A stretch of 32,384 bases of DNA, taken from contig JALGVI010000031.1 in the NCBI GenBank assembly GCA_029838215.1, forward strand, positions 1 through 32,384, read 5' to 3'. The stretch's first letter is position 1. Each line of letters opens with the position of its first letter. This DNA is from Candidatus Helarchaeota archaeon. Its GTDB lineage: Archaea; Asgardarchaeota; Lokiarchaeia; Helarchaeales; RDOG01. The notes below the pieces were generated by a model, which saw only the letters and a list, made by a program, of their open reading frames with translations, was not told where the DNA came from and ran no database searches. Below are positions 1-32,384 of this stretch, one piece after another. A program made the translations under genes and the position numbers.

Positions 1-504
1 CAAAAAAAACAATTAATACGAAAAAGATACGAGCGAAGCAAAGATCGAGTAACGGAAGAAGAAAAAAGAGAAATTTTAAGGTTAGAAAAAGATGAACAAG
101 GTTCTGGAATAGAAAAACCGTCAGAAATGTATACCATCACCTTTTTGATGTTTGTTGCCCTCATTATCTTGCCATTGCCTTCACTCATTCTCTCAATTAT
201 TTACAGTTTCATCTTGCTGGAACCCCTTTTTACAAATGAGCTTGTTTACATGGCAATCCGCATTATCTTGATGACCGCATTCACGTATGGATTCTTTTTC
301 AGGTTGGCAAAATGGGGCTACTATGGAATGGTCGGACTTTCGATTTTGGGCATCATTTTAAATCTCGCTTCACTTTGGGCAATTCTTGCAATATTTAATA
401 TAATTTGGAATCTAATCGGGATCGGTCTGAATTTATTCGCTTTCATCATTCTAATCGGAAATCCTGATACAAAAGAAATATTCCTAAAAGAAAAAACAAT
501 TTAA
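1..504 (+). CDS. Membrane protein, 5'-truncated (charged N-terminal part plus about 4 TM helices)
   Basis: The frame of the 127..504 ORF is open back to base 1 (QKKQLIRKRYERSKDRVTEEEKREILRLEK...), so the gene starts outside the window. The C-terminal 125 aa are hydrophobic. Confidence 0.75.
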   Translation, partial: QKKQLIRKRYERSKDRVTEEEKREILRLEKDEQGSGIEKPSEMYTITFLMFVALIILPLPSLILSIIYSFILLEPLFTNELVYMAIRIILMTAFTYGFFFRLAKWGYYGMVGLSILGIILNLASLWAILAIFNIIWNLIGIGLNLFAFIILIGNPDTKEIFLKEKTI

Positions 505-668
505 GATTACCAGAAATATTCCATGAAGCAAATCTTTGTTTTTAGCAAATTCTAACGTGGATTCGTAATTCTAAGAATAAAAGATTTATATCGAAATGGA
601 ATCGTTGAACAAAAAATAATGTCAAGATTGAAGGGAAAAAACACGAAACAATAAGGAGGCACAGGTAA

Positions 669-1247
669 ATGGGTGATAATAAAGAAGAAGCAGAAAAACA
701 AGAAAAAAAAGGCAAAATACCCAAATTTATTTTCGAATGCCAAGAATGTCATGAATGTTGTTCACGAGATTTTCAAGTATATTACCAAGATCTTGAGCGT
801 TGGACTCGAGACCAGACATTGGGGCGCGTGCTTCCTCATCTGGAGCTGAGCATGGATAACATGGCATTACAAATGCGATTCAGAAAGACCGATGAAGGAA
901 AATGTCCATTCTTGATCGAAAATCAGTGCATGTTGAATTATTCAAAACCCATCAGTTGTGAGAGCGTTCCCCTTGGATTTAACGGTTCTAATTACATCAT
1001 AACATTCAAAAAATGTAAGGGAAGAAATAAAGGCGGACCTCTTAACAAGGAACAACTGAAGGAGATCAGGGATCGAGCAAAACGCGACTATGAATGTAGG
1101 CTTCTAACAGCTAGCACGCTACCAATAATCCAAATATTATTGGTTCAGATGATGCAAAAACAAAACGAAGAAATGATGAAAAACCTAAGTCCAGAAGACC
1201 GACAAAAAATAGAGGAAATACTTGGTGAAAAGGAAAAAGCAAGTTGA
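669..1247 (+). CDS. YkgJ-family (CxxCxxCC) Fe-S/zinc cysteine-cluster protein
   Basis: FECQECHECC at the N-terminus, later CPFL..NQC and KPISC. AGGAGG SD-like site about 10 nt upstream. Confidence 0.8.
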   Translation: MGDNKEEAEKQEKKGKIPKFIFECQECHECCSRDFQVYYQDLERWTRDQTLGRVLPHLELSMDNMALQMRFRKTDEGKCPFLIENQCMLNYSKPISCESVPLGFNGSNYIITFKKCKGRNKGGPLNKEQLKEIRDRAKRDYECRLLTASTLPIIQILLVQMMQKQNEEMMKNLSPEDRQKIEEILGEKEKAS

Positions 1248-1359
1248 ATTTGAATCAAATTTAAAAATTTTTATTTCCTTTTCTCATACAAGGATTAAAT
1301 GGTTATTGCAGATCATCATGAAACTGAAAAATTTCTTGAATTTGGAGTAGAAAATCACT

Positions 1360-1926
1360 TTGAATGAAGATATTGATGAAAAATATACCTTGAAGATCGT
1401 GCTTGTTGGAGATTATGCTGTTGGAAAAACCAGCCTGATTCAACAATTCATAGAAAAATCTTTCCGAAGAGATTATCGCCCAACTTTAGGTGCGGACATC
1501 TCTTTATTTGACATCGAGTTAGAAGCAAAGCATGAAAAAACACAGGTTCGGTTAATGCTCTGGGATATCGCAGGTCAGCATCAATGGCACACGGTTCGTA
1601 AGAGATACTATCAAGGAAGTCATGGCATTATTTTGATATATGACATCACGCGAGCCCCAACATTTTACAATATCGAGGGAAAATGGCTTGACGAACTCGA
1701 AGAATATTGTTACAAGACGGCAGAACAAAAACCCCCCATCATACTGGCGGGAAATAAGGTCGATCTTAAAGACATCGCAAAGATTAGTGCCGAGAAAGGT
1801 GATAAATTAAAAAATAAATATGACAACATCATCGAACATATCCAAACATCCGCAAGAACTGGAGAAAATGTAAAAGAAGCCTTTATTCGACTCGCAAGAA
1901 TGGTCATAGATACTAAAGACGAATGA
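1360..1926 (+). CDS. Rab/Ras-like small GTPase
   Basis: G1 GDYAVGKTS, G2 RPTLG, G3 WDIAGQ, G4 NKVD, G5 TSAR. TTG start. Confidence 0.93.
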   Translation: MNEDIDEKYTLKIVLVGDYAVGKTSLIQQFIEKSFRRDYRPTLGADISLFDIELEAKHEKTQVRLMLWDIAGQHQWHTVRKRYYQGSHGIILIYDITRAPTFYNIEGKWLDELEEYCYKTAEQKPPIILAGNKVDLKDIAKISAEKGDKLKNKYDNIIEHIQTSARTGENVKEAFIRLARMVIDTKDE

Positions 1927-1974
1927 AATGAGAATAAAGAAGATTAAAATACCGAATTTTAATTGATTTTTCAA

Positions 1975-2919
1975 ATGGACGATTTTATTTTTATTCAAGC
2001 CAATAATCCCATGTGGCCAGCATCCGCGAACATTTTTGCCATCAAGGACGATGATGGATGGATTCTCATCGATGTAGGATGCGGATTGCGCAAATTTACA
2101 AAGCTCTTTTTTAAAAAACTCGAACAACTCAACTTGAACATCAAGAACGTTCACACGATTTTAATCACGCATGCTCATCCAGATCACATGGGTGCAATGA
2201 AAGCCGTTTTGAAAAAAATTAATCCCAAAATCATCATCAATGAAATCGAAAAAGATAGCGCACTGAACATTGATTTGCTCAATAAATCGTTTAGCATTGA
2301 CGTGATGGAAGCATATTTTAAATCCAATCTATTTGAGTCACCTGTAATAATGCCTGACGGACCATTTGATATAAATAAATTCTTTCAATTCATTTGTTCA
2401 ATGTCCCAGCTTCCCGCAGACATCGAAATACAAACAATCAAAGATGATGAAATTATCTGTTTAGGCGAATACAAATTTAGAGTCCTGACAACACCCGGTC
2501 ATGCTCCAGGTCATACGTCTCTTCATGAAGTAAATCATCAATTTCTCTTGTCAGGCGATATCATTGGAGAGAAAGGAGTCACGTGGTATAGTCCGGGCTC
2601 GGGTGGAAGCAAGAGTTTGCTCTCAAGCTTGGATAGAATTGAAAAACTCCCCGTTAAATCTGTTTTTCCTTCACATGGAAATAAATTTGAGAATTGCAAG
2701 CAAAGAATCAAGGAAATTCGCCATAAAATCTTGCAACGAAATGAACTCATCTTGGAAGAACTCGAAAAGGGCCCAAAAACCCTTCAAAACCTGGTGAAGA
2801 GCCTCTTCGGCTCGACAGGCACTAAACTAATCGGTGTCGTCATTGTTGAAAGTCATCTCAGGGAGCTTGAAAGGACGGGTTTAATTGAAAGATCGGACAA
2901 TTTGATAAAAAAAATATAG
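1975..2919 (+). CDS. Metallo-beta-lactamase-fold hydrolase with C-terminal winged-helix-like domain
   Basis: THAHPDH (HxHxDH), GHAPGH, SGD and PSHG motifs. The C-terminal ...ESHLRELERTGLIER helix is typical. ATG at 1975; the ORF extends to a TTG at 1963. Confidence 0.88.
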   Translation: MDDFIFIQANNPMWPASANIFAIKDDDGWILIDVGCGLRKFTKLFFKKLEQLNLNIKNVHTILITHAHPDHMGAMKAVLKKINPKIIINEIEKDSALNIDLLNKSFSIDVMEAYFKSNLFESPVIMPDGPFDINKFFQFICSMSQLPADIEIQTIKDDEIICLGEYKFRVLTTPGHAPGHTSLHEVNHQFLLSGDIIGEKGVTWYSPGSGGSKSLLSSLDRIEKLPVKSVFPSHGNKFENCKQRIKEIRHKILQRNELILEELEKGPKTLQNLVKSLFGSTGTKLIGVVIVESHLRELERTGLIERSDNLIKKI

Positions 2920-2942
2920 AAAAATTTGTTTATTTGTTGCAT

Positions 2943-5006
2943 TCAGGCGTATGGCATGAACAATTTTCCAGCGATAAACAAGGTCATTAATAATGCGTTG
3001 AAAATGGTCGTGCTCAGAATATTACGCGTTCTTTGGTAGATATAGGCAGAAGCAATTCCGGTAAGGAAGAATAGGAAAATCAGACCTCCGAAAATGGCAA
3101 TCATGAGATGCGGTGCAGAAAGGAATAATCCCCCGATCATGAATAGTAAATTAAATCCGAATCCAATACCAATACTCACGCCACTTAAAGCCCCAGAGAT
3201 GAGCACAGTCTTCCATTGTTTGAGCTTTCTGGCATTTGTTTTTTCAATTTTCGACTGAAATAGCCCGCGAAATATTAATTCAATTCCGAAATTCAAGAGA
3301 AAGAATACTCCAAACAAGAAAATAAAATCAATCCATGCCATTGAATCAAACGGTCGTGGCAATAGAATGGGGACTTGGAATAACCAACCCACGAGATCAA
3401 ACACGAACACGCATGCTAATATCGCCAAAACGGGAATTAGAAGACTTTTTAGATTATTTGAGATCGTGCCATTAATTCCAATATCCTGAGATTTAAAACC
3501 ATAACGTTTGACTTCAATGTAGCATAAGATTATTGAGAACGGTAATAGAACGATACCGGAAATGAAAAATCTCGGAATTAGCAAGTCCACTATCCAGAAA
3601 TGCGTGAGAGATGGAAGTTGAATCAACCCTGAAAGTGAAATGCTCACCGCAGGAACCGCAATATAAAGTAAAATTTTCTTTTTTTGCACGAATCCTTGAT
3701 TCATAACCTTACTGGGAAGAATTGGCTTTGGACCAAGCCTGGACGTGCTCAAATAGGAGAAAAGAGGCAAAATGCAACCAATAGCTCCTAATAAAATTAA
3801 AGCCCATCCGATCATCTTGATTAAAAATGGGACATTTGCAAGGATAGAAACATTCGAATCAATTCCAACGCACTCCATTGACTCATCGAACCACGTTACT
3901 GTCGTTTGCAAGCAAGTATACGAAAATGCTTCCATCAAGTGTTCGATACCGGGAACTAAAACGAAACGGCGTGCGGAACCATTCGAAATCGTGCCATAAT
4001 TCCATGCATGATTAGGTGCATGAATCACGGTATCATAAATCGATTGCCACGATACTTCAGGAGTCCCACTGGAATTTATTGTCGAGTTAGCCATTAGATA
4101 ACTTTGAGCTTCAATTGTCGTTAACTCATCAAGGCTCCCCGTGACCAAGCAAAAATTGGGAATGTTCGAATTGTTGATGTAATTGGAGACAGACCTAATC
4201 CGAACCTCCTCTTCCAATATCGAGGAATCGTAATTTGAAAGCCATCTCCAATAATTTAAAAGATTTAAAATAACGGGATGATTCCACACGTCAGAAACAC
4301 CTAAAAGATCCGACATTAGACCGCCAGCCATTGTCGACAAGTCATCCCAACAATAAATTGCACAATAAGATCTAATCAGACCTCCTGTACCGATCTTCCG
4401 ACCTGTATTCGGATTTGTCCAGTTATCAAATATTCCCGACCGGGTTGTTACAATTCCTCCCATGCTGTGACCTGATACACCAATCCGTGTTGTATCAATA
4501 ATGCTCTTATATGGCGAAGAATTGACGAGCCAGTCTACCGTAGAATAAACACCGGCAATAGCCTGTATGCCCATGTCCCACAGCCCACTTGACCATCCAT
4601 GCCCGGGTTGACTAATTGCTATGGCTATAAACCCGCTTTTTGCAAATTGTCGTGCATAATTTATCTGTAATTCAGCACAAGCACCAAATCCATGCATCCA
4701 TATGATCACGGGATAACCTGCTGACGGTTTGGGTGTTCTTGGAAGGATAACATAACCTCGCACCCAATAGTCCTCAAGCAATTTATTCTGAGCATCTTCT
4801 CGAGCCGTGACTACGGTTCGATTGAAAAAACTGTTTAATTCGATGGTATAACGGGACGACGTTGGAAATTGGATGGGAATGGGTAAATTTTCATCAATAG
4901 AGAAAGTGCCAAGAACAAGGAATAGAGTACCAACAACGAAAGTAATGCAAAAAACAATAAATAGGAATTTCCTATTAATCACGCGTTTTAATATCCCCAA
5001 AATCAA
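2943..5006 (-). CDS. Membrane-anchored alpha/beta hydrolase fused to a multi-TM domain with degenerate CPBP/Abi (CAAX protease-like) motifs
   Basis: N-terminal TM anchor, HGFG oxyanion motif, GHSMGG nucleophile elbow, candidate Asp (GSLDE) and His (GIEH). The C-terminal TM region has IELIFRG and YQRTRN..TTIFN. Confidence 0.8.
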   Translation of the reverse strand: MILGILKRVINRKFLFIVFCITFVVGTLFLVLGTFSIDENLPIPIQFPTSSRYTIELNSFFNRTVVTAREDAQNKLLEDYWVRGYVILPRTPKPSAGYPVIIWMHGFGACAELQINYARQFAKSGFIAIAISQPGHGWSSGLWDMGIQAIAGVYSTVDWLVNSSPYKSIIDTTRIGVSGHSMGGIVTTRSGIFDNWTNPNTGRKIGTGGLIRSYCAIYCWDDLSTMAGGLMSDLLGVSDVWNHPVILNLLNYWRWLSNYDSSILEEEVRIRSVSNYINNSNIPNFCLVTGSLDELTTIEAQSYLMANSTINSSGTPEVSWQSIYDTVIHAPNHAWNYGTISNGSARRFVLVPGIEHLMEAFSYTCLQTTVTWFDESMECVGIDSNVSILANVPFLIKMIGWALILLGAIGCILPLFSYLSTSRLGPKPILPSKVMNQGFVQKKKILLYIAVPAVSISLSGLIQLPSLTHFWIVDLLIPRFFISGIVLLPFSIILCYIEVKRYGFKSQDIGINGTISNNLKSLLIPVLAILACVFVFDLVGWLFQVPILLPRPFDSMAWIDFIFLFGVFFLLNFGIELIFRGLFQSKIEKTNARKLKQWKTVLISGALSGVSIGIGFGFNLLFMIGGLFLSAPHLMIAIFGGLIFLFFLTGIASAYIYQRTRNILSTTIFNALLMTLFIAGKLFMPYA

Positions 5007-5151
5007 TTTTAATCATCCTCATCATCAAATTTTCGATCTTATTCATAAATCTTTTGACAAAAAATTATAAAAACAGTGAAGACGAAAGGAATTAATGCAT
5101 AAGTCTATTGACGAATTTCACATCCTAAACTAAAGGAGAGCGTGAAGAAAA

Positions 5152-5694
5152 ATGGATTCGCCCGGTCGTTATAATTTTAAGGTCTGTGTCGTTGGTGACT
5201 GGAGTGTTGGAAAAACATCTCTCATCCAAAAATTCGCTCATGACGTGTTCATAAAAGATTACAAGCCAACAATGGGCACGGATATCGTGGTGAAAGATCT
5301 TTACTTGGATGATGGTTCTTCGGTCAATTTCATGATATGGGATATTGCAGGACAACAAAAATGGGAAAATGTTCGAAAACGATATTATGCTGGATGTTCA
5401 GGAATTTTTATAGTCTACGATTCGACCCGCTTCACAACCTTCCAAAATGTAAAACAAAAATGGTTTGTTGAAGTCCAAGATTTCGTTGAAAAAAATATTC
5501 CAATCATGATTGTTGGAAACAAGAGCGATTTGGAGGATATCAGAAAAGTCAAAACGGAAGATTTGAAAAAATTACAGGAAGAAATAGGGGCAATTTCCTC
5601 CATCGAAACCTCCGCAAAAACGGGTGAAAACGTTGCAGATATGTTCAAAGAATTGGGCTCATTTTTGGTGAAAATAAAACACGCACCAGGTTAA
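5152..5694 (+). CDS. Rab/Ras-like small GTPase
   Basis: GDWSVGKTS, KPTMG, WDIAGQ, NKSD, TSAK. Its stop overlaps the carB stop at TTAA 5691-5694. Confidence 0.93.
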   Translation: MDSPGRYNFKVCVVGDWSVGKTSLIQKFAHDVFIKDYKPTMGTDIVVKDLYLDDGSSVNFMIWDIAGQQKWENVRKRYYAGCSGIFIVYDSTRFTTFQNVKQKWFVEVQDFVEKNIPIMIVGNKSDLEDIRKVKTEDLKKLQEEIGAISSIETSAKTGENVADMFKELGSFLVKIKHAPG

Positions 5695-8600
5695 TCCTTG
5701 AATCCATATGTCCATTCAAGTCGATCCATGTATTCATTTAGTGATGTTATCGAAAATTCTTTTTTCTGTGCTCTAGCAATGGCATCTACGATGGCATTTG
5801 CCAGTTCTAAATTTGTAATGACCGGAATGTTGAATTCTACAGCCATTCGCCTGATGTCATATTCGTCCTTAATGGCACTTATGTATTTTTCCATTGTTAT
5901 TGTCATGGGTATGTTTATGATTAAATCGATATCTTTTTCAACAATATAATCCCTGATGTTTGGCTTTCGCGGTTCTGATATCTTGTAAAGGGTTTTTGCT
6001 TCGATTCCATTCAATACGAAAAAATTTGCAGTATCTTCCGTTCCGTAGATGTTAAAACCAATATTTTTTAATTTTCGAGCAATAGGTAACATCGCCTGCT
6101 TTAATTCGATTCCACCAACCGTTATGAGAATGTTACCTTCGTGAATTGGTACATCAAGATCCGTTGCAATCAAGCCCTTCAGGAATGCTTCGTGAAAATC
6201 TTCACCATAGCAGGCCACTTCACCCGTCGAAACCATTTCCACGCCCAGAACAGGATCGGCTCCAAATAATCGCATGAATGAAAACATCGGAACCTTCACG
6301 CCCCAGAAATCAATGCCCGAGTGCGGTTTCGCAGACAATCCCACGATTTCTCTAATGCTCTTGCCAAGCATGACGGAAGCCGCAATCACCATTAAATTCA
6401 CGCCCTTTGTCTTGGAAACGAAAGGCATCGACCTGGAAGATCTCAGATTACATTCGATAACATATATCTCATCATCCTTCACGATGAATTGTATGTTAAA
6501 AGGACCCTTAATTTGCAAGGCTCGTGCTATGGCTTTTGCATTTTTTCGAATCCTGTTGTTAATTGGAATGGATAATGTAAAAGAGGGAATTGCCATCGTA
6601 GCATCACCTGAATGAACGCCTGCATTTTCCACGTGTTCCATCACGCCACCTATGATCACGTCCTGACCATCACTTACTCCATCCACGTCAACCTCACGAG
6701 CATTTTCAATATACTTGCTGATGACAACGGGATAATCCTTCGATAGTTTCGCAGCCGCAAGGAGATAATCTTCAAGCTGCTCTTCATTGTAAGCAACTTT
6801 CATTGCGGCGCCGGATAATACGTAAGAGGGTCGAATCAAGATGGGATATTCCACTTTTTCAGCAAAAATTTTCGCTTCTTCCAGCGTGCTTAAAGCACTC
6901 CATTTAGGCTGTTTTATTCCCAAGTGATCGAGTAACTGACTGAATTTCGACCGATCTTCTGCTCGATCAATGTGTCGTCCTTTCGTACCGATCATGTTCA
7001 CTTTTCCTGTCCGATAATATTGCTGAACCCTGGAAAGTTTTGGAGCAAGGTTATTTGAAATCTGACCCCCAACGGAGACTACGATTCCATAGGGATTCTC
7101 CTTTTCATAAATATCAAGAACACGTTCAAGACTAATTTCCTCAAAGTAAAGCTTGTCGCTGATATCGTAATCCGTTGATACAGTTTCGGGATTGAAATTG
7201 ATGAGAATGACTTCTTTTATTCCTAACTTTTTAAAAGCCCAAACTAAATTGACAGTACCCCAATCAAACTCCACGCTACTCCCGATCCGATAAGTGCCGC
7301 TCCCAAGAACGATGATCTTTTCAGGTCCGGTTAGGCCAGAAGGTTCATAGTGCAGATCATCGTAATTTCCACCATAGGTCGCATAAAGATAATTCGTTTG
7401 AGCGGGCCACTCGGCAGCCAGCGTATCGATTTGTTTTATTACAGGAGTAATGCCATGCTTGGTCCGAAGTCGCCTTATCACGTTGTCCTCGACATTTAAA
7501 CAAATTGCAATTTGTTGATCGGAAAAACCATATAATTTTGCTTCGGCAATGATTTCTGCTAATTCATTCGGATCAGAAACAGCACTAAGTGTTCTCAAGC
7601 GGGTTTCGATTTGTATTATGTTTTCAATTTTATACAAAAACCACCTGTCGATGCCCGTGAGCTGATAAATGTCTTCTATTGTAAGACCCTTCTTCATTGC
7701 TGTTACGATTTCAAAAAACCGTTCATCAGTGGGTTGTTTTAATGCATCTTTTACTTCTTCAAGAGAAACATCAAGATTTTCCCCATTATTGCATACGAGT
7801 CCGTTTTTACCAATTTCCAACATCCGAATTGCTTTTTGGAATGCCTCTTCAAAATTCCGCCCTATTGCCATGACTTCTCCTACGCTTTTCATCTGTGGAC
7901 CTATTCGACGACTCACTTGTCCCGTGAATTTCTGTAAGTCCCAACGAGGAATCTTCACGACTAAATAATCTAATGCAGGTTCAAAACACGCCGTGGTGAC
8001 ATTAGTGACCTTGTTAATTAGTTCTGGGAGCGTATAACCCAATGCAAGTTTCGCCGCAATATATGCTAATGGATAGCCGGTGGCCTTTGAAGCCAGTGCA
8101 GATGATCTTGATAGCCGAGCGTTCACTTCAATAGCCCTAAATTCCACTTCTTCCGATTCTCTTGCATAAAGCGCATATTGTATGTTACACTCTCCAATAA
8201 TTCCTAATTGGCGAATTACTCTAATAGATGCTTCACGTAGCACGTGATATTCCTTATTAGTAAGAGTCTGCGAAGGGGCAATAACAATAGAGTCGCCAGT
8301 ATGAATGCCCATTGGATCGAAATTCTCCATGTTACAAACGGTAATGCAGTTATCATTCATGTCACGAACTACTTCGTATTCAATTTCTTTCCAATTCGGG
8401 ACATCCAAATATTCTTCGATGAGCACCTGGTGAATCATGCTTTGTGTTAGACTCGAACCCACTAACTTTCGTAATTCTTCCTCATCGCGTGCCACACCAG
8501 ATCCTTTTCCACCTAAAGTGTAAGCAACACGGACGATAATGGGATAACCAATTTCTTCATTTGCAATCTTGATGGCTTCTTCTAAAGTTGTTGCAATTTT

Positions 8601-9038
8601 ACTTCTTGCAATTTTCACACCGGCTTTTAACATGACTTGCCTGAACAGTTCCCGATCTTCGGTATCCTCAATTGCCTTGATAGGCGTGCCCAAAACTTTA
8701 ACGCCATATTTTTCATAAATACCTTGCCTTGCCAATTCTACACCAACGTTGAGTGCAGTTTGTCCGCCAAATGCAAGCAAGATGGCATCGGGCTGTTCCT
8801 TTTTTATTACTTCCTCGACAAAATAAGGTGTGATTGGAAGTAAATAGACAATATCTGCCAATCTAGGGTCAGTCTGAATGGTTGCAACATTTGGGTTGAT
8901 TAAAATGGTTTCGATTCCTTCTTCCCTAATGGCTTTAACGCATTGACTTCCAGAGTAATCGAACTCACCAGCCTGACCGATTCGGATCGCACCAGACCCC
9001 AATACAAGGACTTTTTTGATGTCGGTCATTAACGGCAT
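5691..9038 (-). CDS. carB: Carbamoyl-phosphate synthase large subunit
   Basis: LGSGAIRIGQAGEFDYSG start, duplicated ATP-grasp halves (ENFDPMGIHTGDS, EHVENAGVHSGD), C-terminal MGS-like domain, 1115 aa. Confidence 0.98.
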   Translation of the reverse strand: MPLMTDIKKVLVLGSGAIRIGQAGEFDYSGSQCVKAIREEGIETILINPNVATIQTDPRLADIVYLLPITPYFVEEVIKKEQPDAILLAFGGQTALNVGVELARQGIYEKYGVKVLGTPIKAIEDTEDRELFRQVMLKAGVKIARSKIATTLEEAIKIANEEIGYPIIVRVAYTLGGKGSGVARDEEELRKLVGSSLTQSMIHQVLIEEYLDVPNWKEIEYEVVRDMNDNCITVCNMENFDPMGIHTGDSIVIAPSQTLTNKEYHVLREASIRVIRQLGIIGECNIQYALYARESEEVEFRAIEVNARLSRSSALASKATGYPLAYIAAKLALGYTLPELINKVTNVTTACFEPALDYLVVKIPRWDLQKFTGQVSRRIGPQMKSVGEVMAIGRNFEEAFQKAIRMLEIGKNGLVCNNGENLDVSLEEVKDALKQPTDERFFEIVTAMKKGLTIEDIYQLTGIDRWFLYKIENIIQIETRLRTLSAVSDPNELAEIIAEAKLYGFSDQQIAICLNVEDNVIRRLRTKHGITPVIKQIDTLAAEWPAQTNYLYATYGGNYDDLHYEPSGLTGPEKIIVLGSGTYRIGSSVEFDWGTVNLVWAFKKLGIKEVILINFNPETVSTDYDISDKLYFEEISLERVLDIYEKENPYGIVVSVGGQISNNLAPKLSRVQQYYRTGKVNMIGTKGRHIDRAEDRSKFSQLLDHLGIKQPKWSALSTLEEAKIFAEKVEYPILIRPSYVLSGAAMKVAYNEEQLEDYLLAAAKLSKDYPVVISKYIENAREVDVDGVSDGQDVIIGGVMEHVENAGVHSGDATMAIPSFTLSIPINNRIRKNAKAIARALQIKGPFNIQFIVKDDEIYVIECNLRSSRSMPFVSKTKGVNLMVIAASVMLGKSIREIVGLSAKPHSGIDFWGVKVPMFSFMRLFGADPVLGVEMVSTGEVACYGEDFHEAFLKGLIATDLDVPIHEGNILITVGGIELKQAMLPIARKLKNIGFNIYGTEDTANFFVLNGIEAKTLYKISEPRKPNIRDYIVEKDIDLIINIPMTITMEKYISAIKDEYDIRRMAVEFNIPVITNLELANAIVDAIARAQKKEFSITSLNEYMDRLEWTYGFKD

Positions 9039-10228
9039 CAGGACCCTCCTTTCAATATTTTGATATATTCATCCAAGAGATATTCGGCATCAACGGGTCC
9101 GGGATAATGCTCAGGATGAAATTGAACCGAAAAAGCCTTAAAATCTAAGTGCTTTGTTCCTTCTACCGTCTTGTCATTTGCGTTAAGAAACCATGTCTTC
9201 AACCTCGTGTTCTCCAGCGATTTTGAATCCACTGCAAAACCGTGATTTTGAGTAGTAATATAACAACGACCCGTTTCAAGATCAATACATGGCTGGTTTT
9301 GCGACCTATGACCGTATTTTAGCTTGTAAGTTTTTCCACCCATTGCCAAACTAAACAGTTGATTTCCCAGACAAATCCCCATTAACGGAAGCTTTTCATC
9401 TTCAACCAATATTCGAATGGTTTCAATGGTCTTCAGATATTTGGCAGGATCGCCGGGTCCATTACTTATGAAAAAACCATCAGGATTGTACTCCAAAATT
9501 TCCTCAGCCGAAAAATCATATGGAACTCGAATGATGGTGGCATTTCGTTTCAGAAGATTTCTCAAAATATTTAATTTTAAACCACAATCGATCAAGGCAA
9601 TCCTCGGACCTCCCGTATTTTCATAAACAGCAGGTTCCGAAATGCTTACTTCTTTTCCCAAATCTCTCTCGTTTGGATCTTCCACGTTTTTGGCTTCTCT
9701 TCTTAACTCATCAATGTCAGGTTCATCTCCTTCAGCACAGGTCTGTAAAATCCCTAACATGACACCGTGAATTCTGAGCTTTTTAGTCAATTCCCGAGTG
9801 TCTACGCATTCAATTCCAGGTATGTTTTCTTTCTTCAACCACTCATCCAACGACATCTTGGATTCCCAATGGCTGGGCTTCTTGCAAAGCTCGTGTACAA
9901 CGACCCCTGTAGTTCGAATCATGTCAGGATGTTCCAGTGATGAATATTCCAGTGGAGACCTGTCTGGAGAAATATAATCCGATTCAAAATATTTCAAGAT
10001 GTTCCATTTATCCCTAACATCGGGATCGGGAACACCATAATTACCAATCAAAGGATAAGTAAAAGTAAGAATTTGTCCTTGATAAGATGGGTCAGTCAGG
10101 CTTTCGGGATATCCGACCATTCCAGTATTAAATACAAACTCGCCAGAAACCTTCTGTATGGCACCAAAACTCCGCCCATAAAACACGGTCCCATCCTGCA
10201 GGACAATGGCAGCATTAAATTTTTTCAT
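9038..10228 (-). CDS. carA: Carbamoyl-phosphate synthase small (glutaminase) subunit
   Basis: GEFVFNTGMVGYPESLTDPSY, SNGPGDP, GICLGNQ (catalytic Cys), QFHPE. TGATG overlap with carB. Probable ATG at 10228; the ORF extends to 10273. Confidence 0.97.
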   Translation of the reverse strand: MKKFNAAIVLQDGTVFYGRSFGAIQKVSGEFVFNTGMVGYPESLTDPSYQGQILTFTYPLIGNYGVPDPDVRDKWNILKYFESDYISPDRSPLEYSSLEHPDMIRTTGVVVHELCKKPSHWESKMSLDEWLKKENIPGIECVDTRELTKKLRIHGVMLGILQTCAEGDEPDIDELRREAKNVEDPNERDLGKEVSISEPAVYENTGGPRIALIDCGLKLNILRNLLKRNATIIRVPYDFSAEEILEYNPDGFFISNGPGDPAKYLKTIETIRILVEDEKLPLMGICLGNQLFSLAMGGKTYKLKYGHRSQNQPCIDLETGRCYITTQNHGFAVDSKSLENTRLKTWFLNANDKTVEGTKHLDFKAFSVQFHPEHYPGPVDAEYLLDEYIKILKGGS

Positions 10229-10485
10229 GACAATCACTCTAAAGTTCTGAGCTCTCCTGAATAATCTTCTCATTCACGTTTATTTTTGTCGATTCAACGC
10301 CGTATCGGTTAAATTTTCTTAAAACTTTTAGGAGATAGCTGATATATCTTTCCTTTGGCATTCTTTTATTCAATAAAAAAAGATTCTGTTTTATTTTGAA
10401 AATCGAGAACCATGACTGTTCAAATTAAAACAAAGACAAGAAGAAAAGATATCGAATTTCAAACCAAAAAATCATCATGGAAAAT

Positions 10486-10496
10486 AAAAAAAAAAA
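10486..10496 (-). terminator. Oligo-T tract (T11 on minus strand), probable archaeal terminator of the 43-aa ORF
   Basis: A11 run on the plus strand starting about 17 nt past the TAA at 10513, in a T-rich minus-strand context. Confidence 0.5.
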
Positions 10497-10512
10497 GAAA
10501 ATTGAAGTTTTT

Positions 10513-10644
10513 TTACGGGAAAGGCCAAGGACCCCAAGGACCAGCACTTCCAGAGGCGGAAATCTTGTCGCCAAATGCGAAGGCTAAGAGACCTTTCATA
10601 AATTCCACGATTTTGCTTTCATTTAATTGTTCGATGACGGTCAT
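10513..10644 (-). CDS. Small 43-aa protein MTVIEQLNESKIVEFMKGLLAFAFGDKISASGSAGPWGPWPFP (absent from the ORF track)
   Basis: Hand-translated. SD-like GGAAGTGA just upstream of the ATG, TTTATATAA box about 47 nt upstream, T11 tract downstream. Confidence 0.65.
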   Translation of the reverse strand: MTVIEQLNESKIVEFMKGLLAFAFGDKISASGSAGPWGPWPFP

Positions 10645-10690
10645 GTCATTCACTTCCGAATTTAATGGTGACCTTGTTTTTCATAGCTTC

Positions 10691-10699
10691 TTATATAAA
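10691..10699 (-). promoter_or_regulatory. TATA box (TTTATATAA) upstream of the 43-aa ORF
   Basis: Matches the archaeal TTTAWATA consensus at a plausible distance from the ATG at 10644. Confidence 0.5.
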
Positions 10700-11125
10700 G
10701 TCCAAAAAAAAAATGCTCAACTTCGGTTTTACACGTTAAATTTCGCAAATTTGGTGATCATGCACAAACATCCCGCAACTATCGATTTTCAACACCATTT
10801 GAAATAACAAACAGCGGCTCAGGTGGATTCCATCTGAAAAACAATCTCATTTAAATGCGAATTGTTCACGAACTTCACGATTAAACAAAATTTGAAAAAC
10901 GTTCAAAATCAGTTAAAATCTTGTTTTTAACTAAATTCACCGTTAAAAAGTGAGTTTTAGACGGAACAATTGGAAAACACTTTTTTTATCGGACGATCTT
11001 TTGCAAGCAGTATTCAATAAAGTCCAAATCCCATGTTTTTTTATTAGAAAAGTAACTCTTTTATTTTTTCACACGAAATAATTAAAAAGTTATTTTTACA
11101 CAAATTACAAGAATCGTGTTCAAAA

Positions 11126-11797
11126 ATGATTTTGAAGGACATCTCAATGGTAGAAACACCTAAATTAATTGAAAACATCCGCGAGAACGTCATTGATGTT
11201 GATTCAGAGGACCAAATAGAAAAATTAGTCAAAGATGCCATCAATCAAAATATGGACATCGTAAAAGTCATTGATGCACTTTCATCGGGATTGGATACGG
11301 TTGGAAACCTATACGAATCCAAGGAATACTTTCTTTCCGAGCTCTTGATTTCAGGAGACCGTGCTAAAAAGGGAATTGACCTCTTGAAACCTTTTATTGC
11401 AAAAGAACAAGACCGTTTTTTGGGTAAAATCATATTTGGTTCCGTTAAGGGAGACATACACGACATCGGGAAGACAATAATTAGTGCCTTTCTAATAGGA
11501 GCAGGATTTGTCGTGTACGATCTTGGCGTGGAAGTTACAGCAGACCAGTTCATCTCAGCCATACAAGAACATGATGCAGATATTTTGGCAATGTCCACGC
11601 TCTTGACATCTTGCTTAGAAGAGATGAGAGAGGTAATTAAAAAGCTAGAGGAGAAAGGTCTGAGAAACAAGGTGAAAGTGATCGTTGGAGGACGTCCCGT
11701 GTCAAAAGAATTCGCGGATGAAATTGGTGCCGATGCTTTTGCATTTTATCCCCAAGAAGCCATTCAGGCGTGTAAAAAATTAATTCAGAAGAAATGA
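11126..11797 (+). CDS. Corrinoid (cobalamin-binding) protein, MtaC/MttC/MtbC-like
   Basis: N-terminal cap (VGNLYESKEYFLSELL), GSVKGDIHDIGK (DxHxxG), MSTLLT and IVGGRPV motifs. Confidence 0.92.
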   Translation: MILKDISMVETPKLIENIRENVIDVDSEDQIEKLVKDAINQNMDIVKVIDALSSGLDTVGNLYESKEYFLSELLISGDRAKKGIDLLKPFIAKEQDRFLGKIIFGSVKGDIHDIGKTIISAFLIGAGFVVYDLGVEVTADQFISAIQEHDADILAMSTLLTSCLEEMREVIKKLEEKGLRNKVKVIVGGRPVSKEFADEIGADAFAFYPQEAIQACKKLIQKK

Positions 11798-11840
11798 TGA
11801 CATGCAAATAAATTAATAATAAGAACAACATTGATCTCCC

Positions 11841-12071
11841 ATGACTCGTACGATCTACAAGCTTGAATTCATTCTCGGATTGGCGCTAATGATTTTAGGA
11901 GTCATCTCAATAATTTTTCTCATCATTAGCGGAACCATACTTAGCGTGGGAGTAATCATTCCAATAATATTCTTAGCTCTTGGAGCGTACATATTTTATT
12001 TAGCATTTATTCAACCATATTATGAAGAAGAGAATGATGAGCAGGTTGATCTCGAAAAGAGAAACGCATAA
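11841..12071 (+). CDS. Small two-TM membrane protein with acidic tail
   Basis: 76 aa, two hydrophobic stretches, C-terminal EEENDEQ. Confidence 0.65.
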   Translation: MTRTIYKLEFILGLALMILGVISIIFLIISGTILSVGVIIPIIFLALGAYIFYLAFIQPYYEEENDEQVDLEKRNA

Positions 12072-12085
12072 AACACGTAGTCGGC

Positions 12086-12484
12086 TCAATTTTCCATGGT
12101 TTTTAAAATCATTTTAAAAAGTCGGCTATGCGTGATTAATCCCACCAATTTTCTTTCTTTAACAACTGGTAAATGCTCAATGTCATGATCAAGCATTATT
12201 TTTAATACTTTTTTAAGCGGTGTGTCGGGAGCTACCGTGATTGGATTTCTTGTCATGAGTTGGGATACTAATTTGTCCGGCGACTGGATGGAATTACGCA
12301 TGCGAACGATATCTCCATCTGTAACGATTCCCGTCAAATTGTTCTGATCATCCACGATAAGCAGGCTTCCAATCCCTCTACGCATCATAAAGATATCCGC
12401 AGCCGCAATTGTTTCATTTTCTGAGAAAGTAATGACCTTCGAGGTCATCAAGTCTCTTGCTCTTAAATCACTAATCCCCATCAT
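12086..12484 (-). CDS. CBS-domain pair protein
   Basis: ARDLMTSKVIT...GIGSLLIVD...GIVTDGD and LMTRNPITV...IEHLPVV...GLIT. Confidence 0.92.
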   Translation of the reverse strand: MMGISDLRARDLMTSKVITFSENETIAAADIFMMRRGIGSLLIVDDQNNLTGIVTDGDIVRMRNSIQSPDKLVSQLMTRNPITVAPDTPLKKVLKIMLDHDIEHLPVVKERKLVGLITHSRLFKMILKTMEN

Positions 12485-12600
12485 ATATTACGTCCTTTCA
12501 TTCATTCTCCAAAATTTCTTCAATTTAAGAAAATCATCTCTGATTAATTCATACTGATGAAATATCCAATAAAAAATTTGTTCAATTTCATAACTTGCAA

Positions 12601-12640
12601 GGGACAAATTCTCGTGCTTATCTAGACAGAAATTTGTCCC
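12601..12640. repeat. Perfect 10-bp inverted repeat GGGACAAATT-N20-AATTTGTCCC
   Basis: Read directly. It lies in the divergent intergenic region just upstream of an AT-rich TATA-like stretch (about 12643-12657). Confidence 0.8.
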
Positions 12641-12687
12641 ATAAATTATAATATAAACGGCTTCCTAGAATATCTTGTGATATAATC

Positions 12688-12786
12688 ATGGCAATGAAAC
12701 CAGAGAATAAATTATTAATTGAGATCTTGGCAATCTTGGTCGCCATTAACTTGGTTTGGTTGCTTTCCCTCGTATTTTTCCTATAA
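12688..12786 (+). CDS. Small 32-aa single-TM protein MAMKPENKLLIEILAILVAINLVWLLSLVFFL (absent from the ORF track)
   Basis: Hand-translated: short charged N-terminus plus about 24 hydrophobic residues. TATAAA about 30 nt upstream and GTGAT before the ATG. Confidence 0.55.
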   Translation: MAMKPENKLLIEILAILVAINLVWLLSLVFFL

Positions 12787-12890
12787 AATTTTAGACCAAA
12801 GCCAAGACAGATTTCCTCGATAGGAATCCCATTTTTTTCTCCATTTTTTATTCCAAAAAATAAATATTCTTCCAAGTATTGTTTTATTTT

Positions 12891-13676
12891 ATGGTCAAGG
12901 GGTACTTACATGAAGTTTTTTCTTCAATTCAGGGAGAAGGTGGAAGCGTCCCTGGAAGCTGCTTCGGAAGACGACAGATCTTCTTGCGATTTGCAGGCTG
13001 TAATTTAAAAGGATGCACTTGGTGTGATACGAAGAAGGCTCAAATGCCACGCCCGGATCATTTTCAGGTTTATCACGATATCCTTGAGGAAAAAATAGAA
13101 AAGAAGAATAATCCCACATCTGCAACAACAGTTAAACAAATCGTTGAGCAAATAAAGAGCCCTGATTTGCATTCAATCACTTTTACAGGTGGAGAACCAT
13201 TAATGCAAGCAACATTTCTTAAAGAAGTGTGTGAAAATTTGAAAAATTTCGTTCTTTACTTAGAAACCAACGGTAGCTTGCCAGAACAGGCAAGACAAAT
13301 CGTGGATTATTTCGATTACTGTTGTTGCGACATCAAGGATGAAACTGCCAAAGCCACTGAAGATTGGAGGGACTTGGTAAATAAAGAAATCGAAACAATC
13401 AAGATATTCAAAAAACAGGAGAAAAAAGTATTCGCAAAGGTCGTTTTTACTCCAGAAACGGAGATCAAGAATATTAAATGGTATGCAACAGAACTCTCAA
13501 GGCTAAGTGTACCACTCGTGCTTCAACCCGTAAACCAGAAATCCAAAAATACAACTACATTTAGGAAAGAAAGAAATAAAAAGATGTTTGAACTTCTAGA
13601 GGAAGTTGGGAAGATATATAAAGGGCAAAAATACGGCATTTCGTTTCAGGCTCATAAAACATGGGACATTTTGTAG
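12891..13676 (+). CDS. queE: 7-carboxy-7-deazaguanine synthase-like radical SAM protein (QueE/NrdG family)
   Basis: EVFSSIQGEG, IFLRFAGCN..C.WCDT, ITFTGGEPL, LETNG, LQPV, QAHK. ATG at 12891; the ORF extends to a TTG at 12879. Confidence 0.85.
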   Translation: MVKGYLHEVFSSIQGEGGSVPGSCFGRRQIFLRFAGCNLKGCTWCDTKKAQMPRPDHFQVYHDILEEKIEKKNNPTSATTVKQIVEQIKSPDLHSITFTGGEPLMQATFLKEVCENLKNFVLYLETNGSLPEQARQIVDYFDYCCCDIKDETAKATEDWRDLVNKEIETIKIFKKQEKKVFAKVVFTPETEIKNIKWYATELSRLSVPLVLQPVNQKSKNTTTFRKERNKKMFELLEEVGKIYKGQKYGISFQAHKTWDIL

Positions 13677-13873
13677 CCAGACAAAATACATGAAAAACAC
13701 TTAAGAAAAACATGATACGTTAGATTTATTTTGATTCACTTCTATATAAACTAGTAAACGGGAATCAACAAAGATTCAAGTTGTCACAATATCGCTTAGA
13801 ATCGATTCTTTAATATCTTTAAAGATCCAAAGTTCTTCCTTGAAAAATATGGTCAAGCAAGAGCAGGTAAAGA

Positions 13874-14428
13874 GTGGAATGTAATAGGAACAAGGGAACT
13901 CATTTTAAAATCGAATCCGGCATTTTAGAGGCAAAAAAATTGATTGAAAACGTTTCAATTATCCTAAACTCAGGTCAAATGCTCTATAATGAAAATTTCA
14001 AAGATCAAGGCGGAGAAATAAGCGATAAGGATTTTCTAATTTCGGGATTACTGAGTGCTTTATCAAACCTAGCCAAGGAAGCATTTGGTGAGAAAATAGA
14101 AGAGATCATTCTTCAAAATCAAAAAATCTTCGTTAAATCATATGAAAAATATTTCATTGCTCTCACTGCTGATATAAGGATTGATCCTGTATATGTAAAA
14201 AATGTTTTAAGGCAGATTCACGAAGTCTTTAGTGAAAGACACGATGTAAGCGAATTCAATGGCGATATTGACGAGTTCAAAAACTTGGCACCCATTATAA
14301 AAAATATTATTGAAGAAAATAAAACAAGAATAATGCGATTAAAAGATAAATATGGAAAAAAATTGCAAGATGAATTAAAAAAACTAGTAACTTTAATGTC
14401 AAAAGAGAATGCATTAGAGAGAGGATGA
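13874..14428 (+). CDS. Longin-domain protein with C-terminal helical extension
   Basis: IILNSGQMLY...LISGLLSALSNLAKEAFGEKIEEIIL...VLRQIHEVF pattern typical of longin folds. The likely start is TTG 13940, by alignment with the paralogue at 29478-29984. Confidence 0.72.
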   Translation: MECNRNKGTHFKIESGILEAKKLIENVSIILNSGQMLYNENFKDQGGEISDKDFLISGLLSALSNLAKEAFGEKIEEIILQNQKIFVKSYEKYFIALTADIRIDPVYVKNVLRQIHEVFSERHDVSEFNGDIDEFKNLAPIIKNIIEENKTRIMRLKDKYGKKLQDELKKLVTLMSKENALERG

Positions 14429-14431
14429 TTC

Positions 14432-15394
14432 ATGAGCGATTTTGTTAAATTGATCATAGTAGGATTGGCAAAAGCGGGAAAAACATCGATCTACAGACGT
14501 TGCCTTGAAAAACATGACTTGAAAGATATCGAAAAAACACCTCCAACAATAATGATTGCTCGGAATACGGTAAACTTGGAACACATTTCAAAACACATCG
14601 CAATTTGGGACTTTGGAGGACAGTCGGGCTTTAGAAGTAATTACCTTCAGAAGCCTGATTATTTTGATAAAACCCGAATCATAATTTTTGTCGTTGATGT
14701 CTTAGCTCCCAAAGATCTCGAAGAAGTAAAAAAATACTTCAATTCAATTCTCCAGATTATCAAAGAATTGAAAAAAGAAAAGGGAATGGAACCTCCAAAG
14801 ATGTACATATTCTTGCATAAATGTGACCCTGAAACCAAGAATCAGAACACGCCAAACATTGCAATGACTCTACTCGAAATGAATACATTATTTGGCAAGG
14901 AAGTCCCGATGTACATGACATCAATTCATGATGATACTGCCTGTAGATCGCTTAATAATATATTATTCTTTTCTCTTCCTGAAGATGCAATCATGCACAT
15001 TTTTAGTGAAAAATTCTTTGAAGAACTTAAAAACGTGATCTTGAAAGAAATAGAGAATAAACCCTTGGATGATATTGAAGGTCTTTCCAAGATCTTTGGC
15101 GATCTTATTGGACAAAAGATTCACGAATTGTGGATGAGCTCTTCCATCAAAAAAGTCGATAGAAGCGAAAAAGAACACAAATTTGTTGAAGGCGTTGAAG
15201 TCATTCAAAAAGATGGAAAAAAGCGCTTTAAATTAAAATGCCAGTTTGCACTAAAAGATCGGAAATGTACTGAACTTGATTGTACACTATTTCTCGAATT
15301 CTTGAAAGGAATTCTAAATTCAATCGGTCTGGGATATCGTAGCCAAGCAATCGAAAAAATAAAAGATGATGACGAATGTTTTTTCATCATATAG
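14432..15394 (+). CDS. Rag/Gtr-like small GTPase fused to a C-terminal V4R/TRAPP-Bet3-like domain
   Basis: GLAKAGKTS, PPT, WDFGGQ, HKCD, TSIHD. The C-terminal part has FGDLIG...KCQF...DCTLFLEFLKGIL...DDECFFII, resembling V4R. Confidence 0.8.
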   Translation: MSDFVKLIIVGLAKAGKTSIYRRCLEKHDLKDIEKTPPTIMIARNTVNLEHISKHIAIWDFGGQSGFRSNYLQKPDYFDKTRIIIFVVDVLAPKDLEEVKKYFNSILQIIKELKKEKGMEPPKMYIFLHKCDPETKNQNTPNIAMTLLEMNTLFGKEVPMYMTSIHDDTACRSLNNILFFSLPEDAIMHIFSEKFFEELKNVILKEIENKPLDDIEGLSKIFGDLIGQKIHELWMSSSIKKVDRSEKEHKFVEGVEVIQKDGKKRFKLKCQFALKDRKCTELDCTLFLEFLKGILNSIGLGYRSQAIEKIKDDDECFFII

Positions 15395-15582
15395 TTTAAT
15401 AATGCATGCTTCTTTATTTGATTAGGGAAGTTATTATTAAAGCAGTTATAGTTGTCTATAGATAAGAAGCGATCTTCTCAATTATTCCCTAAAACTTAAA
15501 TATGAAGACGATTAATTTTAAAATTACTGGACTTTAATCGTTTCCAGATTCAATTCATACGGGTTTGAGGTGACTTCAGACT

Positions 15583-16128
15583 TTGTCTACAATAATGATG
15601 AAGGAAGATCATTTTGGTTTTTACGTGTTTAAAGTGATTTTGGTTGGTGATGCAGCAGTTGGTAAAACAAGTCTCATTAATAAATACGTGTTTAATCAAT
15701 TTGCGGAGGATTATAAAGCATCCATCGGTTCGAATATTATCATCAAGGATCTTGAAACTGATGATGGCAAAAAAGTAAAACTCTCCATCTGGGACATCGC
15801 AGGACAACAAAAATGGGAAGTAATGCGACCCGTGTATTATCAAAGAGCCGATGGCGTTTTACTCATTTACGATGTCACAAATAAGGAATCATACGATAAT
15901 CTGTTTACAACGTGGTACCACGAAATACAAACGATTCATCAGGACTTTAAACTGATGATTTTGGGGAATAAAAGCGACAAGGGAGATCTGAAATTCGAAG
16001 ATGAAAACGCATTAAACGAGAAATTCAATCCCATTAAAATAATTAAAACTTCAGCCAAAAATGGTGAAAACGTGGAAAAAGCTTTTATAGAATTAACAAA
16101 AGCCATGATAGCACCTTTGTACGAGTGA
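15583..16128 (+). CDS. Rab/Ras-like small GTPase
   Basis: GDAAVGKTS, KASIG, WDIAGQ, YYQRADG, NKSD, TSAK. GAGGTGA SD upstream of the TTG start. Confidence 0.93.
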   Translation: MSTIMMKEDHFGFYVFKVILVGDAAVGKTSLINKYVFNQFAEDYKASIGSNIIIKDLETDDGKKVKLSIWDIAGQQKWEVMRPVYYQRADGVLLIYDVTNKESYDNLFTTWYHEIQTIHQDFKLMILGNKSDKGDLKFEDENALNEKFNPIKIIKTSAKNGENVEKAFIELTKAMIAPLYE

Positions 16129-16164
16129 CCGAAGAATTTTTCTGAAATCGGAAATGGGATTGAT

Positions 16165-17388
16165 TTAATCAATTCTTTTTAATCTTGAGTAAATATTCCT
16201 TAAAAGTCCCCCAATGAATTCAAGTGTCGTTTCATTGGACGAATAAAAGCCTACTGGTGGGTCCTCCTTATCAGAAAATGCGATAAACAAATCGGTACCA
16301 TCCGATGTTATGCCGAACAGGTTTGCATCTTTGTAATTTCGAATTTCGATGTTTAATTGGTTTTTTAGACCGAAGATGGATAATTCATTTTTTTCCAGCG
16401 CAAGAGTCGCTAACCTGATCGATATATTGGATGGACAATTAGCAAGATCTAAATCCTTGACGTGTGGTTCAAAACGTGGAACAAAAATTAATGTATTTCG
16501 TTTTGTTTTCCTTAGAATCGATTTGATCCGTTTCATGCACTCGAGTTCGCCATATGCTACTTGATTTGGAAGTTCACCAGTTAATTTTTCCAAGTCTTTT
16601 TGTAGTTTTTTATTTTGTTCGTTGAGCTCTTCGACTTCCTTTTCCCATTCTTTCATTACCTGCTTGAATTCATCTTGAAGCTTTTTGCGTTCCGCTTCCA
16701 ATCGAGAATCCATTTCTTGTTTTAATTTTTGAAGTTGTTGCTCTTTCTCGGTCAGTTTTTCATGAGATGCTTCACGTTCTTTCATGGAGAGTTTTAACTC
16801 TGTAATCTCGTGTTCCTTTTTGTCCAATTGATCTAAGAGGTCTTGAATTTTTTTTCCTTTGTCATCATGCAAGGCACTCATGTATTTATCTTCGAGTTCC
16901 TTGATTCGTTTTTTAGCTAAATCGAGCTTTCCCCGTTGTTGTAATAAATTTTCGTAAAGAGATTCCAATTTTTCGGTTTTTTCTGCCAACATCTCTTTGA
17001 TTCTGGCACTATTTTTCGTTTCCTCTTGGATTTGTCGTTCTAGATTTTGGATGATGGCATTTTTTTCATCAATCGATTTAAGGGTCGTTTCCAGTTTTTC
17101 AGTGACTTCTTTTAGCCGTTTTTCTTGTGCCTTGAATTTTTCCTGCGTGACCGTATTTTCCATGTAACTTTTCAACTTCTGTTCACTGGCTTCAAGAGCT
17201 TTTCTCAAATCTTCAACTTCCAAGTTAGATTTAAGTTTCTCTTGCATTAACCGCGCAATATCCTTTGCCTTCTTCTGTTTTTCATCATTTAATTCCTTGG
17301 TCAATTCTTTTATCCGCTGATTACGCTTTTTCAGGGCTAATTTCCAGTCCAGAATGTCCGTAGAGCCAATATCATCTTCTAGTTCCAA
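16165..17388 (-). CDS. Long coiled-coil protein with a C-terminal globular (TrmB/PLD-like?) domain
   Basis: About 270 aa of E/K/L/Q-rich heptads, then a mixed alpha/beta region (KRIKSILRKTKRNTLIFVP...FGITSDGTDLFIAF...VGFYS). Confidence 0.75.
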   Translation of the reverse strand: MELEDDIGSTDILDWKLALKKRNQRIKELTKELNDEKQKKAKDIARLMQEKLKSNLEVEDLRKALEASEQKLKSYMENTVTQEKFKAQEKRLKEVTEKLETTLKSIDEKNAIIQNLERQIQEETKNSARIKEMLAEKTEKLESLYENLLQQRGKLDLAKKRIKELEDKYMSALHDDKGKKIQDLLDQLDKKEHEITELKLSMKEREASHEKLTEKEQQLQKLKQEMDSRLEAERKKLQDEFKQVMKEWEKEVEELNEQNKKLQKDLEKLTGELPNQVAYGELECMKRIKSILRKTKRNTLIFVPRFEPHVKDLDLANCPSNISIRLATLALEKNELSIFGLKNQLNIEIRNYKDANLFGITSDGTDLFIAFSDKEDPPVGFYSSNETTLEFIGGLLRNIYSRLKRID

Positions 17389-17548
17389 AATAGCACGTCC
17401 AAATTAATATTTAAAAAAAATTCACGTGAACATTGAAATTAATCTTATCATAAGAATATATAATAAATGAGATTTTTATGGGTTAAAAAATTAAATGATT
17501 CAATAATTTAATTGATTTGAGACTTAGAATATTTCGGTGATCTATTTA

Positions 17549-18124
17549 ATGCATATTGACTCAATAAAGGTGAAGAATTACCGTTGTATAAGCAAATTAA
17601 ATTTAGAAAAACTGTCTCCTATAACCGTTTTTGTAGGGAGAAATAATACTGGAAAATCCGCCATATTAGAAGCTATCGCTTTAGCATCAAGTGCTGATGA
17701 TGGGTGGTTTGATAATTTCAATTTTGATATAATAGATTCAATAGTGAGAAAGCGAGGAGGTTGGAACTATACAAATCTACTGATTAAGGTAGGACAGGAA
17801 AGTGCTGAAATTGAAATTTCAGGAAAATCCTTGAAGGGAAATTTAATTATTACTCAAAATAAAGAAAAAATTCCAGAAGATGTTGATTCTTTTATATATT
17901 CAGAATTTCATAGATATCTCGAACAAAACTACTCTAAACATTACAATAGGATGAAAAAATATCTGCAGAAATTCTCTCTAGAACAGAGAAAGGAATGTCT
18001 AAAAATATATGATGACTATTTTTTTTGGCTTAAGAATAACATGGGACAATTAAATACTTTTAATTTTATCCTTGACCAAATTCATCACGATGTAGAAACT
18101 CAAGTGGTACCGATACAGACTTGA
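17549..18124 (+). pseudogene. Truncated AAA_15/AAA_21-type (ABC/OLD-like) ATPase fragment
   Basis: IDSIKVKNYRCI and Walker A GRNNTGKSAILEAI are present, but no Walker B or signature follows. The 3' end runs into the antisense strand of the neighbouring ORF. Confidence 0.65.
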
Positions 18125-18302
18125 GAAAATTCTTCCACGCTTTTTTTTCTCCAAACACGCCATAAGACAGTCCACAAAGCTTACAACCATACGTGCTGGG
18201 TCTAAAAGTCTTGTGAAAAGAATCGATCAAGGAATTGATTCTCCCCGAGTCAGCATTCCATACAAAAACGATAGTTGAATCAAGTTCACTCGTTCCACTC
18301 AT
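18066..18302 (-). pseudogene. Conserved hypothetical CxxC protein, probably C-terminally truncated
   Basis: IVFVWNADSG...IDSFHK...PSTYGCKLCGLSYG...W..F....EFLHRDEF resembles a bacterial hypothetical family recalled as longer than 100 aa. Here it stops three residues after HRDEF. Confidence 0.5.
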
Positions 18303-18473
18303 GTTATTATTTTAAGACGTCACAATTTATAAAACATCGTTATGTTTTGGTCCGTCTTTTCGATTTTTTTTAACGATTTTTGGCAATGATCCCTGCTCGT
18401 TTCCCAGGAGATGAAAAATGGAAAAATACTAATTCAACGAAAATGGAATATATAAAAAAAAGACTGAACAGCC

Positions 18474-19328
18474 ATGATGAAAGAAGAATATAACATCATC
18501 TTGACGGGAACAGGAGGCCAGGGAGTTTTATTAAGTTCGAATATTCTTGGCTGGTCGGCCTTGCAAAGTGGATATCAGGTTAGAGCCGCAGAAACACACG
18601 GAATGGCACAGCGAGGTGGCTCAGTCATCGTGCACCTGCGATTTGGGAAGAAAGTTCAGTCTCCTTTGGTAAAAACAGGCAACGCTGATGTGATTTTGGC
18701 ATTTGAATTAGCCGAATCTTTGAGAAATGCAAGATATCTTCGACATGATGGCTTGGCAATCATAAATCAGCAGATTAGCATTCCCCCAATAATATATGCA
18801 TCGCAGAAAATACAGCTTGATCAGGCTAAATGCATGACCGGATGCAACAATTGCATTTCTGCCTGTGAGTTAAGTTATGTCATTAATCCAAAACATTATT
18901 TTCCCGTGCTTCCAACTCGATCCCCTTTGGCAGTCATTAATGGGGAGTGCAGGCTTTACGCCGAATATTGTACAGGTTGTGGCAATTGTATTGATGCATG
19001 CCCGCAACAAGCCCTTGCTTTTAAAGATCAAGAAATTCGATATCCATCACGTTTTCAAATCGAAGAACGATTCAAAAAAATCACGTCACGTTATTATATA
19101 GTTCCTGCTTCATACATGGCTTTTAAACTTGGAAATATCCGAGCTACAAACGTGTTCATGGTAGGTATTCTTATAGGAACCAACCAAGTTCCAATATCTC
19201 CCGAAATCATAAAAGACAACCTTGAAAATTTAATAAAGGCAAAATTTCGGGATTTAAATCTAAAAGCATTCGAAAAAGGAATGAACATGGGTAAAAAAAT
19301 CTCGGAAAACATCCAGAGATCCCACTAA
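18474..19328 (+). CDS. iorB: Indolepyruvate:ferredoxin oxidoreductase beta subunit with an inserted 2x[4Fe-4S] ferredoxin domain
   Basis: GTGGQGVL, ETHGMAQRGGSV, ADVILAFE, LGNIRATNVFMVG, N..AFEKG. The insert carries CMTGCNNCISAC and CTGCGNCIDACP. Confidence 0.9.
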   Translation: MMKEEYNIILTGTGGQGVLLSSNILGWSALQSGYQVRAAETHGMAQRGGSVIVHLRFGKKVQSPLVKTGNADVILAFELAESLRNARYLRHDGLAIINQQISIPPIIYASQKIQLDQAKCMTGCNNCISACELSYVINPKHYFPVLPTRSPLAVINGECRLYAEYCTGCGNCIDACPQQALAFKDQEIRYPSRFQIEERFKKITSRYYIVPASYMAFKLGNIRATNVFMVGILIGTNQVPISPEIIKDNLENLIKAKFRDLNLKAFEKGMNMGKKISENIQRSH

Positions 19329-19333
19329 AAGTA

Positions 19334-19342
19334 TTTTTTTTT
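19334..19342 (+). terminator. Oligo-T terminator after iorB
   Basis: T9 run 5 nt after the stop, followed by further T-rich sequence. Confidence 0.5.
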
Positions 19343-19483
19343 CAAATTTTTAAATTTCAAGTTGAAATCGTTCATAAAAACTAATAAGAGAGAATCTCAA
19401 AATTGGTAATTATCGTTGTAAATAGTTTCAGATTTCGCATGATTCTCTAAAAAATGGTCGAATCAAGGACTTGAAGTGATATC

Positions 19484-20044
19484 ATGGAATCTTCCCAAAA
19501 ATTATATCGATATAAGATGGTTCTTTTTGGAAATATGGGAGTGGGGAAGACTTCATTGGTGGAACGTTATATCAACAATAAATTTGAAGAAAACTATCTA
19601 AGCACGCTGGGCTACAATGTATACGAAAAGCAATTCTTTTTTGAAGAAGGCATTACTATTTCCTTGTTAATATATGACATTGGTGGGCAGGAAAAATTCA
19701 GAGATTTAAGAAAACGATATGCCCATGGTGCAAACACGGCCTTTATCGTCTTTGATATTACCAATGAGGAATCCTTCAACGCAACGTTACAATGGAAAGA
19801 AAATTTATTCGAATTCGCAGGGGAGATACCATTTATTCTGATTGGAAATAAATCAGATTTGGGAACACGTAGGAGAGTCTCAAAAGAACAGGTGACGCAG
19901 ATTGCATACGACGTGGGTGCAATTGACTTTATCGAGACCTCCGCAAAAACAGGGGAGAAAGTCGAAGAAGCATTTCGGCAATTAACAATATACACGTACA
20001 AATCATACGTTTCGGGTGCCTACAAATCCAAAAACGACACTTGA
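19484..20044 (+). CDS. Rab/Ras-like small GTPase
   Basis: GNMGVGKTS, LSTLG, YDIGGQE, NKSD, TSAK. Confidence 0.93.
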   Translation: MESSQKLYRYKMVLFGNMGVGKTSLVERYINNKFEENYLSTLGYNVYEKQFFFEEGITISLLIYDIGGQEKFRDLRKRYAHGANTAFIVFDITNEESFNATLQWKENLFEFAGEIPFILIGNKSDLGTRRRVSKEQVTQIAYDVGAIDFIETSAKTGEKVEEAFRQLTIYTYKSYVSGAYKSKNDT

Positions 20045-20066
20045 TCAAATGCTTCATCGCAATTCA

Positions 20067-20077
20067 TTTTTTTTTTT
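20067..20077 (+). terminator. Oligo-T terminator after the Rab-like gene
   Basis: T11 run in the 38-nt gap between the convergent Rab-like gene and iorA. Confidence 0.5.
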
Positions 20078-20082
20078 GAGTT

Positions 20083-21951
20083 TCATTGCTCCTTCCGTCT
20101 TATTGCTTTTTCAGGACAAACCTCAACGCAAACACCACAACCGACACATTGAGTTTCATCAATAAAAACCAATTTACCGTCGGTTGTAATCGGAGGACAA
20201 CCAAATGATGTCATGCAAATCCGGCATCCCGTGCATTTCTCAGAATCTATGAAATATGGAATTATGTCCTTGCCTTTTATTTCCAAGAGTGAACAGGAAT
20301 GACGTGCCACGATCAGACCCGGTCCTCTATCTTGACCCATCCACTCGACTGCGTCAAGGATTGCTTGCAGGCTTGTATTTAGATCATAGGTATCCACGAT
20401 TTTAATAAAGTCCAAGCCAAAACTTTCCCCAATTTTCTCTACATGAATCATTTTTGAAGGCGTGCCGTCTAACATTATTCCCGTGCCAGGATGCGGCTGA
20501 AATCCCGTCATTGCAGTCGTGAGATTATCCAAAACGACAACAATGATGTTTGATTTATTATAAACGAGATTTGCAAGAGATGGAATGCCAGAATGAAAAA
20601 AGGTTGAATCACCAAGTAGGGCGAAGATGGGTTTTTCTTCCCCTGCTTTTCGCAAGCCATTTGCCATGCCAATCGATCCTCCCATGCATAAACAAGTATC
20701 AATTGTTTCTAATGGAGGAAAAAAGCCAAGCGTGTAGCAACCAATGTCTGAACTGAAGATGAATTTCTTTCCCGTTACTTGTTCACCAGCTTTTAAAGCA
20801 TAGAAAAATGCTCTATGAGGACAACCTGCACAAAGGACGGGTGGACGTGGTGGAGCCTTAATGGGATATTGACTGACTTCTAAAGATAATTCTTTACCCA
20901 AATAACGTGATAGAGCGTCACTCACGATTCTAGGAGTTAATTCTCCATTTCTGGGAAAAACCGATTTTCCGATAATTTTTATCGAGGGATTTACATCCTT
21001 CGCAACTCGATTCACGTGTTCTTCAATAAACGGTTCCAATTCTTCGATGACAACAACCATGTCTAATTTTGAAATAAATTTTTGAATCAGTTTATCAGGT
21101 GGCGGAAATGTCACGCCTATTTTCAAATATGGGATTGCATCCCACAAGTCATGTTGGTTCATCACATCCTCAATATAGGCATTTGAGACCCCCGAGCCAA
21201 TAATACCCCATCTTTCACTGCCATCATGTAATTGATTAAATGGTAATTCATTCACGATCTCCTGAAGAATTTCAAGTCGCTTCAATAGCTCAATTCTATA
21301 AATGCGAGCATTAATGGGAAGAAATGTCCAGCGCCGTCGATCAAAATCAAACTTACCGCTTGGTTTTATCGGGAGCAACGGACCGAGAGTAATATCCCCG
21401 CGTGAATGAGAAAGACGCGTCGTGGATCTCAAAATTACCAAGGTCTCATATTTCTCGGAAAATTCAAATGCAAACTTGGTCATCATTTTCGCTTCCATCA
21501 CGTTTGAAGGCTCGAAAACGGGAACCAATGCTGCCCTAGCAAGAAGCCGTGTGTCTTGCTCGTTCTGAGAACTATATGCATTTGGATCGTCTGCACAAAT
21601 TACCACGAACCCTCCCTTCGCACCCGCATATGCGGCGGTCATGAAAGCATCCATTGCAACATTCAGTCCAACGTGCTTCATTACCGCAGTAGCACGGACA
21701 CCCGCCATTGCAGCACCAAATGCGCATTCAAAACCCACTTTTTCATTTATGCCCCACTCAACATGCATCTCAGGACACGTTTTAGCAATTCTTGCAAGAG
21801 CTTCAACAATTTCCGTAGAAGGCGTACCCGGATATCCTGAAGCCACGCGGACTCCCGCTTCGAAGCACCCTCTAGCGATGGCTTCATTCCCAAGTACAAA
21901 AATCTTTTTGTGTGGTTCGTTTAAAGCATAAGGCACGGTCAATTTTTCCAC
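20083..21951 (-). CDS. iorA: Indolepyruvate:ferredoxin oxidoreductase alpha subunit
   Basis: LGNEAIARG, GYPGTPSTEI, INEKV, MKHVGLNVA, LCAGCPHR, DIGCY, GDSTFFHSG (TPP), two C-terminal 4Fe-4S motifs. Confidence 0.95.
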   Translation of the reverse strand: MEKLTVPYALNEPHKKIFVLGNEAIARGCFEAGVRVASGYPGTPSTEIVEALARIAKTCPEMHVEWGINEKVGFECAFGAAMAGVRATAVMKHVGLNVAMDAFMTAAYAGAKGGFVVICADDPNAYSSQNEQDTRLLARAALVPVFEPSNVMEAKMMTKFAFEFSEKYETLVILRSTTRLSHSRGDITLGPLLPIKPSGKFDFDRRRWTFLPINARIYRIELLKRLEILQEIVNELPFNQLHDGSERWGIIGSGVSNAYIEDVMNQHDLWDAIPYLKIGVTFPPPDKLIQKFISKLDMVVVIEELEPFIEEHVNRVAKDVNPSIKIIGKSVFPRNGELTPRIVSDALSRYLGKELSLEVSQYPIKAPPRPPVLCAGCPHRAFFYALKAGEQVTGKKFIFSSDIGCYTLGFFPPLETIDTCLCMGGSIGMANGLRKAGEEKPIFALLGDSTFFHSGIPSLANLVYNKSNIIVVVLDNLTTAMTGFQPHPGTGIMLDGTPSKMIHVEKIGESFGLDFIKIVDTYDLNTSLQAILDAVEWMGQDRGPGLIVARHSCSLLEIKGKDIIPYFIDSEKCTGCRICMTSFGCPPITTDGKLVFIDETQCVGCGVCVEVCPEKAIRRKEQ

Positions 21952-22057
21952 CTAAATTATAGAGGATCATTCAATACAACAATTAGCGAAAAAAGAAATA
22001 AATAAGCTAGCAAATGATTGAAAGAATAATATCCAAACAAATTAACGAGGAACAAAG

Positions 22058-22858
22058 ATGAAAATTAATAAGACTTTGTTATATTTAGTCCTGTTTTTTG
22101 CAGTCTACGGAGTGATTCTTGCAATCCCTTATCTCGAAGGTTATTTATTTATCCCAATTACTCTTGCCGAGTCATTCACGTTTCAAGTTGTCGTCATGAG
22201 CATAAAGCTCAGCACTCTTTTAGAGTTATTCTTGGTTGCTCCTGCCACGGGAACAATCTTGATCTTATTATACGATGAGATCCGGAAATCACCGTGCACT
22301 TCCGAAAAATACTTGCAAATTTTAAGAATTCTACTGGTAGTTTTTGCTACCACGATGTATAATGGTATTGGAGTTCATTTTGCGGCTAATTTTGCAGAAA
22401 GTATCTCTGGTGCAGTTGTTAATCCGGCGAATAAAGACTTGATTATCTATTTCATGGATGAAATAGTGGGACACAAGTTGATCCATTTTGGAATGTTTGG
22501 TTGTTTTGTCGTGTTTCTCTGGCTCCAGTATTTCCATCCACAAGAAGAAATCGCACGGCTGGATATTGCCCTCCATCTAGTTGCGGCAATAATAATCGGC
22601 ATCGTTTTTGCATTTGCACTCATTGAAGGGCAAGCTGCTTTCGATCTTCTAATAATGAACTCGGTCTTGATTGGAGCTTTAATATTTTCAATAAAAAAAT
22701 ACGGAATAGAACTCCGGAAAAACCAAGTGTTCTTGTTCGAATTGAGTTTCGCTGCCACGCAGATTCCAGTCATCTTGATATGGTGGATCATCACGGGGAT
22801 GCTATTGGGATTTCAACCCGTCTATCCATTTATTTATCAATATCATTTCTTTTTTTAG
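22058..22858 (+). CDS. Multi-pass (about 8 TM) membrane protein of unknown function
   Basis: Hydrophobic throughout, with intramembrane His/Asp/Glu clusters (GVHFAAN; DEIVGHKLIH). Its 3' end overlaps the convergent flavodoxin gene by 29 nt. Confidence 0.75.
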   Translation: MKINKTLLYLVLFFAVYGVILAIPYLEGYLFIPITLAESFTFQVVVMSIKLSTLLELFLVAPATGTILILLYDEIRKSPCTSEKYLQILRILLVVFATTMYNGIGVHFAANFAESISGAVVNPANKDLIIYFMDEIVGHKLIHFGMFGCFVVFLWLQYFHPQEEIARLDIALHLVAAIIIGIVFAFALIEGQAAFDLLIMNSVLIGALIFSIKKYGIELRKNQVFLFELSFAATQIPVILIWWIITGMLLGFQPVYPFIYQYHFFF

Positions 22859-24248
22859 CCGACTTTTCCATCTCGGCTTTTTCTTTTTTGAGAACTTTTT
22901 GATGCGGTCGGATCATGAAAGGGATTATTTTATCATAAAAAATTTCCCTGAAACGGGCTGATTTTGACATCAAGATCAAAATTCGCTCCGCAATAGGTGG
23001 TTTTTTCGGAAAATCATAAAAGCCGTGCCTTTTATAATAGCGATGATCTGCCTGAAACGGTACTCTGAGCCGACCATAAATACAGTCCCTAAAAACCTTC
23101 AATCCGCCAATGGCCAGAAAAGTCATGGGCGTGAAATATTTCATTTCATGATACTTGACGACCTTTTTTGCAAGGTTTTCAAGCAAGGCATCTACATGAG
23201 TCGAATCACCAAATTCATCCGTTACGATGTCCGCCAATTTCGCTTCCTGGCTTTCAAAATAAACTTGAAAGATTTGCACTAAATTTGGAACCTGACCCAA
23301 TGGTCCCGAAATGATCACTCCAATGGTTTTTCCTTTAAGAGTGGGCATGTGCGTGTTGTAAAAACTCCTATCAAAATACAACTTCCATCGCGAAGACAAA
23401 TATCTATCCTTTAGTGTTCCCGCAAGCACCAAGATGTCGGCAGTCTTTATCTTTGAATCATAGAATTCCATGTATTCATCTTTTCCATGATAAGCGCAAA
23501 TATTAGTTATTCCACACCTAATGCAGCCCAAGCATCCTCCTTTTATGTCGATATTATGTAGATTCACAACTTCTACTTCAGATGAAAATGAGCCCTTAAA
23601 TTTGTTTATCATCTTGCCCAAATTTGTTTCAGTGTTTTCCAAGTCCGTGAGTATTAGCAATTTTTTGCCGGAAAGATCAATTTTTCCATTTTTCTCCCCT
23701 GGAACGTAATCAAACTGCCGCTTTTCTAATGGAGGAAACCACTTCGTTGTCGGGACTTTCGATTCGATGGCATTAAAAAAGACAGCTCCAAACGAAATTA
23801 ACCGGTCACGTTCGTTTTTATCCATCAAGTCATACATGTCGGCAGCAAAGAAATCCACGTATTTCATGTTTAAGTCATCGCAGATGGCACGAATATAATT
23901 ATGAGCAGTATGATCAAAGAAATGAATGGATGTTGAGATGGCAGCAGTATACTTTCCTTTAAAAACATTCTCAACGCCACGTTCGAAAATAAGTTCAATA
24001 AATCGTTTATAATTCGAGTGAACAAGGCATACATAAACTGGAAAGCCCCATAAAACACCATCTGAAGTTTTAATTTTATCAATAACTTCATTGAATGCAT
24101 TTTGATTTTTCTCAAGCCTTGGAAGCGATTGAGCCACGTGCACGATGTTAAAATCATGATGTGGAAATTTTAACTGCAGGTATTGAACAGATTGCATTGT
24201 GGCACTCATCGATCCCTTTGGGCTTCCATTAAGAACACAAATCTTCAT
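22830..24248 (-). CDS. Tandem flavodoxin / NAD(P)H-dependent FMN reductase (iron-sulfur flavoprotein-like second domain)
   Basis: N-terminal LNGSPKG...DGVLWGFPVY. The second domain has NLHNIDIKGGCLGCIRCGITNIC and ADILVLAG. Confidence 0.85.
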   Translation of the reverse strand: MKICVLNGSPKGSMSATMQSVQYLQLKFPHHDFNIVHVAQSLPRLEKNQNAFNEVIDKIKTSDGVLWGFPVYVCLVHSNYKRFIELIFERGVENVFKGKYTAAISTSIHFFDHTAHNYIRAICDDLNMKYVDFFAADMYDLMDKNERDRLISFGAVFFNAIESKVPTTKWFPPLEKRQFDYVPGEKNGKIDLSGKKLLILTDLENTETNLGKMINKFKGSFSSEVEVVNLHNIDIKGGCLGCIRCGITNICAYHGKDEYMEFYDSKIKTADILVLAGTLKDRYLSSRWKLYFDRSFYNTHMPTLKGKTIGVIISGPLGQVPNLVQIFQVYFESQEAKLADIVTDEFGDSTHVDALLENLAKKVVKYHEMKYFTPMTFLAIGGLKVFRDCIYGRLRVPFQADHRYYKRHGFYDFPKKPPIAERILILMSKSARFREIFYDKIIPFMIRPHQKVLKKEKAEMEKSAKKRNDIDK

Positions 24249-24418
24249 GACGGAATCACCGATGATTAACCTTGAATTGAAATCACCTAGAAAAAAACAA
24301 ATCCGTTTTTTTATTTAAAACAAGTTTCAGAAAACTCCTAATTAACATTTGGCAATTTGCAAAGACAAAAATCCTTAAACTTAATATACCGCTTGAGCTA
24401 TTATATGACTTGATTATC

Positions 24419-25393
24419 ATGCCCAAGGGAATTGCAGTAATAACGTGGGATGATCATTTTGGGGCTATGCTAGATTCTATCTATCCTAAAGATCTTGAAA
24501 TCACAAACGATTTAGTCCTTCAGTTATACACTTCACAGACGATGGGAGACATCAGTACTCCGCGTTTTTCCATTTTCCAAACAAAAGAAATTAAAGTCGC
24601 AAGTTATTTTGGCGGGGATAGAAAAAATGCCTTGTTGGTATTTATTTTGGGTGAAGATGAAGAACCTGAAAAATACCAATTGATAGTTATTCAAACATTT
24701 AATGAATACGTTACAAATAATACTGAAACGGATGAATTTTTGGAACGTGCCTTTAAAAAAGTATTGGGAATGGGAGAACTTCTTGGTAGTGCTTCCGTAT
24801 TGGAAAATAGAGTCATTCAAAATTTTTTCTCAAATGTTGTCACGGGTGATGTTCTGAAATTTCTTCCGACGAAGGATTATGAACTGGGTATTTATTATCC
24901 CCTCCTAAGTAAGTATCTAGGAGTCGAACCAACTCAAACTAGTCTGTTCATAGATTATCTTTGCCGACAAGATTTCTTAATTCCAGAGGTAGTTGATTGT
25001 GCACTTGTCTGTCCCCATTGTGGGTCCATAAAACTCTTTAATTTATTGCTCTGCCCAAAATGCAATTCTAAAAAAATGCAAAAAGGACTTACTGCGCAGC
25101 ATAGATTGTGTGGATACGTTAACTTTTATGAGAATTTTTTTGATAAACCCCGAAACCGGCTACACTGTGATAATTGTAACACGTTTATTTCAAATGAAAA
25201 GGATTTGATAAATAAAGGAATTTCATATTATTGCGTGGAATGCAAAGTTTTTACAAAACGTGGAAGAGATTACTTGGAATGTGGCAATTGTTCGAAACTG
25301 ATTAAGCGTGAAGAATTGGTCTTTAAAGAAATTTATGCATATACCGCAAATCTTGAAAAGATTAATCAAATTGTCAAGTTCAAGGAGCGTTAA
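24419..25393 (+). CDS. Longin/uDENN-like N-terminal domain fused to a TackOD1-like multi-zinc-ribbon domain
   Basis: N-terminal IAVITWDDHFGAMLDSIYP. C-terminal CPHC/CPKC/H..CG/CDNC/CVEC/CGNC...ELVFKEIYAY array, recalled as the thaumarchaeal output domain pattern. Confidence 0.68.
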   Translation: MPKGIAVITWDDHFGAMLDSIYPKDLEITNDLVLQLYTSQTMGDISTPRFSIFQTKEIKVASYFGGDRKNALLVFILGEDEEPEKYQLIVIQTFNEYVTNNTETDEFLERAFKKVLGMGELLGSASVLENRVIQNFFSNVVTGDVLKFLPTKDYELGIYYPLLSKYLGVEPTQTSLFIDYLCRQDFLIPEVVDCALVCPHCGSIKLFNLLLCPKCNSKKMQKGLTAQHRLCGYVNFYENFFDKPRNRLHCDNCNTFISNEKDLINKGISYYCVECKVFTKRGRDYLECGNCSKLIKREELVFKEIYAYTANLEKINQIVKFKER

Positions 25394-25397
25394 AGGA

Positions 25398-25910
25398 ATG
25401 GGTGAAACGTATAAAAAGAAAATCGTTTTACTTGGTTCATTTGCCGTAGGAAAGACTGCAATAATGTACAATTTCGTTGAAAACAAATTCATACAAGATT
25501 ATAGAGCCACTATTGGTGTAAACCTGCTGAATAAAATCATAGCTCTGGAGAATGACACGAAGATAAGCTTCACGATTTGGGACATCGCTGGACAACTGGC
25601 TTTCAGACCTGTTTGGCAAAGTTTTTACAATAAAGCAGCCGGAGCCTTACTCATTTATGACGTGACGCGAAAAATGACATACGATGAAATTCCAGGATGG
25701 TATCAAAACTTAGTAGAATTCATACCTGAAAAAATACCTTGTGTCTTAATTGGAAATAAAATAGACTTGATCGAACAAAGAGAAGTTAGCTCCGAGCAGG
25801 GTCTAGAGCTTGCAAGAAATTATGATATGGAATACATGGAAACTTCTGCAAAAACGGGTAAAAATATAATTCAGGCATTTGAACTCATAGGAAGAAAAAC
25901 GTTAAAATGA
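25398..25910 (+). CDS. Rab/Ras-like small GTPase
   Basis: GSFAVGKTA, RATIG, WDIAGQ, NKID, TSAK. The true ATG is at 25398, 4 nt after the upstream stop; the track's 25308 start overlaps the upstream gene. Confidence 0.93.
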   Translation: MGETYKKKIVLLGSFAVGKTAIMYNFVENKFIQDYRATIGVNLLNKIIALENDTKISFTIWDIAGQLAFRPVWQSFYNKAAGALLIYDVTRKMTYDEIPGWYQNLVEFIPEKIPCVLIGNKIDLIEQREVSSEQGLELARNYDMEYMETSAKTGKNIIQAFELIGRKTLK

Positions 25911-25944
25911 TAAAATAATAATAAAAATAAAACTGGAAAAAGAA

Positions 25945-27195
25945 TCATTCCAGCCTTCTGAATTTCAGGATTTCTTTTATTTCTTCATTTACAGTTCTTC
26001 GTAAGCCCGTGATTTTTTCGGCTTGTGCTTCAACTTCGGTCTTGACTTTCTTTTGTCGTGGCTCCATTGGCATTGTTAATCTGAAGTATTCAATCCATTC
26101 TCGAACGTGTGCCATTTGGTATTCGAGGGTCGTGAATCGATCTTCAATCGACGTGGAAAGACCAATCATCAAGTTAAGAACACGTTCCAGCGTTTGGCCG
26201 AGAGTTTCTTTGTCATATCCCTTGCCCGTTTCCTCTACGCTCAAGAAATTACGTATTTCCTCAACGACTCTTGGATTTTTTCCAAGACTGTTATAGATAC
26301 TGGACTTTAAGATTTCAACTTCAAGATTTTTCTCCGAAAATATCTTCGTGACCTTTTCGGTTAGAAATTCAATGGCTTCAACAATTTCCTTTCGATCCTT
26401 TACATCAGGATCATATTTATGAAGCAGGACTAAAAATCCAGGTTTTTCCTTCAAAGTATCAAGGGCATTCAAGACGTTTTTGAGATATTCTAATGATTTA
26501 TCAAAAACATCAGGATCTTGGACATCAATGACGTATATTAGAAATTGTACCTCTAAAAAGAAGCGTTCAGGATCATCTAGATATTGATCTCGATATCGAT
26601 CCTGTCCGCCCATATCCCAAATGACTAAATCGGTATCCTCACTTGAAAAAAACTCACGATTCACGCCTTTTGTCGGTGGTAATTTGCAAAAAATTTCCAA
26701 ATTGACATTGTTTTGCAAAACATTTAGAATGGATGTTTTTCCGGCATTGCTCAATCCCACAAGTAAGATCTTAGTTGGTTCGGAGCTGATTTCAGGCTTT
26801 GTCGCAACGCTTTTCGTTTCTTTCGCTTGAGTTACCCTTTTCTCACTTCTTTTTGCCTTTTTTTTCTGCTTTTTAGCCTTTTTTACGGGTTTAGGCTTTG
26901 ATGTATCGAGTTTAATGTCCAATTCAGTTACCTTTTTAGCAATTGAGATCCATTCTTCGATTTTTTTGTGTCTGATATCTGCTTTAATGAGATCTTTTAA
27001 CTCAGATGTTCCGATGGCGACCTCTGAAAGACTTTTGATATTCGATACCTTCAGGATTTTTTTAAGTGCAGTTGCTTCTTTTCTTCCAACTTCCGTTAAA
27101 GCAGTTACTGGAAGATCTGCAACAGTTTTTGCTTTTTTACTTGTTTTTGGTATTTTTATCAAATTTTTCAATTCTTCGGGAAGTAAATCACTCAA
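25945..27195 (-). CDS. Rag/Gtr-like GTPase with N-terminal HhH-like domain, Lys-rich linker and C-terminal coiled coil
   Basis: GLSNAGKTS, PPTKG, WDMGGQ, HKYD, SSIY. N-terminal LPVTALTEVGRKEATALKKILKVSNIKSL and linker KPKPVKKAKKQKKKAKR. Confidence 0.85.
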   Translation of the reverse strand: MSDLLPEELKNLIKIPKTSKKAKTVADLPVTALTEVGRKEATALKKILKVSNIKSLSEVAIGTSELKDLIKADIRHKKIEEWISIAKKVTELDIKLDTSKPKPVKKAKKQKKKAKRSEKRVTQAKETKSVATKPEISSEPTKILLVGLSNAGKTSILNVLQNNVNLEIFCKLPPTKGVNREFFSSEDTDLVIWDMGGQDRYRDQYLDDPERFFLEVQFLIYVIDVQDPDVFDKSLEYLKNVLNALDTLKEKPGFLVLLHKYDPDVKDRKEIVEAIEFLTEKVTKIFSEKNLEVEILKSSIYNSLGKNPRVVEEIRNFLSVEETGKGYDKETLGQTLERVLNLMIGLSTSIEDRFTTLEYQMAHVREWIEYFRLTMPMEPRQKKVKTEVEAQAEKITGLRRTVNEEIKEILKFRRLE

Positions 27196-27214
27196 TTCTG
27201 TCCCCCCATTGTTT

Positions 27215-28159
27215 TTATGTAATTAATTTTTTGAAGATCCAATGCATTCCATTGTAGATTCCTTCTCCTGTAACAGCACTTGTCAAATACATGTTCCATT
27301 CTCGATCCTTTATTTTATTCAACTCCAATTCCTTTATGACATTCTTCTTGGATATTGATGTTCCCAAATCTTTCTTGTTTGCTAGAATCAGAAGGGGAAT
27401 TCCTGATGATTCAGGATAGTCTAAAATTCGAAAAAGTTCTTTCTTCGCCTCTACATATCGATCCTTGTCATGGATGTCTATTACAAAAACTAAAACATTC
27501 GGCTCCTTCAGATAATTCCTCCAAGACCTTCTAAAGCCGATTTGCCCGCCAAGATCCCATGCTACTAAATTCACGTTATCCAAAATGAAATTTAATAGGT
27601 TTAAATTGAGCGTTCGATTTGTCTTGACGAATTCATTTCGTCTCAAGCGTTCCAAAATGGAGGTCTTTCCGGCTCGATCTAAACCAAAAACGAATAGTTT
27701 CAACGATTTTTTCTTGGTTATGATGGATTTTGGAAGGACCTTTGAAAAGTTTTGTAATAAATCCTTAATTTCGGCATTTTTCTCATTGATTTCGTCAACA
27801 TCCCCATGTCCCGAGATATGAACGTAAAATCCCTTGAAAATATCTTTCTTGCTCAATAATTCAATTACGAATTCTGCCAGAGGAATGCGAAAAATCTCAC
27901 CGTCAATGTTATCTTCGGAATAGGTGATGGATATGAGGGCCATCTCTTTTTTGCCTCTTGCCCACTCCGATGGGACCTCGAAATAATAGTTAGCGGTCTT
28001 GAAATTGTCAAATGAATGAATGAAGAACTTCTTATTTCCTGCAAAATCAAGAAGCCGAGAAACTTCTTTATCCTGTTCAGACACCTCTTCGTCTTCAGGG
28101 ATCTTACAAAGGATTGATGGGCCTCTTATTCGATGAAAATATGTCAAGAGTATGACCAT
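27215..28159 (-). CDS. Longin/uDENN domain fused to a C-terminal Arf-like GTPase
   Basis: N-terminal ILLTYFHRIRGPSILCKIP...SEWARGKKEMALISI. C-terminal GLDRAGKTS, WDLGGQ..FRRSWRNY, NKKD, TSAVTGEG...MHWI. GAGGTGA SD supports the ATG at 28159. Confidence 0.87.
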   Translation of the reverse strand: MVILLTYFHRIRGPSILCKIPEDEEVSEQDKEVSRLLDFAGNKKFFIHSFDNFKTANYYFEVPSEWARGKKEMALISITYSEDNIDGEIFRIPLAEFVIELLSKKDIFKGFYVHISGHGDVDEINEKNAEIKDLLQNFSKVLPKSIITKKKSLKLFVFGLDRAGKTSILERLRRNEFVKTNRTLNLNLLNFILDNVNLVAWDLGGQIGFRRSWRNYLKEPNVLVFVIDIHDKDRYVEAKKELFRILDYPESSGIPLLILANKKDLGTSISKKNVIKELELNKIKDREWNMYLTSAVTGEGIYNGMHWIFKKLIT

Positions 28160-28180
28160 GTTGTACAGCTCACCTCTCAA

Positions 28181-29401
28181 TTATAGGAAGAAATTCTCCA
28201 ACCATGGATAAAGTTTTTCAGAAAATCCCTTGGTTTCAATGATTTTGTTTTCATCATCCGTGAGAATTCCGATGTAATAATTGTTTTCGAGGATGGGAAC
28301 CCTAAGTATGATGAATGTTTTATCGTCAGGCAAAACGTGGAATGATAACTTATCAGTTTCAAGCTTTCCAATAGCAGCCGTGTTTTCAAGCGTTTGACAA
28401 AACGTAGAAGAAATCATTGTTAGATTATAAAGTCGTTCGAATGCAATATCATCTTCAGAATGGCTCGAGATTTCGAACCCAAATTCATCAATCAGAACGA
28501 TTTGTTCCACGCCAATCTGGTCTCCAAACTCCCGTATGATGCCATTAATGATCTTATCATGGCTAGATATCATGTTTAATCCTTCGGAAAATGCCTTGAA
28601 TATCGTTGATGTCTCAAAAATGCTCGTCTCGAAGATCCTGTACTTTAAATCAGGGAATTTTTCAAGAATCTGTCGAAATTCCAATTTTATTGCAGATGTA
28701 ATCAAGTCAGAAACATCAGGGTCCATTTTATGAAGCAAAACCATTATAATGGGCGTTTCGTTCAGATAATTTATCATTGAAAGAACCTTTTCGAAGTATT
28801 CCAGTGCTTCCAAGTATCGTTCTTTGTCCTGCACGTCAAGCATGAAGTATATAATGTCTGTTTGAACAAAAAAATATTCGGGTTTTTCCAGATATTGCAT
28901 TCTGTAATCCTTCTGACCACCCATATCCCAAATGGAGAATTCGAAGTTATGAAAATGAAAATTTTCTCTTTTTACACCTTTTGTCGGTTTCAGCCCGAGT
29001 ATGGTTTTTGAGAGTCTTCTGAAAGATCCTTTTGGATTATTCCGAATTATTTCTAGAGTTGCAGATTTTCCAGCGTTATCAAGCCCGACCACTAGTATTT
29101 TCTTTCCAGTTATTGCTTCTACTTTAGTTGCCCTTGCTGCAATACGTGCTGCTGCAATCCAACGTTCAAGTTTTCTCAAATCAATTCCTAAATCTGAAGG
29201 TAAATTCTTCAAATCCACGTCTGCCAAATTTGCAATGGTCTTTACATTCAGTTTTTCATCCAAGTTAAATGCATCGCCCTTGTCAACGTCTTTAAGTGTC
29301 CAGACAGGTAGGTTCAAGAGCTCTTTAATGGTTTTTGGTTCTTTTGGAACGTCTATTATGGAAGAAAGTTGTTTTAAAATATATTTTGTTGAATCATTCA
29401 T
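28181..29401 (-). CDS. Rag/Gtr-like GTPase with N-terminal HhH-like domain and C-terminal roadblock-like domain
   Basis: GLDNAGKS, KPTKG, WDMGGQ, HKMD (as in RagA/Gtr1), TSIFE. The C-terminal GVEQIVLIDEFGFEISS fits a roadblock pattern. Confidence 0.87.
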   Translation of the reverse strand: MNDSTKYILKQLSSIIDVPKEPKTIKELLNLPVWTLKDVDKGDAFNLDEKLNVKTIANLADVDLKNLPSDLGIDLRKLERWIAAARIAARATKVEAITGKKILVVGLDNAGKSATLEIIRNNPKGSFRRLSKTILGLKPTKGVKRENFHFHNFEFSIWDMGGQKDYRMQYLEKPEYFFVQTDIIYFMLDVQDKERYLEALEYFEKVLSMINYLNETPIIMVLLHKMDPDVSDLITSAIKLEFRQILEKFPDLKYRIFETSIFETSTIFKAFSEGLNMISSHDKIINGIIREFGDQIGVEQIVLIDEFGFEISSHSEDDIAFERLYNLTMISSTFCQTLENTAAIGKLETDKLSFHVLPDDKTFIILRVPILENNYYIGILTDDENKIIETKGFSEKLYPWLENFFL

Positions 29402-29477
29402 GATTTATCCCCCGTTTTATGATATCGAATTTTTTTTCTTCTTAATTTATTGAAGATAATTCATTTTACCTCCATTT

Positions 29478-29984
29478 CTAATTATCCCAGGAAATCCACT
29501 CCCGAGTTTTCGTATTGGGAAATTTTGTAAACTTGAATAGCCGTTTAACCTCTGTTTCTAAAGCGGATTTATATTTATCATGCAATTTCATGTAATTGGA
29601 CTTATGCTTGTTGATGATTTTTTCAATCTCTGGAGCGAATTCATGAAAATCACTAATTCGATTAGTATTGAGCTTGCTTGCAAATCTTTCATTAAATGTT
29701 CGTGAGATTTCGCTTAATATTTTGGTAATGAAACGGCGATCCGCTTCAATAGACGCAACGACCGCAACAAAATATTCGTTGAAAAACTTCAAGGTAATTC
29801 TTTTATTCTGAAGTATGATTTCTTTGATTTTTTCACCCATTGTCTCTCGAATTATGGAAGACAAGGTACTCAACAAACTTGAAGTAAGGAATTCCTTGTT
29901 ATTGAAACCCGATGAGACATTCTTTAAAGGATAGCTATACATGAGAACACCTGAATATCGTATAATATAGATTTCGCTTATCAC
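29478..29984 (-). CDS. Longin-domain protein (paralogue of 13874-14428)
   Basis: YIIRYSGVLMY...LTSSLLSTLS...GEKIKEIILQNKRI...ILSEISRTF. The GTG start overlaps the upstream stop (ATGTGA). Confidence 0.75.
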   Translation of the reverse strand: MISEIYIIRYSGVLMYSYPLKNVSSGFNNKEFLTSSLLSTLSSIIRETMGEKIKEIILQNKRITLKFFNEYFVAVVASIEADRRFITKILSEISRTFNERFASKLNTNRISDFHEFAPEIEKIINKHKSNYMKLHDKYKSALETEVKRLFKFTKFPNTKTREWISWDN

Positions 29985-30904
29985 ATGATTTCTCCTTCAT
30001 TTATGGGTATTTCATCAAAAACTACGGGTTTGGAAAGAATGCCAAAGATTTTATTCCAATAAGTTTCTATTTCCCAACTTTCATTCAGCTTGATTTTCTC
30101 GGAAACTTCTTCTAGGCATTTTTTAACTTGTAATGACTCGAAATAATTGATCATTGGCGCAATGACGGCTAACATGAATCTGCGGTGTCCGCCTCGAACA
30201 TCTTTATCAGGAACTGAGTCGAAATAGATATATCCATATTTATTGATGTTTTCAATCGGCAGGAGAAGACCTTGAGCCTTTTGCAAGTTTTGCTGCCCGT
30301 ATATTGAAGCAGTAGCAATGAAGAGTTGAGTCCCGATATTTTGAATGGAGCTTGGAAGACCCACATTAACGGGATGACATTTCTCCAATTTAGGACCAAT
30401 GGCTTCATCCCAATTAAAGAATGCTACAAAAACTTGAGATTTTTCTTTTGATGAAATCGATGGTTGTGAAGAAATCCCGAGAGATGCCATTTTTTGGCTG
30501 ATATTTCTCGCAATCGACATTATTTTGTGTTTTCGGGAGATTTTGCCCGCAATGGTCGCAAGCAAGTCCTCTTCTTTAAATGGCTTGGTTAAGTAATCAT
30601 CAATTCCGAGCAACTTGCCTATCCGAATGTCGTCAGGAGTCGCGCGGGCAGTCAGAAAAATAAATGGAATCTGATTCCACCTAATATTTTCAGAAACCGT
30701 TTTGAAGAATTCATACCCGTCCATCTCGGGCATCATTATATCGCTAATGATGAGATCCGGGAGTTGTTCCAGTTCATTAAGCTTTTTTAATGCCATTTTT
30801 CCGTTTAATGCTGTAATAACTTCATAGTCGTTAAATTCAAGCGTGACCCTGATATTTAATGCAACACCCGGATTATCTTCAACAACCATTATCAGTGGTT
30901 TCAT
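29981..30904 (-). CDS. Response regulator receiver domain fused to a longin/uDENN output domain
   Basis: VVED, IISDIMMP (phospho-Asp), FLTA and LTKPF are all intact. C-terminal FFNWDEAIGPKLEKCHP...PDKDVRGGHRRFMLAVI. GAGGT SD upstream. Confidence 0.9.
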   Translation of the reverse strand: MKPLIMVVEDNPGVALNIRVTLEFNDYEVITALNGKMALKKLNELEQLPDLIISDIMMPEMDGYEFFKTVSENIRWNQIPFIFLTARATPDDIRIGKLLGIDDYLTKPFKEEDLLATIAGKISRKHKIMSIARNISQKMASLGISSQPSISSKEKSQVFVAFFNWDEAIGPKLEKCHPVNVGLPSSIQNIGTQLFIATASIYGQQNLQKAQGLLLPIENINKYGYIYFDSVPDKDVRGGHRRFMLAVIAPMINYFESLQVKKCLEEVSEKIKLNESWEIETYWNKIFGILSKPVVFDEIPINEGEIM

Positions 30905-30947
30905 GCCCCGTACCTCAACAAAGAAATTGTTTTTCTACTCACTTAGG

Positions 30948-32384
30948 TTATATTGGAGGTTTGTCCAGTTTTGGAAGGAAAACTGAAAAGATAGAACCTT
31001 TCCCAAGTTCACTTTGTACGAAAATTTTGCCGCAATGGAGCTTGGCTAACTCTTGGGCGATGGGTAAACCTAAACCAGTCCCTGGGATTTCTGATACATC
31101 TTTGCACCGATAAAATCGCTCAAATATGTAAGGTAATTCATCTTCTCGTATTCCCATTCCATTATCAATAACTTGGATAAGAACTCCATCTAAGTTTTCT
31201 TTGTTATATTCTCCTAGATACATGTCAATAACATTAATAATAATCTTACTATTATTTGGTGAATATTTAATGGCATTATCAATTAATATTCTAAAAATCT
31301 GAGATATTTTGTGCGAATCACCCTGTAAATAAATGCTCTCATTAAGTTCTAACACGATTCTGACATTATTTTTTTGTCTCTTCGGCTCCAATTGCGTTAA
31401 GACTCTTGTGATAAGATCTAAAATGTCATACCGTTTCCATTCAAATTTTATCCTTTTTTCATCAATACTGGAAATGACAAGAAGATCTTCTATTATTTCG
31501 GTTAATATATCCGCATTTAAAGTCATTACCTTTAATAATTCACGCTTCAAACCTTCAGTCATTCGATCTTTATATTTATTCAAGTTACTAAGGGATTGAT
31601 GGATAACAGATATTGGAGTACGTAATTCGTGAGAAACGGTCGATACAAATTGCTTTCTCAAATTATCGAATTCAACAAAAGATGTAACATCGTGTAAGAT
31701 GACAATTGTATTTGGCTCATCATCACCTGTAAGCTTCAATTTTTTAAAATCAAGCTGTAAATGATATCCACGCAAGGGTTCTATTGTTGTAGTTTTAGGT
31801 GTATTCGACCCGATCTGGTTTTTGATTTCTTTAAATAAACGGCTATTCGAAATTTCTAAGATATTAATATCATCGGGTAATTCTTGCTTAAAAATTTTCT
31901 TGTAAATTTCAAGAAAGGTCTTATTTGACATTATTATTTGTCCGCTCTTGTTGATTACAAATATGCCATCGGGGATCGTTTCTAAAATTGCTTCAATTCG
32001 TTCTTTTTCTTTAGCTTCTCTCAATCGTAATTCTGCTTCTCTTTTTTCTGTAACGTCCAGAATAGTTACTAAAATGGCTTCTTCTCCTTTATAATGAATG
32101 ATTTTTGCATAAGCCTCAAACCATTTAACATCCCCAGAGCCCGAAATGGTTCTCCGAAATGGTTCTGTATGAAATATGTTGGAGCCTTTCCTTCATCTTT
32201 GATATGGAATGGGAAAATAATATATTGAGTACATGCTCCCTGTCATCGGGATGGATGATTTCAATAAACTTGTCTCTTGACCAAGTCATTATTTCTTCAA
32301 TAGAATGGTCGAAGTATTTAGATATCACCTCGTTTAAGTATTTAACACGACCACCTTGAATGATGATGACTCCAAGTATCGCCT
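30948..32384 (-). pseudogene. PAS-domain sensor histidine kinase, 5'-truncated by the window and frameshifted at 32141-32166
   Basis: H-box VSHELRTP, N-box IDNAIKYS, DNGMGI, GTGLGL. The PAS C-terminal half (GDVKWFEAY...ILDVTEKR) is in frame upstream of 32024. The PAS N-terminal half (IIHPDDRE) is in another frame that stays open to the window end. Confidence 0.88.
32141..32166. repeat. Perfect 13-bp tandem duplication CCGAAATGGTTCT x2
   Basis: Read directly. Removing one copy restores ...HISYRTISGSGDVKWFE... as a continuous frame. Confidence 0.95.

Follow-up and report, generated by a model that had tools for sequence, protein, structure and literature searches.

Can a prokaryotic phosphorelay control a GTPase switch of the eukaryotic type? 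The question is raised by a gene block on a Helarchaeota contig, which we analysed over its whole length of 32,384 nt (the window) and in which an earlier note, made from the sequence alone, had recognised a candidate two-component system next to longins and Rag- and Arf-like GTPases. In Asgard archaea, NPRL2-like longin fusions to two-component domains have been reported (Liu et al., bioRxiv 10.1101/2020.10.19.343400; Nature 2021) and were interpreted as part of growth or nutrient signalling in which prokaryotic two-component systems form the centre and the regulators are 'eukaryotic' (bioRxiv 10.1101/2020.10.19.343400). Moreover, Asgard FLCN/SMCR8-type longins with a GP motif and an arginine finger have been described (PMC12290439, Traffic 2025).

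The gene block and its conservation

The minus strand carries six co-oriented genes separated by 43, -4, 76, 21 and 19 nt, in the order PAS histidine kinase, REC-longin regulator, classical longin, HhH-Rag-roadblock GTPase, longin-Arf fusion and second HhH-Rag GTPase (Table 1). Our ORF calls reproduced the genes and gaps listed in the earlier note, and its domain assignments were upheld by Pfam and fold searches, with the corrections given below for each gene. A purine-rich SD-like motif lies upstream of every gene in the block, and the sole T-rich tract follows the last gene.

Table 1. Features of the block and of its convergent neighbour, in order of position in the window
Feature	Position	Strand	Evidence
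Longin-like N-domain (WD..G, no Arg) fused to TackOD1 zinc-ribbon domain	24410..25393	+	TackOD1 2.9e-19
Second Rag-like GTPase, 416 aa: HhH-like N-domain, Lys-rich linker, G domain, C-tail	25945..27195	-	Pfam, PDB
GP/Arg-motif domain (probable longin) fused to Arf-like GTPase, 321-aa call	27215..28159	-	Pfam, alignments
Rag/Gtr1-like GTPase, 406 aa: HhH-like N-domain, G domain, roadblock-like C-domain	28181..29401	-	Pfam, PDB
Classical longin protein, 168 aa, overlapping the regulator gene by 4 nt	29478..29984	-	Model, fold search
Response regulator: REC and C-terminal longin (residues ~155-295)	29981..30904	-	Pfam, AlphaFold, fold search
Histidine kinase 3' ORF: PAS, HisKA (H-box SHELRTP), HATPase_c	30948..32024	-	Pfam
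5' part of sensor kinase gene (PAS domain), 5'-open to contig end	32125..32382	-	ORF call
13-bp exact tandem duplication (AGAACCATTTCGG x2), shifts kinase frame	32141..32166	-	

All genes of the block other than the kinase are intact. Pfam identified PAS_8, HisKA (1.8e-11) and HATPase_c (3.6e-24) in the kinase, and the phospho-acceptor histidine and the ATPase domain are both present. This ORF covers the 3' portion of a longer gene with multiple PAS domains that extends past the contig end, and the 5'-open ORF joins it in frame when the 13-bp repeat is counted only once. The duplication could reflect slippage, an error of assembly or a genuine inactivation of the gene; 3' of the frame break, the kinase core is undamaged and an in-frame start is available. 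The PAS histidine kinase that had been proposed is confirmed in its domains, but its gene is split and incomplete.

The block is also found elsewhere. Kinase, REC-longin, Rag-like GTPase (401-404 aa), longin-Arf fusion (298-314 aa) and second Rag-like GTPase (379-395 aa) recur on three unrelated metagenome contigs (L081, L082 and L083), with an identity of about 60%. Gene order is thus kept in relatives for five of the genes, a point on which the earlier note had made its reading depend. The names that homologues bear in their sources point to an Asgard archaeon of Helarchaeales type.

The regulator family occurs in 165 of 400 genomes of the phylum. We surveyed linkage at 38 REC-longin loci from 12 genera, which are related genomes and not independent samples. 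A small GTPase lay within 3.5 kb at 28 of these loci (10 of the 12 genera), and a kinase was found directly upstream, within 500 bp, at 27. The density of GTPase genes was 0.117 per kb near REC-longin genes against 0.018 per kb further out, a 6.6-fold enrichment; the genome-wide value in one genome (G000) was 0.017 per kb. Loci with no nearby GTPase also exist (L006/L045, L044, L046, L053, L059 and L061). The commonest cassette elsewhere, in related Asgard genomes (L047-L080), begins with an ArsR-type wHTH gene, followed by a Rag-like GTPase of about 180 aa, the kinase and the REC-longin gene. Since 9 of the 63 GTPase ORFs of the genome lie on this 32-kb contig, proximity in one genome alone would be weak evidence; the conserved gene order together with the linkage of GTPases and kinases nevertheless makes a predicted functional module of kinase, longin and GTPase well supported.

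The response regulator and its longin output domain

The regulator begins with a receiver domain (Response_reg, 2.9e-24) in which all the receiver residues are present, namely the acidic pair E9/D10, the phospho-acceptor D55, T85 and K107. In the AlphaFold model (pLDDT 84.9), the output domain has the topology b-b-a-b-b-b-a-a. Its best structural matches (Foldseek, VIA) were Lst4, FLCN, NPRL2 and C9orf72-SMCR8, and an Asgard longin was matched as well, with Z scores of 12.7 for Lst4, 11.4 for the Asgard longin 8yqg and 11.1 for 6nzd_H. The C9orf72 longin was also matched by the regulator family profile (E 0.03). The fold search thus shows that the output domain, as modelled, folds as a longin of the type found in FLCN, NPRL2 and C9orf72 and is not a DNA-binding domain. 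Modelled topology and structural matches agree on the longin that the earlier reading had placed after the receiver; of its 'uDENN' label, the FLCN/DENN type of longin stands, but there is no DENN core.

The regulator carries no DENN or family-specific C-terminal domain and stops about 10 residues past the longin helices. When isolated domains were searched against Pfam, no DENN, Folliculin or NPR2 match rose above threshold, although of the 16 regulator longins four matched Folliculin below threshold, the best with an E of 0.014. Atlas feature searches yielded leads only: 22% of one cluster carried Fuz_longin_1, and in a second cluster NPR2 reached 19%.

The regulator longin has W165-D166 and G170-P171 at the beta1-beta2 turn, and this W-D-x3-G-P motif aligns with the WDNILGP of C9orf72 (W33-D34, G38-P39) at the same spacing. 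The W, G and P of the motif are invariant across 16 regulator homologues. Moreover, the model places R237 in the beta4-beta5 loop, as a candidate counterpart of the arginine fingers R164 of FLCN and R147 of SMCR8. R237 is kept in every REC-longin row of the alignment (A1) as well as in L072 and L078, and the PAS-longin forms P0016 and P0017 lack it through a deletion.

GTPases and longins encoded after the regulator

Both Rag-like GTPases score far above the Gtr1_RagA cut-off of 22 bits, with 95.8 bits for the 406-aa protein (G motifs GLDNAGKS, WDMGGQ and HKMD) and 92.8 bits for the 416-aa protein (GLSNAGKT, WDMGGQ and HKYD), and both have in G4 the HKxD that Rag/Gtr G domains require. Their best PDB matches were Asgard Rag-like proteins, Gtr1 and RagA. 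The 406-aa protein aligns with residues 3-277 (of 321) of S. pombe Gtr1 and 7-245 of RagA, and also with the Asgard Rag-like structures 8yl2 and 9m28; in these sequence alignments its C-terminal part corresponds to the roadblock part of Gtr1/RagA. PDB matches of the 416-aa protein were limited to the G domain, its C-tail, a putative coiled coil in the earlier note, being without any match, and its orthologues are found at the same position on L081-L083. The N-domains of the two proteins are mutually homologous, and HHH_5 was matched by 5 of 9 members of this N-domain family (best E 1e-08), which is evidence at the family level.

The gene between them encodes a fusion with an Arf-like G domain (PF00025, 162 bits, model positions 6-173 of 174) that contains the motifs GLDRAGKT, WDLGGQ and NKKD. 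Its ATG start is at 28159, and a TTG at 28180 is open too. An N-terminal amphipathic membrane-binding helix has been named as the defining feature of the Arf family (bioRxiv 10.1101/2024.02.28.582541); the Arf-like protein has no such helix, and a 150-residue GP/Arg-motif domain precedes the G domain instead. This N-domain carries G13-P14 and A67-R68-G69, both invariant or nearly so in 11 homologues, with R68 invariant, and the fusion itself is conserved among homologues (alignments A7 and A8). Over 142 residues, the regulator longin model can be aligned with 341-aa Arf proteins that form one Atlas cluster. On such indirect evidence, the N-domain of the fusion is probably a longin. A search of PDB sequences with its profile returned zero matches, and in Pfam searches of isolated domains Afi1 appeared below threshold in one of the 11 Arf N-domains (E 0.031). 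Profile-profile comparison with the regulator longin gave a probability of 1%, a value obtained at a Neff of 2.6 and compatible with homology. Complex prediction of the fusion (A7) with the regulator longin (A2), run without controls, scored 0.01 against a mark of 0.32, a value that weighs neither for nor against pairing.

The 168-aa protein was modelled with a pLDDT of 77.3 and shows longin topology; its structural matches included the VAMP7 longin (Z 14.9), a chain of the CPLANE complex (7q3d_C, Z 14.7) and AP sigma subunits. Topology and the VAMP7 match concur with the longin assigned to this gene from the sequence. Profile-profile comparison with the regulator longin gave 2% probability, from alignments so shallow (Neff 2.6) that the two may still be homologous. 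A longin of this type follows the REC-longin gene in L084 and L085, and in L085 the pair is in turn followed by a Rag-like GTPase. The three syntenic contigs nearest to this one (L081-L083) lack it, and it is therefore not a core part of the block. Likewise, we considered it as a fixed heterodimer partner of the regulator and rejected this role because of the same absence. Its likely role is that of a platform, or of a partner of GEF type, for the Rag-like GTPase encoded next.

Proposed signalling, known systems and a convergent neighbour

On balance, we lean towards reading the operon as a signalling unit that leads from the kinase through the REC-longin regulator to the Rag- and Arf-like GTPases, probably by GTPase activation. 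As the conserved pairing of kinase and regulator suggests, a cytoplasmic multi-PAS histidine kinase would phosphorylate D55 of the regulator. The phosphorylated receiver may then alter the pairing or docking of the longin, which would in turn control the nucleotide state of the Rag- and Arf-like GTPases whose genes lie downstream. The regulator longin would most likely serve as a GTPase-activating platform, and the GP/Arg domain on the Arf fusion may complete the pocket, as SMCR8 does for C9orf72. Two features of the regulator favour a GAP role, namely the W-D-x3-G-P motif, an essential one in C9orf72, and R237, an arginine of the beta4-beta5 loop. More specifically, and only tentatively, the regulator could be a phosphorylation-gated GAP whose C9orf72-like longin pairs with the SMCR8-like GP/Arg domain and also acts on both HhH-Rags. 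If so, the operon would represent, in a living prokaryote, what the C9orf72-SMCR8, FLCN and GATOR1 switches are in eukaryotes, except that His-Asp signalling would take the place of the TOR-pathway inputs.

The regulator longin might instead be a GEF, a scaffold or an effector platform that recruits or releases the GTPases, or control might run in the opposite direction, a GTP-bound GTPase binding the longin and modulating the phosphorelay; we regard this family of readings as possible but less likely. The longin and roadblock proteins that partner GTPases are indeed mostly GEFs or platforms (DENN, Mon1-Ccz1, TRAPP, Ragulator), and such folds also score high in structural searches with the regulator longin and the 168-aa longin. 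In addition, the ArsR-type wHTH that heads the commonest cassette elsewhere could be the real transcriptional output, and in Myxococcus, according to PMC13408092, RomR/RomX has been reinterpreted as an effector and not a GEF. However, the GP motif is reported to be specific to GAP longins and missing in DENN, TRAPP and adaptin longins (PMC12290439), the regulator carries GP, WD and the loop arginine together, and the top structural matches of its output domain are longins of GAP complexes.

It is improbable, in our judgement, that there is no functional coupling here, that is, that a two-component pair merely sits beside a GTPase-rich island in a module that may be decaying. The abundance of GTPase ORFs on the contig (9 of 63 within 32 kb), the kinase frameshift caused by the 13-bp duplication and the REC-longin loci with no GTPase nearby are all in keeping with such a reading, as is the observation that MK-D1 GTPases generally lie outside operons with roadblock or longin genes (Tran et al., PMC10933270). 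Against it stand the five-gene order, found again with about 60% identity on three further contigs, and the 6.6-fold GTPase enrichment near REC-longin genes in 10 of 12 genera. Moreover, the gaps in the block are tight or overlapping, with no terminator-like tract inside it, and apart from the kinase, whose core past the break is preserved with its own start, no gene is damaged.

The kinase-to-GTPase signalling unit that we favour has relatives among known systems. Like the fusions of Liu et al., the regulator combines a receiver (PAS in some of theirs) with an NPRL2/FLCN-type longin and invites the same signalling interpretation. Their text, however, names no GTPase partner and places most ESP genes outside conserved neighbourhoods, whereas here a conserved operon contains Rag- and Arf-like GTPases and longins. 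The GP and Arg arrangement of the longins in PMC12290439 recurs both in the regulator output and in the N-domain that is fused to the Arf-like GTPase. The paper does not decide between Arf-related and Rag partners; this locus puts both beside such longins and adds a phosphorelay input. The system is thus not undescribed, as the earlier note had thought possible, since the regulator class is already in Liu et al. (bioRxiv 10.1101/2020.10.19.343400) and GP/Arg longins are in PMC12290439. The novel element is the block of three GTPases, which supplies candidate substrates for the regulator. A literature search of limited extent found no paper that links REC-longin genes to Rag/Arf GTPases within an operon, although one may exist.

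The eukaryotic complexes C9orf72-SMCR8 (acting on Arf), FLCN-FNIP (RagC/D) and GATOR1 NPRL2-NPRL3 (RagA/B) resemble the regulator in the longin fold and the beta4-beta5 loop arginine, and C9orf72 also in the W-D-x3-G-P spacing; moreover, both of their GTPase families, Rag and Arf, are encoded beside the regulator. Unlike these complexes, the regulator has no DENN or C-terminal domain, takes its input through a receiver and stands in no TOR kinase context, and in one case the candidate partner longin forms a single protein with its own GTPase.

In Myxococcus xanthus, a phosphorelay (Frz/RomR/MglA-MglB) acts on a small GTPase via roadblock-type partners (PMC13408092, PMC9481161). This polarity module of MglA, MglB/MglC and RomR (REC)-RomX under Frz is alike in that a His-Asp pathway acts on a Ras-superfamily GTPase with receiver and roadblock/longin-superfamily partners. 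There, however, the GTPase is MglA and not Rag or Arf, the roadblock is unfused to the receiver and there is no FLCN-type longin. The ArsR-wHTH cassette shares with the present block the regulator family, the kinase pairing and a Rag-like GTPase with HKxD, but here three GTPases follow the regulator, with HhH, roadblock and GP/Arg domains, a classical longin is inserted and the ArsR gene is absent.

Given that a conserved predicted transcription unit joins the longin and the kinase to specific Rag- and Arf-like GTPases, the question of the GTPase partner left by the two papers is now directly testable, which is feasible with four or five small soluble proteins. Were GAP control to be proven, longin-based regulation of Rag and Arf would predate eukaryotes and would first have been driven by a prokaryotic phosphorelay.

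A further longin-like domain is encoded next to the block, in the TackOD1 gene, which is convergent with it and has an orthologue downstream of the corresponding block in L081. The N-domain of this protein matched the regulator-longin HMM weakly (8e-4), and profile-profile comparison of the regulator longin with N-domains of the TackOD1 type gave 29% probability, over the first hairpin only and at a Neff of 2.6.

Operon structure and the kinase gene

The earlier note had described six co-oriented, minus-strand genes separated by 43, -4, 76, 21 and 19 nt, an arrangement that we recovered exactly when the fifth gene is started at the ATG listed in the table. A purine-rich SD-like motif lies 5' of every one of the six genes, and the sole T-rich terminator-like tract follows the last of them. 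The window makes up one entire contig (32,384 bp) of the source MAG, which comprises 3.6 Mb in 170 contigs and is 94% complete; homologues of the proteins encoded in the window carry the source labels Helarchaeales, Helarchaeota, Lokiarchaeota or Promethearchaeota, placing the organism among Asgard archaea of the Lokiarchaeia/Helarchaeales type.

The multi-PAS kinase gene loses its reading frame at an exact tandem duplication of 13 bp, situated 5' of the 358-aa kinase ORF. When one copy is ignored, the kinase is in frame with an extra PAS domain that is cut off by the contig end. The HisKA/HATPase core, located 3' of the duplication, is intact, and the duplication may be either a real lesion or an assembly error.

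Features of the operon and of two neighbouring gene groups
Feature	Position	Strand	Pfam match or content
Tandem duplication	32141-32166	minus	13 bp
ORFs of the six-gene operon	25945-32024	minus
Gene 1, kinase		minus	PAS, HisKA, HATPase_c
Gene 2, regulator (REC-longin)		minus	Response_reg (residues 5-118); no match at residues 130-307
Codon of regulator R237	30194-30196	minus
Gene 3, longin (168 aa)		minus	no match
Gene 4, Rag (406 aa)		minus	Gtr1_RagA (95.8 bits)
Gene 5, longin-Arf fusion	start ATG at 28159	minus	Arf (162 bits, residues 151-318)
Gene 6, Rag (416 aa)		minus	Gtr1_RagA (92.8 bits)
Second longin and GTPase group	13874-16128	plus	184-aa longin, 320-aa Rag-like GTPase, Rab-like GTPase
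TackOD1 group	24410-25910	plus	TackOD1 zinc-ribbon protein, Rab-like GTPase

Folds and motifs of the regulator and its neighbours

The output domain of the regulator was modelled with AlphaFold from 16 homologues (alignment A2; pLDDT 84.9), giving the order b-b-a-b-b-b-a-a, which is that of longins. The top PDB matches in Foldseek were GATOR1 chains, DENND10, FLCN complex chains, the Lokiarchaeota longin 8yqg, Lst4 and DENND1. A structure search independent of Foldseek ranked the Lst4 longin (Z 12.7), 8yqg (11.4), the folliculin complex chain 6nzd_H (11.1), C9orf72-SMCR8 (10.9) and GATOR1/SEA chains (10.0) ahead of TRAPP, VAMP7 and roadblock proteins. Among the nearest ESM Atlas models are Heimdallarchaeota proteins (23% with Folliculin), SMCR8 from eukaryotes, Avl9/uDENN proteins, and Arf proteins of 341 aa from a Promethearchaeota cluster, for which the alignment spans 142 residues. 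In sequence comparison, the family profile covers the full longin domain of human C9orf72 (E 0.03), aligning the family WDxxxGP to WDNILGP of C9orf72. The output domain is thus a longin of the GAP-complex type and not a full FLCN, SMCR8 or NPRL2 homologue, since no DENN or other C-terminal domain follows it.

In the model, W165-D166 and G170-P171 are placed at the beta1-beta2 turn and R237 in the beta4-beta5 loop; this arginine is retained in receiver-fused forms and deleted in two PAS-fused forms. In C9orf72, W33-D34 is essential, as is R147 in SMCR8, and the GP motif is restricted to GAP-type longins, being lacking in DENN, TRAPP and adaptin longins (PMC12290439). These WD, GP and Arg motifs, together with the closest structures, suggest that the regulator longin may act as a GAP.

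The 168-aa protein also models as a longin (pLDDT 77.3), nearest to longins of the classical kind, namely VAMP7 (Z 14.9), chain 7q3d_C of the CPLANE complex (Z 14.7), Sec22, AP sigma subunits, TRAPP and Mon1-Ccz1, and it has no GP motif. The 406-aa GTPase, whose G4 motif is HKMD, matches the Asgard Rag-like structures 8yl2 (1e-26) and 9m28/8zla, and aligns to residues 3-277 of S. pombe Gtr1 and 7-245 of RagA, reaching the C-terminal roadblock part. For the 416-aa GTPase, the structure-database search matched the G domain only and found nothing for the tail. Both Rags have in common a homologous N-domain of ~95 residues, and HHH_5 is matched by five of the nine members of this family (best E 1e-08). 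Across 11 homologues of the N-domain of the Arf fusion, the G-P that follows the first strand is almost invariant, and the A-R-G ahead of a hydrophobic strand is fully so. Stand-alone relatives of this N-domain have certain Atlas clusters as their closest neighbours in language-model features, and models from those clusters match the regulator's longin with TM 0.59-0.63; the N-domain is probably a longin.

Conserved linkage and proposed control of the GTPases

The same block of REC-longin, Rag (401-404 aa), longin-Arf (298-314 aa) and Rag (379-395 aa) genes occurs at ~60% identity on three metagenome contigs (L081-L083), from which the 168-aa longin gene is absent; L082 includes the final part of a kinase gene upstream. 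Locus L084 carries kinase, REC-longin and 168-aa-type longin in series, and L085 has the same three genes with Rag-like GTPases behind them. Loci L003, L004 and L008 carry, behind the regulator, a stand-alone longin of the WD type and a small GTPase, and more Rag-like genes lie nearby. Of 400 genomes of the phylum, 165 encode the regulator family, mostly in frames of ~300 aa. Our survey covered 38 REC-longin loci in 12 genera: a small GTPase lies within 3.5 kb at 28 loci, covering 10 genera, and a kinase within 500 bp at 27, counts that carry no P value because related genomes are not independent. Across the 38 loci, GTPases number 0.117 per kb close to REC-longin but 0.018 per kb farther out in the flanks; the genome-wide density in the source genome is 0.017 per kb (63 ORFs in 3.62 Mb).

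The best-supported reading is that a His-Asp pathway uses a longin platform to control Rag-like and Arf-like GTPases by protein-protein contact. The C9orf72-like longin of the regulator would pair with the SMCR8-like GP/Arg domain carried by the Arf-like GTPase, a proposed pairing that would mirror the C9orf72-SMCR8 Arf GAP. Alternatively, the regulator longin might act as a GEF, scaffold or effector, or control might be reversed. The two-component genes might also merely neighbour a GTPase island, given that the 32-kb contig (0.9% of the assembly) carries nine of the 63 small-GTPase ORFs of the genome and every other contig at most three; the conserved synteny argues against this. The block supplies concrete candidate substrates.

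The earlier interpretation is supported in part, and the class that it considered possibly undescribed is already in print: Liu et al. reported that Asgard archaea join NPRL2-like longins to two-component domains, reached the same general inference and described longin fusions of Rag GTPases as well (bioRxiv 10.1101/2020.10.19.343400). Asgard longins with the GP motif and Arg finger have been described, together with the question of whether their partners are Arf-related or Rag GTPases (PMC12290439), as have Asgard Rag-like GTPases with roadblock domains; in MK-D1, GTPases generally lie outside operons with longin or roadblock genes (PMC10933270). Galperin et al. described TackOD1 and, beside receivers in Thaumarchaeota, the roadblock-related output domain NitrOD3. 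Control of a small GTPase by a phosphorelay has a bacterial precedent in Myxococcus (PMC13408092, PMC9481161). In the literature examined, we found no description of the conserved block itself, with two HhH-Rag GTPases and the GP/Arg-domain-Arf fusion behind the regulator and an inserted classical longin.

Related cassettes and fusions

The commonest arrangement elsewhere is an ArsR-type wHTH (111-130 aa), a Rag-like GTPase (~180 aa, HKFD), a histidine kinase and REC-longin. This four-gene cassette is widespread in related Asgard genomes (loci L047-L052, L057, L058, L060, L063, L065, L066, L068, L069, L079 and L080). Other fusions of the same longin families (loci L010, L042, L043 and L071; proteins P0016, P0017 and P0046) are PAS-longin forms that lack both the loop Arg and neighbouring GTPases, proteins of 560 and 693 aa bearing the domain, and a GP/Arg domain joined to CBS domains. 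At locus L004, on a 604-kb contig from a genome of the same family, genes for KaiC-like ATPases and one for KaiB (L004 positions 1-2095) lie immediately 5' of the kinase/REC-longin/GTPase string.

The theme is repeated on the plus strand of the window, where the 184-aa longin, a paralogue of the 168-aa protein (2e-29), is separated by 3 nt from its Rag-like GTPase; this longin-then-Rag pair is also present in L004, L008 and L085. The N-domain of the TackOD1 protein is related to the regulator's longin, being of the WD type and lacking the Arg, and the Rab-like GTPase gene follows after ~4 nt. In L081, the syntenic block has an orthologue of this TackOD1 protein on its downstream side.

Follow-up and report, generated by a model that had tools for sequence, protein, structure and literature searches.

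A response regulator with a predicted GAP-type longin output domain encoded beside Rag-like GTPase genes in a Helarchaeota archaeon

A 32,384-nucleotide stretch of Candidatus Helarchaeota archaeon (GenBank assembly GCA_029838215.1, contig JALGVI010000031.1, positions 1 to 32,384; hereafter the window) encodes a response regulator whose output is best explained as a longin domain of the GAP type and not as a DNA-binding domain. On our best reading the protein is a regulator of Rag-like GTPases that would be controlled by phosphorylation, and the longin domain is probably an arginine-finger GAP, a catalytic role that we infer. The fuller proposal, that through this output a His-Asp phosphorelay would switch a small GTPase off, has in our estimate about an even chance of being right.

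The regulator gene (29981–30904, reverse strand) translates into 307 residues comprising a receiver, a helical linker and the longin output domain (Pfam Response_reg, E = 2.9e-24), and its full-length AF2 model has a pLDDT of 82. The receiver (REC; residues 5–118, 30551–30892, reverse strand) matches PF00072 with 85.8 bits against a cutoff of 30.2, and the active-site set is complete in the translation, comprising E9-D10, the phospho-acceptor Asp55 (codon at 30740–30742, within ISDIM at 30734–30748, reverse strand), T85 and K107-P108. The same residues are kept in the REC-fused relatives (alignment A1). The receiver is thus intact in sequence, and a kinase gene adjoins it. A long helix (residues 111–142, 30479–30574, reverse strand; DSSP on the AF2 model) extends alpha5 of the receiver into the link to the longin domain. 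This helix is common to PAS-fused relatives too, and in alignment A1 the linker columns can be aligned between REC- and PAS-fused members, with G120 invariant. The protein ends seven residues past the longin domain, with neither a DENN nor an NPRL2-specific domain.

In the AF2 model the longin fold is confidently predicted, and the nearest solved relatives of the model are GAP-type longins. The domain spans 155 residues (146–300; 30005–30469, reverse strand) and was assigned to the FLCN/SMCR8/C9orf72/NPRL2 kind from AF2, VIA-align, Foldseek and ESM Atlas results. The first-pass annotation had drawn the output domain at 29981–30450, a span that covers most of the longin. The domain model (pLDDT 94.6, pTM 0.88) has the longin topology b1-b2-a1-b3-b4-b5-a2-a3, with elements, in domain-model numbering, at E14-21, E25-32, H42-63, E66-72, E77-87, E95-104, H109-127 and H134-146. 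The comparison with the FLCN and SMCR8 longins that the annotation had suggested as a check came out in its favour; the best VIA-align match was folliculin (6nzd_H, Z 12.5, rmsd 2.5 over 130 residues), followed by other GAP-type longins (Lst4 12.0, C9orf72 10.9, SMCR8 10.0, Npr 9.9), and the arginine of interest, Arg237, lies on the beta4-beta5 loop. Generic longins scored about 9–9.7 (sedlin 9.7, CPLANE 9.0) and Mon1/Ccz1 8.0–8.4, with roadblocks at 7–8 and PAS/GAF-like folds at 7.2 or below; the GAP-type longins therefore outscore generic longins by just 1–3 Z units. In Foldseek the best match was 8dhb_J (E = 6e-5), the leading matches were FLCN, GATOR1 and DENND10 (E about 1e-4), the GATOR1/SEACIT structures high in the list being 9v0j, 9o5d, 9o5a and 8adl, and PAS/LOV folds appeared further down. 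Neighbours in the ESM Atlas carried the Folliculin (PF11704), SMCR8 (SMCR8_C), C9orf72-like and NPR2 families, one of them being an Asgard cluster that partly bears PF06218 NPR2.

Homology to the eukaryotic families is marginal at the sequence level. The narrower family profile (A2) found a sole solved protein in the PDB, the C9orf72 longin (E = 0.06), and the broader 68-sequence profile (A3) found no relative among solved structures, its single row being a chance match at E = 1.4. A Pfam search with the longin domain of the regulator returned no family at E ≤ 10, the models PF11704 Folliculin, PF15019 C9orf72-like and PF06218 NPR2 included, and PF11704 gave weak matches in four of 14 close relatives (best E = 0.013).

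Two elements associated with GAP activity, a WD/GP hairpin and an arginine on the beta4-beta5 loop, are present in the domain and conserved in its family. The first hairpin carries the motif W165-D166-E-A-I-G170-P171 (30392–30412, reverse strand, reading WDEAIGP), in which G170-P171 stands at the start of strand 2 of the domain model. Its counterparts are W33-D34 and G38-P39 in C9orf72, on the former of which W165-D166 is placed by profile alignment, and F10 and G15-P16 in FLCN (residues 1–26 taken from the PDB). According to the literature, the FLCN loop 10–16, including F10, touches RagC and the F10D substitution abolishes GAP activity; W33-D34 of C9orf72 is reported essential for the GAP activity of the CSW complex, and non-GAP longins, for example those of TRAPP, adaptin and DENND proteins, are reported to lack the GP motif (both PMC12290439). 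The candidate arginine finger lies in D233-K-D-V-R237-G-G (30188–30208, reverse strand), a loop occupying domain-model positions 88–94 between strands 77–87 and 95–104.

The first-pass annotation had seen an FLCN/SMCR8-like finger in this region, and most of what it read from the letters or quoted held up. Both peptides on which it drew, FFNWDEAIGPKLEKCHP and FDSVPDKDVRGGHRRFMLAVI, occur in the 307-residue translation, and the arginine codon is indeed at 30194–30196, within the stretch 30188–30208 that reads DKDVRGG on the reverse strand. The human FLCN strings it had quoted agree with PDB chain sequences (residues 1–26 and 156–178), with R164 in the place it gave, and its counterpart in SMCR8, R147, is put by the literature in the betaL4-betaL5 loop at the position of FLCN R164. 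The pattern D-x-x-[AV]-R-G-x-x-R-x-aromatic, which it had proposed to be shared, aligns with FLCN in an ungapped register (D233/D160, R237/R164, G238/G165, R241/R168 and F243/Y170, the last at the aromatic position); the equivalence of Arg237 and R164 is one of topology and local motif, not of coordinate superposition. C9orf72 has an asparagine at this position in the profile alignment.

Across 122 family representatives, W165 is conserved in 95%, G170 in 96% and P171 in 93%, and the D166 position holds aspartate in 77% and asparagine in a further 11%. The conservation of the arginine, offered by the annotation as a further check, bears it out among species-representative Asgard genomes (40 of 42 domains) but less fully over the 122 representatives, where 72% have it and the loop is shortened in some. 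Since the arginine is gone in about a quarter of them and the W and GP positions are nearly invariant, the hairpin may be more essential than the arginine loop. The ungapped register on the equivalent loop, the conservation of the motifs in the family and the arginine in 40 of 42 domains together argue that the match to the FLCN motif goes beyond chance.

The receiver-longin family is tied to Rag-like GTPase genes across Asgard archaea. In the window, the genes for the kinase, the regulator and three candidate GTPase substrates lie within 6.4 kb, all on the reverse strand. The cognate PAS histidine kinase (30948–32024; Pfam HisKA, HATPase_c and PAS) is 43 nt upstream of the regulator, an arrangement in which a kinase directly precedes the regulator in 32 of the 41 related loci gathered with profile A2. 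Downstream are genes for a 406-residue Rag-like GTPase with N-terminal HhH-like and C-terminal extensions (28181–29401; Gtr1_RagA E = 3.4e-27, Arf E = 3.6e-18), which falls within the Rag-like clade of the tree, a 321-residue protein with an Arf-like GTPase domain (27215–28180; Pfam Arf E = 1.2e-47, residues 151–318) and a 416-residue Rag-like GTPase (25945–27195; Pfam Gtr1_RagA E = 2.8e-26). The last is, of the GTPases in the window, the closest to the syntenic GTPase of the family in other Asgard genomes (39% identical), and the tree makes it orthologous to the downstream GTPase of another Helarchaeota locus, L007 (support 99/88). The DxxGQ glutamine is invariant in these GTPases. The whole genome (3.6 Mb) has just nine such GTPases at E ≤ 1e-10, three of them in the operon of the regulator.

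A Rag-like GTPase gene directly precedes the kinase-regulator pair in 22 of the 26 informative loci; here and in the closest relatives, GTPase genes lie downstream of the pair. The contig breaks off within the sensor region of the kinase or shortly upstream of it, so that the upstream GTPase position of the family falls off the contig. A second contig (C102), at whose start lies a truncated GTPase paralogue, was considered as the continuation and rejected, as it leads into a gene like that of the 168-residue protein described below and not into a kinase. Among the relatives, locus L006 has a GTPase gene upstream of the kinase, where it is encoded on the opposite strand, but lacks one downstream, and at locus L001 no GTPase gene was found within 7 kb of the regulator, a weak GTPase-like ORF lying about 8.5 kb upstream. 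An arginine-less PAS-fused relative sits among redox genes.

Two further products of the operon may be longin-like. A 168-residue protein (29478–29984, reverse strand), whose start overlaps the regulator stop by 4 nt, is probably so. It matched no Pfam family, and profile A3 found nothing in it (E = 0.19); in the ESM Atlas it resembles Asgard proteins, among them a Fuz_longin_1 cluster (0.91), a resemblance that we take as a lead only, and elsewhere in the genome its paralogues are found next to genes for Rag-like GTPases. It was tried as a conserved FNIP-like partner and dropped, the small proteins at that place in relatives not being detectably similar. The 321-residue protein has an N-terminal longin-like domain with GP and ARG motifs of its own, which aligns weakly with profile A3 (E = 0.011, probability 3.7%), and a cluster of longin-Arf architecture is found among the structural neighbours of the regulator longin in the ESM Atlas. 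The profile comparison was too weak for either this domain or the 168-residue protein to be accepted as a shown relative of the regulator longin.

Complex prediction with two copies of the longin domain, the GTPase domain of the 416-residue protein, GTP and Mg gave weak support for an association, scoring 0.59 against 0.06 for the best control, where the score of this three-chain prediction is given for the GTPase only. Of 80 solved complexes, 58 reached the mark applied, as did two of 110 mismatched pairs, and the range at or below 0.60 held only seven of the 80 solved complexes together with both mismatches that passed. The runs shared no fewer than 61% of contacts, and the partner had a pLDDT of at least 83. 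This pass may reflect mere likeness to similar solved complexes.

The mechanism we propose would begin with phosphorylation of Asp55 by the PAS kinase, upon which the receiver and long linker helix would change how two longin domains pair or are oriented. The longin pair would most simply be a homodimer, because the WD element known from C9orf72 and the arginine known from SMCR8 and FLCN stand on a single chain. The paired longins would then bind a GTP-loaded Rag-like GTPase, candidates being the 416- and 406-residue proteins of the operon or a stand-alone paralogue, such as those at 34856–35386 of contig C27 and 1377–1907 of contig C52, and Arg237 would enter the nucleotide pocket and, with the invariant switch-II glutamine of the GTPase, speed hydrolysis. 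A bolder version, which we put forward tentatively and consider rather unlikely, is that the receiver-longin family is a forerunner of the heterodimeric longin GAPs of eukaryotes, working as a homodimer of one chain. Pairing driven by phosphorylation, through the receiver and the linker helix, would then assemble an active GAP for Rag-like GTPases from chains that each carry the WD-GP hairpin and the arginine.

Longin domains mostly serve as GEF platforms or scaffolds and not as GAPs, and the GAP longins of eukaryotes act in heterodimers and have a further C-terminal domain, DENN or another, that the regulator lacks; both points count against a GAP. Platform-type longin/roadblock dimers are those of TRAPP, Mon1-Ccz1 and Ragulator. 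An unlikely rival is that the longin output is a non-catalytic GTPase-binding platform (GEF, scaffold or localisation adaptor) whose binding or exchange is controlled by phosphorylation, with Arg237 in a binding or structural role. It would account for the good matches to generic longins and tri-longin GEF subunits (sedlin, CPLANE and Mon1/Ccz1), for an arginine that is dispensable in about a quarter of the representatives and, GTPase synteny fitting a regulator of any kind, for the gene neighbourhood; the literature also describes longin/roadblock platforms mainly as GEFs. It sits less well with top structural matches that are specifically GAP-type longins, with 93–96% conservation of a GP motif reported absent from non-GAP longins, and with the presence in register of both the WD and the arginine that are essential for the GAP activity of C9orf72-SMCR8 and FLCN.

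The order of genes leaves room for the reverse direction of control, in which the regulator serves as effector or feedback element and a GTP-bound Rag-like GTPase binds the longin and modulates the phosphorelay, for instance through receiver dephosphorylation or kinase activity. At most loci the GTPase gene comes first in the GTPase-kinase-regulator cassette, which is compatible with the GTPase as input, and the weak complex pass would show binding at most, not its direction. We nevertheless regard this as improbable, given that C-terminal domains fused to receivers normally serve as outputs, that motifs of catalytic type are conserved, and that the linker and longin common to PAS-fused relatives suggest a sensor-to-longin direction. 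A likeness at fold level only, with the arginine match a coincidence and the domain, having nothing to do with GTPases, a module for dimerisation, of membrane/SNARE-like type or for small ligands, would be in keeping with the marginal profile links to eukaryotic families (E = 0.06 and 0.013, and none with the broader profile), with the PAS/LOV folds lower in the Foldseek list, with the one relative whose locus has no nearby GTPase gene and with the arginine-less PAS-fused relative among redox genes. It is very improbable in the face of a GTPase gene that is syntenic in 22 of the 26 informative loci when about nine such genes occur in 3.6 Mb, of motifs conserved in register on the equivalent loop, and of the direct fusion, in Asgard archaea, of longins of the same kind to Arf-like GTPases. 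Our best reading remains a regulator of Rag-like GTPases that would be under phosphorylation control.

Receiver-longin fusions, and Asgard longins with a GP motif and an arginine finger, have already been published, and the concept is not new. Liu et al. (bioRxiv 10.1101/2020.10.19.343400; Nature 2021), in the portion of their text available to us, describe Asgard NPRL2-like longins fused to two-component signalling domains and read them as prokaryotic two-component control of eukaryote-like Rag regulators. The architecture class is the same as here, a GAP-type longin with receiver or PAS modules in Asgard archaea; in that portion, however, the treatment is a one-paragraph mention with a figure, which analyses neither the arginine and the WD/GP hairpin nor the cassette of GTPase, kinase and regulator nor an operon of the Helarchaeales type. 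The accessible sections of an article in Traffic (2025; PMC12290439), which deals with 15 Asgard longins, report in longins of the FLCN/SMCR8 type a GP motif where strand 2 begins, together with an arginine finger arranged as in FLCN, SMCR8 and NPRL2, and propose that such longins act as GAPs on Arf-related or Rag GTPases of Asgard archaea. Response regulators do not occur in those sections and no partner GTPases are proposed there, whereas the present longin serves a receiver as output and shares its operon with candidate substrates.

Among eukaryotic systems the regulator most resembles Folliculin-FNIP2 and Lst7-Lst4 (GAP for RagC/D and Gtr2; PDB 6NZD, 6ULG and 8DHB), its top structural match. 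The loops that carry the arginine are equivalent and their local motif, D-x-x-[AV]-R-G-x-x-R-x-[FY], aligns in register, the F/W...GP first hairpin corresponds to the one touching RagC in the active complex, and the likely clients are Rag-like GTPases. Unlike FLCN, the regulator has no zinc-binding insertion or DENN domain, being Lst7-like in size, is fused to a receiver, and has a sequence similarity below curated thresholds; no FNIP/Lst4-type partner for it was identified. Yeast Lst7 has a longin domain only, according to the literature, so that a DENN domain is not universal in GAP-type longins. With C9orf72-SMCR8 (CSW, GAP for Arf and Rab GTPases; PDB 6LT0, 7MGE and 7O2W) it shares the WD and GP positions, W165-D166 and G170-P171 falling on W33-D34 and G38-P39 of C9orf72, and VIA-align scores of 10.9 (C9orf72) and 10.0 (SMCR8), but the human WD (C9orf72) and arginine (SMCR8 R147) reside on separate subunits and those of the regulator on one chain. 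GATOR1 NPRL2-NPRL3 and SEACIT Npr2-Npr3 (GAP for RagA/B and Gtr1) likewise have a GAP-type longin with an arginine finger, for which the regulator has a candidate; it has neither the NPRL2-specific C-terminal domain nor a DEPDC5 partner. In prokaryotes, the REC-NitrOD3 (Roadblock-like) regulators of Thaumarchaeota (Galperin et al. 2018) also join a His-Asp receiver to a module of the roadblock/longin superfamily, and the MglA/MglB polarity module of Myxococcus, with its response regulator RomR, uses MglB as a roadblock GAP for a small GTPase. Both NitrOD3 and MglB have the roadblock topology, in contrast to the longin of the regulator, MglB supplies no arginine finger and NitrOD3 has no known GTPase link.

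Longin GAPs for Rag and Arf GTPases (folliculin, GATOR1 and C9orf72-SMCR8) underpin eukaryotic nutrient signalling and membrane traffic. For the question of how they arose, this operon offers a compact, testable prokaryotic version, in which a sensor kinase and three candidate substrates accompany a receiver-longin protein that has all three of the sequence elements associated with GAPs. The locus is to be valued as a good experimental candidate and not as a discovery. If the one-chain forerunner were borne out, Asgard archaea would switch Rag-type GTPases off by a His-Asp phosphorelay, and the split into catalytic and non-catalytic longins would have arisen later, by duplication and complementary motif loss. 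Should GAP activity and its gating by phosphorylation prove true, they would be the first biochemical evidence that the switching of Rag-type GTPases predates eukaryotes, here wired to a two-component system.

The response regulator gene (29981..30904, minus strand) translates into 307 residues that contain both regulator peptides quoted in the first-pass annotation, which had claimed an FLCN/SMCR8-like arginine-finger motif in its output domain. Direct reading locates the WDEAIGP hairpin peptide at window:30392-30412 (minus) and the DKDVRGG loop peptide at window:30188-30208 (minus), so the Arg237 codon lies at 30194-30196, exactly where it had been placed. The receiver domain (residues 5-118; Pfam PF00072, 85.8 bits) holds the full set of E9-D10, phospho-acceptor D55 (ISDIM), T85 and K107; it is intact and has a cognate kinase. 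In the full-length AF2 model a long helix (residues 111-142) runs into the C-terminal domain (residues 146-300; window 30005-30469, minus). Modelled from a 68-sequence alignment (pLDDT 94.6, pTM 0.88), this domain is predicted to have the longin topology beta-beta-alpha-beta-beta-beta-alpha-alpha; strand 1 ends with W165-D166, strand 2 starts with G170-P171, and Arg237 (model residue 92) occupies the loop that joins strands 4 (77-87) and 5 (95-104).

The predicted structure identifies the output domain as a GAP-type longin. An exhaustive comparison with 48,161 PDB representatives ranked folliculin first (6nzd_H, Z 12.5, rmsd 2.5 Å over 130 residues), followed by the Lst4 longin (Z 12.0), a Lokiarchaeal roadblock-longin protein (Z 11.6), C9orf72 (Z 10.9), SMCR8 (Z 10.0) and a SEA-complex Npr subunit (Z 9.9), with generic longins (sedlin, VAMP7, Sec22) at Z 8.7-9.7 and roadblock proteins at Z 7-8. 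The best Foldseek match was the active FLCN GAP complex (8dhb_J, E 6e-5), further best matches being three GATOR1 entries, DENND10 and FNIP2. The nearest ESM Atlas clusters include Heimdallarchaeota proteins, part of them with PF11704 Folliculin, eukaryotic SMCR8-like, 'UDENN FLCN/SMCR8-type' and C9orf72 proteins, and other Asgard clusters comprising longin-Arf fusions and one partly with NPR2. At the sequence level the link to eukaryotic families appears marginal: the narrow family profile matched the C9orf72 longin at E 0.06, aligning W165-D166 with W33-D34 and G170-P171 with G38-P39, PF11704 gave weak matches in 4 of 14 relatives, and a broader profile found no solved relative by sequence.

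Both sequence elements, the WD/GP hairpin and the arginine of the loop, are conserved and in register. D233-K-D-V-R237-G-G-H-R241-R-F243 aligns ungapped with FLCN D160-S-L-A-R164-G-F-Q-R168-W-Y170, and R164 is where the first-pass annotation had put it, since the PDB chain sequence carries these letters within FLCN 156-178. Against FLCN 1-26, likewise taken from the PDB chain sequence, W165-D-E-A-I-G-P matches F10-C-E-L-H-G15-P16. A structural paper equates SMCR8 Arg147, in the longin betaL4-betaL5 loop, with FLCN Arg164, on beta6-beta7 by FLCN's own numbering; by topology and local motif, the modelled strand 4-strand 5 loop bearing Arg237 corresponds to this loop. Residues 10-16 of FLCN touch RagC in the active complex, where Arg164 is next to the BeF3, and the F10D substitution abolishes GAP activity. 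For C9orf72-SMCR8 the residues reported to be essential are C9orf72 W33-D34 and SMCR8 R147, and the GP motif is reported to be confined to GAP-type longins and to neighbour the arginine finger in space (PMC12290439). Because counterparts of both the WD and R147 are present, one Asgard chain unites elements that the human CSW complex divides over two subunits. C9orf72 itself carries Asn where the regulator has Arg237.

Searching all 1.84 billion representatives yielded 278 proteins at E <= 0.001, of which 155 reached E <= 1e-10. Most are ~295 aa long, the domain following a receiver-sized N-terminal region of ~150 residues, with some PAS-fused, longer or stand-alone; the window's own genome encodes a single member. 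Across 122 full-length domains, conservation was 95% for W165, 77% for D166 (plus 11% Asn), 96% for G170, 93% for P171 and 50% for G238 (otherwise Ser or Ala). The expected conservation of the arginine in Asgard homologues held for 40 of 42 complete domains (41 loci in species-representative genomes, all Asgard), but only for 72% of the 122 domains (plus 4% Lys), Arg-less members, PAS-fused ones included, often having a 3-residue loop deletion. In the PAS-longin relatives P0011, P0012, P0018 and L051:7001-7969, linker helix and WD/GP hairpin are retained and this deletion has removed the arginine, so that their motif content resembles that of C9orf72; on the one long PAS-longin contig examined, redox genes surround the gene, and there are no GTPase or two-component neighbours. 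In a Hodarchaeota genome two receiver-longin genes stand in tandem (L035:1162-2091 and 2134-3039), ahead of a kinase gene and two GTPase genes; both encode WD, GP and Arg, and their products could form a natural heterodimer.

The regulator family is strongly linked to Rag-like GTPases. The window operon comprises six tightly spaced genes in one orientation, namely a PAS histidine kinase, the regulator, a 168-aa protein (29478-29984, minus) overlapping it by 4 nt, and 406-aa Rag-like (28181-29401, minus), 321-aa longin-Arf-like (27215-28180, minus) and 416-aa Rag-like (25945-27195, minus) GTPases. As only nine such GTPases at E <= 1e-10 occur in the 3.6-Mb genome, three of them in this operon, the linkage is far beyond chance. 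The closest relatives (Helarchaeota-type L003/L007, L005 and L052) share this layout, with GTPases downstream. Among related loci, 32 of 41 have a kinase gene immediately upstream of the regulator, and 22 of the 26 with room upstream of the kinase have a small GTPase gene (~185 aa; Pfam Arf/Gtr1_RagA) no more than 400 nt from the start of the kinase. This conserved cassette of Rag-like GTPase, PAS histidine kinase and receiver-longin regulator, of which we found no description in the literature searched, is on one strand in 20 loci (L014, L015, L017, L020, L022-L025, L027, L030-L032, L036, L038, L040-L042, L044, L045, L047) and has a divergent GTPase in two (L008, L009), in Hod-, Hermod-, Heimdall- and Promethearchaeia-type genomes. 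The upstream GTPases form one clade with three stand-alone paralogues of the window's genome, sister to the clade with the 406- and 416-aa proteins, the latter orthologous to the L007 downstream GTPase (support 99/88). These GTPases retain GxxxxGK[ST] and the HKxD motif of Rag type, and the glutamine of their DxxGQ is invariant.

Several features of the neighbouring proteins were also recorded. Upstream of the kinase ORF, which starts with TTG at 32024, another PAS-like ORF (32125-32382) runs in a different frame and is still open where the contig ends; as homologous kinases have 536-964 aa, the sensor part looks split, frameshifted or cut by the contig end. The 406- and 416-aa GTPases share an N-terminal HhH-like region, with a weak Pfam HHH_5 match in the former and the same HHH_5 plus Rag architecture in L052:10251-11393. 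Residues 1-150 of the Arf-like GTPase form an N-terminal domain with an F-x-x-x-R-G-P hairpin and an E-W-A-R-G-K loop, which aligns on Arg237 in a weak profile alignment (E 0.011). The 168-aa protein, with a longin-like lead from ESM Atlas, has paralogues at C102:443-955 and on C27 (L049:5277-5708) of the same genome that directly adjoin stand-alone Rag-like GTPase genes, and so looks like a GTPase partner itself instead of the regulator's dedicated partner.

We consider it quite probable that the regulator is a GAP-type longin regulating Rag-like GTPases, and give roughly even weight to the full model of a phosphorylation-gated, arginine-finger GAP. Phosphorylation of D55 would act via the receiver and conserved linker helix to set the pairing of two longin domains, which would bind a GTP-bound Rag-like GTPase, with Arg237 complementing the GTPase's own glutamine; the same linker helix in PAS-fused relatives suggests a generic sensor-helix-longin design. 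The main rival, a longin output serving as a non-catalytic platform or GEF, is rather unlikely; in its favour, the arginine is missing in a quarter of family representatives and the majority of longins are not GAPs. A predicted complex of two longin-domain copies with the GTPase domain of the 416-aa protein, GTP and Mg gave a median score of 0.59 versus 0.06 for the best of three controls (verdict, weak support), with runs sharing at least 61% of contacts, a partner pLDDT of at least 83 and no interface in the output. Of 80 solved complexes, 58 reach the score mark, as do 2 of 110 mismatched pairs; only 7 of the 80 score 0.60 or less, a range that also holds both passing mismatches. As FLCN-RagC, CSW-ARF1 and GATOR1-Rag are already solved, the pass may only reflect likeness, and the prediction adds at most a small increment.

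Liu et al. (bioRxiv 10.1101/2020.10.19.343400) reported Asgard fusions of NPRL2-like longins with two-component signalling domains and took them to place eukaryote-like Rag regulators under two-component control. The 2018 archaeal two-component census lists no receiver-longin type, describing only the Roadblock-related NitrOD3 output, and the 2025 Traffic paper (PMC12290439), which reported Asgard longins bearing both the GP motif and an arginine finger and proposed that they act as GAPs on Asgard Arf-related or Rag GTPases, does not mention response regulators. The receiver-longin kind is already known, and it is well supported that the window regulator is a further member, with a predicted GAP role. 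What is new here amounts to two small increments, namely the C9orf72-type WD combined with the FLCN/SMCR8-type Arg on a single chain, and the Helarchaeales-type operon whose three GTPases lie downstream. Because small GTPase genes of MK-D1 are generally outside operons of longin or roadblock genes (Tran et al.), loci like this operon are useful for pairing regulators with their substrates.
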